64,000 nucleotides of DNA from Octopus sinensis (Eukaryota). Location of the stretch: NCBI RefSeq assembly GCF_006345805.1, contig NC_042999.1, positions 24,490,001-24,554,000 on the forward strand, written 5' to 3'. This document shows, in pieces, positions 1 through 64,000 of the stretch (positions are counted from its first letter, which is position 1; each line of letters begins with the position of its first letter). Position numbers and translations under genes: made by a program. Under the pieces are notes generated by a model. That model did not search any database. It was not told the origin of the DNA and was given only the letters and a program-made list of their open reading frames with translations.

Positions 1-94
1 GTTTTATAAACACATTCTACCAGTATACGAAGTTTAAAAGTGTTTAGTTACCGAGAAATTATGTTAGAAACTGCCATTCAAACCGAAAAGATCC
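1..94 (-). mobile_element. MITE family A (GGATC termini), partial at window edge
   Basis: Ends in the family TIR ...actgccattcaaaccgaaaagatcc. Confidence 0.8.
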
Positions 95-284
95 CGATAT
101 TTCGATTTTAGTAACATGTTTATTTACAGGGAGATGTTACAATAGTTTCTTTACACAAGTTGTTATGCCGAGAAAAGATGTTGATTTGCGCTTGGAGAGT
201 AGAGAAAGTATATGCTTTGGGCGTGGAGAAAATGTTATGCTCGGTGAGAGATGAGAATAATGTATACTTCGAAAAGGAGTTCTT

Positions 285-688
285 GGATCTTTTCGGTTTG
301 AACGGCAGTTTTTAACATAATTTCTAGGTAACTAAAAAATTTTAAACTTCGTATACTGGTAGAATGTGTTTATAAAACATATTTTTCTCTTGGCTTTATT
401 GAGAAAATTCTATAGTTTGTAAGATATTTGTTGTTTTTTTTTTTTCAATTTCTGCAATTTCAACCAATCAATGATGTCTATTGAGGTAAAAATACATTCT
501 GTGCCGTATGAATATGTGCCTCGTTTAAGAAACAGATTGGGTTTATTTACATTTGTGAAGAAAAATAGATACCTTACCCCTAACCCTAAAACATTGAAAT
601 GCAATAGATCGATACTAGGGTCATAATTATGGGTGACAATTTCATATGACACCACTAGAAAAAACTGCCGTTCAAACCGAAAAGATCC
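285..688 (+). mobile_element. MITE family A, Merlin-like non-autonomous DNA transposon
   Basis: About 29-bp TIR ggatcttttcggtttgaacggcagttttt; flanks gagttctt / aagttctt (8-bp TSD, 1 mismatch). Confidence 0.85.
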
Positions 689-1145
689 AAGTTCTTTTAA
701 CATGAAGTCAGAGTGGCATGACTGCCGGTTGACCAAGAAAATATCTACCATCCCCTAACTTGTACCATCCCACGCATCTTCACTTTATAACCATGATTTG
801 GCGCGAAACCTCATGGGATTTTTCATTTGATCGCGCCACCATTCAAATGCACCAGAACAACGACTGAATGAAATATGGGCCAAGATAACCTGATGGGTCG
901 TGGCCTTCATCCATTGCTGGACTGACAAGGTTTTAAATGCTAAGCTCTGCTGAAATACTTTACACATCTCTTTTCTCTATTTCCTAAATACCAAAGGAAA
1001 CTAGGCCCCTTTTGATCTTACTGATATAATGCTTCAATAAACAGATTAAACATCACATGGTTTATGAACACAAGCTAAAAACATAACAGTATGTAAAAGA
1101 TTTCAACAACGCTATTCAAGGTAAAGTTTACGTGTTTGTGAGAAT

Positions 1146-1555
1146 GGATCTTTTCGGTTTGAACGGCAGTTTTTAAAAAATAATTTCCACGTAACTAAAC
1201 ACTTTTAAACTTCCTATACTGGTAGATTGTGTTTATAAAACATCATTTTCTCTTGGCTTTATTGAGAAAATTCTATAGTTTGTAACATATTTGTTGTTTT
1301 TTTCTTCAATTTCAACCAATCACTGACATCCATTGAGGTAAAAATACATTCTGTGCCGTATGAATATGTCCCTCGTTTAAGAAACAGATTGGGTTTATTT
1401 ACATTTGTGAAGAAAAAAAGATACCCTTCCCCCCATCCCTAACCCTAACCCTAAAACAGATTGAAATGCAATAGATCGATTCTAGGGTCATAATTATGGG
1501 TGACAATTTCATATGACACCGCTAGAAAAAACTGCTGTTCAAACCGAAAAGATCC
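1146..1555 (+). mobile_element. MITE family A
   Basis: Both TIRs present; internal ccctaaccctaa; TSD not matched. Confidence 0.85.
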
Positions 1556-2949
1556 AAATTTTTTTACATAGTGTTATTTGTGTATTACAAAGTCAAGTGA
1601 ATTTTTGTTTTGTATTAATGTGTTACCAGAATTGGCCTAAACTAAAGAGATAAGGCAACTGCGTGATCCATTCCGCTAGGACGTGCCTCGCAGTAAGACT
1701 GTCCAAAAGAGAATAGTTCATATAGAAAAGTGAAGATTATTGAAGTGTCGTTTTGTTCTAGTGTCATCCATGTGTCAGTGGGTCATAGCATTGAAGTAGA
1801 ATTTGTAAGAATAGGGCATTGCCAAAATATTTTTCATTGAACTTAACATATCTCGTATTTTAAGACAGCTAAAAAGAGTCGATTCTGTTCTCTGTTGTCG
1901 CTGCCTGGGTAACTATGTAAAGAGAAAAGTAGACCTAATGGCATTTGTACTCAAAACATAAATGGATACGCCTAAATATGGCATATTTCACACATCACAT
2001 TGTCTTTTTCAGCTACTCATCCCCCTGATTCAAGACATAAATAAATTGTATCATGGCTTTGGGCTTGAAACTTAGGCATAACTTATACAGCTGAAACGTG
2101 TCCTTGTTTACAGGGCAATGTCCTATTATCATGAATTTCGCACCGAACAAAAATAGAATAAGTATAGATTGCATAATCTACATTTTTTCTATTTTCGTTC
2201 TTTTTATATCATACTAGCAAACGCACCCGTCCTTTGGACGGTTTAAGTTGCTTTGGTGGTATTTTTTCCACCAAATAATTGAACTACCGAGAAGGTTTAT
2301 GAATAACACTGCAATCTATGTTTTCGATTAACCTAGGAACAGAAAACCAAACTGAAGGCTGGTTATTGTGGAGGTTGTTGCACTTTAATGATCATAGAAC
2401 ATATAAGAATCCAAGTGATGCAAAGCAGAGCTATTGAAGTGTTTTGGGAGTAGATTACAGATAATGATTACAAAATATAGTTCTTTTACATGAAAGCAAA
2501 ATTTCTTGTAAGAAACAGTCACATAAATGGTGTAAAGAAATTGAAGGAAGACGTTGAAACTTCCCCTTTGTTAGTTTATTTTATTCAACAGCAAAGGGAG
2601 CTATTTTTTCAGAGAGAAGTATGATTGGTACATTCAAAAGTGGCAATATAATACCTAGTTGAAAAACTAGAGTTAAAGGAATGTATTTGCTATGTGTTTA
2701 CAGCGTACGACCACTTTGAAATTGACTTCAGGTAATGAAGACGTGAAGAGTTTGACTTCAGTTCACGAATACTACTTTGAATCTTCAGCACTTCGCAGTG
2801 AAAATATATGGATGAGTAAATAAGCATCCTTAAAGTGAAATAACGCATTGGTGGGTAAACAAAGGGTGTCAACAAATAGAAGAAGAGGAAAAGATCCGTG
2901 TTTATTCGTTTCTTGCCTGATTTCTTTTGGATTTGTATCGTTGTGTATT

Positions 2950-3200
2950 TTACTCTTTTACTCTTTTAGTTGTTTCAGTCATTTGACTGTGGCCATGCTG
3001 GAGCACTGCCTTTAATCAGGCAAATCGATCCCAGGGCTTATTCTTTGTAGGCCTAGTACTTATTCTCTTGGTCTCTTTTTAGCTGTTACGGGGATGTAAA
3101 CACACCAGCATCGGTTGTCAAGCGATGTTGGGGGGACAAACACAGACACACGAGCATATATATATTTATATACACATACATATATACGACGGGCTTCTTT
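2950..3200 (-). mobile_element. SINE family 1, 3' half
   Basis: Shares ...gactgtggccatgctggagcac...ttattctttgtag... with about 12 other copies. Confidence 0.8.
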
Positions 3201-3209
3201 CAGTTTCCG

Positions 3210-4056
3210 TGTATGCTTCATTTTTTTTTTTTTTTCGGTTGTCATTTCCCATCTCATGTACATTTATTGTGCCGACTGCCAAGAATTCCCCTTCTGGGAT
3301 GTCTACCTGTTGTTGGGCATGTACGTCTTTTTGTCTTCTCTTTTCACTCCTCTTTGGGGCTTGTATTTGTGAGATTTTGTTAATCTACACATTTTTTCTG
3401 GTGGTTGGGGTTTCTGGTCATTGAACTCACGCTCTGCACCACAGTACTGGCATGTTCTCTGCTTGTGGATATGTTTCATCCTATGTCTAGAGATATCTAC
3501 ACTATTGCCCATTGTATTTGCTTGAAAGGTAAGTGAGGCCATTTGTTTTGTAGTAGCTTCAAATGCTCTCGCAATGTTTACTGCTTCTATCAACTGGAGA
3601 GCTTTCTTACCTATGAAGGTTTTTTTAACTTCTTGGTGAGCACCCCACCCCCCACCATATGAGTTGATCAACAATCCTTTTGTCCTTATCTTTGAATCTG
3701 CATTTCTCGGCAACATTCTTTAGAATAGACAGGAAGTTATCAATCGTTTCTTGTGGGTCTTGTTTTATGCCCTGGAATTCGTACCTATGAATTCTGTGGC
3801 TTGATCTGGGCTCTAGGTGTCTTTCAAATTTCCCTAAAAGTGTGTCTGGATTACTGCAATCCGATTCTGACATGTTCCAACTATTGAATAGGTCTAAACC
3901 CTTCTCTCCCGTCCATAAAAGGATGTAGCTTACCTTTTCGTCAGCGGTTGTACCTTTCCGGAAGCTTTTGAAAATCAACTGACTTTTCTGTTTGAATTTC
4001 TCGAACGCTTCCGCGACATCATCAGCGTTCAAGTTCATGGTCGGATGTAGATTCAT
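3210..4056 (-). mobile_element. Ty3/Gypsy-type gag relic (frameshifted, truncated at the zinc knuckle)
   Basis: ORFs 4056-3625 and 3716-3303 give ...EKGLDLFNSW...FERHLEP...QETIDNF...IVDQLIW / AVNIARAFEAT...CQYCG, typical retrotransposon gag. Confidence 0.75.
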
Positions 4057-4199
4057 CTGTACGGCGACGGGGCCCGCCCTTTCGGATACTCATGTGTGTC
4101 CGAAGACGAAGCGATATTCACTTTGTAGGGATATGACCGTACGTAAAAGAGTTGGTGACAGAAATGTCTCCTTTTTAACGCCGCACGGTCGTCCCACAG

Positions 4200-5160
4200 A
4201 ATAAGAAGCCAAAATACATGGTATAAAGAATAAGTGCCAAAAGGAATAATGAAGACGACAACCGTTCTGCTGTTTGAAAGAAAGATAGACTTTATTTACA
4301 GTAGTGTACAATAGGATAAAGTATGGGTGCTAGCGGAGTGGAGTGCCTGAGTGCGTACGACAAGTGTTTGTGTCTGTGAGTTCGTGTGTGCGATAGAAGT
4401 ACAAGCAAGGTATATGCATGTGAAACAGAATACAATACAGAGCATAGAATGAGTCTCTCAGGATATTTCAGACAAGATGGAGTTAATTTACCAGTTCGTA
4501 GTAAGGTTACACAATAGTTGTAGTCCTGTAAAAGAGGTTGAGGTCACGAGGCAGTACCAGTTACTACACGTGCAGAAGTTGTGGTTATTATGCCGTGCCG
4601 GGTTACTTGATACAGGAATCTCGCTGGTAGACTGGAGCTGTTCACCTTGGTGAATATTCACAACAGCGTGGAGTTTAAACCTGAGCGAGTTGCTGTGTAC
4701 GTATTGGTGTTGCTGGAGATGAAGCCGACGGAGATGGAGACGTCCTGTGTTGCTGGTGTATGTTAGCGTCGTTGTCGGTTGGAGCAGGAACATGGCTGGC
4801 TGGCTGGTCGTCGCTGTTTGTCACTGGAACTGGCTGAGTCGCTCTGTGGTCAGAGGTTAGTCCTGAGAAGGACTGGAACCTAAGACCGGTGTTGCTGGAA
4901 CATGGTTGAGTCGCTCTGTGGTCAGAGGTTAGTCCTTGGAAGGACTAGAACCAAAGACGAGAAATAGTGAAATGTAGCAGTCCATTGGGGGACGATGCTA
5001 CTGTTGTTTATAGCCCCAGGAGGACATCTCCTCCAGCTGGCAAATAACACACTGCCTGTGTCTGCTTAGTAGCTTAGTATTTGCGAAGGGAAATCATCGT
5101 TTCTATCTCTAGCCTTACGGGATACACACAGACCCGGGTTTCTAGGTAGTAACCCGTCAG
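4200..5160 (-). mobile_element. LTR-like region upstream of the gag relic
   Basis: Minus-strand TATA-like ctataaac near 5010 and AATAAA near 4290; internal about 57-bp duplication; homologous to 63665-64000. Confidence 0.55.
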
Positions 5161-5161
5161 T

Positions 5162-5165
<4 letters not shown>

Positions 5166-5196
<31 letters not shown>
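5166..5196. repeat. (TA)n microsatellite
   Basis: Direct reading. Confidence 0.95.
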
Positions 5197-5197
<1 letters not shown>

Positions 5198-5479
5198 TAT
5201 CACAGTGTGTGATATATTGATGTATATTCAATATTATCTGGGTAATAACCTCATGACATGCATTTAAAAGCTTCTATACTGTTGTCAGCTATTATATACC
5301 ATCATGCAGCAAAGTTATTTCCTGAGCTGGAGCAAATCTACCCAATGAAGTTCCGGCACATAGTTGTTGCTGAATCATATTATTTATGTAATTATTCATA
5401 CAATTCTTTTTGTGTTATGTATGAGAATGAAAGCTCAGCAACGTAAAGCTGGTGACGCAGCACAGAAACAAATGTTGCA

Positions 5480-5720
5480 ATTTCTTAGCAAAGCCTGTTT
5501 TTTTTTTCCATCTTCCTGTTGTTTAGCAGGTATTGCTTGGGTGATACAATACGGCATTCGAAGGCCATCTGCACTGATCTCAGGCCTCTACCGCCTTCAT
5601 TTCTTCTTAAGTAGAGCCGGTCAACATCCCTGATTCTGTGGAAGTTCCCAGTTGTTGTCAGGATTTTGCGAGTTTTGAGTGGATTTCCTCTGCGGACCAA
5701 TCAAGTATCCCAAATGTTGG
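5480..5720 (-). mobile_element. Non-LTR retrotransposon fragment (R4/Dong/NeSL-like post-RT region)
   Basis: HRIRDVDRLYLRRNEGGRGLRSV motif. Confidence 0.6.
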
Positions 5721-5829
5721 GATCAGTACTGGTACTGCAAATGCACTTTGGGATATTGTTTTGTTGTAAGAGGAGAGTTCCGGCTGCCATATTTTCCTAA
5801 CTCTGGTGTAATATTCTCGGGTCACTCTT

Positions 5830-6344
5830 TACCGTAAATCCATGAGTATAATCCGCATTTTCCCCCAAAATTTAAAGGTCAAAATCTCTAGTGCGTAATA
5901 TATACGAGGTTAAAAATGAAAAATATTTTCTAAGCAATGTTCGAGTCTCTATTTGCTGTCCGGCAATTTTTATTCAGATGCATTTTGTGATGTCGGGCGC
6001 AAAAATACCTTAAGCTAAGCCCGAAAGCAATGAAGTCATAAAAGAATCATCCATAACTTGCAGTAAGCAACATTTATTAAACGTTATTACTGTTATTACT
6101 TTATTTTCTACAAACAAAAGGCACGAAAAAAAGCTATACGTTTGCATTGTTATATAAACAATAATAATAAAGGACGTTACCCTATACATTTTTACAAACC
6201 AAGGACGTTATATAGACCTCCTTGATTCAAGTTAGAGAAGGGGGGCGTATTATACACAAGGTTTAAGTTTTTCAGAGGTACAGCCCCCTAAAAATCCCCT
6301 GCGTATTATACTCAAGGGCGGACTATACTCGAGGATTTACGATA
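5830..6344. mobile_element. pogo/Tigger-like MITE
   Basis: TIRs taccgtaaatccatgagtata / tatactcgaggatttacgata. Confidence 0.7.
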
Positions 6345-6689
6345 TTCACAGTGCCTTCATATTATGCATTTTCGTCTATGCCTAGGTACTTGTAACATTC
6401 TTTGTGTGGAGCGAAGGAGATAGAGAGACCGTTGATGCACAGGTTTTGGGTTTGGGGGACTGACTTTCATCATTCTATAAGCAAATATGAACATTTCTTT
6501 TGGTCAAATTCCATGCCCGGATCAGCTGAAAATGTTATTAATCTCAGCTGTGACAAGGGAGATAACCCGTCATCGACATATTGCGTGTGGTGAAAGACAA
6601 GAAAAATATATTTAAATCAAGAAAATGGGTAATCCATATTCTATTCATAGTTTTGTATCTAGTCTTGAATTGGTTTATATTAAGATTAG

Positions 6690-7035
6690 GGACCTTTTCG
6701 GTTTGAACGGCAGTTTTTAACATAATTTCTAGGTAACTAAAAAAATTTAAACTTCGTATACTGGTAGAATGTGTTTATAAAACATCTTTTTCTCTTGGCT
6801 TTATTGAGAAAATTCTATAGTTTGTAAGATATTTCTTTTTTTTTTTTCTTCAATTTCTGCAATTTCAACCATTCACTGACGTCTATTGAGGTAAAAAAAA
6901 AAAACATTCTGTGTCGCATGAATATGTCCCTTGTTTAAGAAACAGATTGGGTTTATTTACATTTGTGAAGAAAAAAGATACCCTTCCCCCACCCCTAATC
7001 CTAACCCTAACACAGATTGAAATGCAATAGATCGA
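6690..7035 (+). mobile_element. MITE family A, 3' truncated
   Basis: Left TIR and body match 285-688; breaks off after gcaatagatcgat. Confidence 0.8.
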
Positions 7036-7099
7036 TGATTTAAGTTAACCAGGGCCCCACTCCTGTCACCCTTTCTATGGTGGATTGTATGAGGGGGAG

Positions 7100-7480
7100 G
7101 CTGGAGTGGGTAGATCTGCTCGGGATGGGGCATGTTAATCGACAGCTTTTAGGACCGCAGTCAAGTGGCGATGCTCCATCCTGTCGACTGCTCTGAGCTG
7201 ACCCAAATCTACGAGCTCTCCACTAAAGCCAGATCTATTTCCGATCCGCTCTATGATGCATTGCATGGAGTGGAAACTGTCACGTTTTAGAGGTCTGCCA
7301 GAGATCATACAATCTGACTACACTTTCAATTAAAAGCACTAGCCTCTTAACGAGCACCTTTGCCAAAATATTTAACTTTGTGTTGAGTGGAGTTATGGGT
7401 ATGAAGTTTTCTATCACGTCCCCGTTGTTCGAACCCTTCCTCGGCAACATCATCACTCTCCGGCTCACTGAACTGTGAAT
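7100..7480 (-). mobile_element. Tx1/L1-like reverse transcriptase fragment
   Basis: FIPITPLNTKLNILAKVLVKRL and ...RAVDRMEH...L resemble RT domains 1-3 (RPITLLN..KILAK.LA.RL; KAFDRVDH). Confidence 0.6.
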
Positions 7481-7944
7481 GCTCCCAGTCTGCTGCCGGC
7501 TTCAGTAGATGGCTGCTAAGACAGGGGCAGCGAACAAGTCTGGCATTGCAAAATGTAGCTCATAGCTTTGATATAACTACCGAATTCTACTCGAATTTTA
7601 CTTTTTAGTGAGATTTACCACGTGCTATAGATAACAGCGCATATCAATTCTCACTTAATTTACTTTAATAATCCCATTCCTGAAAATAATTTCAGGCAGA
7701 GAAGTTGTATTCAATTTCCAGTACCTAGGATCCTATTTTATTAATCAGGTCTCAGCATGTTTTGAATTTGTGATCTGTGTAGCTAACTACTAGAAACTAT
7801 GAACAACTTACACTCCCTCTATCGATTAATTTAACGGAAACTTTAAACTGTCTCAATGACTCACTGAGATTTGTTGAAGTCGATAATTGTGTTTTGTTTT
7901 CCTTCGAGATAAAATCCAGCAATAAATGCCTTTCTCACACGAGC

Positions 7945-7975
7945 GCACTCACACACACACACACACACACACACC
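7945..7975. repeat. (CA)n microsatellite
   Basis: Direct reading. Confidence 0.95.
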
Positions 7976-8384
7976 TATACGATCGTGAGGTTTCGGTTTC
8001 GATCCCACAGCGTGGAATTTGAAGCAAGTGTCCTAGTGATCCTGCTTGTTTGTGAAATTTCCACCCACTTTTAATTCACCAAGTTAATGAATTCTCTGTC
8101 CTGTTGATTGAACAATTAGAAAAGTCATTGTCGACTTTTCTAAATGTTTGATCAATGGAACCCAAGTGGAATTGATAGGAAATCAATAGGAAAGTAGTGC
8201 ACAGTCACGCGCATCTTTAACGTTATTCTTCAGCGAGAATCGACAAAGCAGTGAATGGAAACCAAAAACCTCATGATCGCATGTGTGTGTGTGGGGGGGG
8301 GGAGCATGCCTGTGTGCGTGTATGTGTGCACGCGCCTATGGAGGCTATTGGAGGAAATTACAGTCATAATCAGACGTTTTCAAA

Positions 8385-9725
8385 ATGAGTGTTGATCAGA
8401 CCCATATCAGACACTGCACGCTGTATGGATTCAAAGGTGGTTCTTCGGCAATGGAAGTGGCAAGAAATATTCGTTCCGTCTACGGAAATGAAGCGTTAAG
8501 TGTCTGGATATACCAAGGCTGGTTTGATTAGTTTCACCTGGGAATATTTTCCCTCGCAGATTCCCCCTCTACCTTGACAACCATTTTCTGTCAATATTAA
8601 GCTTCTGAGAACGAAGAACTGGCAAAATGCTTAGTGGCACTTTGTCTGCCTTTACGTTTTGAGTTCAAATGCTGCCGAAGCTGACTTTGCTTTTTATCCC
8701 TACAGGTCGACAAAAAGAGTACCATTTGAATACTGGGATGTACTTGCATAGCACGTGACCTGATCTGAGATCGTGTACCGAAACGAAAACAATTGCAGCG
8801 TGGAAGGTGTTTATAAGCCATTTAAGAAACACACAAAATCCGTTAGATTCACTTCAACATTTAAATTCAATTTGTCAAAATATTTTCGTTGCTTTGAAAC
8901 CGTGACCTGTTTACTAAAAAAAATTCCGTGCTGTATCTCATTGTGTTCATTTGAATATTGGAGTCGATGTAATCGACTTACCCCCTCTCCTGAAATTGCT
9001 GGCTTTGTGCCAAAATTTGAAACCAATATTAAGCTTTTGAAAGCCGTAGATCAGGAAATTCCAAAGCAAACTGCACAAGTATTAGCAAATCAGTTCAATT
9101 CACTTCACACCTTCATGAACTTAGAAAAATATCTAAAATTGGTCAGAATGTCAGTTGTTGTTTGAATACTCCTCAGCTTAATCAAAGAGTTGCCCTCTAT
9201 TTGTCATTGAAAGTTGACTTGCTACGAAACCCTTTTGTGGGTAGAAACATTACAAGTGAAAAGTGGGTTCTCTATAACCATATCCAACGAAAACGACAGT
9301 GGTTAGCATCATTGAAAAAGGAGAATCCATCCCCAGCAAAAAACTATTCTCTGTGTTTTGTGGGATAGGATATCCTCTATCATGAAATATTAAACCAAAA
9401 TGAAACAGTAAATGCAGAAAACTATTCTCGTCAATTGGAAGCTTTGCACAAAACTTTACAGAAAAAGCGTCTACCATCAATTGCAAATGGATGTTGTTCT
9501 TACATTGTAATAAAACTACATATTGCTCAAGTCACTTGAGAAAAGATTATGGCTCTAAATAAACAAGTTATCCTCCTTACTCTCCTGACCTTGCTCCATT
9601 TGTTTATCATCTTTTCAGGTTATTGCTAGATTATTTGGAGGGAAAACAGTTTATCAGTTGTGAAGCGGTTGAAAATGATACAGAGTGTTTCTTTAATTCG
9701 AAACCAGAAGAGTTTACTCCCGATG
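8385..9725 (+). mobile_element. Decayed mariner (Mos1-like) transposase with a SINE-2 fragment inserted at about 8600-8760
   Basis: MSVDQTHIRHC..Y.F HTH start; ITSEKWVLYNHIQRKRQW (TGDEKW motif); ETVNAENYSRQL; YSPDLAP; stops and frameshifts. Confidence 0.75.
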
Positions 9726-9877
9726 AGTCAACAATTTGCCAAACAGATAGTGTAGTGGAGTTCATTTCGGACCTTCTGCCTAGAGTAGAAAAGAATATTA
9801 TGGGAAATCTGTCGATGTAGGTTCGAATCTACTCTATACCTAAGGCCCGAAATTTTGGGAGGTGGGGGGGGGGGGGG

Positions 9878-10046
9878 AACAGTCGATTGCATCGACCCCA
9901 GTACGCAACTGGTACTTAATTTATCAATCCTGAAAGGATGAAAGGCAAAGTCGACCTCGGCGGAATTTGAATTCAAAAAGTAAAGACAGACGAGGTACCG
10001 TATGCATTTCGCCCGGCGTGCTAACGTTTCTACCAGTTCACCGCCT
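9878..10046 (-). mobile_element. SINE family 2
   Basis: Matches consensus ...gaaaggcaaagtcgacctcggcggaatttgaa... Confidence 0.8.
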
Positions 10047-10786
10047 TTGTTTTCCTATATTTCAACAGTACTTTTCTCACAGAAGAAACAATAGTGACAG
10101 CAAATTACATTTAGTGTATGTCTTGACTACTTAACCTTTGTAACCTCTTCTATTTCACCAAAAGTTGAACTGGGATAACAGGCGCCCAACGAAATCTATT
10201 GTTCTCAACAATATGTCTCTCCTTCTGGCTGGTTTTGCATGGTTATAAATACTAAAACTTCATAAGCCAAAATCAGTTAGTGAACGGAGACAACTAGAGA
10301 TGGCCACAGGCAGACAGCCACTTGAGATAAACGGCCAAAGGAAGAAAAGAAGTTACAATCAGCGACTATGAAAGTTTTACAACTTTCCTCGACTCTCTAA
10401 CTCTCACTAGCTCGCTTTCTTTTCTCTGCAACATCACTTGTCTCTATCGACTTGATGGAACATGTATCAGAAAGGTAGTAATTCTTTTTAGACAGGGCAG
10501 CGAGTTCTTTTTAAACCGGGTTCACCAAATGTAACGGTTGGTTAAGGTGGAGTCAAGGGTCACCAGTAGAGGCAGTTATTCATTTTGAGTTGTTATATCG
10601 ATGATGTTGATGTTGCCGTTGTGCAAGATGAAAGACGAAGAACAGTGGATGAAGTTAATCTTGACTCCAAATTTATTTACCGTTACTTTTATATCATACT
10701 GCGACGGGCAGGTGTGTGATATAAAGTGGAAAAGCTTGCGAGGTAAAGAGAGTAAATTTTGACCTGTATATTTGTGTACAGGTTCT

Positions 10787-10810
10787 CGTAGTAGTAGTAG
10801 TAGTAGTAGT
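10787..10810. repeat. (GTA)n microsatellite
   Basis: Direct reading. Confidence 0.9.
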
Positions 10811-11001
10811 AAAAAGATTGAGACAGAGTGATGCTGCCGAGAAAAGTGTGGGATGACGTCAGCAGCTGGGTGCGTTGACCGGAAGCTGGGGCAACTGGAA
10901 GGGGAAACCGTCAGGCGTGCGTAGGCAGCGGTCAATTGGGCTTTTCCAACGTGGGTCGTCCAGGTGACAAGACGTGTGAGGACGGTCGCTAAGGGTTTGG
11001 G

Positions 11002-11264
11002 TGAGCAGCTGCTATCTTTAGTGTTCGGGTCGGGGCTGTGTCGAAGGATTAGTTACCATAGAAGGGTCTCCGTCACGAGGAAGAGAAGGTAGGTGCCTTT
11101 ATATTCGAATCGTGCACACATCAATGTCGCCGAAATAGCTTGTGGTGTGTGCACGTTTTGAATATAAAGGCACCTAAATTCTCTTCCTCGCGATGGAGAC
11201 CCTTCTGTGGTAACTAATCCTTCGACACAGCCCTGACCCGAACACTAAAGATAGCAGCTGCTCA
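11002..11264. repeat. Fold-back inverted repeat, about 119-bp arms, 25-bp loop
   Basis: 11002-11120 is the reverse complement of 11146-11264 with few mismatches. Confidence 0.9.
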
Positions 11265-11488
11265 AATCGTGCACACACCACAAAAAGAAAGTAAGCTGCT
11301 GAAAGTTAGAGATTCGAGGAAAGTTGTAAGTCCCATAGTAGCTAATTGTAACTTTCTTTCTCTCTCTGGCCATTTGTATCAAGTGGCTGTCTGCCTGTGG
11401 TTAATTTCTAGTTGTCTCTGTTCACTAACTGATTTTGGAAAATGGAGTTCTAGTATTTATAATCATGCAAAACCAGTCAGAAGGAGAG

Positions 11489-11656
11489 ACAGGAGTGGCT
11501 GTGTGGTAAGTAGCTTGCTTACCAACCACATGGTTCCGGGTTCAGTCCCACTGCGTGGCATCTTGGGCAAGTGTCTTCTGCTATAGCCCCAGGCTGACCA
11601 ATGCCTTATGAGTGGATTTGGTAGACGGAAACTGAAAGAAGCCTGTCGTATATATG

Positions 11657-11691
<35 letters not shown>

Positions 11692-11903
11692 TTGTGTGTC
11701 TGTGTTTGTCCAACTAGCATTGCTTGACAACCGATGCTGGTGTGTTTACGTCCCCGTCACTTAGCGGTTCGGCAAAAGAAGACCGATAGAATAAGTACTG
11801 GGCTTACAAAGAATAAGTCCCGGGGTCGATTTGCTCGACTAAAGGCGGTGCTCCAGCATGGCCGCAGTCAAATGACTGAAACAAGTAAAAGAGTAAAAGA
11901 GTA
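11489..11903 (+). mobile_element. SINE family 1 (tRNA-like head, central (TA)n(TG)n, gtaaaaga tail)
   Basis: gtggctgtgtggtaag (A box) ... ggttcagtccc (B box) ... aaacaagtaaaagagtaaaagag. Confidence 0.88.
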
Positions 11904-12029
11904 TATTGTTGAGAACAATAGATTTCGTTACGCGTCTGTTATCCCAATTCAACTTTTGGTGAAATGGAAGAAGTCACAAGGGTTAAGTAGTAAAGATATT
12001 GGTTGAAATATCCTTTCTGAATCTCTGGG

Positions 12030-12230
12030 CCCCCTCCCTTCAGTCATGCGGCCCGGTGTCCAGAGGGTGAGCTGATTCGCGATGTCCTCCTCCCGCCTCC
12101 ACATCCCAATGGTGCAAACGCACAGGCGGGCAGCTGAAGACGTGGGCAACGACGATGAAGGAGGACCTCTCCGATCTCTCAGGTCTGCAGGCTAAGCAAA
12201 AGTATATGCTAACCGTAACTTGCTGTCAGT
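12030..12230 (+). mobile_element. RTE-like LINE C-terminal fragment
   Basis: GHAARCPEGELIRDVLLP...GGQLKTWATTMKEDL; same family as 29998-30519. Confidence 0.55.
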
Positions 12231-12444
12231 ATTGTTTCTTCTGTGAGAAAAGTGCTGTTGAAATATTATGGGAAATCTGTCGATTCAGGTTCGAATCTAC
12301 TCTATGCTTATATGAAGTCCACTACAGATGGTATTATGTTATCAATAATAAATTAAAGAGGGGAAATAATGACTTGATTAAATATATCAATTAAGACCAA
12401 TTAAGGATTTGTTTCTTTCCCATCTTGAAATGCGACAGGACTTT

Positions 12445-12630
12445 CATGTGTGTATGTATGTATGTATGTATATATGTATGTATGTATGTATGTATGTGTG
12501 TGTGTATGTGTGTGTATGTATGTATGTATGTATGTATGTATGTGTGTGTGTATGTATGTATGTATGTATGAATGTATGTATGTGTGCATATATAAATATG
12601 TGTGTGTATATATATATTCTGTGTGTGCAT
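12445..12630. repeat. (TATG)n/(TG)n compound microsatellite
   Basis: Direct reading; generates the spurious HTYI/MYVC ORFs. Confidence 0.95.
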
Positions 12631-13589
12631 GTGCGCGCGCCGCGAACGTGCATGTATTGTTTAGCTTCGGGTCCACTCTGATCGGAAAGTATTCTAGCTA
12701 AGACCAACCCTTCTTTTCTTGTGCGTACAGGGAATCCAGGCCTAGAATATGTGATATGCCCCTTTATAGGAGCGTGGGGATAAAATTTGCGAAAGATTCG
12801 GCTGTTATTTCTAGCAGGTGGAGTAAACATGTCCTAAGCTTGTATGTAAGTACGTGTATGTATCTGTGCGTGTGTGTGTGTGTTTGTGTGTGTGTAAGAA
12901 TATGTACTTGTGTACCCGTATCTTATTTATATAACATGTGCGCGAGTGTGAACTATTTAAACGACTACGCCGTGAAACTTCTCGATTGTTTCCCTTACAC
13001 TCTATCGAAGAAAAAAATCTACAGTAAGTCTCTTGAGCTGCTTTCGTTTGTGTTAGACGTTCAACTAATAGTTAGTTTCGTCTGTGCGAAGTAATCTACT
13101 CACAGACGTAAATATTATACATCTACAATTATTCAATTTATATCATTTTAAATTTGATATCTCATACTATTTCCTTCTTCATAAATCGGCTCAGAAATAT
13201 TTTCTGCCAGAGAATCGGTTCGGTATTTACTTTCGCTAATGTCGACATTGCGTTCGCCCTTAAGGAATCGATAAAGTAAGTATCACTCAAATACTATGGT
13301 TTATATAATCGATGGCACACCACTCATATTTTTTAATACTGTTTATATATACGAAACGATTATTATGTCCAGCTGCGGTTTAAACCCTGTTGAAATAAGT
13401 ATTAGTCGTACACCGAGTCAATTCAAACGGTTATATCCTTATAATTTGCGACTTTATGCAAGCACTAGAAATGTTGTTGTTGTTGTCGTCGTCGTCATGA
13501 TCAGGAAGGCGAACACGCAGAATCACTAAGCGCATCTGACAAAGTATTTTGTGGCATTTTGCTTTTCATCCTTCCGAGGTCAATAAACC

Positions 13590-13819
13590 CATTTCTTTAC
13601 TACCCATAAGGGGCTAAACACAGGAGGGACAAACAAGGACAGTCAAACGGATTAATTCAATTATATCGACCCCAGTGTGTAACTGGTACTTATTTAATCG
13701 ACCCCGAAAGGATGAAAGGCAAAGTCGACCTCGGCGGAATTTGAACTCAGAACGTTAGCGGCAGACGAAATACCGCTAAGCATTTCGCCCGACGTGCTAA
13801 CGTTTCTGCCAGCTCACCG
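13590..13819 (-). mobile_element. SINE family 2 with 20-bp TSD
   Basis: ccttccgaggtcaataaacc at 13570-13589 and 13820-13839. Confidence 0.88.
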
Positions 13820-14019
13820 CCTTCCGAGGTCAATAAACCGGTCAGATTCTGGGATCAATGTAATCGATTTGCCCCTCCTTTCAAAATTGTTGGCCCTGTG
13901 TCACCGAGGTCAACTTTGCCTTTCATCCTTTTCAGGGTCGATAAAATAAGTACCCGTTGAGTAGTTCCTCCCACAAAATTTCAGGTCTTGTGCTTACAGT
14001 AGAAACAATTATTATTCGG

Positions 14020-14247
14020 CGAACTGGCAAAATCGTTAGCACGCCGGGCGAAATGCTTCGCAGCATTTCGTCCGTCTTCACGTTCTGAGTTCAAATCCCT
14101 CCGAGGTCGACTTTGCCTTTCATTCTTTCGGGGTCGATTAAATAAGTACCAGTTACGCACTGGGGTCGACATAATCCACTTAATCCATTTGTCTGTCCTT
14201 GTTTGTCCCTTCTGTGTTTAGCCCCTTGTGGGTAGTAAAGAAATAGG
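14020..14247 (+). mobile_element. SINE family 2
   Basis: ggcgaactggcaaaatcgttagc...gagttcaaatcc...gtaaagaaatagg. Confidence 0.85.
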
Positions 14248-14928
14248 TTTAAGTACCCGTTTTGTATTAGGGTCGATCTAGTGAGAAAGAAAGAAAGAGG
14301 GGGGAGCTAAGTTATTTCTCACACACAAATTACATTTTTGTCATAGAAACTTCAATTGGTTCTTTAGATTTGGTAATAAAATTAAGTAAGATCCACCAAA
14401 GTAATATTTCGTCAATAAGTAACACTAGGAACCCTTAAAGTAGTTCTAAGGAAGAGTCAACATGACAAGACTGGCCCTTTGAAATACAGATACTACTCAT
14501 TATTGCCAGCTGGGTGGACTGGAGCAACGGGAAATAAAGTGTCTTGCTCAAGGACACAACGCGTCGCCGGGAATTGAACTCATGACCTTGCGATCGTGAA
14601 CCGAATACCCCTAACCACCAAAATTTATACTTAGTTGATGTTAACATACATAACTGAATTGAAGCAACGAGAAAGTTTTCTTATGGTTTCTAAACTAGCT
14701 AGAAATAATAGCCAAACCGCCCTCGAGCCTGTCGTAAGGAAGGCCAATGGATAATTTTACATACAATGTCTGAAAAAAATAAGATGAAATGTCACAATCC
14801 GGACGTCAATGACTGTAAATCTTCTTGACTGGAGTTAGCGAAATTTTGTTATCAAAATTATTTTTACACCGTGTTACAAACCGTGAATCCATGTAAACTA
14901 ATTCTTAGCAGATACTAACTGAAATTAG

Positions 14929-15346
14929 GGATCTTTTCGGTTTGAACGGCAGTTTTTTTCTCTTGCGGTGTCATATGAAATTGTCACCCATAATTATGAC
15001 CCTAGTATCGATCTATTGCATTTCAATCTCTTTTAGGGGTGGGGGAAGGGTATCTTTTTTCTTCAGAAATGTAAATAAACCCAATCTGTTTCTTAAACGA
15101 GGGACATATTCATACGGCACAGAATGTTTTTGTTTTTTTTACCTCAATAGACGTCATTGATTGGTTGAAATTGCAGAAATTGAAGAAGAAGAAAACAACA
15201 AATATCTTACAAACTATAGAATTTTCTCAATAAAGCCAAGAGAAAAAGATGTTTTATAAACACATTCTACCAGTATACGAAGTTTAAAAGTGTTTACTTA
15301 CGTGGAAATTATTTTAAAAAAACTGCCGTTCAAACTGAGTAGATCC
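14929..15346 (-). mobile_element. MITE family A
   Basis: Both TIRs; flanks gaaattag / gaattttg (decayed 8-bp TSD). Confidence 0.82.
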
Positions 15347-15904
15347 GAATTTTGTTGTCTTTGTACCCACTGAGGATGTTAGTCTGCGCGCAGTTCCCAA
15401 AATAATAAGTGTATTCTTTTTTCGCCACTGGTAAAATGATAAATTTATTCAACAGCTGAATAAAATTCTTAATTTCATGAGTATGTATGTTGAAAACTCA
15501 CAGATGATATTTAACTGTTCTCTCGTTTTTAATAGACACTGAGCTCTTTTAAATTTATTTATTTATTGCTAAGATAGCAACCGGTATTTTGTATGGTACC
15601 ACTTACTGTAGGTATGGATTGAAGAGATTGGTCTCACAGCTGGAGCATACTGTTGTCACTTTTGGAATTTCATGCGATTAAATTATTATTCAATTTTATC
15701 GTGAAAAGAATCATTTTAAACATACATAATGCAATATTCAATTTTATCTTTATTTATTCGTAGTTTTGTATACTATGATGTGTCTAAAGCTTTGTCGTGT
15801 ATGGTCGACCGGATCACTGACACGATTTAGGATGTTACCGAAGTCTGGGAGCTAAGTTTTTAATTTTTTTCTTTTATGTCCGCGTCACCCTTTTATTGAA
15901 GTTA

Positions 15905-16700
15905 GGTGCGAACCTTCGGTATATGTACCGGTGTAAGTACCGGATACATTTCAAAAAAGGTTTTTTTCATATATATATATGGGGGGGTTAGGGTTAGGGG
16001 GGGGGGAGAAAAGGGTTTCTGTTATCTTCAGAAATGTGAACAAAGTCACGTGTGTACATATGCCTATTTCTTTAATACCCACAAGGGGACAAACAAGGAC
16101 AGACAAAAGGATTAAGTCGATTACATCGACCCTAGTACGTAACTGGTACTTAATTTATCGACCCCGAAAGGATGAAAGGCAAAGTCGACCTCGTCGGAAT
16201 TTAAACCCAGAACGTAACGGCAGACGAAATACCTATTTCTTTATTACCCACAAGGGGCTAAACACAGAGGGGACAAACAAGGACAGACATAGGTATCAAG
16301 TCGATTACATCGACCCTAGTGCGTAACTGGTACTTAATTTATCGACCACGAAAGGATGAAAGGCAAAGTCGACCTCGGCGGAATTTGAACCCAGAACGTA
16401 GCGGCAGACGAAATACCTATTTCTTTATTACCCACAAGGGGCTAAACACAGAGGGGACAAACAAGGACAGACATAGGTATTAAGTCGATTACATCGACCC
16501 CAGTGCGTTACTGGTACTTAATTTATCGACCCCGAAAAGATGAAAGGCAAAATCGACCTCGGCGGAATTTGAACTCACAACGTAACGGCAGACGAAATAC
16601 GGCTACGCATTTCGCCCGGCGTGCTAACGTTTCTGCCAGCTTCGCCGCCTCTTCAGAAATGTAAACAAAGTCACGTGTGTACATATACCGAAGCATCGCC
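15905..16700 (+). mobile_element. MITE family C (GGCGAT-type, TTAGGG-bearing) interrupted by tandem SINE-2 copies
   Basis: Ends ...gtacatataccgaagcatcgcc as in 54514-54794; 19-bp direct repeats at 15889-15907 and 16701-16719. Confidence 0.7.
16066..16650 (-). mobile_element. Head-to-tail triplet of SINE family 2 (about 180-bp unit x3)
   Basis: Three successive ...cccacaagggg...gacaaacaaggacagac...gacgaaatac units; only the last keeps the full head. Confidence 0.88.
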
Positions 16701-16760
16701 CCTTTTATTGAAGCTAGGTAGCTTGAGTAGAAAATGAGTTTCTTTTATTCTTTTACTAAG

Positions 16761-16884
16761 GGCACTGTCATGCTTTTAGTTGTCAGAAGTGAAAGTAGAA
16801 AAATCTGACGTCAGACGTCAACTTCGTGTATTTACGTCGTCGTTAGGTTTATACCTTCGTTAATTTACGCCGCATGACAGTGCC
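16761..16884. mobile_element. MITE family D, 124 bp, Merlin-like
   Basis: 13-bp TIR ggcactgtcatgc / gcatgacagtgcc; perfect 8-bp TSD ttactaag at 16753-16760 and 16885-16892. Confidence 0.8.
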
Positions 16885-17060
16885 TTACTAAGCGAAAATA
16901 AGTTGGTGAACTTTTGCCTTTTCTCACGACACGGCGCATGTCGGACGGAAAAAAATAAAACCGGCGAAGTTACCTCCCTTTACAGTAAGTGTCTGCTTGA
17001 TTCGACTGTTTAATGTTTTGGCATTGGTTCAGGTTTTAAGCTCGCGCATGCGTGTTACGT
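16800..17060 (+). promoter_or_regulatory. Candidate LIPT2 promoter / non-coding first exon
   Basis: Locally CpG-rich; TGACGTCA at 16806-16813; possible donor ACA|GTAAGT at 16985; cgcgcatgcgtg (NRF1-like) at 17043-17054. Needed because the ATG exon begins at an acceptor. Not verified. Confidence 0.3.
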
Positions 17061-17704
17061 CCGTTTCCAAACCAAGACAAATCGAAGCCAAAATATTTCT
17101 CTGCGATATATAATGGTCAATTGCTGCTACATGTGTAAGCTATTTCTCTTCACCTACGCTACTAATGCTCTTGATATAAAAAGCATGACCACTAAACATT
17201 AAATTCCCCGACCCCACCAGGCATTTATGAATGTGTAGATGATACGTGAGCTTAGTTGTCACGCCCACGGTTCGGTTTCAATCCTCTCCCATGCATTCCA
17301 CTTCGTTTTGGCGTTACGACTGCCCTTGAGGAAGTCACGTAATCACATCATTATTTTTCTACTATACTGATGCTTTGTGTCTATGTAAGATAGGAAAATT
17401 GCTGAAGGATGATAAACAAATTATCCTCAAAATTCAGTATATTTACACAAAAAAAAAAATAGTTTCAAAATCTGGTGAACACACTATATGTATATATACA
17501 TATATATAATAAGGGTAAAATTAATTAATTAATTAGTAATTAATAATTACACCAAGTAGTGATTCGGTACGTAAAAGACCATTATCGGTAAAATTTAAAA
17601 CAATATTTATTATAATAAGGGTTAGGCAAAAGAATTTGCTTCACCACACACCTAACTTTAGAAACAGCAGCAGCCCCCCCCCCCCAAAAAAAAAAGACTA
17701 GCTA

Positions 17705-17845
17705 TAAGGTTGTCCCAAAAGTTCGTAGAAAGTCTTGGAAAATAATGGTCTTTATTTTGAGGAATAATTTTTGTTGTTTTTGTTAGTACTTGGCGAGTAA
17801 AAATTCAATTTTCGGAAGTGTTTACGAACTTTTGGGACAACCTAA
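17705..17845. mobile_element. Tc1/mariner-type MITE
   Basis: TIR aggttgtcccaaaagttcgta / tacgaacttttgggacaacct flanked by TA. Confidence 0.75.
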
Positions 17846-18788
17846 TATTTCTTCTACTGTAAGAAACAACTCCCAGACAATATATATATATATAGAGAGA
17901 GAGAGAGTTTATTAAAAAGTAGCAAAAGTATCACGAAAACTGTTACTCAGTTTCTCATGCTTTTATACATAACTTCTGTTTAATTATTTCGTGTTTGTTT
18001 TTCGTGACATTGTTTCAAAAAGTTTTTTCTTTATTAAATCATTAACGTCAACTTATTTCGAGGGGGAAAAAATGTTTTTAAACTAGTTATCTAGTATTTT
18101 AATTGCGTAAGGTAATTATTAGAGATTAACAGTACTACGTTCCCCACCAGACTACTGTAGTACCTCTAGGACACTATAGATATCACCCCCATCATGCCAT
18201 TGCATCTATCATTACATCTAACACTTTGCCTGCCGAAACACGAGACATCCATTCGGTACACCACGCACATTACACAACAACACAGAAAAAGAACATCACA
18301 ACAAGGAACCAGTGTACAAAACTCATGTCCCCACCTTTGAAAAGTGATACCATATCCAACTAACCACTGCATTTATTATTTATTTATTGCTTATTAAAAC
18401 TAGCTCTAGTTTTTCTCCCAGCCAGGTTTTAAAGTAGGTTTTTAATACTAAGGTCGAGTCATGTATTAGAGTCGATTTTAATTGACTATCGCAATCCTAA
18501 AACGAATCTTAGAATACAACATTATTGTTTTGTTCTTACATCTTTATCTTAAAAGCAATAAAGTTTAATGTTACAATGAAATAGGTTAGCAAATCTTATC
18601 TATATTGCTCTCTCCTCTGTTTCTAACTGCCCACTCACACATACACATGTATATGTATAAGCAGTTTAAACTTGATGGGACAGACCTATGAAGACGCTCC
18701 AGCCATGACCACACTGTCTTTTCTGAAGAAGTGATGTGGTTCTGACTATTAGTTGAAACTACAACAGACAATAACCTTATGGTATATT

Positions 18789-19196
18789 AAATATATATCG
18801 ATCAACATCAATGGAAATTGTAGCTGTGATACCAGTGCCGGTGGCACGTAAGAGAACCATTTGAATGTGGCCACTGCCAACGCTGCCCCGACTGGCAAAG
18901 CACCATCCGATCGTGGCCGTTGCCAGCCTCGTCTGGCGTCCATGCCGGTGGCACGTAAAAAGCACCATCCGATCGTGGCCGTTTGCCAGCCTCGTCTGGC
19001 ACCTGTGCCGGTGGCACATAAAAAGCACCCACTACACTCACGGAGTGGTTGGCGTTAGGAAGGGCATCCAGCCGTAGAAACACTGCCAGATCAGACTGGG
19101 CCTGGTGCAGCCTTCTGGCTTCCCAGACCCCAGTTGAACCGTCCAACCCATGCTAGCATGGAAAGCGGACGCTAAAACGATGATGATGATGATGAT
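18789..19196 (+). mobile_element. SINE family 4 (internal about 60-bp tandem units, (GAT)n tail)
   Basis: gtggcacgtaaaaagcacc units; ggaagggcatccagc motif; gatgatgat tail. Confidence 0.8.
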
Positions 19197-20505
19197 TCCT
19201 CCATGTTATAAATTTCACTTCCCCATGTTCCTATTACTAATAAATTTGAAAAAAGCCATGAATACCACATAATCTCAATCATATCCTCTGTAAATCAGCT
19301 TTTTTTAGCCTCCAATATTTTTTTTATTATTTCAATATCCAATTCTTTTCATGTTACTGTGAGTAAGAACCCATTTACTATGAAACAAGCATATGATATT
19401 GGGACAACCAACAATATCTACTTGTAGTAGTAGTAGCCGTATTAGTGGTAGTCGTAGAAGTAGTAGTAGTTGTAGCAGTAAAGTTTGAACTCAACCATAT
19501 TATCAGTGGTCCAGTTCCTTAACTATGTAAGCAATATGTCCCAATATCGTAAGTAATCTAGAATGGTTGTTTTTCATTGCCATTCTCATTGCACGTGACT
19601 GTCATTTCAAAAATCATTCTTATTTCATGCGTAAACAAAATGCTGTTTTAATCTCTGGTAGTTGTGATTATTTTGTTATCAAGTGTTATCAACCTACTAT
19701 ACACTAAATCAAAATAAATATTGAAAAGATAATTTTTCTCTCATTTGTTATAGCTTCTGTTATAAATATTTGGATGACCCTTTTTTATCATTTATTAAGT
19801 AAATATTCATGTAAGTATGTGTGTGTGTGTGTTACTCTTGAACTGATTTTACCATCAAAATACAGGCTGCAATTTCAGCAAAAACAAAAAATTAATAAAT
19901 AAAATTTGAAAAGCTCAATGTGTTTTTAACCCTTTTGTTACCAACCCGGCTGAAACCGGCTCTGGCTCTTTAGTACAAATGTCTGGTTTTCAAAAGTTCT
20001 GAATTAAATCCTTCCACCAAACCTAAGTCACAATTTATGTCCCTAACTCTAGCTTAATGATAACGATGCTATTTTACTTAACTCTTTGTTATATTTAAAA
20101 TAATTGGAAGAAACACTGGGCATCTCAGAATAAATTCAGTAACAAAAGGGTTAAAAATGGTAGAATTGTCATGTGGTTTAACATACAAATATGAAATTGA
20201 GAATTTTGTATAGCACATGAATAAATTATACTCCCATTAATGTTATGACAAGCTCTGATTACCAAAGCAACCTATACATTGTATTATCTAACTTGAAAAA
20301 GAAAAAAGAAAACCTACATGTTATGTCTTGTCTCACAGTGCCATATAATGAACTGCAATCAAACTGTGAGTCCTATAAATTCAATCTTTGTACCTCAAAT
20401 AATTGCATTTTTTTAAAAAATTCATATATTTTGAATTGTATAATATTCTACAAATATCATATTTAGTGAATTAATGTAGCTGCTTTGTTGTTTTATCAGG
20501 TCAAG

Positions 20506-20965
20506 ATGTCACTGTCACGAAACCTTGTTACTGTGATAAATCTGGGTCGCATGGGTTTCTTAGCAGCTGCTGATCTTCAGAAAAGGTACGCCCGAGAGCA
20601 TTTGGATTTCCTTGCTGGCAAACCTGGTGCTATTTCTCGTAATGTTATCCTATTAGTTGAACATGACCCAGTTTACACAACAGGATTTAGGACTAAAACA
20701 TATACCGAAGAGGAAGCCCAGAGATTGAAATCACTTGGTGCCGATTTCTATCGCACCAATCGAGGTGGCATGATTACATTCCATGGTCCAGGCCAACTGG
20801 TGGCTTATCCAATACTTAACCTTTTGCAATTCCGTCCAAGTGTTAAATGGTATGTGAGCAGTTTAGAAGCAACTATAATCAAGACCTGTGCTAACTGGGG
20901 CATAGCTGCCAAGACAACTGTGGATACAGGTGTTTGGGTAGAAGATCGAAAAATAGGAGCAATTG
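20506..20965 (+). CDS. LIPT2: LIPT2 coding exon 1 (exon starts at 20500 after ttttatcAG, so a non-coding exon lies upstream)
   Basis: MSLSRNLVTVINLGRM...DRKIGAI+G, followed by donor GTAAG at 20966. Confidence 0.93.
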
Positions 20966-23900
20966 GTAAGAATTTTATTGACCCTTTTTGAATTATTTAT
21001 GTTGTCACTGTTTTAACATCCATTTTCCCATTATTTGCTAGTTTTGTAGTGTGACATAGTGGAGGCGCAATGGCCCAGTGGTTAGGGCAGCGGACTCGCG
21101 GTCATAGGATCGCGGTTTCAATTCCCAGACCGGGCGTTGTGAGTGTTTATTGAGCGAAAACACCTAAAAGCTCCACAAGGCTCCGGCAGGGGATGGTGGT
21201 GATCCCTGCTGTACTCTTTCACCACAACTTTCTCTCACTCTTACTTCCTGTTTCTGTTGTACCTGTATTTCAAAGGGCCGGCCTTGTCACTCTCTGTGTC
21301 ACGCTGAATATCCCCGAGAACTACGTTAAGGGTACACGTGTCTGTGGAGTGCTCAGCCACTTACACGTTAATTTCACGAGCAGGCTGTTCCGTTGATTCG
21401 GATCAACCGGAACCCTCATTGTCGTAACCGATGGAGTTCTTCCATCCAGTGCGACATAATGTCATTTCTCAATCTTCATTCAAATTTTCTCAGATCTGAT
21501 CCCATTACTTTTTGCTGTCAGTAAGGTGAGGGTTGGCAATGAGTACAATGAAGAATTCCGGATAGAGGTAGGGGTCCACCAAGGATCAGTCCTCAGCCCC
21601 CTCCTATTCATCATAGTCCTCCAGGCAATAACAGAGGAATTCAAGACAGGATGCCCCTGGGAGCTTCTCTATGCTGATGACCTTGCTCTAATAGCTGAGT
21701 CACTATCAGAACAAGGGGAGAAGTTTCAGGTGTGGAAGCAAGGTCTAGAATCGAAGTGCCTTAGAGTCAATCTTGCAAAAACCAAAGTCTTAATATGTAG
21801 CAAGGTAGACAAATCACAAATCCCTTCAGATAGATTGCCATACTTGATCTGTAGAAAAGGCATAGGTAGAAACTCCATTAGATGTACCTGGTGTAAGCTA
21901 TGGATACATAAGAGGTGAAGTAATATCAAAGGAAAGCTAACTGCGAAGAAGCACAGGTTTACTTTTGGTCAGATACTTCTACTGTTGTTTCTCTGAGAAG
22001 ATGGCATCTGTGATACTCTTCCCAGGCTCAAAACCAAACTGCATCTCATCTTGTTTAACTCTATTCCTAATCAAGTGAACTATAACTCTCTGTAACTTGC
22101 ATGACCTGTTCTAACAGTTTAATACAACTGTAGTTGTTTCTGTCTTAGGCATCACCTTTACCCTTGTACCAGCAAACTATAATACTACTACACCAGTCAG
22201 TGGGGATGGTACCTTCCTGAATAACCTGATTAACTATACAAGTTACTAGGCCATATCATACTCAGCCAAATATTTAAACCATCTCCGTAGTGATTCCTGA
22301 CAATACAGGAGGTTTCCCTGTCTTCATATCCTTAATTGCCTTAACTATCATACTACTCTCAACTTTGATGGCTGGTCCCTCAGATGGTTTGATATTTGAA
22401 AGATTCTCCTTCCTCGCATTCTCCACATTTAGCAACCTTTCATAGTGACACTTCTCAGAATCACTAAGTGCAAGCATACCATTATCCATTTGCACATATA
22501 TATATATATATACAGTAAATTTAGGGTGAATACTTGATAAGTGTAAGCACCTATATACGTCAGCTAGTAGCAGAGGTGAGAGGGTATATGTATCAAATGA
22601 AATAAAAAACAGAACACAAATGATGTCGCGGTACACGTGTTTCAAGCTTTATAAATGACCTATTCTTACATCTCTATATATATAAATGGCAGTTTGTCTG
22701 TCTGTGTGGCTGTCAGGTTGTACCTTCACACTGACCACGGCTTTCAACCGATTCTGATGAAACTTGACACACACATAGCCCAATGTCATAATTCAAAACT
22801 AACGCAGCGAAAATTTTGAAAAGTTTCCCCAGTTCTGAAAAAAATCGATAAATTCGACATGGGGTCGAGAATCTAAGCTTTTTATATGCAACACATTTTC
22901 TGTCGGGAGACAGCTAGGAACATCGTATACACAGAAGTATTCGAGTGAAGAGAAGACATTGCAACCTACACATGTGCCTTCGTTCCCTAGAGGGAAAGGA
23001 CTAGATTGGGATTAGTCGTTGCCTACTAGGGGCTCTTACATACCCGGGCAACGCTGCTAGTCAGTGTATAAGAGACATAAAGGATTATTTAAAGCTCTCT
23101 TTGGAATAACAATTGCATGCAGCTGAATAGAGCTTTAAACCATTCTTTATGTCTATTATACACTGATGCAAGAATAGGTCGTTTATAAAGCTTGAAATAC
23201 ATGTACCGCGGCATCCTTTGTGTTCTGTTTTTGATTTCATTTGATATATATATATCTATACATACACACACATTATGTGTTTGTGTATATGCATGTGCCT
23301 ACGTATCAGGAGATTGCATGGATAAGTAAATATAATTACTGTTATCATCCCAATTAAATTCTATAGAACCTTTTTTTGTCTTTACCCCCGATTATTCTGT
23401 TACTTTTCTGTTAACCACCTCTTTTCCTCTTCTCCATTTTTCTCCCTGCCTCCAACATTAACATTATTATTACTCTTTTGATTAGTTTTTTTATTATATT
23501 TACCATGCGCACATAAGCATAAGCTGGTTATTGTAATCACTCATCTTTGTCTGTGTGTTTGCAAAATTACTGGAAAATGGCTGAAAGGATTTTCACCAAA
23601 TTTGGCAGAAATACTCCTTAGGTGAGTGGCTCGAAATGATGAAACTTTAGTTTGCTTATCTTCAAGCATACATAAATACATACATAGATGTGCAACTCTC
23701 TGCGCACGTGTGTGTGTGTGTGTACGTACAGTGATGGATTCAAGGGTTTTGTTTATTTACGAGTTGATTTCTTAATTTCACCAGAGTATAAATACCTATA
23801 ATGGTGAAACACTTCTCAAATTCTATGCAATATTTTCTATAAGTATTTCATTTTGTTCACTTTCTTTTTCATATGAACCACCCCTTGTCTGCATGTGTAT

Positions 23901-26900
23901 AAATCATGGTGTACCTAGGCACATAGACACGTGGGTACATATATGCATACATAGATATGCGACTGTGTGTGTAAAGTGATGGATTCAAGGGCTTCATTTA
24001 TTTGTGAGTTGATTTCTTAATTTCACCATAGTATAAATACCTATAGGGCATGGCTGTGTGGTTAGGGAGCTTGCTTCCTAACTGCATGGTTTCGGGTTCA
24101 GTCCCACTGCGTGGCACTTTGGGGTAGGTGTCTTCCGCTATAGCCCCAAGCCGACCAAAGCTTTGTGATTGAATTCGGTAGGTGGGAGTTACTGCCGTGT
24201 GTGTATGTGTGCGTATAGCTGCTCAGTGCCTCTCCGAAAGAGAGAGAGGGGGGTGATAATTAAAAATAAAAATCTAAAAAGCAGGGGTAAGCAACACATT
24301 ATAATTTGTGAAAAAATTTATCTCTGTGCAGGGTATGCATCGCGCCACCGATTCCTTTTTTTCATTATTATTATTAGTATTACTACTATTATAATTATTA
24401 TTGATGCTGCTATTGGCGATATTATCATCATCATAATGTTATGCTTTGGTTTTGCTTTAATTTACCCAAGTTACACCCAAGTCTCAATCAGAGACATCAA
24501 GAGACAATAAGGTTTTGCATCTGAAGATTCTAACAGGTGAGGTGCCATGCAATTGAAAACACCTATGTCTAGGGGAAAAAACAGACTAAGTAAGGTTCCA
24601 TTTATATAGACAGGAATTTATGTGGAATATGTGAGGCACCCATAAGTATGATCTTTTGTAATTCACTTATTTTGGGGCTGGCAAGGATTTGGTCTACATT
24701 TTAGTTTGCTCCTCTTGATATCATTTCAAGTGCCCCATTAATAATAGCCAATGTTGTTTTGAGATGCCATCATCATCATCATCATCATCATTGTTTAACG
24801 TCCGCTTTCCATACTGGCATGGGTTGGACGGTTCAACTGGGGTCTGGGAAGCCAGAAGGCTGCACCAGGCCCAGTCTAATCTGGCAGTGTTTCTACAGCT
24901 GGATGCCCTTCCTAATGCCAACCACTCCGTGAGTGTAGTGGGTGCTTTTTACATGCCACCGGCACAGGTGCCAGACGAGGCTGGCAAACGGCCTTGATCG
25001 GATGGTGCTTTTTACGTGCCACCGGCACGGGGACCAGACGAAGCTGGCAACGGCTACGGTCGGATGGTGCTTTTTACATGCCACCGGCACAGAGGCCAGT
25101 CGGGCGGCGCTGGCTACGGCCATGTTCGGATGGTTCTCTTACGTGCCACCGGCACTGGTATCACAGCTACAAATTCCATTGATGTTGATGGATTACGATT
25201 TTGATTTTCACTTGCCTCAACAGGTCTTCACTTCTGATTTCAGTTTCCAGTTGCAACATCAATCAGAAGACAAGTCTTTTCAGTATGATTAACAATGAGG
25301 TCATGTTGACTTTCCTGTACTTTCCAATCAGTCTGAACACTGAACTTTCAAAGGATTGTAACCTTGGCATTCTGGGAAAGTTGTGGTAACTTGTTGTTTT
25401 TGTGGGAGAGGTTGTATGTGTGGTATATTGATCAGTGTATGCACTGAGCTGCCCTGTCATGCCTTTGCAAGTATTGTTGGTGCTCCTCTGCTTCGTCCAG
25501 AAATTATGTGGTTGGTGCTAAGAGCACCATCTGAGCGCGATCGTTGCCAGAGCGGCTAACTGGCTTCCGTGCTGGTGGCATGCAGGAGGCACCATTCGAG
25601 CGGGATTGTTACCAGCATCGCCTTACTGGCACCTGTGCTGTTGGCATGTGTAAAAAATTCGAGTGAGGTCATTGCCAGTACCACCTGTCTGGCCCAAAAA
25701 ATTCAAGCGTGGTCGTTGCCAGTACCGCCTGACTGGCCCCTGTGCAGGTAGCACGTAAAAAGCACCCACTACACTCTCGGAGTGGTTGGCATTAGGAAGG
25801 GCATTCAACTGTAGAAACTCTGCCAGATCAAGACTGGAGCTTGGTGCAGCCATCTGGTTTGCCAGCCCACAGTCAAACCGTCCAACCCATGCTAGCATGG
25901 AAAATGGACGTTAAACGACGATGATGGTGATGATGGTGATGACGATTGTCTCTGGATGTTCTCTGTATATGCATAATGATGAGCTGCTTTTATATTTCAA
26001 GGGACTGGTCCTGAGCAGCAGTGATATCTCCCTCAATTTCTGGTTTGAGACCAGAGCATAACAGCCACTGATGATTAAGGACTTGATCTACATTGGGTCC
26101 CTGATTCCAATCTGATCACTGCTAATAAGGGCGGTGAGCTGGCAGAAACATTAGCACACCAGGCGAAATGCGTAGCTGTATTTCGTCTGCTGTTACGTTC
26201 TGAGTTCAAATTCCGCCAAAGTCGACTTTGCCTTTCATCCTTTCGGGGTCGATAAATTAAGTACCAGTTACGCACTGGGGTCGATGTAATCGACTTAATC
26301 CGTTTGTCTGTCCTTGTTTGTCCCCTCTGTGTTTAGCCCCTTGTGGGTAATAAAGAAATTTTTTTAAAGAATGTTCAAGACTGTATACTACCAATCCCAT
26401 TCACTACTAAAACTCTTTACACTCTGACACTGGTTCATTTCCTCCCCCATCCTCTCCCCGAACTTATGTCCTTCTCAATTCTCTATTCCTTGTCCTTTTC
26501 TACAGATTTTGTATGTAAACACACAGATACAACAACCATCCCATTTCTTGTCAATACTATTCACTTGCACATTTCCTTTTCTTCTCTCTCTCTCTGTTTC
26601 AATCTCCTTTCTTTCTCCCTCTCTACACATAGTCATCCTCGTAACTTGGTAGTCCACTTATTACTCTGACAATATATATTGAAATATTTCTCCATCAACT
26701 GGTTTATATTTTGAAATGTTTTAACTTGCATAATGGATTTCTTATATATTTATGCTAACCTCAAATGTACATATCAAAATGATTTCAAAATATCACTATT
26801 TGATTTGACTTCATTACTACAACTTATATGCATGCATGTATATATATATATATCGAGGCGCAATGGCCCAGTGGTTAGGGCAGCGGACTTGCTGTCGTAG

Positions 26901-27665
26901 GATCGCGGTTTCGATTCCCAGACTGGGCATTGTGAGTGTTTATTGAGTGAAAACACCTAAAGCTTCACAAGGCTCCTGCAGGGGGTGGTGGTGAACCCTG
27001 CTGTACTCTTTCACCACAACTTTCTCTCACTCTTTCTTCCTGTTTCTGTTGTACCTGTATTTCAAAGGGCCAGCCTTGTCACTCTCTGTGTCACGCTGAA
27101 TATCCCCGAGAACTACGTTAAGGGTGCACATGTCTGTGGAGTGCTCAGCCACTTACACGTTAATTTCACGAGCAAGCTGTTCCGTTGATCGTATCAGCTG
27201 GGACCCTCGTCGTCGTAACCGATGGAGTGCTCCTATATACTATATATATCATATTTACAAGCTAGTAACTCACTCTTTTACTTGTTTCAGGCATTTGACT
27301 GCGGCCATGCTGGAGCACCGCCTTTAATCGAGCAACTCGACCCCGGGACTTATTCTTTTGTAAGCCCAGTACTTATTTTATCGGCCTCTTTTGCCGAACC
27401 GCTAAGTAACGTAAACACACTAGCATCGGTTGTCAAGCGATGTTGGAGGGACAAACACAGACACACACATACATATATACATATATACGACAGGCTTCTT
27501 TCAGTTTCCGTCTACCAAATCCACTCACAAGGCTTTGGTCGGCCCTAGGCTATAGTAGAAGACACTTGCCCAAGGTGCCACGCAGTGGGACTGAACCCGG
27601 AACCATGTGGTTGGTAAACAAGCTACTTACTGTTTAATTTTTTTCGTGTATGTTGTCTGCATCCC

Positions 27666-27716
<51 letters not shown>

Positions 27717-28188
27717 CCACACCCACACACCCATGCTATAAACTAAAATTTGTTTTTTATTTTTATTCATTTCAGGAATTCATACTCGCCGTTATGTTAC
27801 AACACACGGAATCTCTTTGAATTGTAATCCAGAGCTGTCTTGGTTTAAATTCATTGTTCCTTGTGAACTAAAAGGAAAATCAGTTACATCCATATCAAAA
27901 GAAACAAATAGAGAAGTCTCCATCAAAGACGTGACAAAATCGTTTTTGGAAAGTTTCTCAGAAGTATTTAACTGTAGCATTGAAACGTCGATGCTTGAGC
28001 AGCACGAACACATATTCATTCCTCATCAAACCACATTTTCCAGCCAAAATGCATCAGCAACTACAACCCCAACTCCAGCAACTTCTACAGAATTTGCTAG
28101 CAAAACTATAGTTCCACCTGAGACTCTCTACCGTTTACCATCTAAAGAGAAAGAAACTCCTGTAGACAGACAAATACCAATGTGGTGA
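20506..28188 (+). CDS. LIPT2: Lipoyltransferase 2 / octanoyl-ACP:protein N-octanoyltransferase (LipB family); join(20506..20965,27776..28188), 873 nt, 290 aa
   Basis: Spliced translation has LipB motifs EHDPVYTTG, RGGMITFHGPGQLVAYP, RKIGAIG, THGISLN, IVPC. Phase-1 GT-AG intron 20966-27775 joins G+GA=Gly and the frame runs to TGA at 28186-28188. Confidence 0.95.
21060..21445 (+). mobile_element. SINE family 3 (tRNA-derived head)
   Basis: tggcccagtggttagg A box, ggtttcaattccc B box; approximate TSD agtg(t/c)gacata. Confidence 0.88.
21515..21950 (+). mobile_element. RTE-clade LINE reverse transcriptase fragment
   Basis: GVHQGSVLSPLLF...LLYADDL...LRVNLAKTKV. Confidence 0.85.
22270..22480 (-). 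mobile_element. RTE-clade LINE fragment (pre-RT linker)
   Basis: YERLLNVEN...IVKAIKDMKTGK...GITTEM. Confidence 0.6.
22671..23060 (+). mobile_element. Non-autonomous Helitron-like element
   Basis: a|TCtctatatat...cccggg...CTAG|t: 5' TC, 3' CTAG, short GC palindrome, inserted between A and T. Confidence 0.6.
24047..24195 (+). mobile_element. SINE family 1, head only
   Basis: tggctgtgtggttagg...ggttcagtcccactgcgtggcac. Confidence 0.7.
24767..25200 (-). mobile_element. SINE family 4
   Basis: Reverse complement of 18789-19196, (ATC)n on left. Confidence 0.82.
25530..25945 (+). mobile_element. SINE family 4
   Basis: Same core and gatgatg tail. Confidence 0.75.
26130..26360 (+). mobile_element. 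SINE family 2
   Basis: ggcggtgagctggcagaaac...ccccttgtgggtaataaagaaat. Confidence 0.85.
26853..27232 (+). mobile_element. SINE family 3
   Basis: High identity to 21060-21445. Confidence 0.85.
27271..27631 (-). mobile_element. SINE family 1
   Basis: Reverse complement of 11489-11903. Confidence 0.85.
27668..27732. repeat. (CT)n(CA)n microsatellite just upstream of the LIPT2 exon 2 acceptor
   Basis: Direct reading. Confidence 0.92.
27776..28188 (+). CDS. LIPT2: LIPT2 coding exon 2 (last)
   Basis: Polypyrimidine tract + tttcAG at 27775; (G)IHTRRYVTTHGISLNCNPELSWFKFIVPCE...QIPMW*. Confidence 0.92.
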
Positions 28189-28484
28189 GCATCAAATGGT
28201 ATGGAGTTTGGTATTGGAGAGAATTGTACATATATATTCCTTTAATTTTGTCTTGCACCACTCAGTTTTCAATTTATTTACAGTGTTTTAAAAAAGGGTA
28301 TTTTTTGTATATTTTATTTTTACATTATTATTTTTCCTAATACAGAACTATAAAATGCAAAATGTACAAAAACAATGAGTAATAATAAAAAAAAAAGGTA
28401 AAAACATACCATGAAAGATAGTTTTGTTCTGCAATTTAATTAATATTGATTTGTTGACTAAATACAATATTGAGGTATAAATAT

Positions 28485-28832
28485 CATGAGGCCAGCGCTG
28501 CCTCAACTGGCTCCAGTGCCGGTGGCACATAAAAAGCACCATCCGAATGTGGCCGATGCCAGCGCTGCCTTGGCTGGCTTCCGTGCCGGTGGCACGTTAA
28601 AAGCACCAACCGATCATGGCTGATGCCGGACTCCCCTGGCACCTGTGCAGGTGGCACGTAAAAAGCACCCACTACACTCGCGGAGTGGTTGGCGTTAGGA
28701 AGGGCATCAAGCTGTAGAAACTCTGCCAGATCAGACTGGAGCCTGGTGCAGCCCCTGGCTTCCCAGACCCCGGTCGAACCGTCCAACCCGTGCTAGCATG
28801 GGAAACGAACGTTAAACGATGATGATGATGAT
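28485..28832 (+). mobile_element. SINE family 4
   Basis: Same core and gatgatgat tail. Confidence 0.8.
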
Positions 28833-29289
28833 GTTTAGCTCTAGTATATTATTGATACGTTTTGACTTTTATCTACTTCAAAGTGATATAAAACAAAAGT
28901 CAACCTCAGAAATTTTTGAATGCAGATTGTACAGAGATATGAATAAAAGACCCTCTATTTTAGTTCATCTGATACACCTGTATAATCTTCCCAACTGCTA
29001 TAATATCCCTTATAATTTAACCCTTTAGCATTTAAACCGGCCATATCTGGCCAAAAGTATTCTGCTTGTTTTATGTTCAAACTGGCCATATCTGGTCTCT
29101 TAAACCAACCCTACCATATCGTTTGAAAAATTAACAGCTACCTCATCAAAATCTCAAAGCTACAAGATAATGCAGGATTAGTTCAAAACAATGTGGATGA
29201 AAAAGGATTAATTTTGGTAGAATAATGCGAACACTAAAGGGTTAATGTCTGTCACATGTATTAGGGCCAGTCACCAGCTTCATATTACC

Positions 29290-29503
29290 CTTTTTACCCT
29301 TTTACTTGTTTCAGTCATTTGACTGTGGCCATGCTGGGGCACCGCCTTTAATCGAGCAAATCGACCCCGGGACTTATTCTTTGTAAGCCCAGTACATATT
29401 CTATCGGTCTCTTTTGCCGAACCACTAAGTGACGGGGACGTAAACATACCAGCATCAGTTATTAAGCAATGCTAGGGGGACAAACACAGACACACACACA
29501 CAC

Positions 29504-29536
<33 letters not shown>

Positions 29537-29715
29537 ATATATATATATATATATACGACGGGCTTCTTTCAGTTTCCGTCTACCAAATCCATTCACAAGG
29601 CTTTGGTCGGCCCGAGGCTATAGAAGACACTTGCCCAAGGTGCCACGCAGTGGGACTGAACCCGGAACCATGTGGTTGGTAAACAAGCTACTTACCACAC
29701 AGCCACTCCTGCGCC
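29290..29715 (-). mobile_element. SINE family 1, full length
   Basis: Ends ...cacagccactcctgcgcc. Confidence 0.88.
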
Positions 29716-29997
29716 TTATGCAGACATAACTGAGTAAACCATAATAATCCTTGCTTCTGAAGGCACAAGGCCTTGAAATTTGTGGGGAGGGGATTAGTCA
29801 ATTATATCGATCCCAGTGTTTCTGTCCACTCTGAGAAACTATCAACTACCACTATTTAATAAGAACTATTTAAAGGACCGGCAAAATCGCTGTGTAGTCT
29901 CAACTATGGAACATCTATTCCTGAACAATGTTTGCTTTTTATCCTTGGGCAATTTTTCATTTCGTTTTGGCTTACATACAGGGGTCCCACACTTGTT

Positions 29998-30520
29998 TTA
30001 CTGCAATTTTTTTTGTTTCAGTCCCTCAACCACATTTGAACCTTCAACTGAACCAGTTATATTTCCACTCAAAACACTTATGGGCATATCTTTCTTCTTC
30101 TTCTTACAGCATTCACCCAGGGGGGTTGAACTGGCTTCATTTATCCTCAATGCTGCATCTCTCACAAACGCCGACCAGGCCTGGCGATTTGAGGCTAACG
30201 ACCGCGTGATCTCCAACCACTCCTTATTCCAACAGCGAACACCATAGATATGGGGGCCTAGGTTGGGTTCCAGATCAGCCTTGACCGTCATCAGCCAGGT
30301 TTTTCTTTGTCCACCACATCGCTTTCGCCAACCCTGAAAGGGAGCTGGGACAATTGCTTCGTAGATGAATTCTCCTGGTTGACGACGGAGGGCGTGACCC
30401 AGCCAACGCAGACGTCTCGTTAGGATGACTTGTCGGAGGGAGGTGATTCTGCACTGGTGTCGTACCGAATTGTTGGAGACAAAGTGGGCATATTCCACAG
30501 CTTGAATAGTTCCATCCACT
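29998..30520 (-). mobile_element. RTE-like LINE C-terminal fragment
   Basis: RRLRWLGHALRR...GGQRKTW...DL...ASNRQAW. Confidence 0.75.
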
Positions 30521-30822
30521 CTGTGCCAAATAAATTAAGTGGACTTTTTAACACGTATAGCTTTGTCTTTTTCATTTGAACTCGAAATGTTACATACGAA
30601 TTCACCGATAAATATAATCTTTTTCCTATAACACCATGTGCTACCTTTTCCGATTTAATTCATTTCAGCTTAACGACATATTTCCAAGTTTTTCATTTAT
30701 AATGGTGATATCACAACCAGTGTCCCTGGTTTTCAGTCATGTTCTGATGTTTCATCATTGTCCTACAGTGCATCTTTATATGTCCTATATTTCCACAATG
30801 AAAACACTCCACACTTTTTAAA

Positions 30823-31237
30823 TACTCTTACTCTTTACTCTTTTACTTGTTTCAGTCATTTGACTGCGGCCATGCTGGAGCACTGCCTTTAGTCGAGCAA
30901 ATCAACCCTGAGACTTATTCTTTGTAAGCCCAGTACTTATTCTATCGGTCTTCTTTTGCCGAACCCCTAAGTGACGGGGACGTAAACACACCAGCATCGG
31001 TTGTCAAGCAATGCTAAGGGGACAAACACAGACACACAAACACACACACATATACATATATATATACATATATACGACAGGCTTCTTTCAGTTTCCGTCT
31101 ACCAAATCCACTCACAAGGCATTGGTCGGCCTGGGGCTATAGCAGAAGACACTTTCCCAAGATGCCACGCAGTGAGACTGAACCCGGAACCATGTGGTTG
31201 GTTAGCAAGCTACTTACCACACAGCCACTCCTGCGCC
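30823..31237 (-). mobile_element. SINE family 1, full length
   Basis: Consensus match. Confidence 0.88.
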
Positions 31238-31654
31238 AATGGACAATTTTTCCTCAGTCTTGGATTATCTGATGCATCTTCCCCCCTCCTCTTTTCATTC
31301 ATAGCACCCCGCTTCTGGCATTAAATTGATTTTCTCAATCACCTCTCACCAGACCAGCAGCACTCTGGAATTTGTACCTCCTTGCATACTTCTTTTGAAA
31401 GAAATTTTTTTTTTCAGCAGTTGTCAAAATACAGAAAGTCAAACTAAACATAAATCGCACCACATTCAGAAAAGTGTTATGCCTTCGTCTCTTAATTTAA
31501 AAAATGAATAACACTGAAATTTATTATATATTTATGCACTGGTCATGACACTCTGACTCCCAAATAAGTTAAGTATGAGGCTTTCATATTTATATGGGAT
31601 AAGAAATCTGAGGCAAGACCTTCATTCTTTCCTTTAGAGCAACTAACCTCTCTT

Positions 31655-32056
31655 TCTCTCTTTTACTAGTTTCAGTCATTTGACTGCGGCCATGCTGGAG
31701 CACCGCCTTTTAATCGAGCAACTCGACCCCAGGACTTATTCTTTTGTAAGCCCAGTACTTATTTTATCGGTAACTTTTGCTGAACCGCTAAGTGACGGGG
31801 ACATAAACACACCAGCATCGGTTGTCAAGCAATGCTAAGGGGACAAACACAGACACACAAACACACACACGCATATATATATATACATATATACGACGGG
31901 CTTCTTTCAGTTTCCGTCTACCAAATCTACTCACAAGGCTTTGGTCGGCCCGAGGCTATAGTAGAAGACACTTGCCCAAGGTGCCACGCAGTGGGACTGA
32001 ACCCGGAACCATGTGGTTGGTAAACAAGCTACTTACCACACAGGCACTCCTGCACC
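31655..32056 (-). mobile_element. SINE family 1, full length
   Basis: Consensus match. Confidence 0.88.
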
Positions 32057-32302
32057 TACACTTTTGTACCACTAAACTTCACTGTATTACACCTTTATTT
32101 AATCTCTATCAAACAAAACTTTATAACTAAAAATATTATACTTAAAAATAATTTAATGATATAAATCATCATCATCATCATTTAACGTCCATTCTCCATA
32201 GTTGGACAGTTTGACCAGAGATGGTAAGGCCAGGGGCTACTCCAGGCTCCATTATCTGTTGTGGCTTGGTTTCTACAACTAGATTCCCTTCCGAATGCCA
32301 AC

Positions 32303-32520
32303 CTATTTCTTTACTACCCCAAGGGGCTAAACACAGAGAGGACAAACGGATTAAGTCGATTATATCGACCCTAGTGCGTAACTGGTTCTTATTTAATCAA
32401 CCCCGAAAGGATGAAAGGCAAAGTCGACCTCGGCGGAATTTGAACTCAGAACGTAGCAGCAGAAAAAATACCACTAAGCATTTCGCCCGGCGTGCTAACA
32501 TTTCTTCCAGCTCGCCACCT
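32303..32520 (-). mobile_element. SINE family 2 nested in a decayed SINE family 4 (32165-32660)
   Basis: SINE-2 consensus splits the gcccttcc...aatgccaacc motif of SINE-4. Confidence 0.75.
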
Positions 32521-33024
32521 TTGTGTGGTTGACATTTCCTAATGCCAACCACACCACAGAGTGTACTGGGCACTTTCTTATGTGGCACCAGCACCAGTGC
32601 TTTTAACATGGCACCAACGTGAGTGCTTTTTATGTGGCACCAGCACCGGTTTCAATTCTGCTGTGGCATTATAAAATAAGTGTCATAGCTTGGCAGGAAG
32701 GGGCTGCTGCTGTCTAGCCCAAAGTCAGCTTTGACTGAATAGGCTTATGACCAAAAGCATTCTAGTTGCAATCATTCCATATTTTTCCAACTTGTTATGA
32801 AACCAGAATCACATTATCCAATAAGTCCTTTTCTAAAATGGTAAGATGGGAAATGAGGAAGATTTGACTGCTATTTCTGGCAGATCACATAGACACTTCC
32901 TTGTTGGTTTGGTACTACATGCTCATAGTTTAGATCCTATTAATGATGTTTTACTCCATTGAGGAAAGTACATAACTCTGCTCCAGTTTTCCTTGCTAAA
33001 ATCTAAAAATTGGTTAGTAGAGAA

Positions 33025-33186
33025 GGTGGCTGTGTGGGTAAGTAGCTTGCTTACCAACCACATGGTTCTGGGTTCATTCCCACTGTGTAGAACCTTGGGC
33101 AAGTGACTTCTACTAGAGCCTTGAGCCGACCAAAGGCTTGTGAGTGGATTTGGTAGATGGAAACTGAAAGAAGCCTGTCGTATATA

Positions 33187-33244
<58 letters not shown>

Positions 33245-33661
33245 AGTAAATAAATGGAGTTGAACGAAAACTCCATTTATTTACTTTACTGCACATTAAC
33301 TCAGAGTTTCTACCTTTGAATAGGTCGCTTCATCCATGTTACTTGCGTGAATTTTGCTACCCTGGTAACTGTTTGTTGAATTGTCCATGTTAACGGTAAA
33401 CAAAGGATAATTCATTCATCCATTTACATATATATATATGTATGTGTGTATATGTTCGTGTGTCTTTGTTTGTTCCCCAACATCGCTTGACAACGGATGG
33501 TGGTGTGTTTACCTCCCCGTAACTTAGTGGTTCGGCAAAAGAGACTGATAGAATAAGTACTAGGCTTACAAAGAATAAGTCCTGGGGTCGACTTGCTCGA
33601 CTAAAGGCGGTGCTCCAGCATGGCTGCAGTCAAATGACTGAAACAAGTAAAAGGGTAAAGA
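33025..33661 (+). mobile_element. SINE family 1 with an about 180-bp insertion in its central microsatellite
   Basis: Head 33025-33185, tail 33440-33661. Confidence 0.82.
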
Positions 33662-34202
33662 ATAGCACCAAGACATATTTTAGGCACCATCTGGTTCTTA
33701 TTACATAAAGTGATACCTAGCATTTATAGCAGCAGCTGGTCAGGTTTTATTTATGTGGAGATAGTGCTCAAAGAGGGTTTAATACAAGATTTTCTTCCAT
33801 ATGTATCATGGATTGCTGGAAGTAAAAAGTTTGTGATGAGTAAATTAAAATAACTTCAACAATGATTTGAATCCTGTATCAGGGTCTTCATTTACTTGGA
33901 GCTTATCTCTTTTTTTATCACACAACTCTACTGTTTAAAAAAATATGATTTCAAAGCAATATATGTATTTCATGGTTCTTTTGTAAATTTTAAAAAAATC
34001 TTCAAAACACACAGAATTTCTAGAGGTATTATTTGTCATAATTATTTCTTACATTTACACAATGTTGTGTTTTTCAAGGTTTCAGTGTAGTCCATAGAAT
34101 CACCCTGGCAGGATTTGAACTGTGAGTACAAGAAGTTGAACCAAAATTCTAAACATTCTGCCCAAAATCCAACCATTTCTGCCATTACAATATCAATAAT
34201 CA

Positions 34203-34340
34203 TCATTGACGCTTAACATCAACCACTTTGAAATCTTCAGCAAGTTCAACTTTGATTAAATTATCACCAACACTTTTAAGAATATCTTCCAAAATTACCT
34301 TCACACTTATTTTGTCTTTGCCAGAATTCTTGCTCTGTGT
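34203..34340 (-). CDS. ELAC1: ELAC1 coding exon 9 (last)
   Basis: gatatAG then [10 protein letters not shown]...[15 protein letters not shown]; AEDF matches the tRNase Z C-terminal motif. Confidence 0.88.
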   Translation of the reverse strand, partial: TQSKNSGKDKISVKVILEDILKSVGDNLIKVELAEDFKVVDVKRQ

Positions 34341-35221
34341 CTATATCAAGAAGGAAGGGAAAAAAATCATTTAGAAATTATCATAAAAATACACACACAC
34401 ATACACCATTACTATCACTCCAATAAGAAAAAGAAGTAAACCTAACTATTCCTTTAAATTAACAAAACCATTTACCTAATTTCTGTTAATCGTGCTCAGA
34501 GTTATTGTTTGTAAGATGGTTGATAATTTTATGGGTGTCTGCCAAACTCCACCCGTCTAACACCTGTGGACATATTTACAAAGTCAGAAAACAGCACAGC
34601 TCCCATGACTTTAGGAAACATTTTTTCATGCTAAGAGTTGTTGAAGTATGGAACAAACTGCCGGCATCAGTTGTTAGTTGTCGGAGCACTGCATCCTTCA
34701 AAACTTCCATGCTTTCTGAGATTCGCCAACACTACACCTGATTTTCTCCCCTCCATACACACGCAAGCATGTATCTGACTCATACATTGTTCGCTTTCCA
34801 GACATTTGTACATTACTGCATATACTCTATACGCACCTGAGCACTGTATACAATAATTTCATTATTATTATTATTATTATTTAAAAATTTTAATGATTCA
34901 ACATGTCTGTCTTGGATTGTGGATTTAGCAAATGTTAGTTACCAGAATGAAAAAATATAAAGATCAATACTAAAAAAATGTTTTCTGAAACATCCAGCCG
35001 ATTGTAATAATCAGCAGAAGCAAGAATATTTTAATAAAACACTTACTGACTCTTCAGGTGACAACACTTGATATCTTTGACTAAAATGTGTTAGAACTAA
35101 ATGCGATGCACCAAGTTCTAAAGCCAACTGACCAACTTGACCTGTGGAAATTTGAAAAATAAATGATTTCATTGCTTTAATTGTTACATTATGAACGGAC
35201 ATAAGAATAATAATAAGAATT

Positions 35222-35266
<45 letters not shown>

Positions 35267-37841
35267 CATCATCATCATTATTATTTAACATCAGTTTTCC
35301 CTGCTGACATGGATTGGACAACTTGAGAGGAGCTGGAAAGGCCAGGGACCACACCAGGTTCCATAGTCTGATTTGGCTTGGTTTCTAAAGCTGTATGCCA
35401 TTCCATGTGGAGGCGCAATGGCCCAGTGGTTAGGGCAGCGGACTCGCGGTCGTAGGATCGCGGTTTCGATTCCCAGACCGGGTGTTGTGAGTGTTTATTG
35501 AGCGAAAACACCTAAAGCTCCACGAGGCTCCGGCAGGGATAGTGGTGATCCCTGCTGTACTCTTTCACCACAACTTTTTCTCACTCTTACTTCCTGTTTC
35601 TGTTGTACCTGTATTTCAAAGGGGCCCGTCGTAACCGACGGAGTGCTTCCATCCCATGCCATTCCATATATCAACCACTTTACAGAGTGTACTGGGTGCT
35701 TTTTATATAGCACCAGCACTTTTTACATGGCACCTTGGTTTTAGGATATCCTGCAGCCCAATCCTCTTCTCCCCCCACCCTGCCAAGTGTATCACTGCTA
35801 TCCTGTTGTCTCCACCCCTTCTCTGTACCTGGGTTCACAAGTCACTGTATTCGCCCACTTTCCCCACTTTTGCATTCACATAAACTCCCTATTCATGCAC
35901 CCTAGGCAATCCTCTACGATCCCATTTACATTCATATCCTTGTACTTTGAGAGTATGCTCTGGCATACTGCTACCATCTCTCTTGCTCTCTCTCTCCCTC
36001 ACACATTTTCTCTCTCTCTCTTTCTCACTCTCCCTCTGACTGGGGTAACCATATATCTCCTCTACAGAAAGATGCCTGTTTCTGTCCCTCTGCCATTACT
36101 CAAACCTCTCATCACCTGGCACAAAGCCATCTCCTTCAATACCTCATCTCTTTGTCTTGTAAGTTATTTGGTGACTGTAAAAACCATGCCAGAACAGACA
36201 ATGAAGCCTGGCATAGCCCTCTGGCTTAACAGCTCCTGTCAAACTGACACCATGGAAGATGGATATTAAATGATGATGATAATGATACATATATAAGACG
36301 GCGAGCTGTTGTAAAAATAAACAAAAGAAGTCAGTAAAAGTAAACAAAAAGTTAACATATACAAGAGATGTATTAACAGACTGAGACAAATGTAGAAATG
36401 AGATGTTGTAAACATATCAAACCCATTCCAGTATGGAAAACTGGATGTTATAAAGAAGACGATGGTAAAGAAAGCTATAACCAAAAACAAATATAATCTG
36501 CAGTTTTCAATTTAGTCGCAAGAAATTCAAGAGTTTGATTACTAACTTGGTGTGGAATGGCCATTCTGTAAGGCTTGCTCAAACATGTCATCACTAAGAG
36601 TAGCTTCATGAACCAGGAGGTGACAATTTTGACCAATTTTCAAGAGTTCTTTAGAATCACATGAATCTCCAGCAATCACTACTTTCCGACCTTTAATAGG
36701 TGGTCCAAGTACATCCTCTGGACAAATCTGCAGCAAGACATAAGAATAACCATATTTATTTAATATTGAGATAATGTCAATTGAATAATTATGCAGAAGA
36801 ACTTAAAGAAATTATCTTTATATTTTACTGTTTTATATCAGAAATATTAAATTTCTAAATCTCTCATAGAGATATGTACGGTGGTGAGGCGATAGAATGG
36901 TTGTATACTGTCAATCTAACGTGAACGTGACAGTAGGGGGTACACCACCGCTGTTTAGCCCTAGGAAGCATCGACGCCTCCTGATGGCTTTGACACATTT
37001 TTCCTGTGTCCTTATATACATTTACGAAGGGGAGACAAACACCCCCAGCAGCCAGGCCTGCATCTAGAGACACGCATGTTTCAGGATCATTGTCCTTCAT
37101 CGGTCTAGAGTAGCAGACGCCCGCCAGCTGAGAATATCTGTCCCGATTCGCAAATGTATATATCTAATTTTCAGTGAAGTTTATTCACTGATTACCAAAA
37201 TCAGAAATATTAAATTTCTAAATCTCTCATTACTTTTCTCTATGTCTATGAAAAGTTTTTCAGTAAGATAGTAATCTCTTAGCATCGGAAAGTACTTATC
37301 ATACTAGTAACTACTCAACTGTAAAACAGAAATAGAAATTGTTTTTGTTTTTTTCTTTCACTATATAGTAAGATGGAACAAGCAGAGTTATGTATTTTAT
37401 TCAATGAAATTCTAAGTCATGCCAATGTAGTCCAGCCACTGTACATCAAATATCCTACTTTATATATTCCTATATTATTGCAATTACTGTCTGAGAAGCA
37501 TTAAGGAAAGACTTCATCAGACATTTTCAAACCTGATTAAATACAAAATATATACCTTTCATATTTTACACAGGTTTATTAAGATTTTAAAAGATAAAAC
37601 CATCTCAGTATTAAGGTATCGACAAGTCATTCAGTGATGATGCTATCAAATAGTTAATAACTATTAGGCGCAGGAGTGGCTGTGTGGTAAGTAGCTTGCT
37701 TACCAACCACATAGTTCCGGGTTCAGTCCCACTGCATGGCACCTTGGGCAAGTGTCTTCTACTATAGCCTCAGGCCGACCAAAGCCTTGTGAGTGGATTT
37801 GGTAGACAGAAACTGAAGCCCGTCATATATATGTGTGTGTG

Positions 37842-37878
<37 letters not shown>

Positions 37879-40800
37879 TTGTGCGTCTGTGTTTGTCCCT
37901 CCAACATCGCTTGAAAACTGATGCTGGTGTGTTTACGTCCCCGTAGCTTAGCGGTTCGGCAAAAGAGAAACCGATAGATTAAATACTAGGCTTACAAAGA
38001 ATAAGTCCTGGGGTCGATTTGTTCGACTAAAGGCGGTGCTCCAGCATGGCCGCAGTCAAATGACTGAAACAAGTAAAAGAGTAACTGATCTGGAGCAGCT
38101 ACAGCTAATAGCTTGTATCATTGTACAATTCATAATGAAATTATAAAACTAGAGGGACTGACAGTACAGTCTTAGATGTTTTTCTCAATGTTGCAACGTC
38201 TTGTAAATGGTGAAAGGGATGTTATTTTGTTGATAGAGAGTTTTAAAACAGCCACTTAAGCCAATGAAATATTCATCAGTTATATAAAGCTTGATGGTGG
38301 CAAGCTGGCACACAGAATGATTAGCACACAGGGCAAAATACTTAGTGGCATTTTGTCTGTCTTTACATTTTGAGTTCAAATTCTGCCAAGGCTCATTTTT
38401 GCCTTTCGTCATTTCAGGGTCAATAAAATAAGTACCAGTTAAACACTAGGGTTGATGTAATCAACTTAATCCTTACCCGAACTTGCTGGCCATGTGCCAA
38501 AATTTGAAATTATTTATACAAAGTTTAAATTTTTGTATCAGCTAGATCTGAAGGAAGAGATATTGACCTTAACCTTCACAAACCTTCGAAGACTAGTGAA
38601 ATCGATGTAGTTAAGGTTCTGCTTAAATTGCTGCAAGTGAACAACTGCAAAGAAGGAATCCCAGAGAATTAATATTCTGATGAAGAGGAAATGTGTGTAA
38701 TAGGGTGGGGCTTTCGTGGTTGGACACAACATGGTGATGAGAAGAGGAAAGACAAATGAGTTGGGATGCCTGAGTGGAGGTGCCATGAGAACAGCCACTC
38801 TAAAGAGTAGAGGCCGTTATAGTAGAAGTAGAAAAGAGATGGCACATCCGTGGGCTAGAAACTGAAGTGTTTCCATAAGTGGAGTGACTTATGCCGATCA
38901 GTCTTTCTCAGGTTGCTGTCTAGAATGATTGTTGTAGCAGCATCAATCTAGAACATGGAGCATTGGTGGTGGGGGGAGCGGTGTCTTACATGAACTTAGT
39001 ACAAGGTTAGAAGTTGGGAGCTGAAGTATTTTCTGGCTCAGAAAGGAAGGGTCAGTCTTTGAGATGCAATCTTAAGATGCATGTTAAGAAATGTGCATTC
39101 ATTGGGTGAGACCATCAGTGACAGTGAAGCCTAGCATGTGGAGCAATCACACCTGTTAATGGTACCTATATATAACTAGGTGATCTGAGCTATTGAGAGG
39201 TTAGGTTTACTAGAAATATAGCACAGCATGAGTGGCAAAATGAAACAATGGCAATTAGATTTACTTGATCTAGTAATCCATAATCCTACCAATACCTATT
39301 GTTTTACTACCCACAAGGAGCTAAACACAGAGGAGATAAGCAAGGACAGACAAAGGGATTAAGTCGATTCCATCGACCCCAGTGCGTAACTGGTACTTAA
39401 TTTATTGACCCTGAAAGGATGAAAGGCAAAGTCGACCTCGGCGGAATTTGAACTCGGAACGCAGCGGCGGATGAAACACCCCTGAGCAGTTCGCCCGGCA
39501 TGCTAATGTTTCTGCCAGCTCACCGCCATATAATCCTATCAATACCATCAGATGAAGTTCTCAACTAGCATTAAAACCTGAACAAACCCAAAATAACTGT
39601 TCTGTATCTCAAGAATAAAAATGTTATAGACTCATAGATCACTGTTACTACTTATCAAAATGGTTTAAAGAATGGCCCTTAAAAATTGTTATGAGTAAAA
39701 TAACTATAAATCATATAGTTCATGTGATGAAATAAAGAAAAACTGACCACTTCCCCAGAAGGAGATGTAATTTTCATTCCAGATTTTAGTTCTTTGTATA
39801 CTGGCCCAGGAGGAATTCCTTTGTTAGATAAGAGTTGAGCATTTAATCTGGAGAATAATGTAAAAACCAAGTAGGTGTCATTAACAAGATATGCTGATTA
39901 AGATAATTTCAAATTTAATTTTAATGCTAGATGTCCAAATCTGACCATTTTAGTTAATTAATATTTCCTTATGAGTGATGAAGAAATGTAGGAAACACAA
40001 ATTTAAATATTTCTATTAATATTTTTTATTGAAAGAGGAGGGGAGGGAACTGAAACTTAAGATCCTAGTTTAATAAATGTCTTTTATATTGAGAGATTTA
40101 GACCTCATCACCATCATCATCATCATTGTTTAACATCCGCTTTCCATGCTGGCATGGGTTGGACAGTTTGACTGAGGACTGGTGAGCCAAAGGCTGCACC
40201 AAGCTCAATCTGATCTGGCAAAGTTTCTACAGCTGGATGCCCTTCCTAATGCCAACCACTTCAAGAGTGTAGTGGGTGCTTTTATGTGCCACCGGCAAGA
40301 GGGCCAGTAACATTTACATTTGTTATTGAGATGGTTTGCAAGCAATCATTGTAGAGGCAGCTTTTTTTTTCATTAGTCAATGCCAATTGTTGTGTGTGAA
40401 CTAACAGTTGCTATTGCTTTGCCTACAACTAGTCTGGACTCAAGTATCCTGTCACATAGTCTGGTTACAGCAAGTACATTAACTATTTTTCAGTTACAAG
40501 TATACCTACACCACCTGAACCAGTATTGTTCCCTACCCAAAAGACTTTGCATTGATATTTTTGTCTGTGAGGAGTTTGATTGAGGTTCCCCTCCATCTCA
40601 CCTCTTGCACACACCATACATTTACTCACTTCTACTCTAATACCTCTATAATCCCACCTTCCATTGTATCAACATGAACAGTAGTAGCCCTGAGGTGTTT
40701 CACCTGACAAAACCAAGATCTCCTGTGAAGGAAGTGCGGATGCTAGAGATCTCTTTCCTGCATCTGAAAGGGAATGGGCAATCTCTTGATGATAGTCCAA

Positions 40801-41929
40801 GGTTTCTCACATGGCTAGGTATACTCTACCCCACAGTATACTGTCAGTATTCCTGACCACTGATACTGTTATATATAATAAAGAAACAAACTACAAAAGA
40901 CAAATCTACCTGCTCACCATCTGAAGATCTTTCCAGATGTCATAGCCTCAATACATATTTGTGTATCATCAGCCACAGCAAACAAGAGTTCCATCCTGGA
41001 ATGTATTTTCATAGGTGGACCTTCTAACCAGCAAAACTATCCCTTTTATAAGTGAAATAGTAGATGCTCCAGTTTGGTCTCATGTAGACTTCACTACCTC
41101 TATGCAACCTTACTAGACAGTGTAAATAACATAGCATTTAAATTATCTCATTAACTATGCCTATGAATATCTTAGTTAAGAAATGAGCCACTTGACAACG
41201 TCATAATACTTACTTGCCAGGCAATGGCTTCTCTTCTATAACAAAAGCAAAAGATGGAATTCTATGTTTCAGAGAAACTGCTTTAACAAAAGTCGTTTCA
41301 TTTTCAAAGCTGAAAAAAAAAAGGATATAATACAATCTTAAGAGTTTATTCAGGTTTGAACACTTTCAGAACTGTCTTACTCATGGCATATGGCTGGCAT
41401 ACAAGTAGCAGGGAACTTACAAAGTGACTAAAGGAAAATAACTCAGGGTAGGATTTCGCATATGTAATAATAGTGAGTTGAAAAATTTTAAGCCAGACAA
41501 TTAGTAGACAAAAACTCCTACAAAGAGTGTTTAAAAAGTTAAAAAAACGAGCAAGGGAGATAATTCCAAAAAGCTCAATTCCAAGATCGATTAAACAAAA
41601 CTTTTGGACAATGTAGACTATGTAGGTTGGATGAGATCTAGTCTTTAATGCCAACTGTTGGAAGCAACAGATATGTACCGATCTAATCAAACCTCTTCTG
41701 AAAAATCTATTCAATTACTCTTTTACTCTTTTACTTGACTGTGGCCATGCTGGAGCACCACCTTTTAGTCAAGCAAATCGACCCCAGGACTTATTCTTTG
41801 TAAGCCTTAGTACTCATTCTATCGGTCTCTTTTGCCGAACCGATAAGTTACAGGGACGTAAACACACCAGCATCGGTTGTCAAGCGATGTTGGGGGGGGG
41901 CAAACACAGACACACAAACACACACACAA

Positions 41930-41960
<31 letters not shown>

Positions 41961-44900
41961 CATCACTATATGTGTTTACGTCCCTGTCACTTAGCAGTTC
42001 GGCAAAAAGAGACCGATAGAATAAGTACTGGGCTTACAAAGAATAAGTCCCAGGGTCGAGTTGCTCGATTTAAGGTGGTGCTCCAGCATGGCTGCAGTCA
42101 AATGACTGAAACAAGTAAAAGAGTAAAAGAGTATATACACATACACACATGAGCTACAGATGTTTAGCTGGAGGCATTGCTGCAAATTTATATACAAGAC
42201 TATTGTTGTCATATCGGTTATGTAGTGTGTGTTGTGCCACAGAAAATAACCAAATCATACGGTGTTGGATTGCACAAGAAAAACAACAATAACATGGCAG
42301 CATCTCACATTCCCAAAATGCAGTGGCACTCAGAAGACAATACAGCCGAAGCCCTGCAAATGTTCAAACAAAGCATCATGTACTATTGTGAAGAGGAGGA
42401 AATTACAAAACCCCGGAAAATAGCCTTGAAAATATTAAGAGGCATTGGAAATGAAGGATTCAAATGTCTGAATGCATCTAGCTTATCAAAGGCTGACAAG
42501 AAAAACCCAATAAACTGTGGGAATTGTTCAAAGCACAAGTCAAGACAAACCTCAGTTTCAGAGTACATCACCTTAAACTGATAGCATGTAGCCAGCAACA
42601 AAGCGGCGAGCTGGCAGAAACATTAGCACGCCGGGCGAAATGCTTAGCAGTATTTCGTCTGCGTTACGTTGTGAGTTCGAATTCCACCGAGGTCGACTTT
42701 GCCTTTCATCCTTTCGGGGGTCGATAAATTAAGTACCAGTTATGCACTGGGGTTGATGTAATCGACTTAATACCTATATCTGTCCTTGTTTGTCCCCTCT
42801 GTGTTTAGCCCCTTGTGGGTAATAAAGAAATAAGTATGTAGCCAACAACATGATAGAAACAATTACCTGTGGGTGGCCAGACAACATCAAATAAGTTCCA
42901 GATGATATAAGGACATACTGGTCTTTTCGAGATGAACTGGCTTAGAAGATGGAATTATCTTAAAGGGACACAAGTGTTGATACATCCTCCTATACAACAT
43001 GACATTCTAGTACAGCTCCATGCCTTTCATCAAGGGATAGAAAAGAACAAACTTCACGCTCATGAACGCATCTATTGGACAAACATTGACAAAGACAGCG
43101 AAGAAGTGTGCAGATCTTGTCAAATATGCTAGAAATTTGCAGCTGCCAATAACAAAGAGCCACTGATACCTCACAACATTCTCAGTGCACTATGGAAAAA
43201 ACTGGGAGCAGATCTATTTGAAATCAATGGCAAAACTTATCTGTTCATTTGTGACTAATTCACCAAATTTCTGACTGTGACTTATCTCAGTCAGACTACA
43301 AACAAAGCAGTCACAGAGAAATTCTAAGAGACAGTATCCCACTTCAGCAAACCTGATGAAATTTTCAGCAACAACAGTCCTCAGGTTTGTGTTCTGTACT
43401 GTTTCTTGTTTATTGGTGCGGACGACATATGCTGGCAAGCATGTTCGCTGTGTTTTTTTTCTTTCGGGGTCACCAATTGTAACAGGATGAGAGTTCAGGA
43501 ACACTGGAGGGGTGTCCGATCTGATCTTGTCACATACAAGTTGAAGAAACGGAACCAAAGTCAGGCTGTCTTCAATAACAAAAATAGTAGTTTATTCTGC
43601 AGTTCACAGGTAAAACATATCCATATGTATTTCTTGTGGGGAAACCGGCAGCCAAGTCCACAGGACTGTTTACAATGTTCACTCATGTGAGCCAAGAAGA
43701 TACGGTGTTCGCTGAGAGAAGTCGAGTCACGTCCGATCGCTAGCGCTGCTCTGCCAGAAAGACCGATTCAGTGGTCATGTTTTCAGGTTGCAGTTCCTGC
43801 ACATGCGCATGAGGAAACTTCGGTGGCCAACCAGAAGTAATCCAATTCTGCGCATGTGTGCTGAAATTTACACAGTAGCGTTACTACATACTGGAAAACC
43901 ATTTCAACAATTCACACAGAAATGGAAAATTTAAAACACTACATCGTCACCAAGGTACCCCCACTCAACCAGGTTCATAGAGAAACAAGTACAGACAATC
44001 AAAAAGACAATCCAAAAATGTGAACAAAGCAAAGAAGATGTACACAATGCATTGTTGAATCTAAGAGCCACACCATTAAACTCAAAGATGCCGTCACCCA
44101 CTGAGATCCTATTGAGCAGGCCAATCACAACACTTATGGGATTACACTGGAGCTACTCTCATGAAACTCAAAAACAGAGAAAACTTCTTGAAGAGAAGAA
44201 AATACAAATGAAAACTGCATATGACCAGCATGCAAAGATGGAATTACCTCCATTGCACAAAGGACAAGCTGAAAAAGTTCTAGACAAAAACAACAAATGT
44301 TGGATACCTGGAGAAGTAGCAACAGAATGTAAAGGATGGAGTTCTTACATTGTGAAAACAATACATGGAGATTTGCGAAGAAACAGAAGGGAACTGAAAG
44401 ATACTGACACAGGCATCGACAGACAGTATGAACAGACCATTCAGGTGGAAATGCACGTCAGATTGCCCAACAATATAGAGACAGACAACCATCCAACAGA
44501 CCCTACAAACTCCATGGAACAGGTTACAGACCTTACAAACTCCATGGAACATGTTACTCAACTTGACTGAAGGAAAAAAATCACAAATTCTCCTCCTGAT
44601 GACAATGCAGAAACACAAAATAACAGCCAGAAGTATGAAAAGTGCTCAACACCCAAAAGAACCACAAGTGAAGTGCCCAGTGACAGTGTTAAAAAGTTAT
44701 TTGGACAAGATTCCACACAGCTTCCACCAACAAGATTTCCCTCAAAAGCTGAGGCTAAGGTAGAAAACACTTAGCCAGAGATCCATACAATGTGATGAAC
44801 CTGATACCACATAGTGGTGAGGTGATCTCAGCCATAATCTACTCAATCAAAGTTGATCTAGAGTTAAACAATAACAAAATATAATAAATGTTTAAACTTA

Positions 44901-47900
44901 CAGACTCCATATTTGGTTGCTATCGGGATAGATGAGACTCTTAGGGTTCTCATTTGGATGAGATTTTTCTGACAGTGAAGAATGGTCCACAACCCAGTCC
45001 TGACAGGAAAGAACTATTATAAGTGAAAAACAAACAATACAGCAAAGAAAATATTCTGCTCACAACTCTCACTCTCAAAATATCACAGCATTTAATTTTC
45101 TTTTCTGATAGTGTCTTTATAACCATTAAGGTCTAAGGTGAAAACCTTATCTATGCAAGAAAGCACATGAGAGGGTCCTGCATACGGTGCTGTTAAAGGA
45201 TGTTTGACGGCATCATTGTGGACAAAAACATGAGTCCAGGAAGAATAGTCATCAAGTAAATGTGTTTTAATGTCTTGTTTCCTGCTGTTCATACGTGGTA
45301 ACTTTGACATATAATCATGCAAACATTCAATGAAACTTGTAGTGTCAATATCTTGTGTGTGCAGGAACAATTATCTGACCAGGCAGCGTCAAGGAAGAAG
45401 CATTAAGTAATTCTGCAGGACAATATCCAATATCTTCTTTGATAGAAGAGTGTAGACCCAAGAGAACAATAGGACGAAATTCAATCCATCAAGATGCATC
45501 ACCAGAAGCCCACATCACAGCTATAAGCTGTCAGTGAAATATTTTGGATGGCAGAGTGAGAGTGTAGCGTAGGAGTGGTGAATGCTAGAGATGCATGTGT
45601 CATGGAGAGAGACACATGGGGTGGCCAAAGCATCATGGATTGGGGTGCTATAGGCCTGAATCAGAGATTTGAGCCCCATGTGTTCCAAAATGTTGGTGCA
45701 GGCAGATGGAATGGCATCACAGCGCAGCACTACATTAACCAGATCCGAAGACCTCACATCATGCCTTTCTTCACGTGTCACCTTGACGTGTTCCAGCAGG
45801 ACAATGCTCCCTCCTACACCATGGACTTCCTGCGTCAGCACAACATCAGAACCATGTTATGGCTGGCTCTCAGCCTGGATTTGAACCCAATTGAACAACT
45901 GTGGGATGAAATCCAGTGATAGCTGAACCAAGTGGTCCCAAGGCAGACAACTCGTGTGGAATTGGAGGCAGGGTTTCCTCAGGGTGTGGGCACAAGTGCC
46001 AATGGCTTTTGTGAACTGCCTCATGTATGGCCATTTTGAAAACCCAGGAAGGGCATACATAGTATTGAACACATCATGCCCTACAATCTCGATGTGCTGG
46101 ATCTGCCCACTACCAGAACACATGACAACAACCCATAGACTGTGGTCAAAGTGCATCCAAGAAATTGACTTTATCAGATCATTCAAAATTTATCTCTGAC
46201 ATCATCGTTTAGCGTCCGCTTTCCATGCTAGCATGGATTGGACGGTTCAGCTGGGGTCTGGGAAGCCAGAAGGCTGCACCAGGCCCAGTCTGATCTGGCA
46301 GTGTTTCAACGGCTGGATGCCCTTCCTAGCGCCAATGACATAATGAAATTAAAACATATTTCAGTCACACATGACTCGCATTTCCTTTGTGGTTCAGTGT
46401 ACATGAGTTGATCATTCCGTAAAAACCTTCAACTGGTTCTGTATGGACATGTGATGTTACCCAGCTAACCTCCTAAATGCTCTGTGAGGTCATGATGGAT
46501 GGTATGATCAAGTTGAGCAAAACTAAACAAGCTCAACCAGATGTATGTGTGTGGTGGGGAGGTAGTATATCTATTTAGATAAGTAGACAAACTCAGTACA
46601 CAACTAGTTGCACATGCAGTCATTGACATTAACACACATTTCATACTATAATAAATTAACTAAAGATTTTTACCTTCAAGTCTTCAGCTAACTGGTTTTC
46701 AAGTACTTTAAGCTCACATACAGTAAAGTTGAACTCTAACAAAGACCGAGACAGATTTAGGCAAGTTCGAATGTATTTACACAAGCCCTCAGGTCCATAG
46801 ATTTCAACAGGTGCTTTACGGGCATTATTCATACTAATGGTACATAGCAGGCCTGGAAGTCCAAACAGCTGAAAATTAATAAAATGTTATATACTCATTA
46901 CAATACAATTTTGGTTTCTAACATAGACATAAGGCCACAAACATTTTAGGGAAAGGTATAGTCAATTATACAGACCCTGTATATGGCTGGAAGATTATTC
47001 TATCAACAGCAGGAGAATGAAAACCAAAGTTAAATTCAGAAGGATTTGAACTCAGAATGTAAAGGTAAATAACTAAATATTTCAAAGTATTTTGACAAGA
47101 GCACTATGGATTCTGCCTGCCACAGCCTCCTACCAAACTCTGCTTCTACCAAACCACCATCCTTAAAATATGATTATCAATGTTGTTTATTTTTAGAAAT
47201 CAGTTACCACATGTCTCATAAATAAGCTGCAATTTTTTTACTCAAAAGAAGCCACAGAAAGTCACTTGCAACTTATCTACCAAACCCTGATCTACATTTG
47301 AAATTAACAGCAAACAGTTGCACAAGCATGCATGTACATACACACATCGTTGTTACTTGGTTCCCATTGAGTACTGATCAACCATTTTGATATCAAAATG
47401 ACTAAGACTACCCCTGGTTCTATGATACAACTTCCCTGTTTTAAATTGACCTAAATTAAAATTTTAGGATCTTTTTGGTTTGAACGGCAGTTTTTTCTAG
47501 CGGTGTCATATGAAATTGTCACCCATAATTATGACCCTAGTATCGATCTATTGCATTTCAATCTATTTTAGGGTTAGGGTTAGTTAGGGTTAGAGTTAGG
47601 GGTGGGGGAAGGGTATCTTTTTTTCTTCACAAATGTAAATAAACCCAATCTGTTTCTTAAACGAAGGACCTATTCATACGGCACAGAATGTTTTCACCTC
47701 AATAGACGGTCATTGATTGGTCGAAATTGCAGAAATTGAAGAAAAAAAAAACAACAAATATCTTACAAATTATAGAATTTTCTCAATAAAGCCAAGAGAA
47801 AAAGATGTTTTATAAACACATTCTACCAGTATACGAAGTTTAAAATTTTTTAGTTACCGAGAAATTATGTTAAAAACTGCCATTCAAACCGAAAAGATCC

Positions 47901-50900
47901 AAATTTTATGTTGACTTATGTCCCAAAAATCAGCTTAATAATGACAAAGTTAATTTACTAATTACTTCGTTATTTTCCAAATTAAATAAAACAAAAGCAG
48001 TATATTTCAACAGAAATGTAGTAATCATAGCGTTAAGTGAAGCACTCCGTCGGTTATGACGACGAGGGTTCCGGTTGATCCGATCAACGGAACAGCCTGC
48101 TCGTGAAATTAACGTGTAAGTGGCTGAGCACTCCACAGACACGTGTACCCTTAACATAGTTCTTGGGGATATTCAGCGTGACACAGAGAGTGACAAGGCT
48201 GGCCCCTTGAAATACAGGTACAACAGAAACAGGAAGTAAGAGTGAGAGAAAGTTGTGGTGAAAGAGTACAGCAGGGATCACCATGATCCCCTACCGGAGC
48301 CTCGTGGAGCTTTAGGTGTTTTCGCTCAATAAACACTCACAACGCCCGGTCTGGGAATCGAAACCGCGATCCTACGACCGTGAGTCCGCTGCCCTAACCA
48401 CTGGGCCATTGCGCCTCCACTCATAGCGTTAAGTAACCTACGGTGAAAAGTATGCCAGCTGTAAGAATATGATTCTTTTGGAGACCAAAAACTACATTGT
48501 CCAATGAGTCTCCTGTTTTTAAGACTGTAAGTAAGATATCAATATTTTATATCAAGAGATTCAATTGCTGTTTCTAACAGATGAAGTAGGTGAGTGTATC
48601 AGCAAAGGATAATGGTTTCAAAGCATCAACATGGTGATACAATTGTGATGCATGTTTTGAAACCATTATTACTGAATGGTGAGCAAAATGCCTGGGGTAT
48701 TTAGTTACAGCCCTTTACATTCAGAGTTCAGATCCATTTGAGATCAACTTTAATTCATTGACCCTTCCAAGTCAATAAATTAAAAAATTCAAATCAACTC
48801 CTCCTCTTCTTCTAAGTTTCTGACCTCATGCCAATGTTTTAATTTAAAGACATGTATATGAAGGGGTGTACCAGAATCAAAAGCATCTAAGAACTAAAAC
48901 ATGCTTTCAATATAAGGATTTAATAAGGTGGCAAGCTGGCAGAATCAATAGCTCCCTGGTCAAAATGTTTAGTGACATTTTGTCTGTCTTTACATTCTCA
49001 GTTCCAATTCTGTCGAGGTCAATTTTGCCTTTTATCCTTTTGGGGTTGATAAAATAAGTACTAGTTGAACACTGGGGTCACTGTAATTGACTTACAACCT
49101 TCCCTGAAATTGCTGGCCTTGTGTCATGATTTGAAGCCAATATAATGATTTAACTATTTTATATCAATACTGTGGAGGCACAATGACCCAGTGGTTAGGG
49201 CAGTGGATTCGCGGTTTCGATTCCCAGACCGGGCGTTGTGAGTGTTTATTGAGCAAAAACATCTAAAGCTCTATGCGGCTCCGGCAGGGGGTGGTGGCGA
49301 TCCCTGTTGTACTTTTTCGCCACAACTTTCTCTCACTCATTCTTCTGTTGGCCTGCTCGCTTAGCCTTCATTTGAAGGCTAAAAAACAATGCGAAGCGCA
49401 TTGTGACCAGCGATGTGTAGCAACATCTGATAGCCTGGTCGATCACGGTGGTCATGGTCATATCAATACTAGCATGAGTGGGTAAGTTTTACAGCTAATT
49501 GTAAAGCTGTTTACCCTCCTTACTGCTAACCTCTTAAATGAGGCCTTACTTCAGCTCATGAATGTGGCCCAGGATGTTAGTCCGATCCTCACAGTGCCCT
49601 CAGGTAACTAAATTTCAAACAAAAATAAATACAATGACTGTTTAGACTTCCAACTATGCTGCAGGCATTGAGTCGTTCTCCAAAATAAAACACGTAAGTC
49701 TACTTCAATCTCCTTAATTGAGAAACATGTTCAACTTTTACTTGATGATTGCATAAGTATAAAAGATCAAATTAACTGCCAATTTATATGATGTTAGTTC
49801 AAATCTGCTGCAAGCATTTTGCTGCTTCTGGCAGGTTACTTTATTCTGTGTGCCTAAATTCACCAAACTTTCAGAAATAAGAATTAGATCATCAAGGAAC
49901 ATGACTAAGAATGGCATTCTTTCTTAGCTCACAGAAGTAATGTAAAACATAATGTTGAGTCTATAAAACCACAAAATATCTGGTGTGGATTATAAATTGT
50001 TTTCTATGAAACAGTCTTTACCCACTCTCTCTATGAATCCTTTTTTGTGTGTGTCAATATGCCAAAACATCTGACAATAAACAGTCAATCAATTTAGTAG
50101 TAAATGAGAAACACAAAGAGGAATGACTCACTTCAGTGAAAAAAACAATTAGCCACAGCTGTCACTCAAATGCACATATGACTTGGTAGCATGGTATCAT
50201 GTTTGCATTTATTGTTTTAGGTGCTCATGTACTTGCAAGCAGACAGACATACTCTCTTGGCCCTCTCAACCTTAGCACAGCAGAACATCCAGTGACAGGT
50301 GGAAGGAAAGAAAATTTTCATCAGCAATTGGCTGGTATTCATTACAGATTGGAGCAATGTAAAATGAAAAGCATTGCTCAAGGATACACCATGCTTCCCG
50401 GTCTCAGAATTGAACATATGACCCCATGATTAAGAGCCCAAAACCTAGACCATAAACTGAAGTGAGTTAGATACATAAATGTTGAGTTCAGGCCTCTCTG
50501 TGGTCAGATGTGCCAACTACACAGCTCTAGACAAGCCAACAAGAAAAGCATCTGAGTGATTACTCAATCTACTAAAAATATCAGCCAAATTTCTTTCAAA
50601 CTTGGATAATATCAGCCAAGTTTCTTTCAAACTTGGATAATGTAATTCTATACTGATTCTCACAGTTTCAGTAACAGAGTATTAATCAAGGCTGACCTTG
50701 AGCTAAACAACAACAACAGCACAGCTTTCATTTCAATTTTATGATCACCACTCCTTAAGAGAAAAGATCAAATTCTTTCTACCTCTGATTTCTTGTGATA
50801 GTTAGAATGAAAATGGGCCATGCAATCACTTGAGGACTTTTCTTATGACTCAATAACCAGCTAGAAGTTACAGGACAGATATTCATAATAAGCAAATCAA

Positions 50901-53900
50901 AATGAAAATATGATGGTTATAAGAAAAACAACAATAAAAACACTGACTTACATGATCCCCATGGAGATGAGAAATAAATATTTTTGAAATTTTTCCAGGT
51001 TTCACACAACTTTTCATTAACTGAGTTTGGGAACCTTCTCCACAGTCAAAAACCCAACTATCTCCATCTGATGATGACAATAATGATATGGAAGGAAAAT
51101 CAAGAGTTTGACAATGTCTGGAATAAAGCAATGATTAAAATGGGAAAAACAAATCAATAAAATAAGGATCCTTAATACAGTATTTTGCACTTAATCAAAT
51201 ATTATCCTTTTTATTTTAGTTGCCTTAATTGGAAATAACAGAATATGAAGAGGATACTTCATACAAAACATGTCATCTGATCAACTGACAATGAGAATTA
51301 ATTGTACTTAAAGGAACACTTAGAAAGTAATTAACTTAGAAAGTTTTGCCAAGAATGTGGTTCAGTGGAATTTGAAGACAATGTCTTAATTGATACAACA
51401 ATGTTAATAACATTCGTTTTTGGCTGACGAGTTTGACATCTCACAAAGTTGTTCATATTCCTGAAGAAACTGTTTTCACACTAACTGCGCACTAATGCCT
51501 GGAAAAGCAAATACTGTTGCCAGAAATGTAGCACAAGCCAAATAATAAACACAAGGCCATGGATCTGAAAGACAAAGAGCACAGTCAAATAAATAAACTG
51601 ATCTCAATACTTGACTAGTACTATATCATCAGTCCATTAAAAATGAAAAGCAAAGTTAAGCCAAGTAGATCTGTTTCATCTGCAATTATAATTTCATTCT
51701 CGTTATGATGACTGATTCGAATATTACTATATTTTATTGACTTTTTATAGGCGCAGGAGTGGCTGTGTGGTAAGTAGCTTGCTTACCAACTACATGGTTC
51801 CGGGTTCAGTCCCATTGCGTGGCATCTTGGGCAAGTGTCTTCTGCTATAGCCCCGGGCCGACCAATGCCTTGTGAGTGGATTTGGTAGACGGAAACTGAA
51901 AGAAGCCTGTCGTATATATGTATATATATATAAGTGTGTATATGTTTGTGTCTGTGTTTGTCCCCCTAGCATTGCTTGACAACCGATGCTGGTGTGTTTA
52001 CGTCCCCGTCACTTAGCGGTTCGGCAAAAGAGACCGATAGAATAAGTACTGGGCTTACAAAGAATAAGTCCTGGGGTCGATTTGCTCGACTAAAGGCGGT
52101 GCTCCAGCATGGCCGCAGTCAAATGACTGAAACAAGTAAAAGAGAGAAAGGTAAAAATTAGCCTCAGCAAGAATTTGATCTTTGAATAGGTGTGTAATCA
52201 AAAACTGCAAAACACCTTGTTCTTCACTCTACCAACTCCACCAACCACAACTTTTAATAATTTCTAACATAAGCACAAGGCCAGAAATTTAGCAGGGAAG
52301 GTTAGTCAATTAGATTGACCTCAATGCTTGACTGGTGCTTTATCAATCCTGGCAGGATGAAAAGCACGATTGACCTTGGAGGGATTTGAACTAAGAACAT
52401 AAAGAACCTTAAACAAATACCACAAACAGGTTTGTTTGATGCAATAATGATTCCACCAATAATTTCTAACACACACACACACACACGGTCATATATTTTG
52501 GGAGAGTGCTCTATTCTGCCTACATCACAAGGCATAACCTTTTCTCAGACAAAAGTCACGAATAGGCGCAGGAGTGGCTGTGTGGTAAGTAGCTAGTTTA
52601 CCAACCACATGGTTCCGGGTTCAGTCCCACTGCGTGGCACCTTGGGCAAGTGTCTTCTACTATAGCCTCGGGCCGACCAAAACCTTGTGAGTGGATTTGG
52701 TAGATGGAAACTGAAAGAAGCCCGTCGTATATATGTATATATATGTGTGTGTGTGTTTGTGTGTCTGTGTTTGTCCCTCTAGCATTGCTTGACAACCGAT
52801 GCTGGTGTGTTTATGTCCCCGTCACTTAGTGGTTCGGCAAAAGAGACCGATAGAATAAGTACTGGGTTTACAAAAGAATAAGTCCCATGGTCGAGTTGCT
52901 CGATTAAAGGCGGTGCTCCAGCATGGCTGCAGTCAAATGACTGAAACAAGTAAAAGAGTAAAGAGTAAAAGAGTAACTAAAATTCTAGATTCTACACTCA
53001 TTCCAACAATGGAATTTATTAACTTCTCTTATAATCAGTTACCTTCACCATAGCACCTGAATGGTACTTATTTTATGAACCTACAGATCAACTCCAATGT
53101 GGGTAGAACTGAGAACGTAACTAAATATCACAAGGCCACTAACATAAGGGTATATTCCATTTAAATGTACCCTTTAATTACAATTTGAAGACTGGAAATG
53201 ATACATACACGGCTAAAAAGAAACAAAAATAATTTTATTGGTTACATTTAGGTATTGCTGAAAAATTTAATAAGAACAAATTTAGATATTTTTTGTTGTG
53301 GTTTTGTTGCAGATCAGTCCTGATCAAGCAAACCTATAATCGAATGCCTTCTGGCTATGATCATCACGTCTTTTTTCAGGCATAGTGTATCTAAGACTAC
53401 AATATCAGCCAGTTTCGGTTTAGGAGCTTCATTCAAAAAGAGCAGGCTTTGTGTGTGTGAGTGTCTGTGTGTGTGAGCGCTCGCGCTTGTGAGTGTGTCT
53501 TGTGCGTTACGCAACGGAGATCACAATTTCGAAAAAATATTTTTCTCATAATTTCATTGCTTTTCTACATTTTAACTAACACAGACTTTGGTAACATTTT
53601 TCTTTCCTATGAGGTATTGGGCTCCACATCCTAAACTCCATTCAGTGAATTTGGACAAGTACACACGCACGCGGTTCACTAAGTTTTTTTTTTTTTTCCT
53701 TAGTGAACCGTGTGCGGGTGTACTTGTCCAAATATATACCCTCCGTTCTATCAATAACCAGTGTTTACTTTCATTATTACAGGAAGATGCAATTTGAATG
53801 TCCCAAGTAACCACTTAAAGATTCTTCATCAATTCAAAAATGGGCTGAGATAAAATATGTCGATTACTGTCTTTTCCATATCCTATATTCTGATTTCTCC

Positions 53901-55160
53901 AGCAAAAGTTGTCCCACACAAGGAGTGCTGAAAAGTGTGTGTGGCTTTGGGTAAAAGAAAATACAGAAGGACCAGTTAATTATAATGTTATTCAACATAT
54001 TCCCCTCTCAAATTCACACACTTATTGCAGCGGTCTTTCAGTCTTTCTAAGCCCTGTATAAGAGAACTTGGAAGATTGGGCTTCCAACCAGGCCTTCGTG
54101 GAGGCACATGGCCTAGTGGTTAGAGCAGCGGACTCGCGGTCGAGGGATCGCGGGTTCGAATCTCAGACCGGACGATGTATGTGTTTATGAGCGAAAGCAC
54201 CTAAACTCCACGCGGCTCCGGCAGAAGGTAATGGAGAAACTTCTGCTGACTCTTTCGCCACAACTTTCTCTCACTCTTTCCTCCTGCATCTTGCAGCTCA
54301 CCTGCGACGGACCGGCATCCCGTCCAGGTGAGGAACCTATACGCCAAGAAACCTGGAAACCGGCCCTTATGAGCCAGGCATGGCTCGAGAAGAAACAAAC
54401 AACAAAAACAACAAACCAGGCCTTTCGCGGTGCACTTGAAGCCAGGAACTTTTCAGCACATTCATATATGTATCGGTGTTTGTTATTTTTTGTACTCATA
54501 TGTAGACAACGAGGGCGATCTTACGGTATAAGTACCGGTGTACTTCTGGAAGTACCGGATACATTTAAAAAAAGTGGGGTTTTTTATAGGTGGGGGAGTT
54601 AGGGTTTGGGTTAGGGTGGGTTAGGGGTGAGAGAAAAGGGTTGCTATCTTCAGAAATGTAAACAAAGTCACGTGTGTACATATACCGAAGCATCGCCACA
54701 TACCCTAACCCCCCATATATAAAAAAAACAACACTTTTTTTAAATGTATCCGGTACTTCCGGAAGTACACCGGTACTTATACCGTAAGATCGCCACAACG
54801 AGATATAAGTATACAAGTAAAATTGTTAACAGTAAAATGTACCATTTCAATATCACAGTTAACTGAGGAACTTAAAGTATTTTGCGGTTAACATGTTTCT
54901 AACCCGTACGTAGTTTCTGCAGTCGCACTTGTTTTGTTCCACAAGAAAACTGACTGTAATTAGAGTAACTTACAGAGTGAAAATGAGATCGATAAATTAC
55001 ACTGACAGTGTGATAATAACAGAGTGTGATATTAAAGCAGAAAGCCTTTAAAAGTATATATGTGAATGAAATTACCGTTTTGCAAGACAACACATGAAGC
55101 CCCCCTATGTGGTGAAGGGTAGGCAGCGCCAGTTCCTAAAAATATAACTTTTAACGACAT
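34203..55160 (-). CDS. ELAC1: Zinc phosphodiesterase ELAC1 / tRNase Z short form; complement(join(34203..34340,35047..35141,36547..36727,39748..39847,41214..41309,44902..44999,46674..46868,50952..51067,55076..55160)), 1104 nt, 367 aa
   Basis: All eight introns are GT-AG and phases are compatible (1,0,0,2,2,0,1,0). Motifs in order: [34 protein letters not shown] exosite arm, GDS, HEAT, HST, THFSQRY, AEDF. Confidence 0.95.
34500..34882 (+). mobile_element. CR1-clade LINE 3' end
   Basis: [19 protein letters not shown]...FK motif and (ATT)n tail. Confidence 0.78.
35047..35141 (-). CDS. ELAC1: ELAC1 coding exon 8
   Basis: (S)[31 protein letters not shown]; ccacAG / GTAAGT. Confidence 0.93.
35407..35650 (+). 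mobile_element. SINE family 3 (internally deleted) inside a decayed SINE family 4
   Basis: Head and 3' tip present, middle missing. Confidence 0.8.
36547..36727 (-). CDS. ELAC1: ELAC1 coding exon 7
   Basis: [22 protein letters not shown]...HEAT...GHSTP+A; ctgcAG / GTTAGT. Confidence 0.93.
36868..37199. mobile_element. Unclassified 332-bp insertion with 31-bp flanking direct repeats
   Basis: atcagaaatattaaatttctaaatctctcat at 36837-36867 and 37200-37230. Confidence 0.65.
37667..38083 (+). mobile_element. SINE family 1, full length
   Basis: Consensus match. Confidence 0.88.
38540..39200 (-). mobile_element. Decayed CR1/L2-like LINE 3' region
   Basis: LWDSF...[13 protein letters not shown] resembles LWNSLP...FK..IN. 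Confidence 0.4.
39297..39530 (-). mobile_element. SINE family 2
   Basis: Consensus match; approximate TSD taatccta(c/t)caatacc. Confidence 0.85.
39748..39847 (-). CDS. ELAC1: ELAC1 coding exon 6 (flexible arm / exosite)
   Basis: (K)[33 protein letters not shown]; ctccAG / GTCAGT. Confidence 0.93.
40105..40310 (-). mobile_element. SINE family 4, 3' part
   Basis: (ATC)n then gtttaacatccgctttccatgc. Confidence 0.75.
41214..41309 (-). CDS. ELAC1: ELAC1 coding exon 5
   Basis: (L)[31 protein letters not shown]+AA; poly-T cAG / GTAAGT. Confidence 0.92.
41716..42131. mobile_element. Two SINE family 1 3' halves arranged head-to-head (palindrome)
   Basis: tactcttttac...gtaaacac (minus) then gtgtttacgtcc...gtaaaagagta (plus). 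Confidence 0.85.
42601..42835 (+). mobile_element. SINE family 2 with 15-bp TSD
   Basis: atgtagcca(g/a)caaca at 42586-42600 and 42836-42850. Confidence 0.88.
43386..43888 (-). mobile_element. Probable solo LTR splitting the integrase (..SPQ | .TGKPF..)
   Basis: Minus strand starts tgtagtaacg and has aataaa near its other end; no TSD recovered. Confidence 0.45.
44902..44999 (-). CDS. ELAC1: ELAC1 coding exon 4
   Basis: [32 protein letters not shown]+CT; ctgtcAG / GTAAGT; supplies exactly the phase 0-to-2 bridge needed between exons 3 and 5. Confidence 0.85.
45092..45370 (-). mobile_element. Gypsy integrase C-terminal fragment
   Basis: [21 protein letters not shown]. Confidence 0.6.
45575..45950 (+). 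mobile_element. Tc1-like DDE transposase fragment
   Basis: GGQSIM.WGAIG...FQQDNAP...[14 protein letters not shown]. Confidence 0.8.
46197..46336 (-). mobile_element. SINE family 4, 3' part
   Basis: Consensus match. Confidence 0.75.
46674..46868 (-). CDS. ELAC1: ELAC1 coding exon 3
   Basis: [29 protein letters not shown]...LAEDLK; ttttcAG / GTAAAA; 195 nt. Confidence 0.93.
47467..47900 (-). mobile_element. MITE family A with perfect 8-bp TSD and expanded TTAGGG tract
   Basis: aaatttta at 47459-47466 and 47901-47908; ttagggttagggttagttagggttagagttaggg at about 47568-47602. Confidence 0.9.
48039..48420 (-). mobile_element. SINE family 3 with perfect 14-bp TSD
   Basis: tcatagcgttaagt at 48025-48038 and 48421-48434. 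Confidence 0.92.
49173..49470 (+). mobile_element. SINE family 3 variant (same head, different 3' body)
   Basis: Head matches to ...ttctctcactc then diverges. Confidence 0.7.
50952..51067 (-). CDS. ELAC1: ELAC1 coding exon 2 (metal-binding HxHxDH)
   Basis: (D)[38 protein letters not shown]; catcAG acceptor, GTAAGT donor. Confidence 0.94.
51750..52145 (+). mobile_element. SINE family 1, full length
   Basis: Consensus match. Confidence 0.88.
52565..52976 (+). mobile_element. SINE family 1, full length
   Basis: Consensus match. Confidence 0.88.
54097..54392 (+). mobile_element. SINE family 3 variant
   Basis: tggcctagtggttagagc A box, gggttcgaatctc B box; third distinct 3' body. Confidence 0.72.
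54514..54794. mobile_element. MITE family C, Merlin-like, palindromic, TTAGGG-bearing
   Basis: ggcgatcttacggtataagtaccgg / ccggtacttataccgtaagatcgcc; perfect 8-bp TSD acaacgag at 54506-54513 and 54795-54802. Confidence 0.88.
55076..55160 (-). CDS. ELAC1: ELAC1 coding exon 1
   Basis: [28 protein letters not shown]+G; acceptor ctttAG immediately before tATG; donor GTAATT. Confidence 0.92.
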
Positions 55161-55290
55161 ACTAAAGAGATTAGATTAGAAATATAGAAATAAAAATAAA
55201 CAAGCACATGTAGGTAATTAATATTGGACTCGACACAAAACCAGCGATCTATTGTCGTTGGTAACACTGCATTATCTCCCTTAACCTTGC

Positions 55291-55760
55291 TAAAACTTCC
55301 TAGCCAGATTATCATTGTCTCCCTTTTCTTGCGGCCACTCATACCTTTGACATGTTTTTGTCAGTGGACTGCGGCCATGCTGGGGTACCTTTTTCAAGTT
55401 TAATCACACAAATCGATTCCAGTTCTCTTTTTAAAACCTCTGAGTGATTACTCAATCTACTAAAAATATCAGCCAAGTTTCTTGCAAATAACTGATTGGA
55501 TAATGTAATTCTATACTGATTCTCACAGTTTCAGTAACAGGGTATTAATCAAGGCTGACCTTGAGCTAAACAACAACAATGGATTGAGTAGTAGATTGAG
55601 TAATCACTCAGATGCTTTAAAAAGAGAACTGGAATCGATTTGTGTGATTAAACTTGAAAAAGGTACCCCAGCATGGCCGCAGTCCACTGACAAAAACATG
55701 TCAAAGGTATGAGTGGACGCAAGGAAAGGGAGACAATAATAATCTGACTAGGAAGTTTTA
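55291..55760. repeat. Fold-back inverted repeat, 171-bp arms, 128-bp loop
   Basis: 55291-55461 vs 55590-55760, about 6 mismatches by eye. Confidence 0.92.
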
Positions 55761-55989
55761 TCGGTCTCTTTTGTTTACGGAACGTAAACAAACCAACATA
55801 CAACACCGATTGTCAAGCAGGGGGTGGGGGCAAATACAAACACCCACACTCATTGATACATTATACAGCCTCCTATCACCCCCTCCTATCGTATTCAAGA
55901 ACTTAGTTTCACTAAGGTGTCAGCAAGAGGATCCTAAGTCTATCTTCTAGTAAAGATATCTGCGACGATGACCCCCTCCCACTACAACG

Positions 55990-56900
55990 AGGTGCTGGCG
56001 TCCAGCCGGTTTAAGGACCACATCTACAAGCCAGATCCACAAAAGGAAAATCCGCAGAAACTTGGTTTGGTTTTCCCCACCCTTCTCACTCAAACTTAAG
56101 ACTTGTGTGGGAAGGATATTCCTCAGGTTAATAGACAAACACTTCACACAGATACATACGGTTATTCAACAGGCGCAATCTAAGGGTCTCCTTTAGCTGT
56201 GCATTTAACACGAAAAGTATATTAGCTAACGCCCATAAAACACGTGAAGAGGCAGGTTGCTCTTGCAAGGTGTACAATGACTGTCCAGTGGGAGGCCGAT
56301 GTGAATCTGAGGGAGTCATCTATGAAGCTGTGGTGACACTCAGGCCTAGCGACCACAGCAATAGCAGTAACGGATCATCCAACAACATTGAGGACATCAG
56401 AGGCAACGACAACTATAGAAACACCAGCACTAATGCCAACGACATCAGTACCAGCACTACAGCTGGAGATGACCATGCCAACACCAGCAGCACCTGTGAA
56501 GCTACTGGCCCCATGCCCAACATTACTATCGACGGTACCCATATGATCAATGGCAATAGCGCCAACCCTACAGCCAGGGATGGATGACCACCACAATGAT
56601 AACAACCACAGGGACAGCAGCCACAGCTACATCGCTGGACCCGCACATCATAATGATAACAACACTGAAAGCAGCCCCAACAACACTGGTAGCAACAACA
56701 CCCCCAGGCCTGCAGCCAACCGGAGATGCACCAGTAACGTGAACACAGCCAACACCCAAGCCTGGAAACACATTAGATCAGCCAGTATGGTTTTCAAGCA
56801 ATACTTGTGTGACCACAGGTCCTCATTCGGGGTTCCTGAAAGATTATTCATCACATCCCTGGCCTCAAAGTCAAGGGAACCCATACAAAATCAAGTAGAT
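55990..56900 (+). mobile_element. Penelope-like element relic (RT thumb linker + GIY-YIG endonuclease)
   Basis: RLFNRRNLRVSFSCAFNTKSIL...CSC...CPVGGRCESEGVIYEAVV...FKQYLCDHRSSF. Confidence 0.7.
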
Positions 56901-57106
56901 CTTAGAACAACTGGGCCCCTACATCAATGGGATACTATAGTATAGTTTGCAAGATATGTTGTTTTTTTCCTTCAATTTCTGCAATTTCAACCAATCACTG
57001 ACGTCCATTGAGGTAAACAACATTCCGTGCCGTATGAATATGTCCCTCGTTTAAGAAACAGATTGGGTTTATTTACATTTGTGAAGAAAAAAAGATATCC
57101 TTCCCC

Positions 57107-58027
57107 GGCATAGTTTCGGTTGTAGTAGCACAGATTTCCGTAAAAAACTTTTATTTTTTTACATAAGTAATGAGAGCGAAAGAGACTAAGAGGAAGCGAT
57201 TTTACGACGAGAAGGTTTCACTTTGAAGTCGGCCTGTGTGTGTTTGATGGGGTGTGGGAGACAGACAGTATGTTGTGTAAGTGAAGTGCTTCTGTTAGTG
57301 TGTGTGAAGAGACAGACATACATATACACATACACCGAGTAAAAAATTACTATGAATCGGCCATACATACATACATACACACACACACATACATAGATAC
57401 ATACACACACACACATACATACATACACACACACATACTTACACACACACACATAGATACATACACACACACATATACATAGATACATACACACACACAC
57501 ACATACATGCAGACATACATATACACATACACCGAGTAAAAAATTACACTGAATCGACCATACATACATACACATACACACATACATACATACAGACACA
57601 CACACACATACATGCAGACATACATATACACATACACCGAGTAAAAAATTACGATGAATCGGCCATACATACATACATACACACACACATACTTACACAC
57701 ACACATATACATAGATACATACACACACACACACATACATGCATACATACATATACACATACACCGAGTAAAAAATCAGTTATCTCTCTCTTTCACACAT
57801 TACTCTCTCTGTCTCTTCACACACACTAACAGAAGCACTTCACTTACACAACATACTGTCTGTCTCCCACACCCCATCAAACACACACAGGCCGATTTCA
57901 AAGAGAAACCTTCTCGTCATAAAATCGCTTCCTCTTAGTCTCTTTCGCTCTCATTACTTATGTAAAAAAATAAAAGTTTTTTACGGAAATCGACGGAAAT
58001 CTGTGCTACGACATGCGAAACTTCGCC
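57107..58027. mobile_element. MITE family B: 921-bp fold-back element, about 200-bp terminal inverted arms, Merlin-like
   Basis: ggc...gcc termini; perfect 8-bp TSD ccttcccc at 57099-57106 and 58028-58035; arms about 57107-57315 vs 57815-58027. Confidence 0.85.
57331..57778. repeat. Four copies of a tacaccgagtaaaaaat... motif separated by AC-rich microsatellite
   Basis: Motif at about 57331, 57529, 57633, 57760. Confidence 0.88.
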
Positions 58028-59639
58028 CCTTCCCCCACCCTAACCCTAACCCTAAAACAGATTGAAATGCAATAGATCGATACTAAGGTCATAATTATGA
58101 GTGACAATTTCATATGACACCGCTAGAAAAAACTGCCGTTCAAACCGAAAAGATCCCCCTTTGACTATTTGGCATACAAATCTCACAACAAAACATCCTG
58201 CCCACAGGCCCCATCCATCTCTTGTATCTTTGATTGTGGCTACATCAGTTCACCATGACACAGTTAACACATCTCCCGCTATAGTCTGTAACTTACCTCC
58301 CTTTAAATCGTTCTTTTGGCACGTTGTCATGGTTATGAAATAGCGTCAACTTAGGTTAAAACAAGGATTTCAACAACACTGGACGCTCAGCTGGTCTTGA
58401 GGTATTAGAATTGCAATTTACTGACACGTATTTTTAGATAACAAAAAGATATATATATTTTTTTTAACAGAGAATACTAAATAGCCAGTATATATTTGTT
58501 ATTGCTTACATTCGATTGTTTACTTTTCGATAATAATTGATTCTAACTTAAGCATAAGGCCATCAGTTTTCGTGGGAGAGGGTCAGTTGATACAGTCGAC
58601 CCCAGTACTTTACTGATACTTTTATTCTATTGATCTCAGAGGGTTGCAAAGCAACCCCGACGGGATTTGATCTCTGAACATAAAGCGTCGGAAGAAATAT
58701 CGCAAAACATTTTACCGACGCTGTAACCTTTCTGCTAATCTTATTGTGCTAAGATGTTCAGGAATAATAATAATTTCTTACATTGGTACAAGGCCAGAAA
58801 TATGGGGGGAAAGGGGACTCGATTACATCAGCCTCAGCACTTGTCTAATATTTCATTTTATTGAATTTGGAAGAACGAATAACCAAGTCGACTTTAACGG
58901 ACTTGTCGGAACGTAACAAATTACTGCGTGATATCTTGTCCGAACCGACTTTCGTCCACCTTCTCGCCTACCCATAAAACTTAAGCAAATTTCTCCGTCT
59001 ACTCTTGATAGCAGTGAATAATATGATTATGGTGCTTGTGATGGAAATAGTTTTGAGGGAGACAGGTAAGTTACATGTGATAATGGTGGGGGGTTAGATG
59101 ATGATAACTAGCGGAACCCGTGAATATTTCAATAAAAGGGTAAACTTATTGGCTTATTTCTGAAAACTTTATCTAAAAAACCTGAAAGCGTAGCTTGTTT
59201 GTATAAAAAAATAGTTGCTCATCTGCTAATCATTGAAAAGTGAAGGAAATTCGTATACAATGATTACTTAATGCACTTTATATATACACTTTATATACTC
59301 TATGCATAAGCTTATAGACTTAATACACAACACTCTCCCTCTTTCTCTCTCACTCTGCGCCTTACTCTCTTTTTCTCTCTCCTTTTTCTTTCGCTCTTCG
59401 TCTTTCCCTTCTACTAATCGTGTGAAAGCATTACAAACGGACTAAGTAACGGAGGTAAAAAAAACCCATTTTAAAAAAAATTTACAGATTTCACCTCACC
59501 ATCCCCACTCCATCCTCCTCCCCTCCCACCTCCTCACCCACCCTCCCATTCCTCCGCCGTCAATTAATCACGTCGAAGCCTTACAGACGGGCTAAGTAAC
59601 GGAGTGACAAGTAGAATAATTATAAGATTGTAGTAGTGA

Positions 59640-60490
59640 TTATAATGGCATCCAGAAATGAGTCAACAGGAAATTATTCCCAAAGGATTGAGCAGAGGTA
59701 GTAAATAACTTCATTGCCTCTATTATAACTGCCTGATCAATGTGATTTACTCACAGACCTTGACTTCACCAATGATCTGAGACATTTCAGCACCATATCG
59801 ACAACCCCCATTCTCAACAAAAGCATGAATATGATGATTATTGAGGAAGCACAGCAGCAACAATTCTGGTCGGTGGGACAGTCTCTGGAAATCATTGACT
59901 CCTTCACATATCTGCGTAATAACATCACAAATTTCTGGCTGACCAGATTGGAGTGTTCTTTTACCTTTGAAAATGATGCATTCTATTGATCAAGTGATGT
60001 TTATGCTGCCAATACCTTCTGTAAGGTGGTCTCAGTATGCCATGACTGTTAATGCACAGACATACTGAGACGGCACCACTATAGAGCTTCCTGGGTAAGC
60101 AAGTGTGGTTTCCATTTGTAAGGCATGTCTTTCCATAGATTGTCTCTTGATAGAACTTACTGTCCTGGGTCAAAGAGAGACCAAGACTGGGTGCTTGACG
60201 TTTTGAATACAGTCAGGTACTCACTATGCCGGAAGGACTTTCAGGAGCAGGGCTACTATGGGTAATTTCTAGAAATCCTTAACCAAGCAAAGCTACTGAG
60301 GGGTCCTGCAGGTCCCTTACATCTGATGTCAGGTGTCTGTAAATAAATCATGTAAAAGCTGACTGATAGAAACAAGAGGTGGTTCGTGAGTGCCAAATAA
60401 GAGTAAGGGTGGTCAGATGTTGGCAAAGAATGAGGAACAACCAACAAGGTGGGTGGAACATTTAAGAAATACTGAACTAAAGAAACTGTT
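59640..60490. mobile_element. Patchwork of decayed RTE-like RT fragments on both strands
   Basis: Plus strand: DLDFTNDL...LEIIDSFTYL, RWVEH; minus strand: TCLPRK...LCINSHGI. Confidence 0.45.
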
Positions 60491-60554
60491 GATCTCTTCA
60501 ACTTCACCCATGAGACCTTTGGTAGGTCATCTGCAGGTGACAGATGAACAAATC

Positions 60555-60835
60555 ATCATCATGATCGTTTAACGTCCGCTTTCCATGCTAGCATGGGTTG
60601 GACGATTTGACTGAGGTCTGGCGAACCAGATGGCTGCACCAGGCTTCAATCTTGATCTGGCAGAGTTTCTACAGCTGGATGCCCTTCCTAATGCCAACCA
60701 CTCCGAGAGTGTAGTGGGTGCTTTTTACATGCCACCTGCACGGGGACCAGTCAGGTGGTACTGGCAACGACCTCGCTCAAATGTTTTTACACATGCCAGT
60801 AAGGCGATGCTGGTAACGATCACACTTGAATGGTG
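60555..60835 (-). mobile_element. SINE family 4
   Basis: Consensus match. Confidence 0.78.
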
Positions 60836-61059
60836 CCTAAAGCTGTATATCACCCTAAGAAAAACAAGGCAGCTGGGTTAGATAAGGTAACTGCTTAAGC
60901 ATGGAGGACATATCACTGAAGAAGGGTTGTGATATCTTTGTTCAAGCTAAATAAGAAATATGGTATGAAGAAGTTGTTGAAGCCTGGGATGATGGAGTGA
61001 TACTAATTTTACCTATGAAAAACGATCATAGTAACTGCAACTACTAGCATGGAATAACC

Positions 61060-61285
61060 TATTTCTTTATTACCCACAAGGGGCTAAACACAGAGGTGAC
61101 AAACAAGGACAGACATAGGTATTAAGTCGATTACATCGATCCCAGTGCATAACTGGTACTTAATTTATCAACCCCGAAAGGATGAAAGGCAAAGTCAACC
61201 TCGGCGGAATTTGAACTCACAACGTAACGCAGACGAAATACCGCTAAGCATTTCGCCCAGCGTGCTAATGTTTCTGTCAGCTTGC
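61060..61285 (-). mobile_element. SINE family 2 with 16-bp TSD
   Basis: ctagcatggaataacc at 61044-61059 and 61286-61301. Confidence 0.88.
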
Positions 61286-61604
61286 CTAGCATGGAATAAC
61301 CCTACTCTCTATCCCTGGTGAAATGCTCCTTACCTGAAGAATGTGGTTGAAGAACATTTACAAGATGAACATGTAGGATTGAGGAAGGAAAGTGATACAG
61401 CAAGCAAAATGATTTTAGCTCAAAAGAGAGCATAGGATTGGTTAAAATTCGAAAAATTAAACTACGTTAAACAAACAAATTACAATTTTCTCAAGAAAGC
61501 CAAGAGAAAAAAATGTTTTATTTTGACACATTCTACCAGTTTACGAAGTTTTAAAGTGTTTAGTTAACTAGAAATTGTCTGCCGTTCAAAAAGAAAAGAT
61601 CCAA

Positions 61605-62135
61605 AATATTTGTTTCAAAGCTCATGCCACAAACAGCAGCAATAAACTCAAGCAGAGTCGCAGTAGTTCAGTATGGCACTGGAATTCTGAAGTGGACAAC
61701 AGAAGAGCTAAAGGAGTTGGACAGAAAGACAAGAAAGCCCCTAGCAATGCATGGAGCCCATCATCCACATGCAGACACTGATCACTTATACATGAAGAGA
61801 GCAAATGGATTAAGTGTGGAAGACTACATACATATCAAAATTAGTCTGGTACCTATTCAAAAATAATGAAACCTTGCTAATATCAGTTAGGAATGAAGGA
61901 GTATTGAAAACAGAAAAAGAGTACAACAAAGCAAGAAGTACAAAAAAGGACATGAAGAAGCATTACACAACAGGGGATTATACAATTCCATGTAAAGTGA
62001 AGTTGCCGGTAAACATAGGTGGGATTGGCTGAAGAAAGGAATACTGAAAAAAGAGTCTGAGAGCACTGTACTAGCAGTGCAAGACCAAGCTTTGGCTACA
62101 AATTGGAGGTCCAACCTTAGGAATGAGCAAGTGTC
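61605..62135 (+). mobile_element. R4/Dong/NeSL-like non-LTR fragment
   Basis: YGTGILKWTTEELKELDRKTRK...HPHADTDHLY; AVQDQALAT. Confidence 0.65.
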
Positions 62136-62147
62136 TACAGAATAATA

Positions 62148-62310
62148 CATCCTGTAACTAACCCTAACCCTAAATTTTTGTTTCTTAATTGTTAAATTAA
62201 TTTAATTGTTACGCGTGTAAAAAAAAACTAAAGCAATGGAATTAAATTAATTTAACAATTAAGAAAAAAAAATTAGGGTTAGGGGGAGGTTTAGGGTTAG
62301 TTACAGGATG
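62148..62310. mobile_element. 163-bp palindromic MITE-like element with telomere-type arms
   Basis: catcctgtaactaaccctaaccctaa... / ...ttagggttagttacaggatg; no TSD found. Confidence 0.6.
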
Positions 62311-62379
62311 TTGTCTCAGTTTTAGATGCAGCAAATGATTTTAGTTGAATGGAGGTAATCGATTGGTTAAAATTGCCGA

Positions 62380-62545
62380 AATGCTCAGATTTTCAGATGA
62401 AATATCTTACAAACTATAGAATTTTCTCAATAAAACCAAGAGAAAATGATGTTTTATAAATGCATTCTACCAGTATACGAAGTTTAAAAGTGTTTAGTTA
62501 ATTAGAAATTGTGTTGACATCTGCCGTTCAAAAGGAAAAGATCCA
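62380..62545 (-). mobile_element. MITE family A fragment (another fragment at about 61480-61603)
   Basis: ttacaaactatagaattttctcaataaa...ctgccgttcaaaaggaaaagatcc. Confidence 0.65.
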
Positions 62546-63664
62546 ATATTTTTCTCACTCACTACAGGTACTTTTTCTTTGTTTTTTCTTCCATATCATT
62601 GCGTTTGGTTCCATCTGCCTCAAGTATTCCCAGATATTTATATTTGGATTCAGGTTCAGTTGCCTTCATCATTTCATCACTTGGCATATAGTATTATTCT
62701 GTAGATACATAGTATTATTCTAGAGAATGTTTGAGAAAACATAAGAAAATTATAAGTTTGTTTTAAAATTTGAGATTACATAGACAGTACTTTACATAGG
62801 ATATCGGTAGTTCCAATGAACACTCTCTTTTGAATTTCTGCCATTTTGGGGCTTCCTGGTATCTGAGTTAGGTAGGAATAAGCTCTTTTTTGCACCTACG
62901 ACAACAGGTATTATTTTAGTCTTGAGGGTCCACATTTTCCTTGTATCTAAAGTACTTTTCATTTAATTTTTCCAAAATTTAATTGTTTTCCAAATTTACT
63001 ATTGAAAAAGTCTCAATGACTGAAACCAGTACTGAAATGTTTTTTATAAAATTATTTTAGTATTTTCTACCTTTACTTTTTTTCCATATATATATATAAT
63101 TTGCATTAGTTTTTGTAATAAAAAAAAAAACAGAAGGGAGTGAGGCTTGTTTGTAGTTTGTAGAGAAAATGTGCCTGAAAAAAAAAACAAAGTTTTTCCC
63201 CACCAACTAAAAGACACGAAGAACTATGAAAGGAGGTGAATAAATACCGGGGATGGGGGAAAGAAGAGAGAACTAACACTCGATCGTTCTAGAACTCCCA
63301 GAATAAAAATGTGAACACCGGAAAGGTTTTTCCTCTATTCATTACTAAATGTCTTTTCCCCTTCTTCATTGTTAAAAGTAAAGAAGCTAGAAAAGATCGA
63401 TCATATTTCAGTCTTGTAGCTGATATCTTCACTGTTTGAGAGATATATTAGAAATGATCCCGTGTTAGATAACAACCATCTACGGCTATTTTGACCCTGT
63501 TGTGTCCACTGCTCTGATTGGTTGACATTGGCGCAATTTGTCTCTTGACTTATTTCACGTCAGTGTGTAATCCAACCAATCACAGCCTTCGGATAAGGTC
63601 CCATGACACTGTTTTTCTTATGCCTTGTTTGAGCCTACCTCAGGCTTTATAACGCCCCAGCATT

Positions 63665-64000
63665 CACGATACCAGGTCTTTGGTTCCAGTCCTTTCAGGA
63701 CTAACCTCTGACCACAGAGCTACTCAACCATGTTCCAGCAACACCGTCTTTGGCTTTAGTCCTTTTCAGGACTAGCCTCTGACCGTAGAGCGACTCAAAC
63801 ATTTCCAGTTCCAGCGACAGACGACGCTAATATACACCAGCAATGTAGGACGTCTCCACCACCATCACCATCACCACCGTTGACTTTAAATACGTACACA
63901 GCACTCGCTCAGGTTTAAACTCCACGCTGTTGTGAATATTTACCAAGGTAAACAGCACAGTCAGCCTGAGAGATTCCTGTATCAAGAAACCTGGCACAGC
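63665..64000 (+). mobile_element. LTR-like sequence homologous to 4600-4960, runs off the window
   Basis: gctcaggtttaaactccacgctgttgtgaatatt etc. is the reverse complement of the 4600-4960 segment. Confidence 0.7.

What the first reader, a model, noticed from the sequence alone, without database searches (positions are those of the whole stretch)
27859..27867. LIPT2 catalytic PCG motif is genomically PCE, one A-to-I edit away from the conserved Gly
Seen: codons cct tgt gaa (27859-27867) give P-C-E while the other LipB motifs are intact. Known: LipB/LIPT2 use a Lys/Cys dyad with the Cys in a highly conserved PCG; A-to-I editing reads A as G; coleoid cephalopods recode extensively. Inference: editing A27866 converts GAA to GGA (Gly), a candidate restorative or switch-like recoding site beside the catalytic Cys. 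Caveat: a 5' G neighbour is disfavoured by ADARs, so this may just be a tolerated substitution or a sequencing error.
Basis: partly seen in the sequence, partly recalled or inferred. Interest (0 to 1): 0.7.

Follow-up and report, generated by a model that had tools for sequence, protein, structure and literature searches.

The report
Octopus LIPT2 carries Pro-Cys-Glu, not Pro-Cys-Gly
Octopuses and the paper nautilus encode a glutamate where almost every other organism has a glycine next to the catalytic cysteine of the lipoic-acid enzyme LIPT2; it looks like an old, fixed and tolerated substitution, and nothing found here suggests RNA editing has to repair it.

Summary
Window 27859-27867 reads CCT TGT GAA (Pro182-Cys183-Glu184) in exon 2 of a two-exon LIPT2/LipB gene (20506-20965 and 27776-28188, + strand). 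The protein is identical to Octopus vulgaris/O. sinensis LIPT2. Gly at this position is near-invariant: 114 of 120 close homologues and 129 of 135 diverse representatives.

The Glu is not a sequencing error. The O. bimaculoides and Argonauta hians genomes carry the same TGT GAA. Cuttlefish (Sepia, in both transcripts and a genomic contig) and a second decapodiform encode Gly (GGT, GGA). So this is a G-to-A change fixed in octopods after they split from squids and cuttlefish.

The gene is under strong purifying selection: dN/dS is 0.083 for Octopus versus Argonauta and 0.084 within decapodiforms. All other catalytic motifs are intact.

Editing A27866 would restore the ancestral Gly, but nothing supports that it happens. 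The −1 base is G and the +1 base is A. There is no stable local fold (z −0.45) and no complementary partner. The flanks are not conserved between Octopus species. The accessible part of one published site list shows only a 1.5% synonymous LIPT2 site.

An otherwise intact Littorina LIPT2 has Asp here, and an oyster carries a rare Glu allele. The most likely reading is a hard-wired, tolerated substitution. RNA reads were not available, so editing is not excluded.

The parts
20506..20965 (+). LIPT2 exon 1 (codons 1-153 plus the first base of codon 154). Includes HDPVYTTG, RGGMITFHGPGQ (from 20761) and the catalytic Lys149 codon AAA at 20950-20952.
   Evidence: The ORF and the GT donor at 20966-20967 were read directly. 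The spliced product is identical to P0122, O. vulgaris/O. sinensis LIPT2. K149 is invariant in 58 homologues and aligns to Lys142 of 1W66.
20966..27775 (+). Intron 1 (6.8 kb, phase 1). It is full of repeats: a reverse-transcriptase fragment, SINE-like copies and (CT)n/(CA)n microsatellites just upstream of the acceptor.
   Evidence: GT...AG boundaries; RVT_1 hit at 21526-21918; inverted repeats; sequence read.
27776..28188 (+). LIPT2 exon 2 (rest of codon 154 to codon 290, plus stop). It covers the C-terminal part of the LplA-B catalytic domain and a roughly 65-residue tail predicted to be disordered.
   Evidence: Pfam PF21948, E 2.8e-8; PDB LipB matches; AlphaFold model with pLDDT below 50 for residues 230-282.
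27859..27867 (+). CCT TGT GAA = Pro182-Cys183-Glu184. Cys183 is the acyl-thioester nucleophile. Glu184 replaces the near-invariant Gly, and A27866 is the middle base of its codon.
   Evidence: The same codons occur in O. bimaculoides and Argonauta hians. Sepia has TGT GGT and the second decapodiform TGT GGA.

Best explanation
This is the Octopus vulgaris/sinensis orthologue of LIPT2, the mitochondrial LipB-type octanoyl-[ACP]:protein N-octanoyltransferase. It moves octanoate from ACP onto the lipoyl-lysine of the glycine-cleavage H protein through a Cys183 thioester, assisted by Lys149.

The Glu after the catalytic Cys is a hard-wired, lineage-specific substitution. A single GGA-to-GAA transition became fixed on the octopod branch, after the split from squids and cuttlefish and before Octopus and Argonauta diverged. 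The Glu184 enzyme is itself functional, because the gene has stayed under strong purifying selection ever since. RNA editing is not needed to restore Gly.

Shown here: gene identity, the codon in three genomes, the ancestral Gly, the level of constraint, and the poor ADAR context. Inferred: that the Glu184 enzyme is active, and that the change is neutral or mildly compensated rather than repaired at the RNA level.
For: - Identity: the spliced product is identical to P0122. It matches Pfam PF21948 and LipB structures 1W66 and 2QHS by sequence, E 5e-32 and 5e-31. By fold, target-normalised TM is 0.82 and 0.88.
- Fixation: TGT GAA is present in the window, in O. bimaculoides and in Argonauta hians. 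These represent two families of Incirrata.
- Ancestral Gly: Sepia has GGT in eight transcripts and in a two-exon genomic contig, L011. A second decapodiform has GGA. All other molluscs listed have Gly, except Littorina, which has Asp.
- Constraint: dN/dS for Octopus versus Argonauta is 0.083 at dS 0.76, equal to 0.084 between the two decapodiforms. Octopods keep 79 of the 85 columns that are at least 85% conserved, including K149 and C183.
- Tolerance elsewhere: Littorina saxatilis LIPT2 has PCD with its RGG, HGPGQ and Lys motifs intact. A Crassostrea-like oyster carries PCE on two contigs with different backgrounds, against more than 200 contigs with PCG.
- Editing context: −1 G and +1 A; fold z −0.45; weakest duplex partner among 41 CDS segments. 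The predicted intron partner (27761-27779) carries two indels and two substitutions in or beside it in O. bimaculoides. Flank divergence is 7.8-9.9% against 5.8% for the exon.
- Established knowledge plus inference: lipoylation is needed in every tissue, while heavy coleoid editing is concentrated in neural tissue. A neural edit could therefore not rescue an inactive enzyme elsewhere in the body.
Against: - No RNA reads could be examined, so editing at A27866 was not measured.
- Gly at this column is 96-97% conserved across LipB/LIPT2. A free ride for Glu is therefore surprising, and the activity of the Glu184 enzyme is untested.
- A G-to-A change at a conserved nonsynonymous site in a coleoid is exactly the pattern the harm-permitting model predicts (PMC6881472).
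- Third-codon-position identity between Octopus and Argonauta is somewhat high around the site, 0.87 for codons 171-185. One other window (codons 81-95) is equally high.
- Long inverted repeats flank exon 2 and could recruit ADAR to the pre-mRNA.
Confidence: 0.75

Rival explanations
1. Restorative (harm-permitting) or switch-like A-to-I editing. ADAR converts A27866 to inosine in a meaningful share of transcripts, so that Gly184 enzyme is produced. This either allowed the G-to-A mutation to fix or now tunes LIPT2 activity.
For: - GAA to GGA restores the inferred ancestral residue.
- The host is a coleoid.
- LIPT2 mRNA is edited at one or more other sites in O. bimaculoides: LIPT2-906, synonymous, 1.49%, more than 400 reads.
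- In octopus, 2.3-3.4% of potential restorative sites are detectably edited (Fig. 2B data).
- Inverted repeats of 116 nt at 91% complementarity bracket exon 2.
Against: - The −1 base is G, which ADARs disfavour (established knowledge). The +1 base is A, whereas G or T accompanies high editing.
- There is no stable structure (z −0.45) and no complementary partner.
- The predicted weak intron pairing is not conserved in O. bimaculoides, and the flanks are not unusually conserved.
- No restorative LIPT2 site appears in the stored part of the Jiang and Zhang list or in five other supplements searched. All of these lists are incomplete as held.
- The median level of restorative editing is below 2.5%, too low to matter for a housekeeping enzyme.
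- Neural-biased editing cannot rescue other tissues.
Confidence: 0.1
2. Adaptive remodelling of the active site. Glu184 was selected because it changes catalysis, for example the pKa of Cys183, deprotonation of the acceptor lysine, or partner recognition. Other octopod-specific changes would accompany it.
For: - Glu184 has persisted across octopods under strong constraint.
- Octopods share further changes at well-conserved columns: L89M inside the RGGL motif, E71A, D173E and H179F. They also have Ser189 where decapodiforms have Glu.
- The non-Gly residues that occur beside an intact Cys in other taxa are all polar or acidic: D, E and N.
Against: - There is no test of positive selection and no structural coordinates.
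- The AlphaFold model places residues 182-184 in a short helical turn rather than in a hairpin opposite residue 189. A simple charge swap is therefore not supported.
- A single fixed change is equally well explained by drift.
Confidence: 0.1
3. Degenerating or inactive copy. The Glu cripples the enzyme, and the gene is a pseudo-enzyme or is on its way out.
For: - Glu replaces a 96-97% conserved Gly next to the nucleophile.
- Some land-snail LIPT2 paralogues really have lost the Cys: PPS in Bradybaena and PPN in Candidula.
Against: - dN/dS is 0.083, the same as in lineages with PCG.
- Cys, Lys, RGG and HGPGQ are all kept.
- The reading frame and splice sites are intact in three genomes.
- No second octopus LIPT2 appears among the 120 best homologues that could take over the function.
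Confidence: 0.04
4. Sequencing or assembly error in the window.
For: None beyond the rarity of the residue.
Against: The same codon is found in independent assemblies of O. bimaculoides (GCA_001194135.2) and Argonauta hians (GCA_054771915.1). The protein is identical in the O. vulgaris and O. sinensis annotations.
Confidence: 0.01

Closest known systems
LipB / LIPT2 octanoyl-[ACP]:protein N-octanoyltransferases (M. tuberculosis LipB 1W66, T. thermophilus LipB 2QHS, E. coli LipB, human LIPT2)
   Same: - Same fold: target-normalised TM 0.82-0.88.
- Same Pfam domain, PF21948.
- Same Cys/Lys dyad, C183 and K149, aligned to Cys176 and Lys142 of 1W66. PMC9307952 describes the dyad and the thioester mechanism.
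- Same RGG and HGPGQ motifs.
   Different: - The residue after the catalytic Cys is Glu instead of the near-invariant Gly.
- Leu becomes Met in the RGGL motif.
- A cephalopod-specific C-terminal tail of about 65 residues is predicted to be disordered and ends in PMW.
Decapodiform cephalopod LIPT2 (Sepia cluster P0005; second cluster P0004)
   Same: - 67-68% identical over the full length.
- Same two-exon structure with the same phase-1 intron position after KI(G/A)AIG.
- Same C-terminal tail.
   Different: They encode PCG (GGT or GGA) in both genome and transcripts. They also have Glu189 where octopods have Ser.
Restorative / harm-permitting A-to-I recoding sites of coleoids (Jiang and Zhang 2019, PMC6881472)
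   Same: The site is a genomic A at a nonsynonymous position whose A-to-G change would recreate the ancestral amino acid. It sits at a position conserved in the outgroups.
   Different: No editing has been shown here. Both neighbouring bases are unfavourable, no dsRNA partner was found, and the flanks are not conserved.
Other natural non-Gly variants at this position (Littorina saxatilis LIPT2 with PCD; rare PCE allele in a Crassostrea-like oyster)
   Same: An acidic residue follows an intact catalytic Cys in an otherwise intact LIPT2. Each is one G-to-A transition away from a Gly codon.
   Different: These taxa are not known for heavy recoding. The oyster variant is a minority allele, and the Littorina case rests on a single annotated genome. 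Only in octopods is the change shown to be fixed across genera.

Membership tests
LipB/LIPT2 octanoyltransferase | LplA/LipB catalytic domain (Pfam PF21948) | tested here: met
   Exon 2 alone scores E 2.8e-8, 34.4 bits, against a cut-off of 27. All full-length homologues carry PF21948.
LipB/LIPT2 octanoyltransferase | Fold of solved LipB structures | tested here: met
   The AlphaFold model has mean pLDDT 81, and 94-98 over most of the domain. Its best PDB matches are 2QHS (E 2e-21, TMt 0.88) and 1W66 (E 8e-20, TMt 0.82), ahead of the LplA and BirA enzymes.
LipB/LIPT2 octanoyltransferase | Catalytic Cys (E. coli C169 / M. tuberculosis C176) | tested here: met
   Cys183 (TGT, 27862-27864) aligns to Cys176 of 1W66. 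The column is invariant in 58 homologues.
LipB/LIPT2 octanoyltransferase | Catalytic Lys (E. coli K135 / M. tuberculosis K142) | tested here: met
   Lys149 (AAA, 20950-20952) in DRKIGAIG aligns to RKVAAIG of 1W66. The column is invariant.
LipB/LIPT2 octanoyltransferase | RGG...HGPGQ substrate-arm binding motif | tested here: met
   RGGMITFHGPGQ starts at 20761. R86, G87, G88, H93, G94, G96 and Q97 are invariant.
LipB/LIPT2 octanoyltransferase | Gly immediately after the catalytic Cys (P-C-G) | tested here: not met
   The residue is Glu184. Gly occupies this column in 114 of 120 and 129 of 135 homologues. It is a strongly conserved feature rather than a proven catalytic residue, so orthology stands and the protein is a motif variant.
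LipB/LIPT2 octanoyltransferase | Octanoyl transfer activity | not testable with these tools
   This needs complementation or an enzyme assay. Purifying selection (dN/dS 0.083) is only indirect support.
Coleoid A-to-I recoding site (restorative class) | Genomic A read as G in a fraction of transcripts | not testable with these tools
   No octopus RNA reads or transcript assemblies were reachable. The Octopus protein cluster holds only genome-derived entries.
Coleoid A-to-I recoding site (restorative class) | The edited codon recreates an ancestral amino acid | tested here: met
   GAA to GGA gives Gly. Gly is encoded in Sepia, in the second decapodiform and in nearly all other molluscs.
Coleoid A-to-I recoding site (restorative class) | ADAR-compatible neighbours (−1 not G; +1 G or T for strong sites) | tested here: not met
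   The context is G-A-A. The motif description is in PMC7703385; the dislike of a 5' G is established ADAR knowledge.
Coleoid A-to-I recoding site (restorative class) | Site embedded in a stable double-stranded RNA structure | tested here: not met
   The 201-nt fold has z −0.45. The best duplex partner, −21.9 kcal/mol, is the weakest of 41 CDS segments. These are predictions only.
Coleoid A-to-I recoding site (restorative class) | Reduced sequence divergence around the site between related species | tested here: not met
   Divergence between O. vulgaris and O. bimaculoides is 7.8-9.9% within ±25-50 nt, against 5.8% for the exon 2 coding sequence.
Coleoid A-to-I recoding site (restorative class) | Listed in published editomes | tested here: inconclusive
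   Only LIPT2-906 (synonymous, 1.49%, O. bimaculoides) appears in the stored, truncated source data of PMC6881472. Five other supplements gave no hit. The primary table of Liscovitch-Brauer 2017 is not held.

The most novel reading that the evidence does not exclude
A27866 is edited at an appreciable and regulated level, by tissue or temperature. Octopods would then make two LIPT2 isoforms, Glu184 and Gly184, with different activity. That would put protein lipoylation, and through it flux through pyruvate and 2-oxoglutarate dehydrogenase and glycine cleavage, under RNA-editing control. It would also be a clean, assayable example of harm-permitting editing beside a catalytic nucleophile.
Probability: 0.05. 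Interest if true: 0.65.

Novelty: new variant of a known kind. Interest (0 to 1): 0.25.

Why it matters
The gene itself is an ordinary, already annotated LIPT2 orthologue. What is new is small. The Gly after the LipB catalytic Cys is treated as invariant, yet a whole animal order has replaced it with Glu while the gene stays under normal constraint.

That tells enzymologists the Gly is not strictly required, and it provides a natural variant to test. For the debate on cephalopod RNA editing, the site is a well-defined candidate: a conserved G changed to A in a coleoid, in an enzyme with a simple bacterial complementation assay. One read pile-up plus one assay would show whether the substitution is harm-permitted or simply tolerated. 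The present evidence points to simply tolerated, so the expected pay-off is modest.

Tried and rejected
- A protein search with the exon-2 peptide alone returned only 4 candidates and one hit. The word index serves short queries poorly. The full-length query worked.
- I looked for RNA-level evidence. The Octopus protein cluster contains only genome-derived NCBI entries and no transcript assemblies. Exact look-ups for two O. bimaculoides isoforms found nothing; a third isoform gave the genomic locus.
- Supplements of six editing papers were searched for LIPT2, LIPB and lipoyltransferase. Only the truncated Jiang and Zhang source data had an entry, and it was a different, synonymous site. Liscovitch-Brauer 2017 is not held. 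A literature search for LIPT2 plus cephalopod gave no papers.
- I considered a compensatory charge swap across a beta-hairpin: Gly184/Glu189 in decapodiforms versus Glu184/Ser189 in octopods. The model puts residues 182-184 in a short helical turn rather than a strand, and Littorina has acidic residues at both positions. I dropped the idea.
- The predicted pairing of the site with the intron polypyrimidine tract is weak, AT-rich, no better than shuffled sequence and not conserved in O. bimaculoides. I rejected it as an editing structure.
- The sequencing-error and pseudogene readings were rejected.
- ARAGORN found no tRNA genes in the window, although tRNA-like SINE sequence is visible.
- I did not use the third homologue search, the second structure job, or the metagenome and bacterial-genome scans. 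None of them can reach octopus RNA.

Full report
**What is at the coordinates**

Window 27859-27867 reads CCT TGT GAA, which is Pro-Cys-Glu. The codons lie in the second exon of a two-exon gene on the + strand. Exon 1 runs 20506-20965 and is followed by a GTAAGA donor. Exon 2 runs 27776-28188 and is preceded by a TTTCAG acceptor. The spliced 290-residue product is identical to the protein annotated as 'putative lipoyltransferase 2, mitochondrial' in Octopus vulgaris and O. sinensis (P0122). The window is therefore Octopus genomic DNA.

**Gene identity**

- The protein carries the LplA/LipB catalytic domain (PF21948).
- By sequence it matches the solved LipB structures 1W66 and 2QHS at E 5e-32 and 5e-31.
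- An AlphaFold model is confident over most of the domain, with 10-residue block means mostly 94-98 and a few dips to 81-88. It superposes best on those two structures, with target-normalised TM of 0.82 and 0.88, ahead of LplA and biotin ligases.
- Lys149 (DRKIGAIG) and Cys183 align to the Lys142/Cys176 dyad of M. tuberculosis LipB. PMC9307952 describes the mechanism, an octanoyl thioester on the Cys.
- The RGG...HGPGQ motif is intact.

**How unusual the Glu is**

- Among the 120 closest homologues the column is Gly in 114.
- Among 150 representatives of 50%-identity clusters it is Gly in 129 of the 135 that have a residue there. Most exceptions are truncated proteins or proteins that have also lost the Cys.
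- Of 85 columns conserved at 85% or more, octopods differ at six. G184E is the change at the best-conserved of those six.

**It is not an error, and it is old**

The same TGT GAA is found in the O. bimaculoides chromosome assembly and in the Argonauta hians genome. Argonauta belongs to a different family of incirrate octopods.

The nearest non-octopod sequences are two cephalopod clusters at 67-68% identity. They share the gene's peculiar C-terminal tail ending in PMW.
- One cluster is Sepia: run SRR19578105 is cited only in Sepia esculenta transcriptome papers. It has TGT GGT in eight transcript contigs and in a two-exon genomic contig, L011.
- The other cluster has TGT GGA.

Gly is therefore ancestral. 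A single G-to-A transition was fixed on the octopod branch after the split from decapodiforms, which PMC6881472 dates at about 275 Mya, and before Octopus and Argonauta diverged (dS 0.76).

**Is the gene still working?**

Nei-Gojobori dN/dS between Octopus and Argonauta is 0.083, or 0.072 for the catalytic domain alone. That is indistinguishable from 0.084 between the two PCG-bearing decapodiforms. The reading frame, the splice sites and 79 of 85 conserved columns are retained. No second octopus LIPT2 appears among the best 120 homologues. The gene behaves like a functional housekeeping enzyme, not a decaying copy.

**Does RNA editing restore the Gly?**

The codon arithmetic is right, and the site fits the definition of a potential restorative site (PMC6881472). 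No RNA reads could be reached with these tools, so the question cannot be settled directly. The indirect evidence is unfavourable:

1. The neighbours are G at −1 and A at +1. ADARs disfavour a 5' G (established knowledge), and in coleoids G or T at +1 accompanies higher editing levels (PMC7703385).
2. The 201-nt region folds no better than shuffled sequence (z −0.45).
   - The only predicted pairing of the site is an interrupted AT-rich helix with the intron's polypyrimidine tract.
   - That tract (27761-27779) carries two indels and two substitutions in or beside it in O. bimaculoides.
3. Across the pre-mRNA, the 41-nt segment centred on the site has the weakest best duplex partner (−21.9 kcal/mol) of the 41 CDS segments compared. 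The others range from −22.4 to −41.8.
4. Divergence between O. vulgaris and O. bimaculoides within ±25-50 nt of the site is 7.8-9.9%, not lower than the exon's 5.8%. Conserved coleoid editing sites usually show reduced flank divergence.
5. In the stored (truncated) source data of Jiang and Zhang the only LIPT2 entry is position 906 in O. bimaculoides, synonymous, 1.49%, with more than 400 reads. This shows the transcript was well covered. It does not prove the PCE codon is unedited, because the file is cut.
6. Base rates are low. Only 2.3-3.4% of potential restorative sites in the two octopuses are detectably edited, at median levels below 2.5%.
7. Lipoylation is needed in all tissues, whereas heavy coleoid editing is largely neural (established knowledge). 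An inactive Glu184 enzyme could not be rescued body-wide.

**Tolerance in other taxa**

- Littorina saxatilis LIPT2 has Pro-Cys-Asp with all other motifs intact.
- A Crassostrea-like oyster (90% identical to C. gigas LIPT2) shows Pro-Cys-Glu on two contigs with different sequence backgrounds. More than 200 contigs of the same 90% cluster have Pro-Cys-Gly.
- One metagenomic eukaryote-like sequence has Pro-Cys-Asn.

They do show that a polar or acidic side chain can follow the catalytic Cys in otherwise intact enzymes.

**Verdict**

The best-supported reading is a hard-wired, octopod-wide Gly-to-Glu substitution in a functional LIPT2 (confidence about 0.75). It is either neutral or mildly adaptive.

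| Reading | Confidence |
|---|---|
| Meaningful restorative or switch-like editing | about 0.1 |
| Adaptive active-site remodelling | about 0.1 |
| Inactive or degenerating copy | about 0.04 |
| Sequencing or assembly error | refuted |

The decisive tests are a DNA/RNA read pile-up at 27866 across tissues, and complementation of an E. coli K-12 lipB lplA deletion strain with the Glu184 and Gly184 versions.

**Context noted**

- Intron 1 (6.8 kb) and the downstream flank are rich in repeats.
- SINE-like copies in opposite orientation bracket exon 2. The pairs are 24871-24986 with 28624-28739 (116 nt, 91% complementary) and 24063-24181 with 27512-27629.
- These could form long intramolecular duplexes in the pre-mRNA. 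They would be expected ADAR targets themselves, but they do not include the PCE codon.

Noticed in passing
window 24768-25140, 25559-25941, 28500-28833; also 24063-24181 vs 27512-27629 and 29580-29694: Families of SINE-like repeats lie in opposite orientation within LIPT2 intron 1 and just downstream of the stop codon. The best pair is 24871-24986 with 28624-28739 (116 nt, 91% complementary). They bracket exon 2 and could form long dsRNA in the pre-mRNA. That would be a likely hyper-editing substrate and possibly an ADAR-recruiting element. It is unclear whether the downstream arm lies in the 3' UTR, because an AATAAA-like signal sits near 28385.
   Followed up: partly
window 21526-21918 (+), inside LIPT2 intron 1: An ORF fragment with a reverse-transcriptase domain (RVT_1, E 3e-12), from a retroelement remnant in the intron. 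Other long ORFs at 3303-4056 (−), 29998-30519 (−), 42177-42581 (+) and 44052-44570 (+) had no Pfam hit.
   Followed up: partly
window 27665-27735: A (CT)n run is followed by (CA)n/CACCC repeats about 40-110 nt upstream of the exon 2 acceptor. This stretch and the SINE before it do not align to O. bimaculoides; the alignment starts at 27724.
   Followed up: no
window 27990-28185 (LIPT2 residues ~226-290): Cephalopod LIPT2 has a C-terminal extension of about 65 residues that bacterial LipB and most animal LIPT2 lack. It is predicted to be disordered (pLDDT below 50 for residues 230-282). It keeps conserved islands (HEHIFIPH and the terminal PMW) from Octopus to Sepia. Its function is unknown.
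   Followed up: partly
L001 nt 2059-2082 (Logan SRR14864984) and proteins P0001/P0159 vs P0146/P0147: A Crassostrea-like oyster (90% identical to C. gigas LIPT2) carries a minority Pro-Cys-Glu allele (TGT GAA) on two contigs with different backgrounds. The common allele is Pro-Cys-Gly. This is an independent recurrence of the same G-to-A change.
   Followed up: partly
P0025 (Littorina saxatilis XP_070173287): This LIPT2 has Pro-Cys-Asp at the same position, with the RGG, HGPGQ and Lys motifs intact. It is another natural acidic replacement of the 'invariant' Gly, in a gastropod.
   Followed up: partly
P0049 (Bradybaena similaris), P0064/P0342 (Candidula unifasciata), P0222: Some gastropod LIPT2-like proteins have lost the catalytic Cys (PPS, PPN, SSQ) and the RGG and Lys motifs. 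In Bradybaena this is a second copy alongside a normal LIPT2 (P0034). They look like degenerate or repurposed paralogues.
   Followed up: no
window 20770-20772 (Met89) and other octopod-specific changes: Octopods also share L89M directly after the RGG motif (Leu in 98% of homologues), plus E71A, D173E and H179F. All cephalopods have lost His179 (91% conserved elsewhere); octopods have Phe there and decapodiforms Leu.
   Followed up: no
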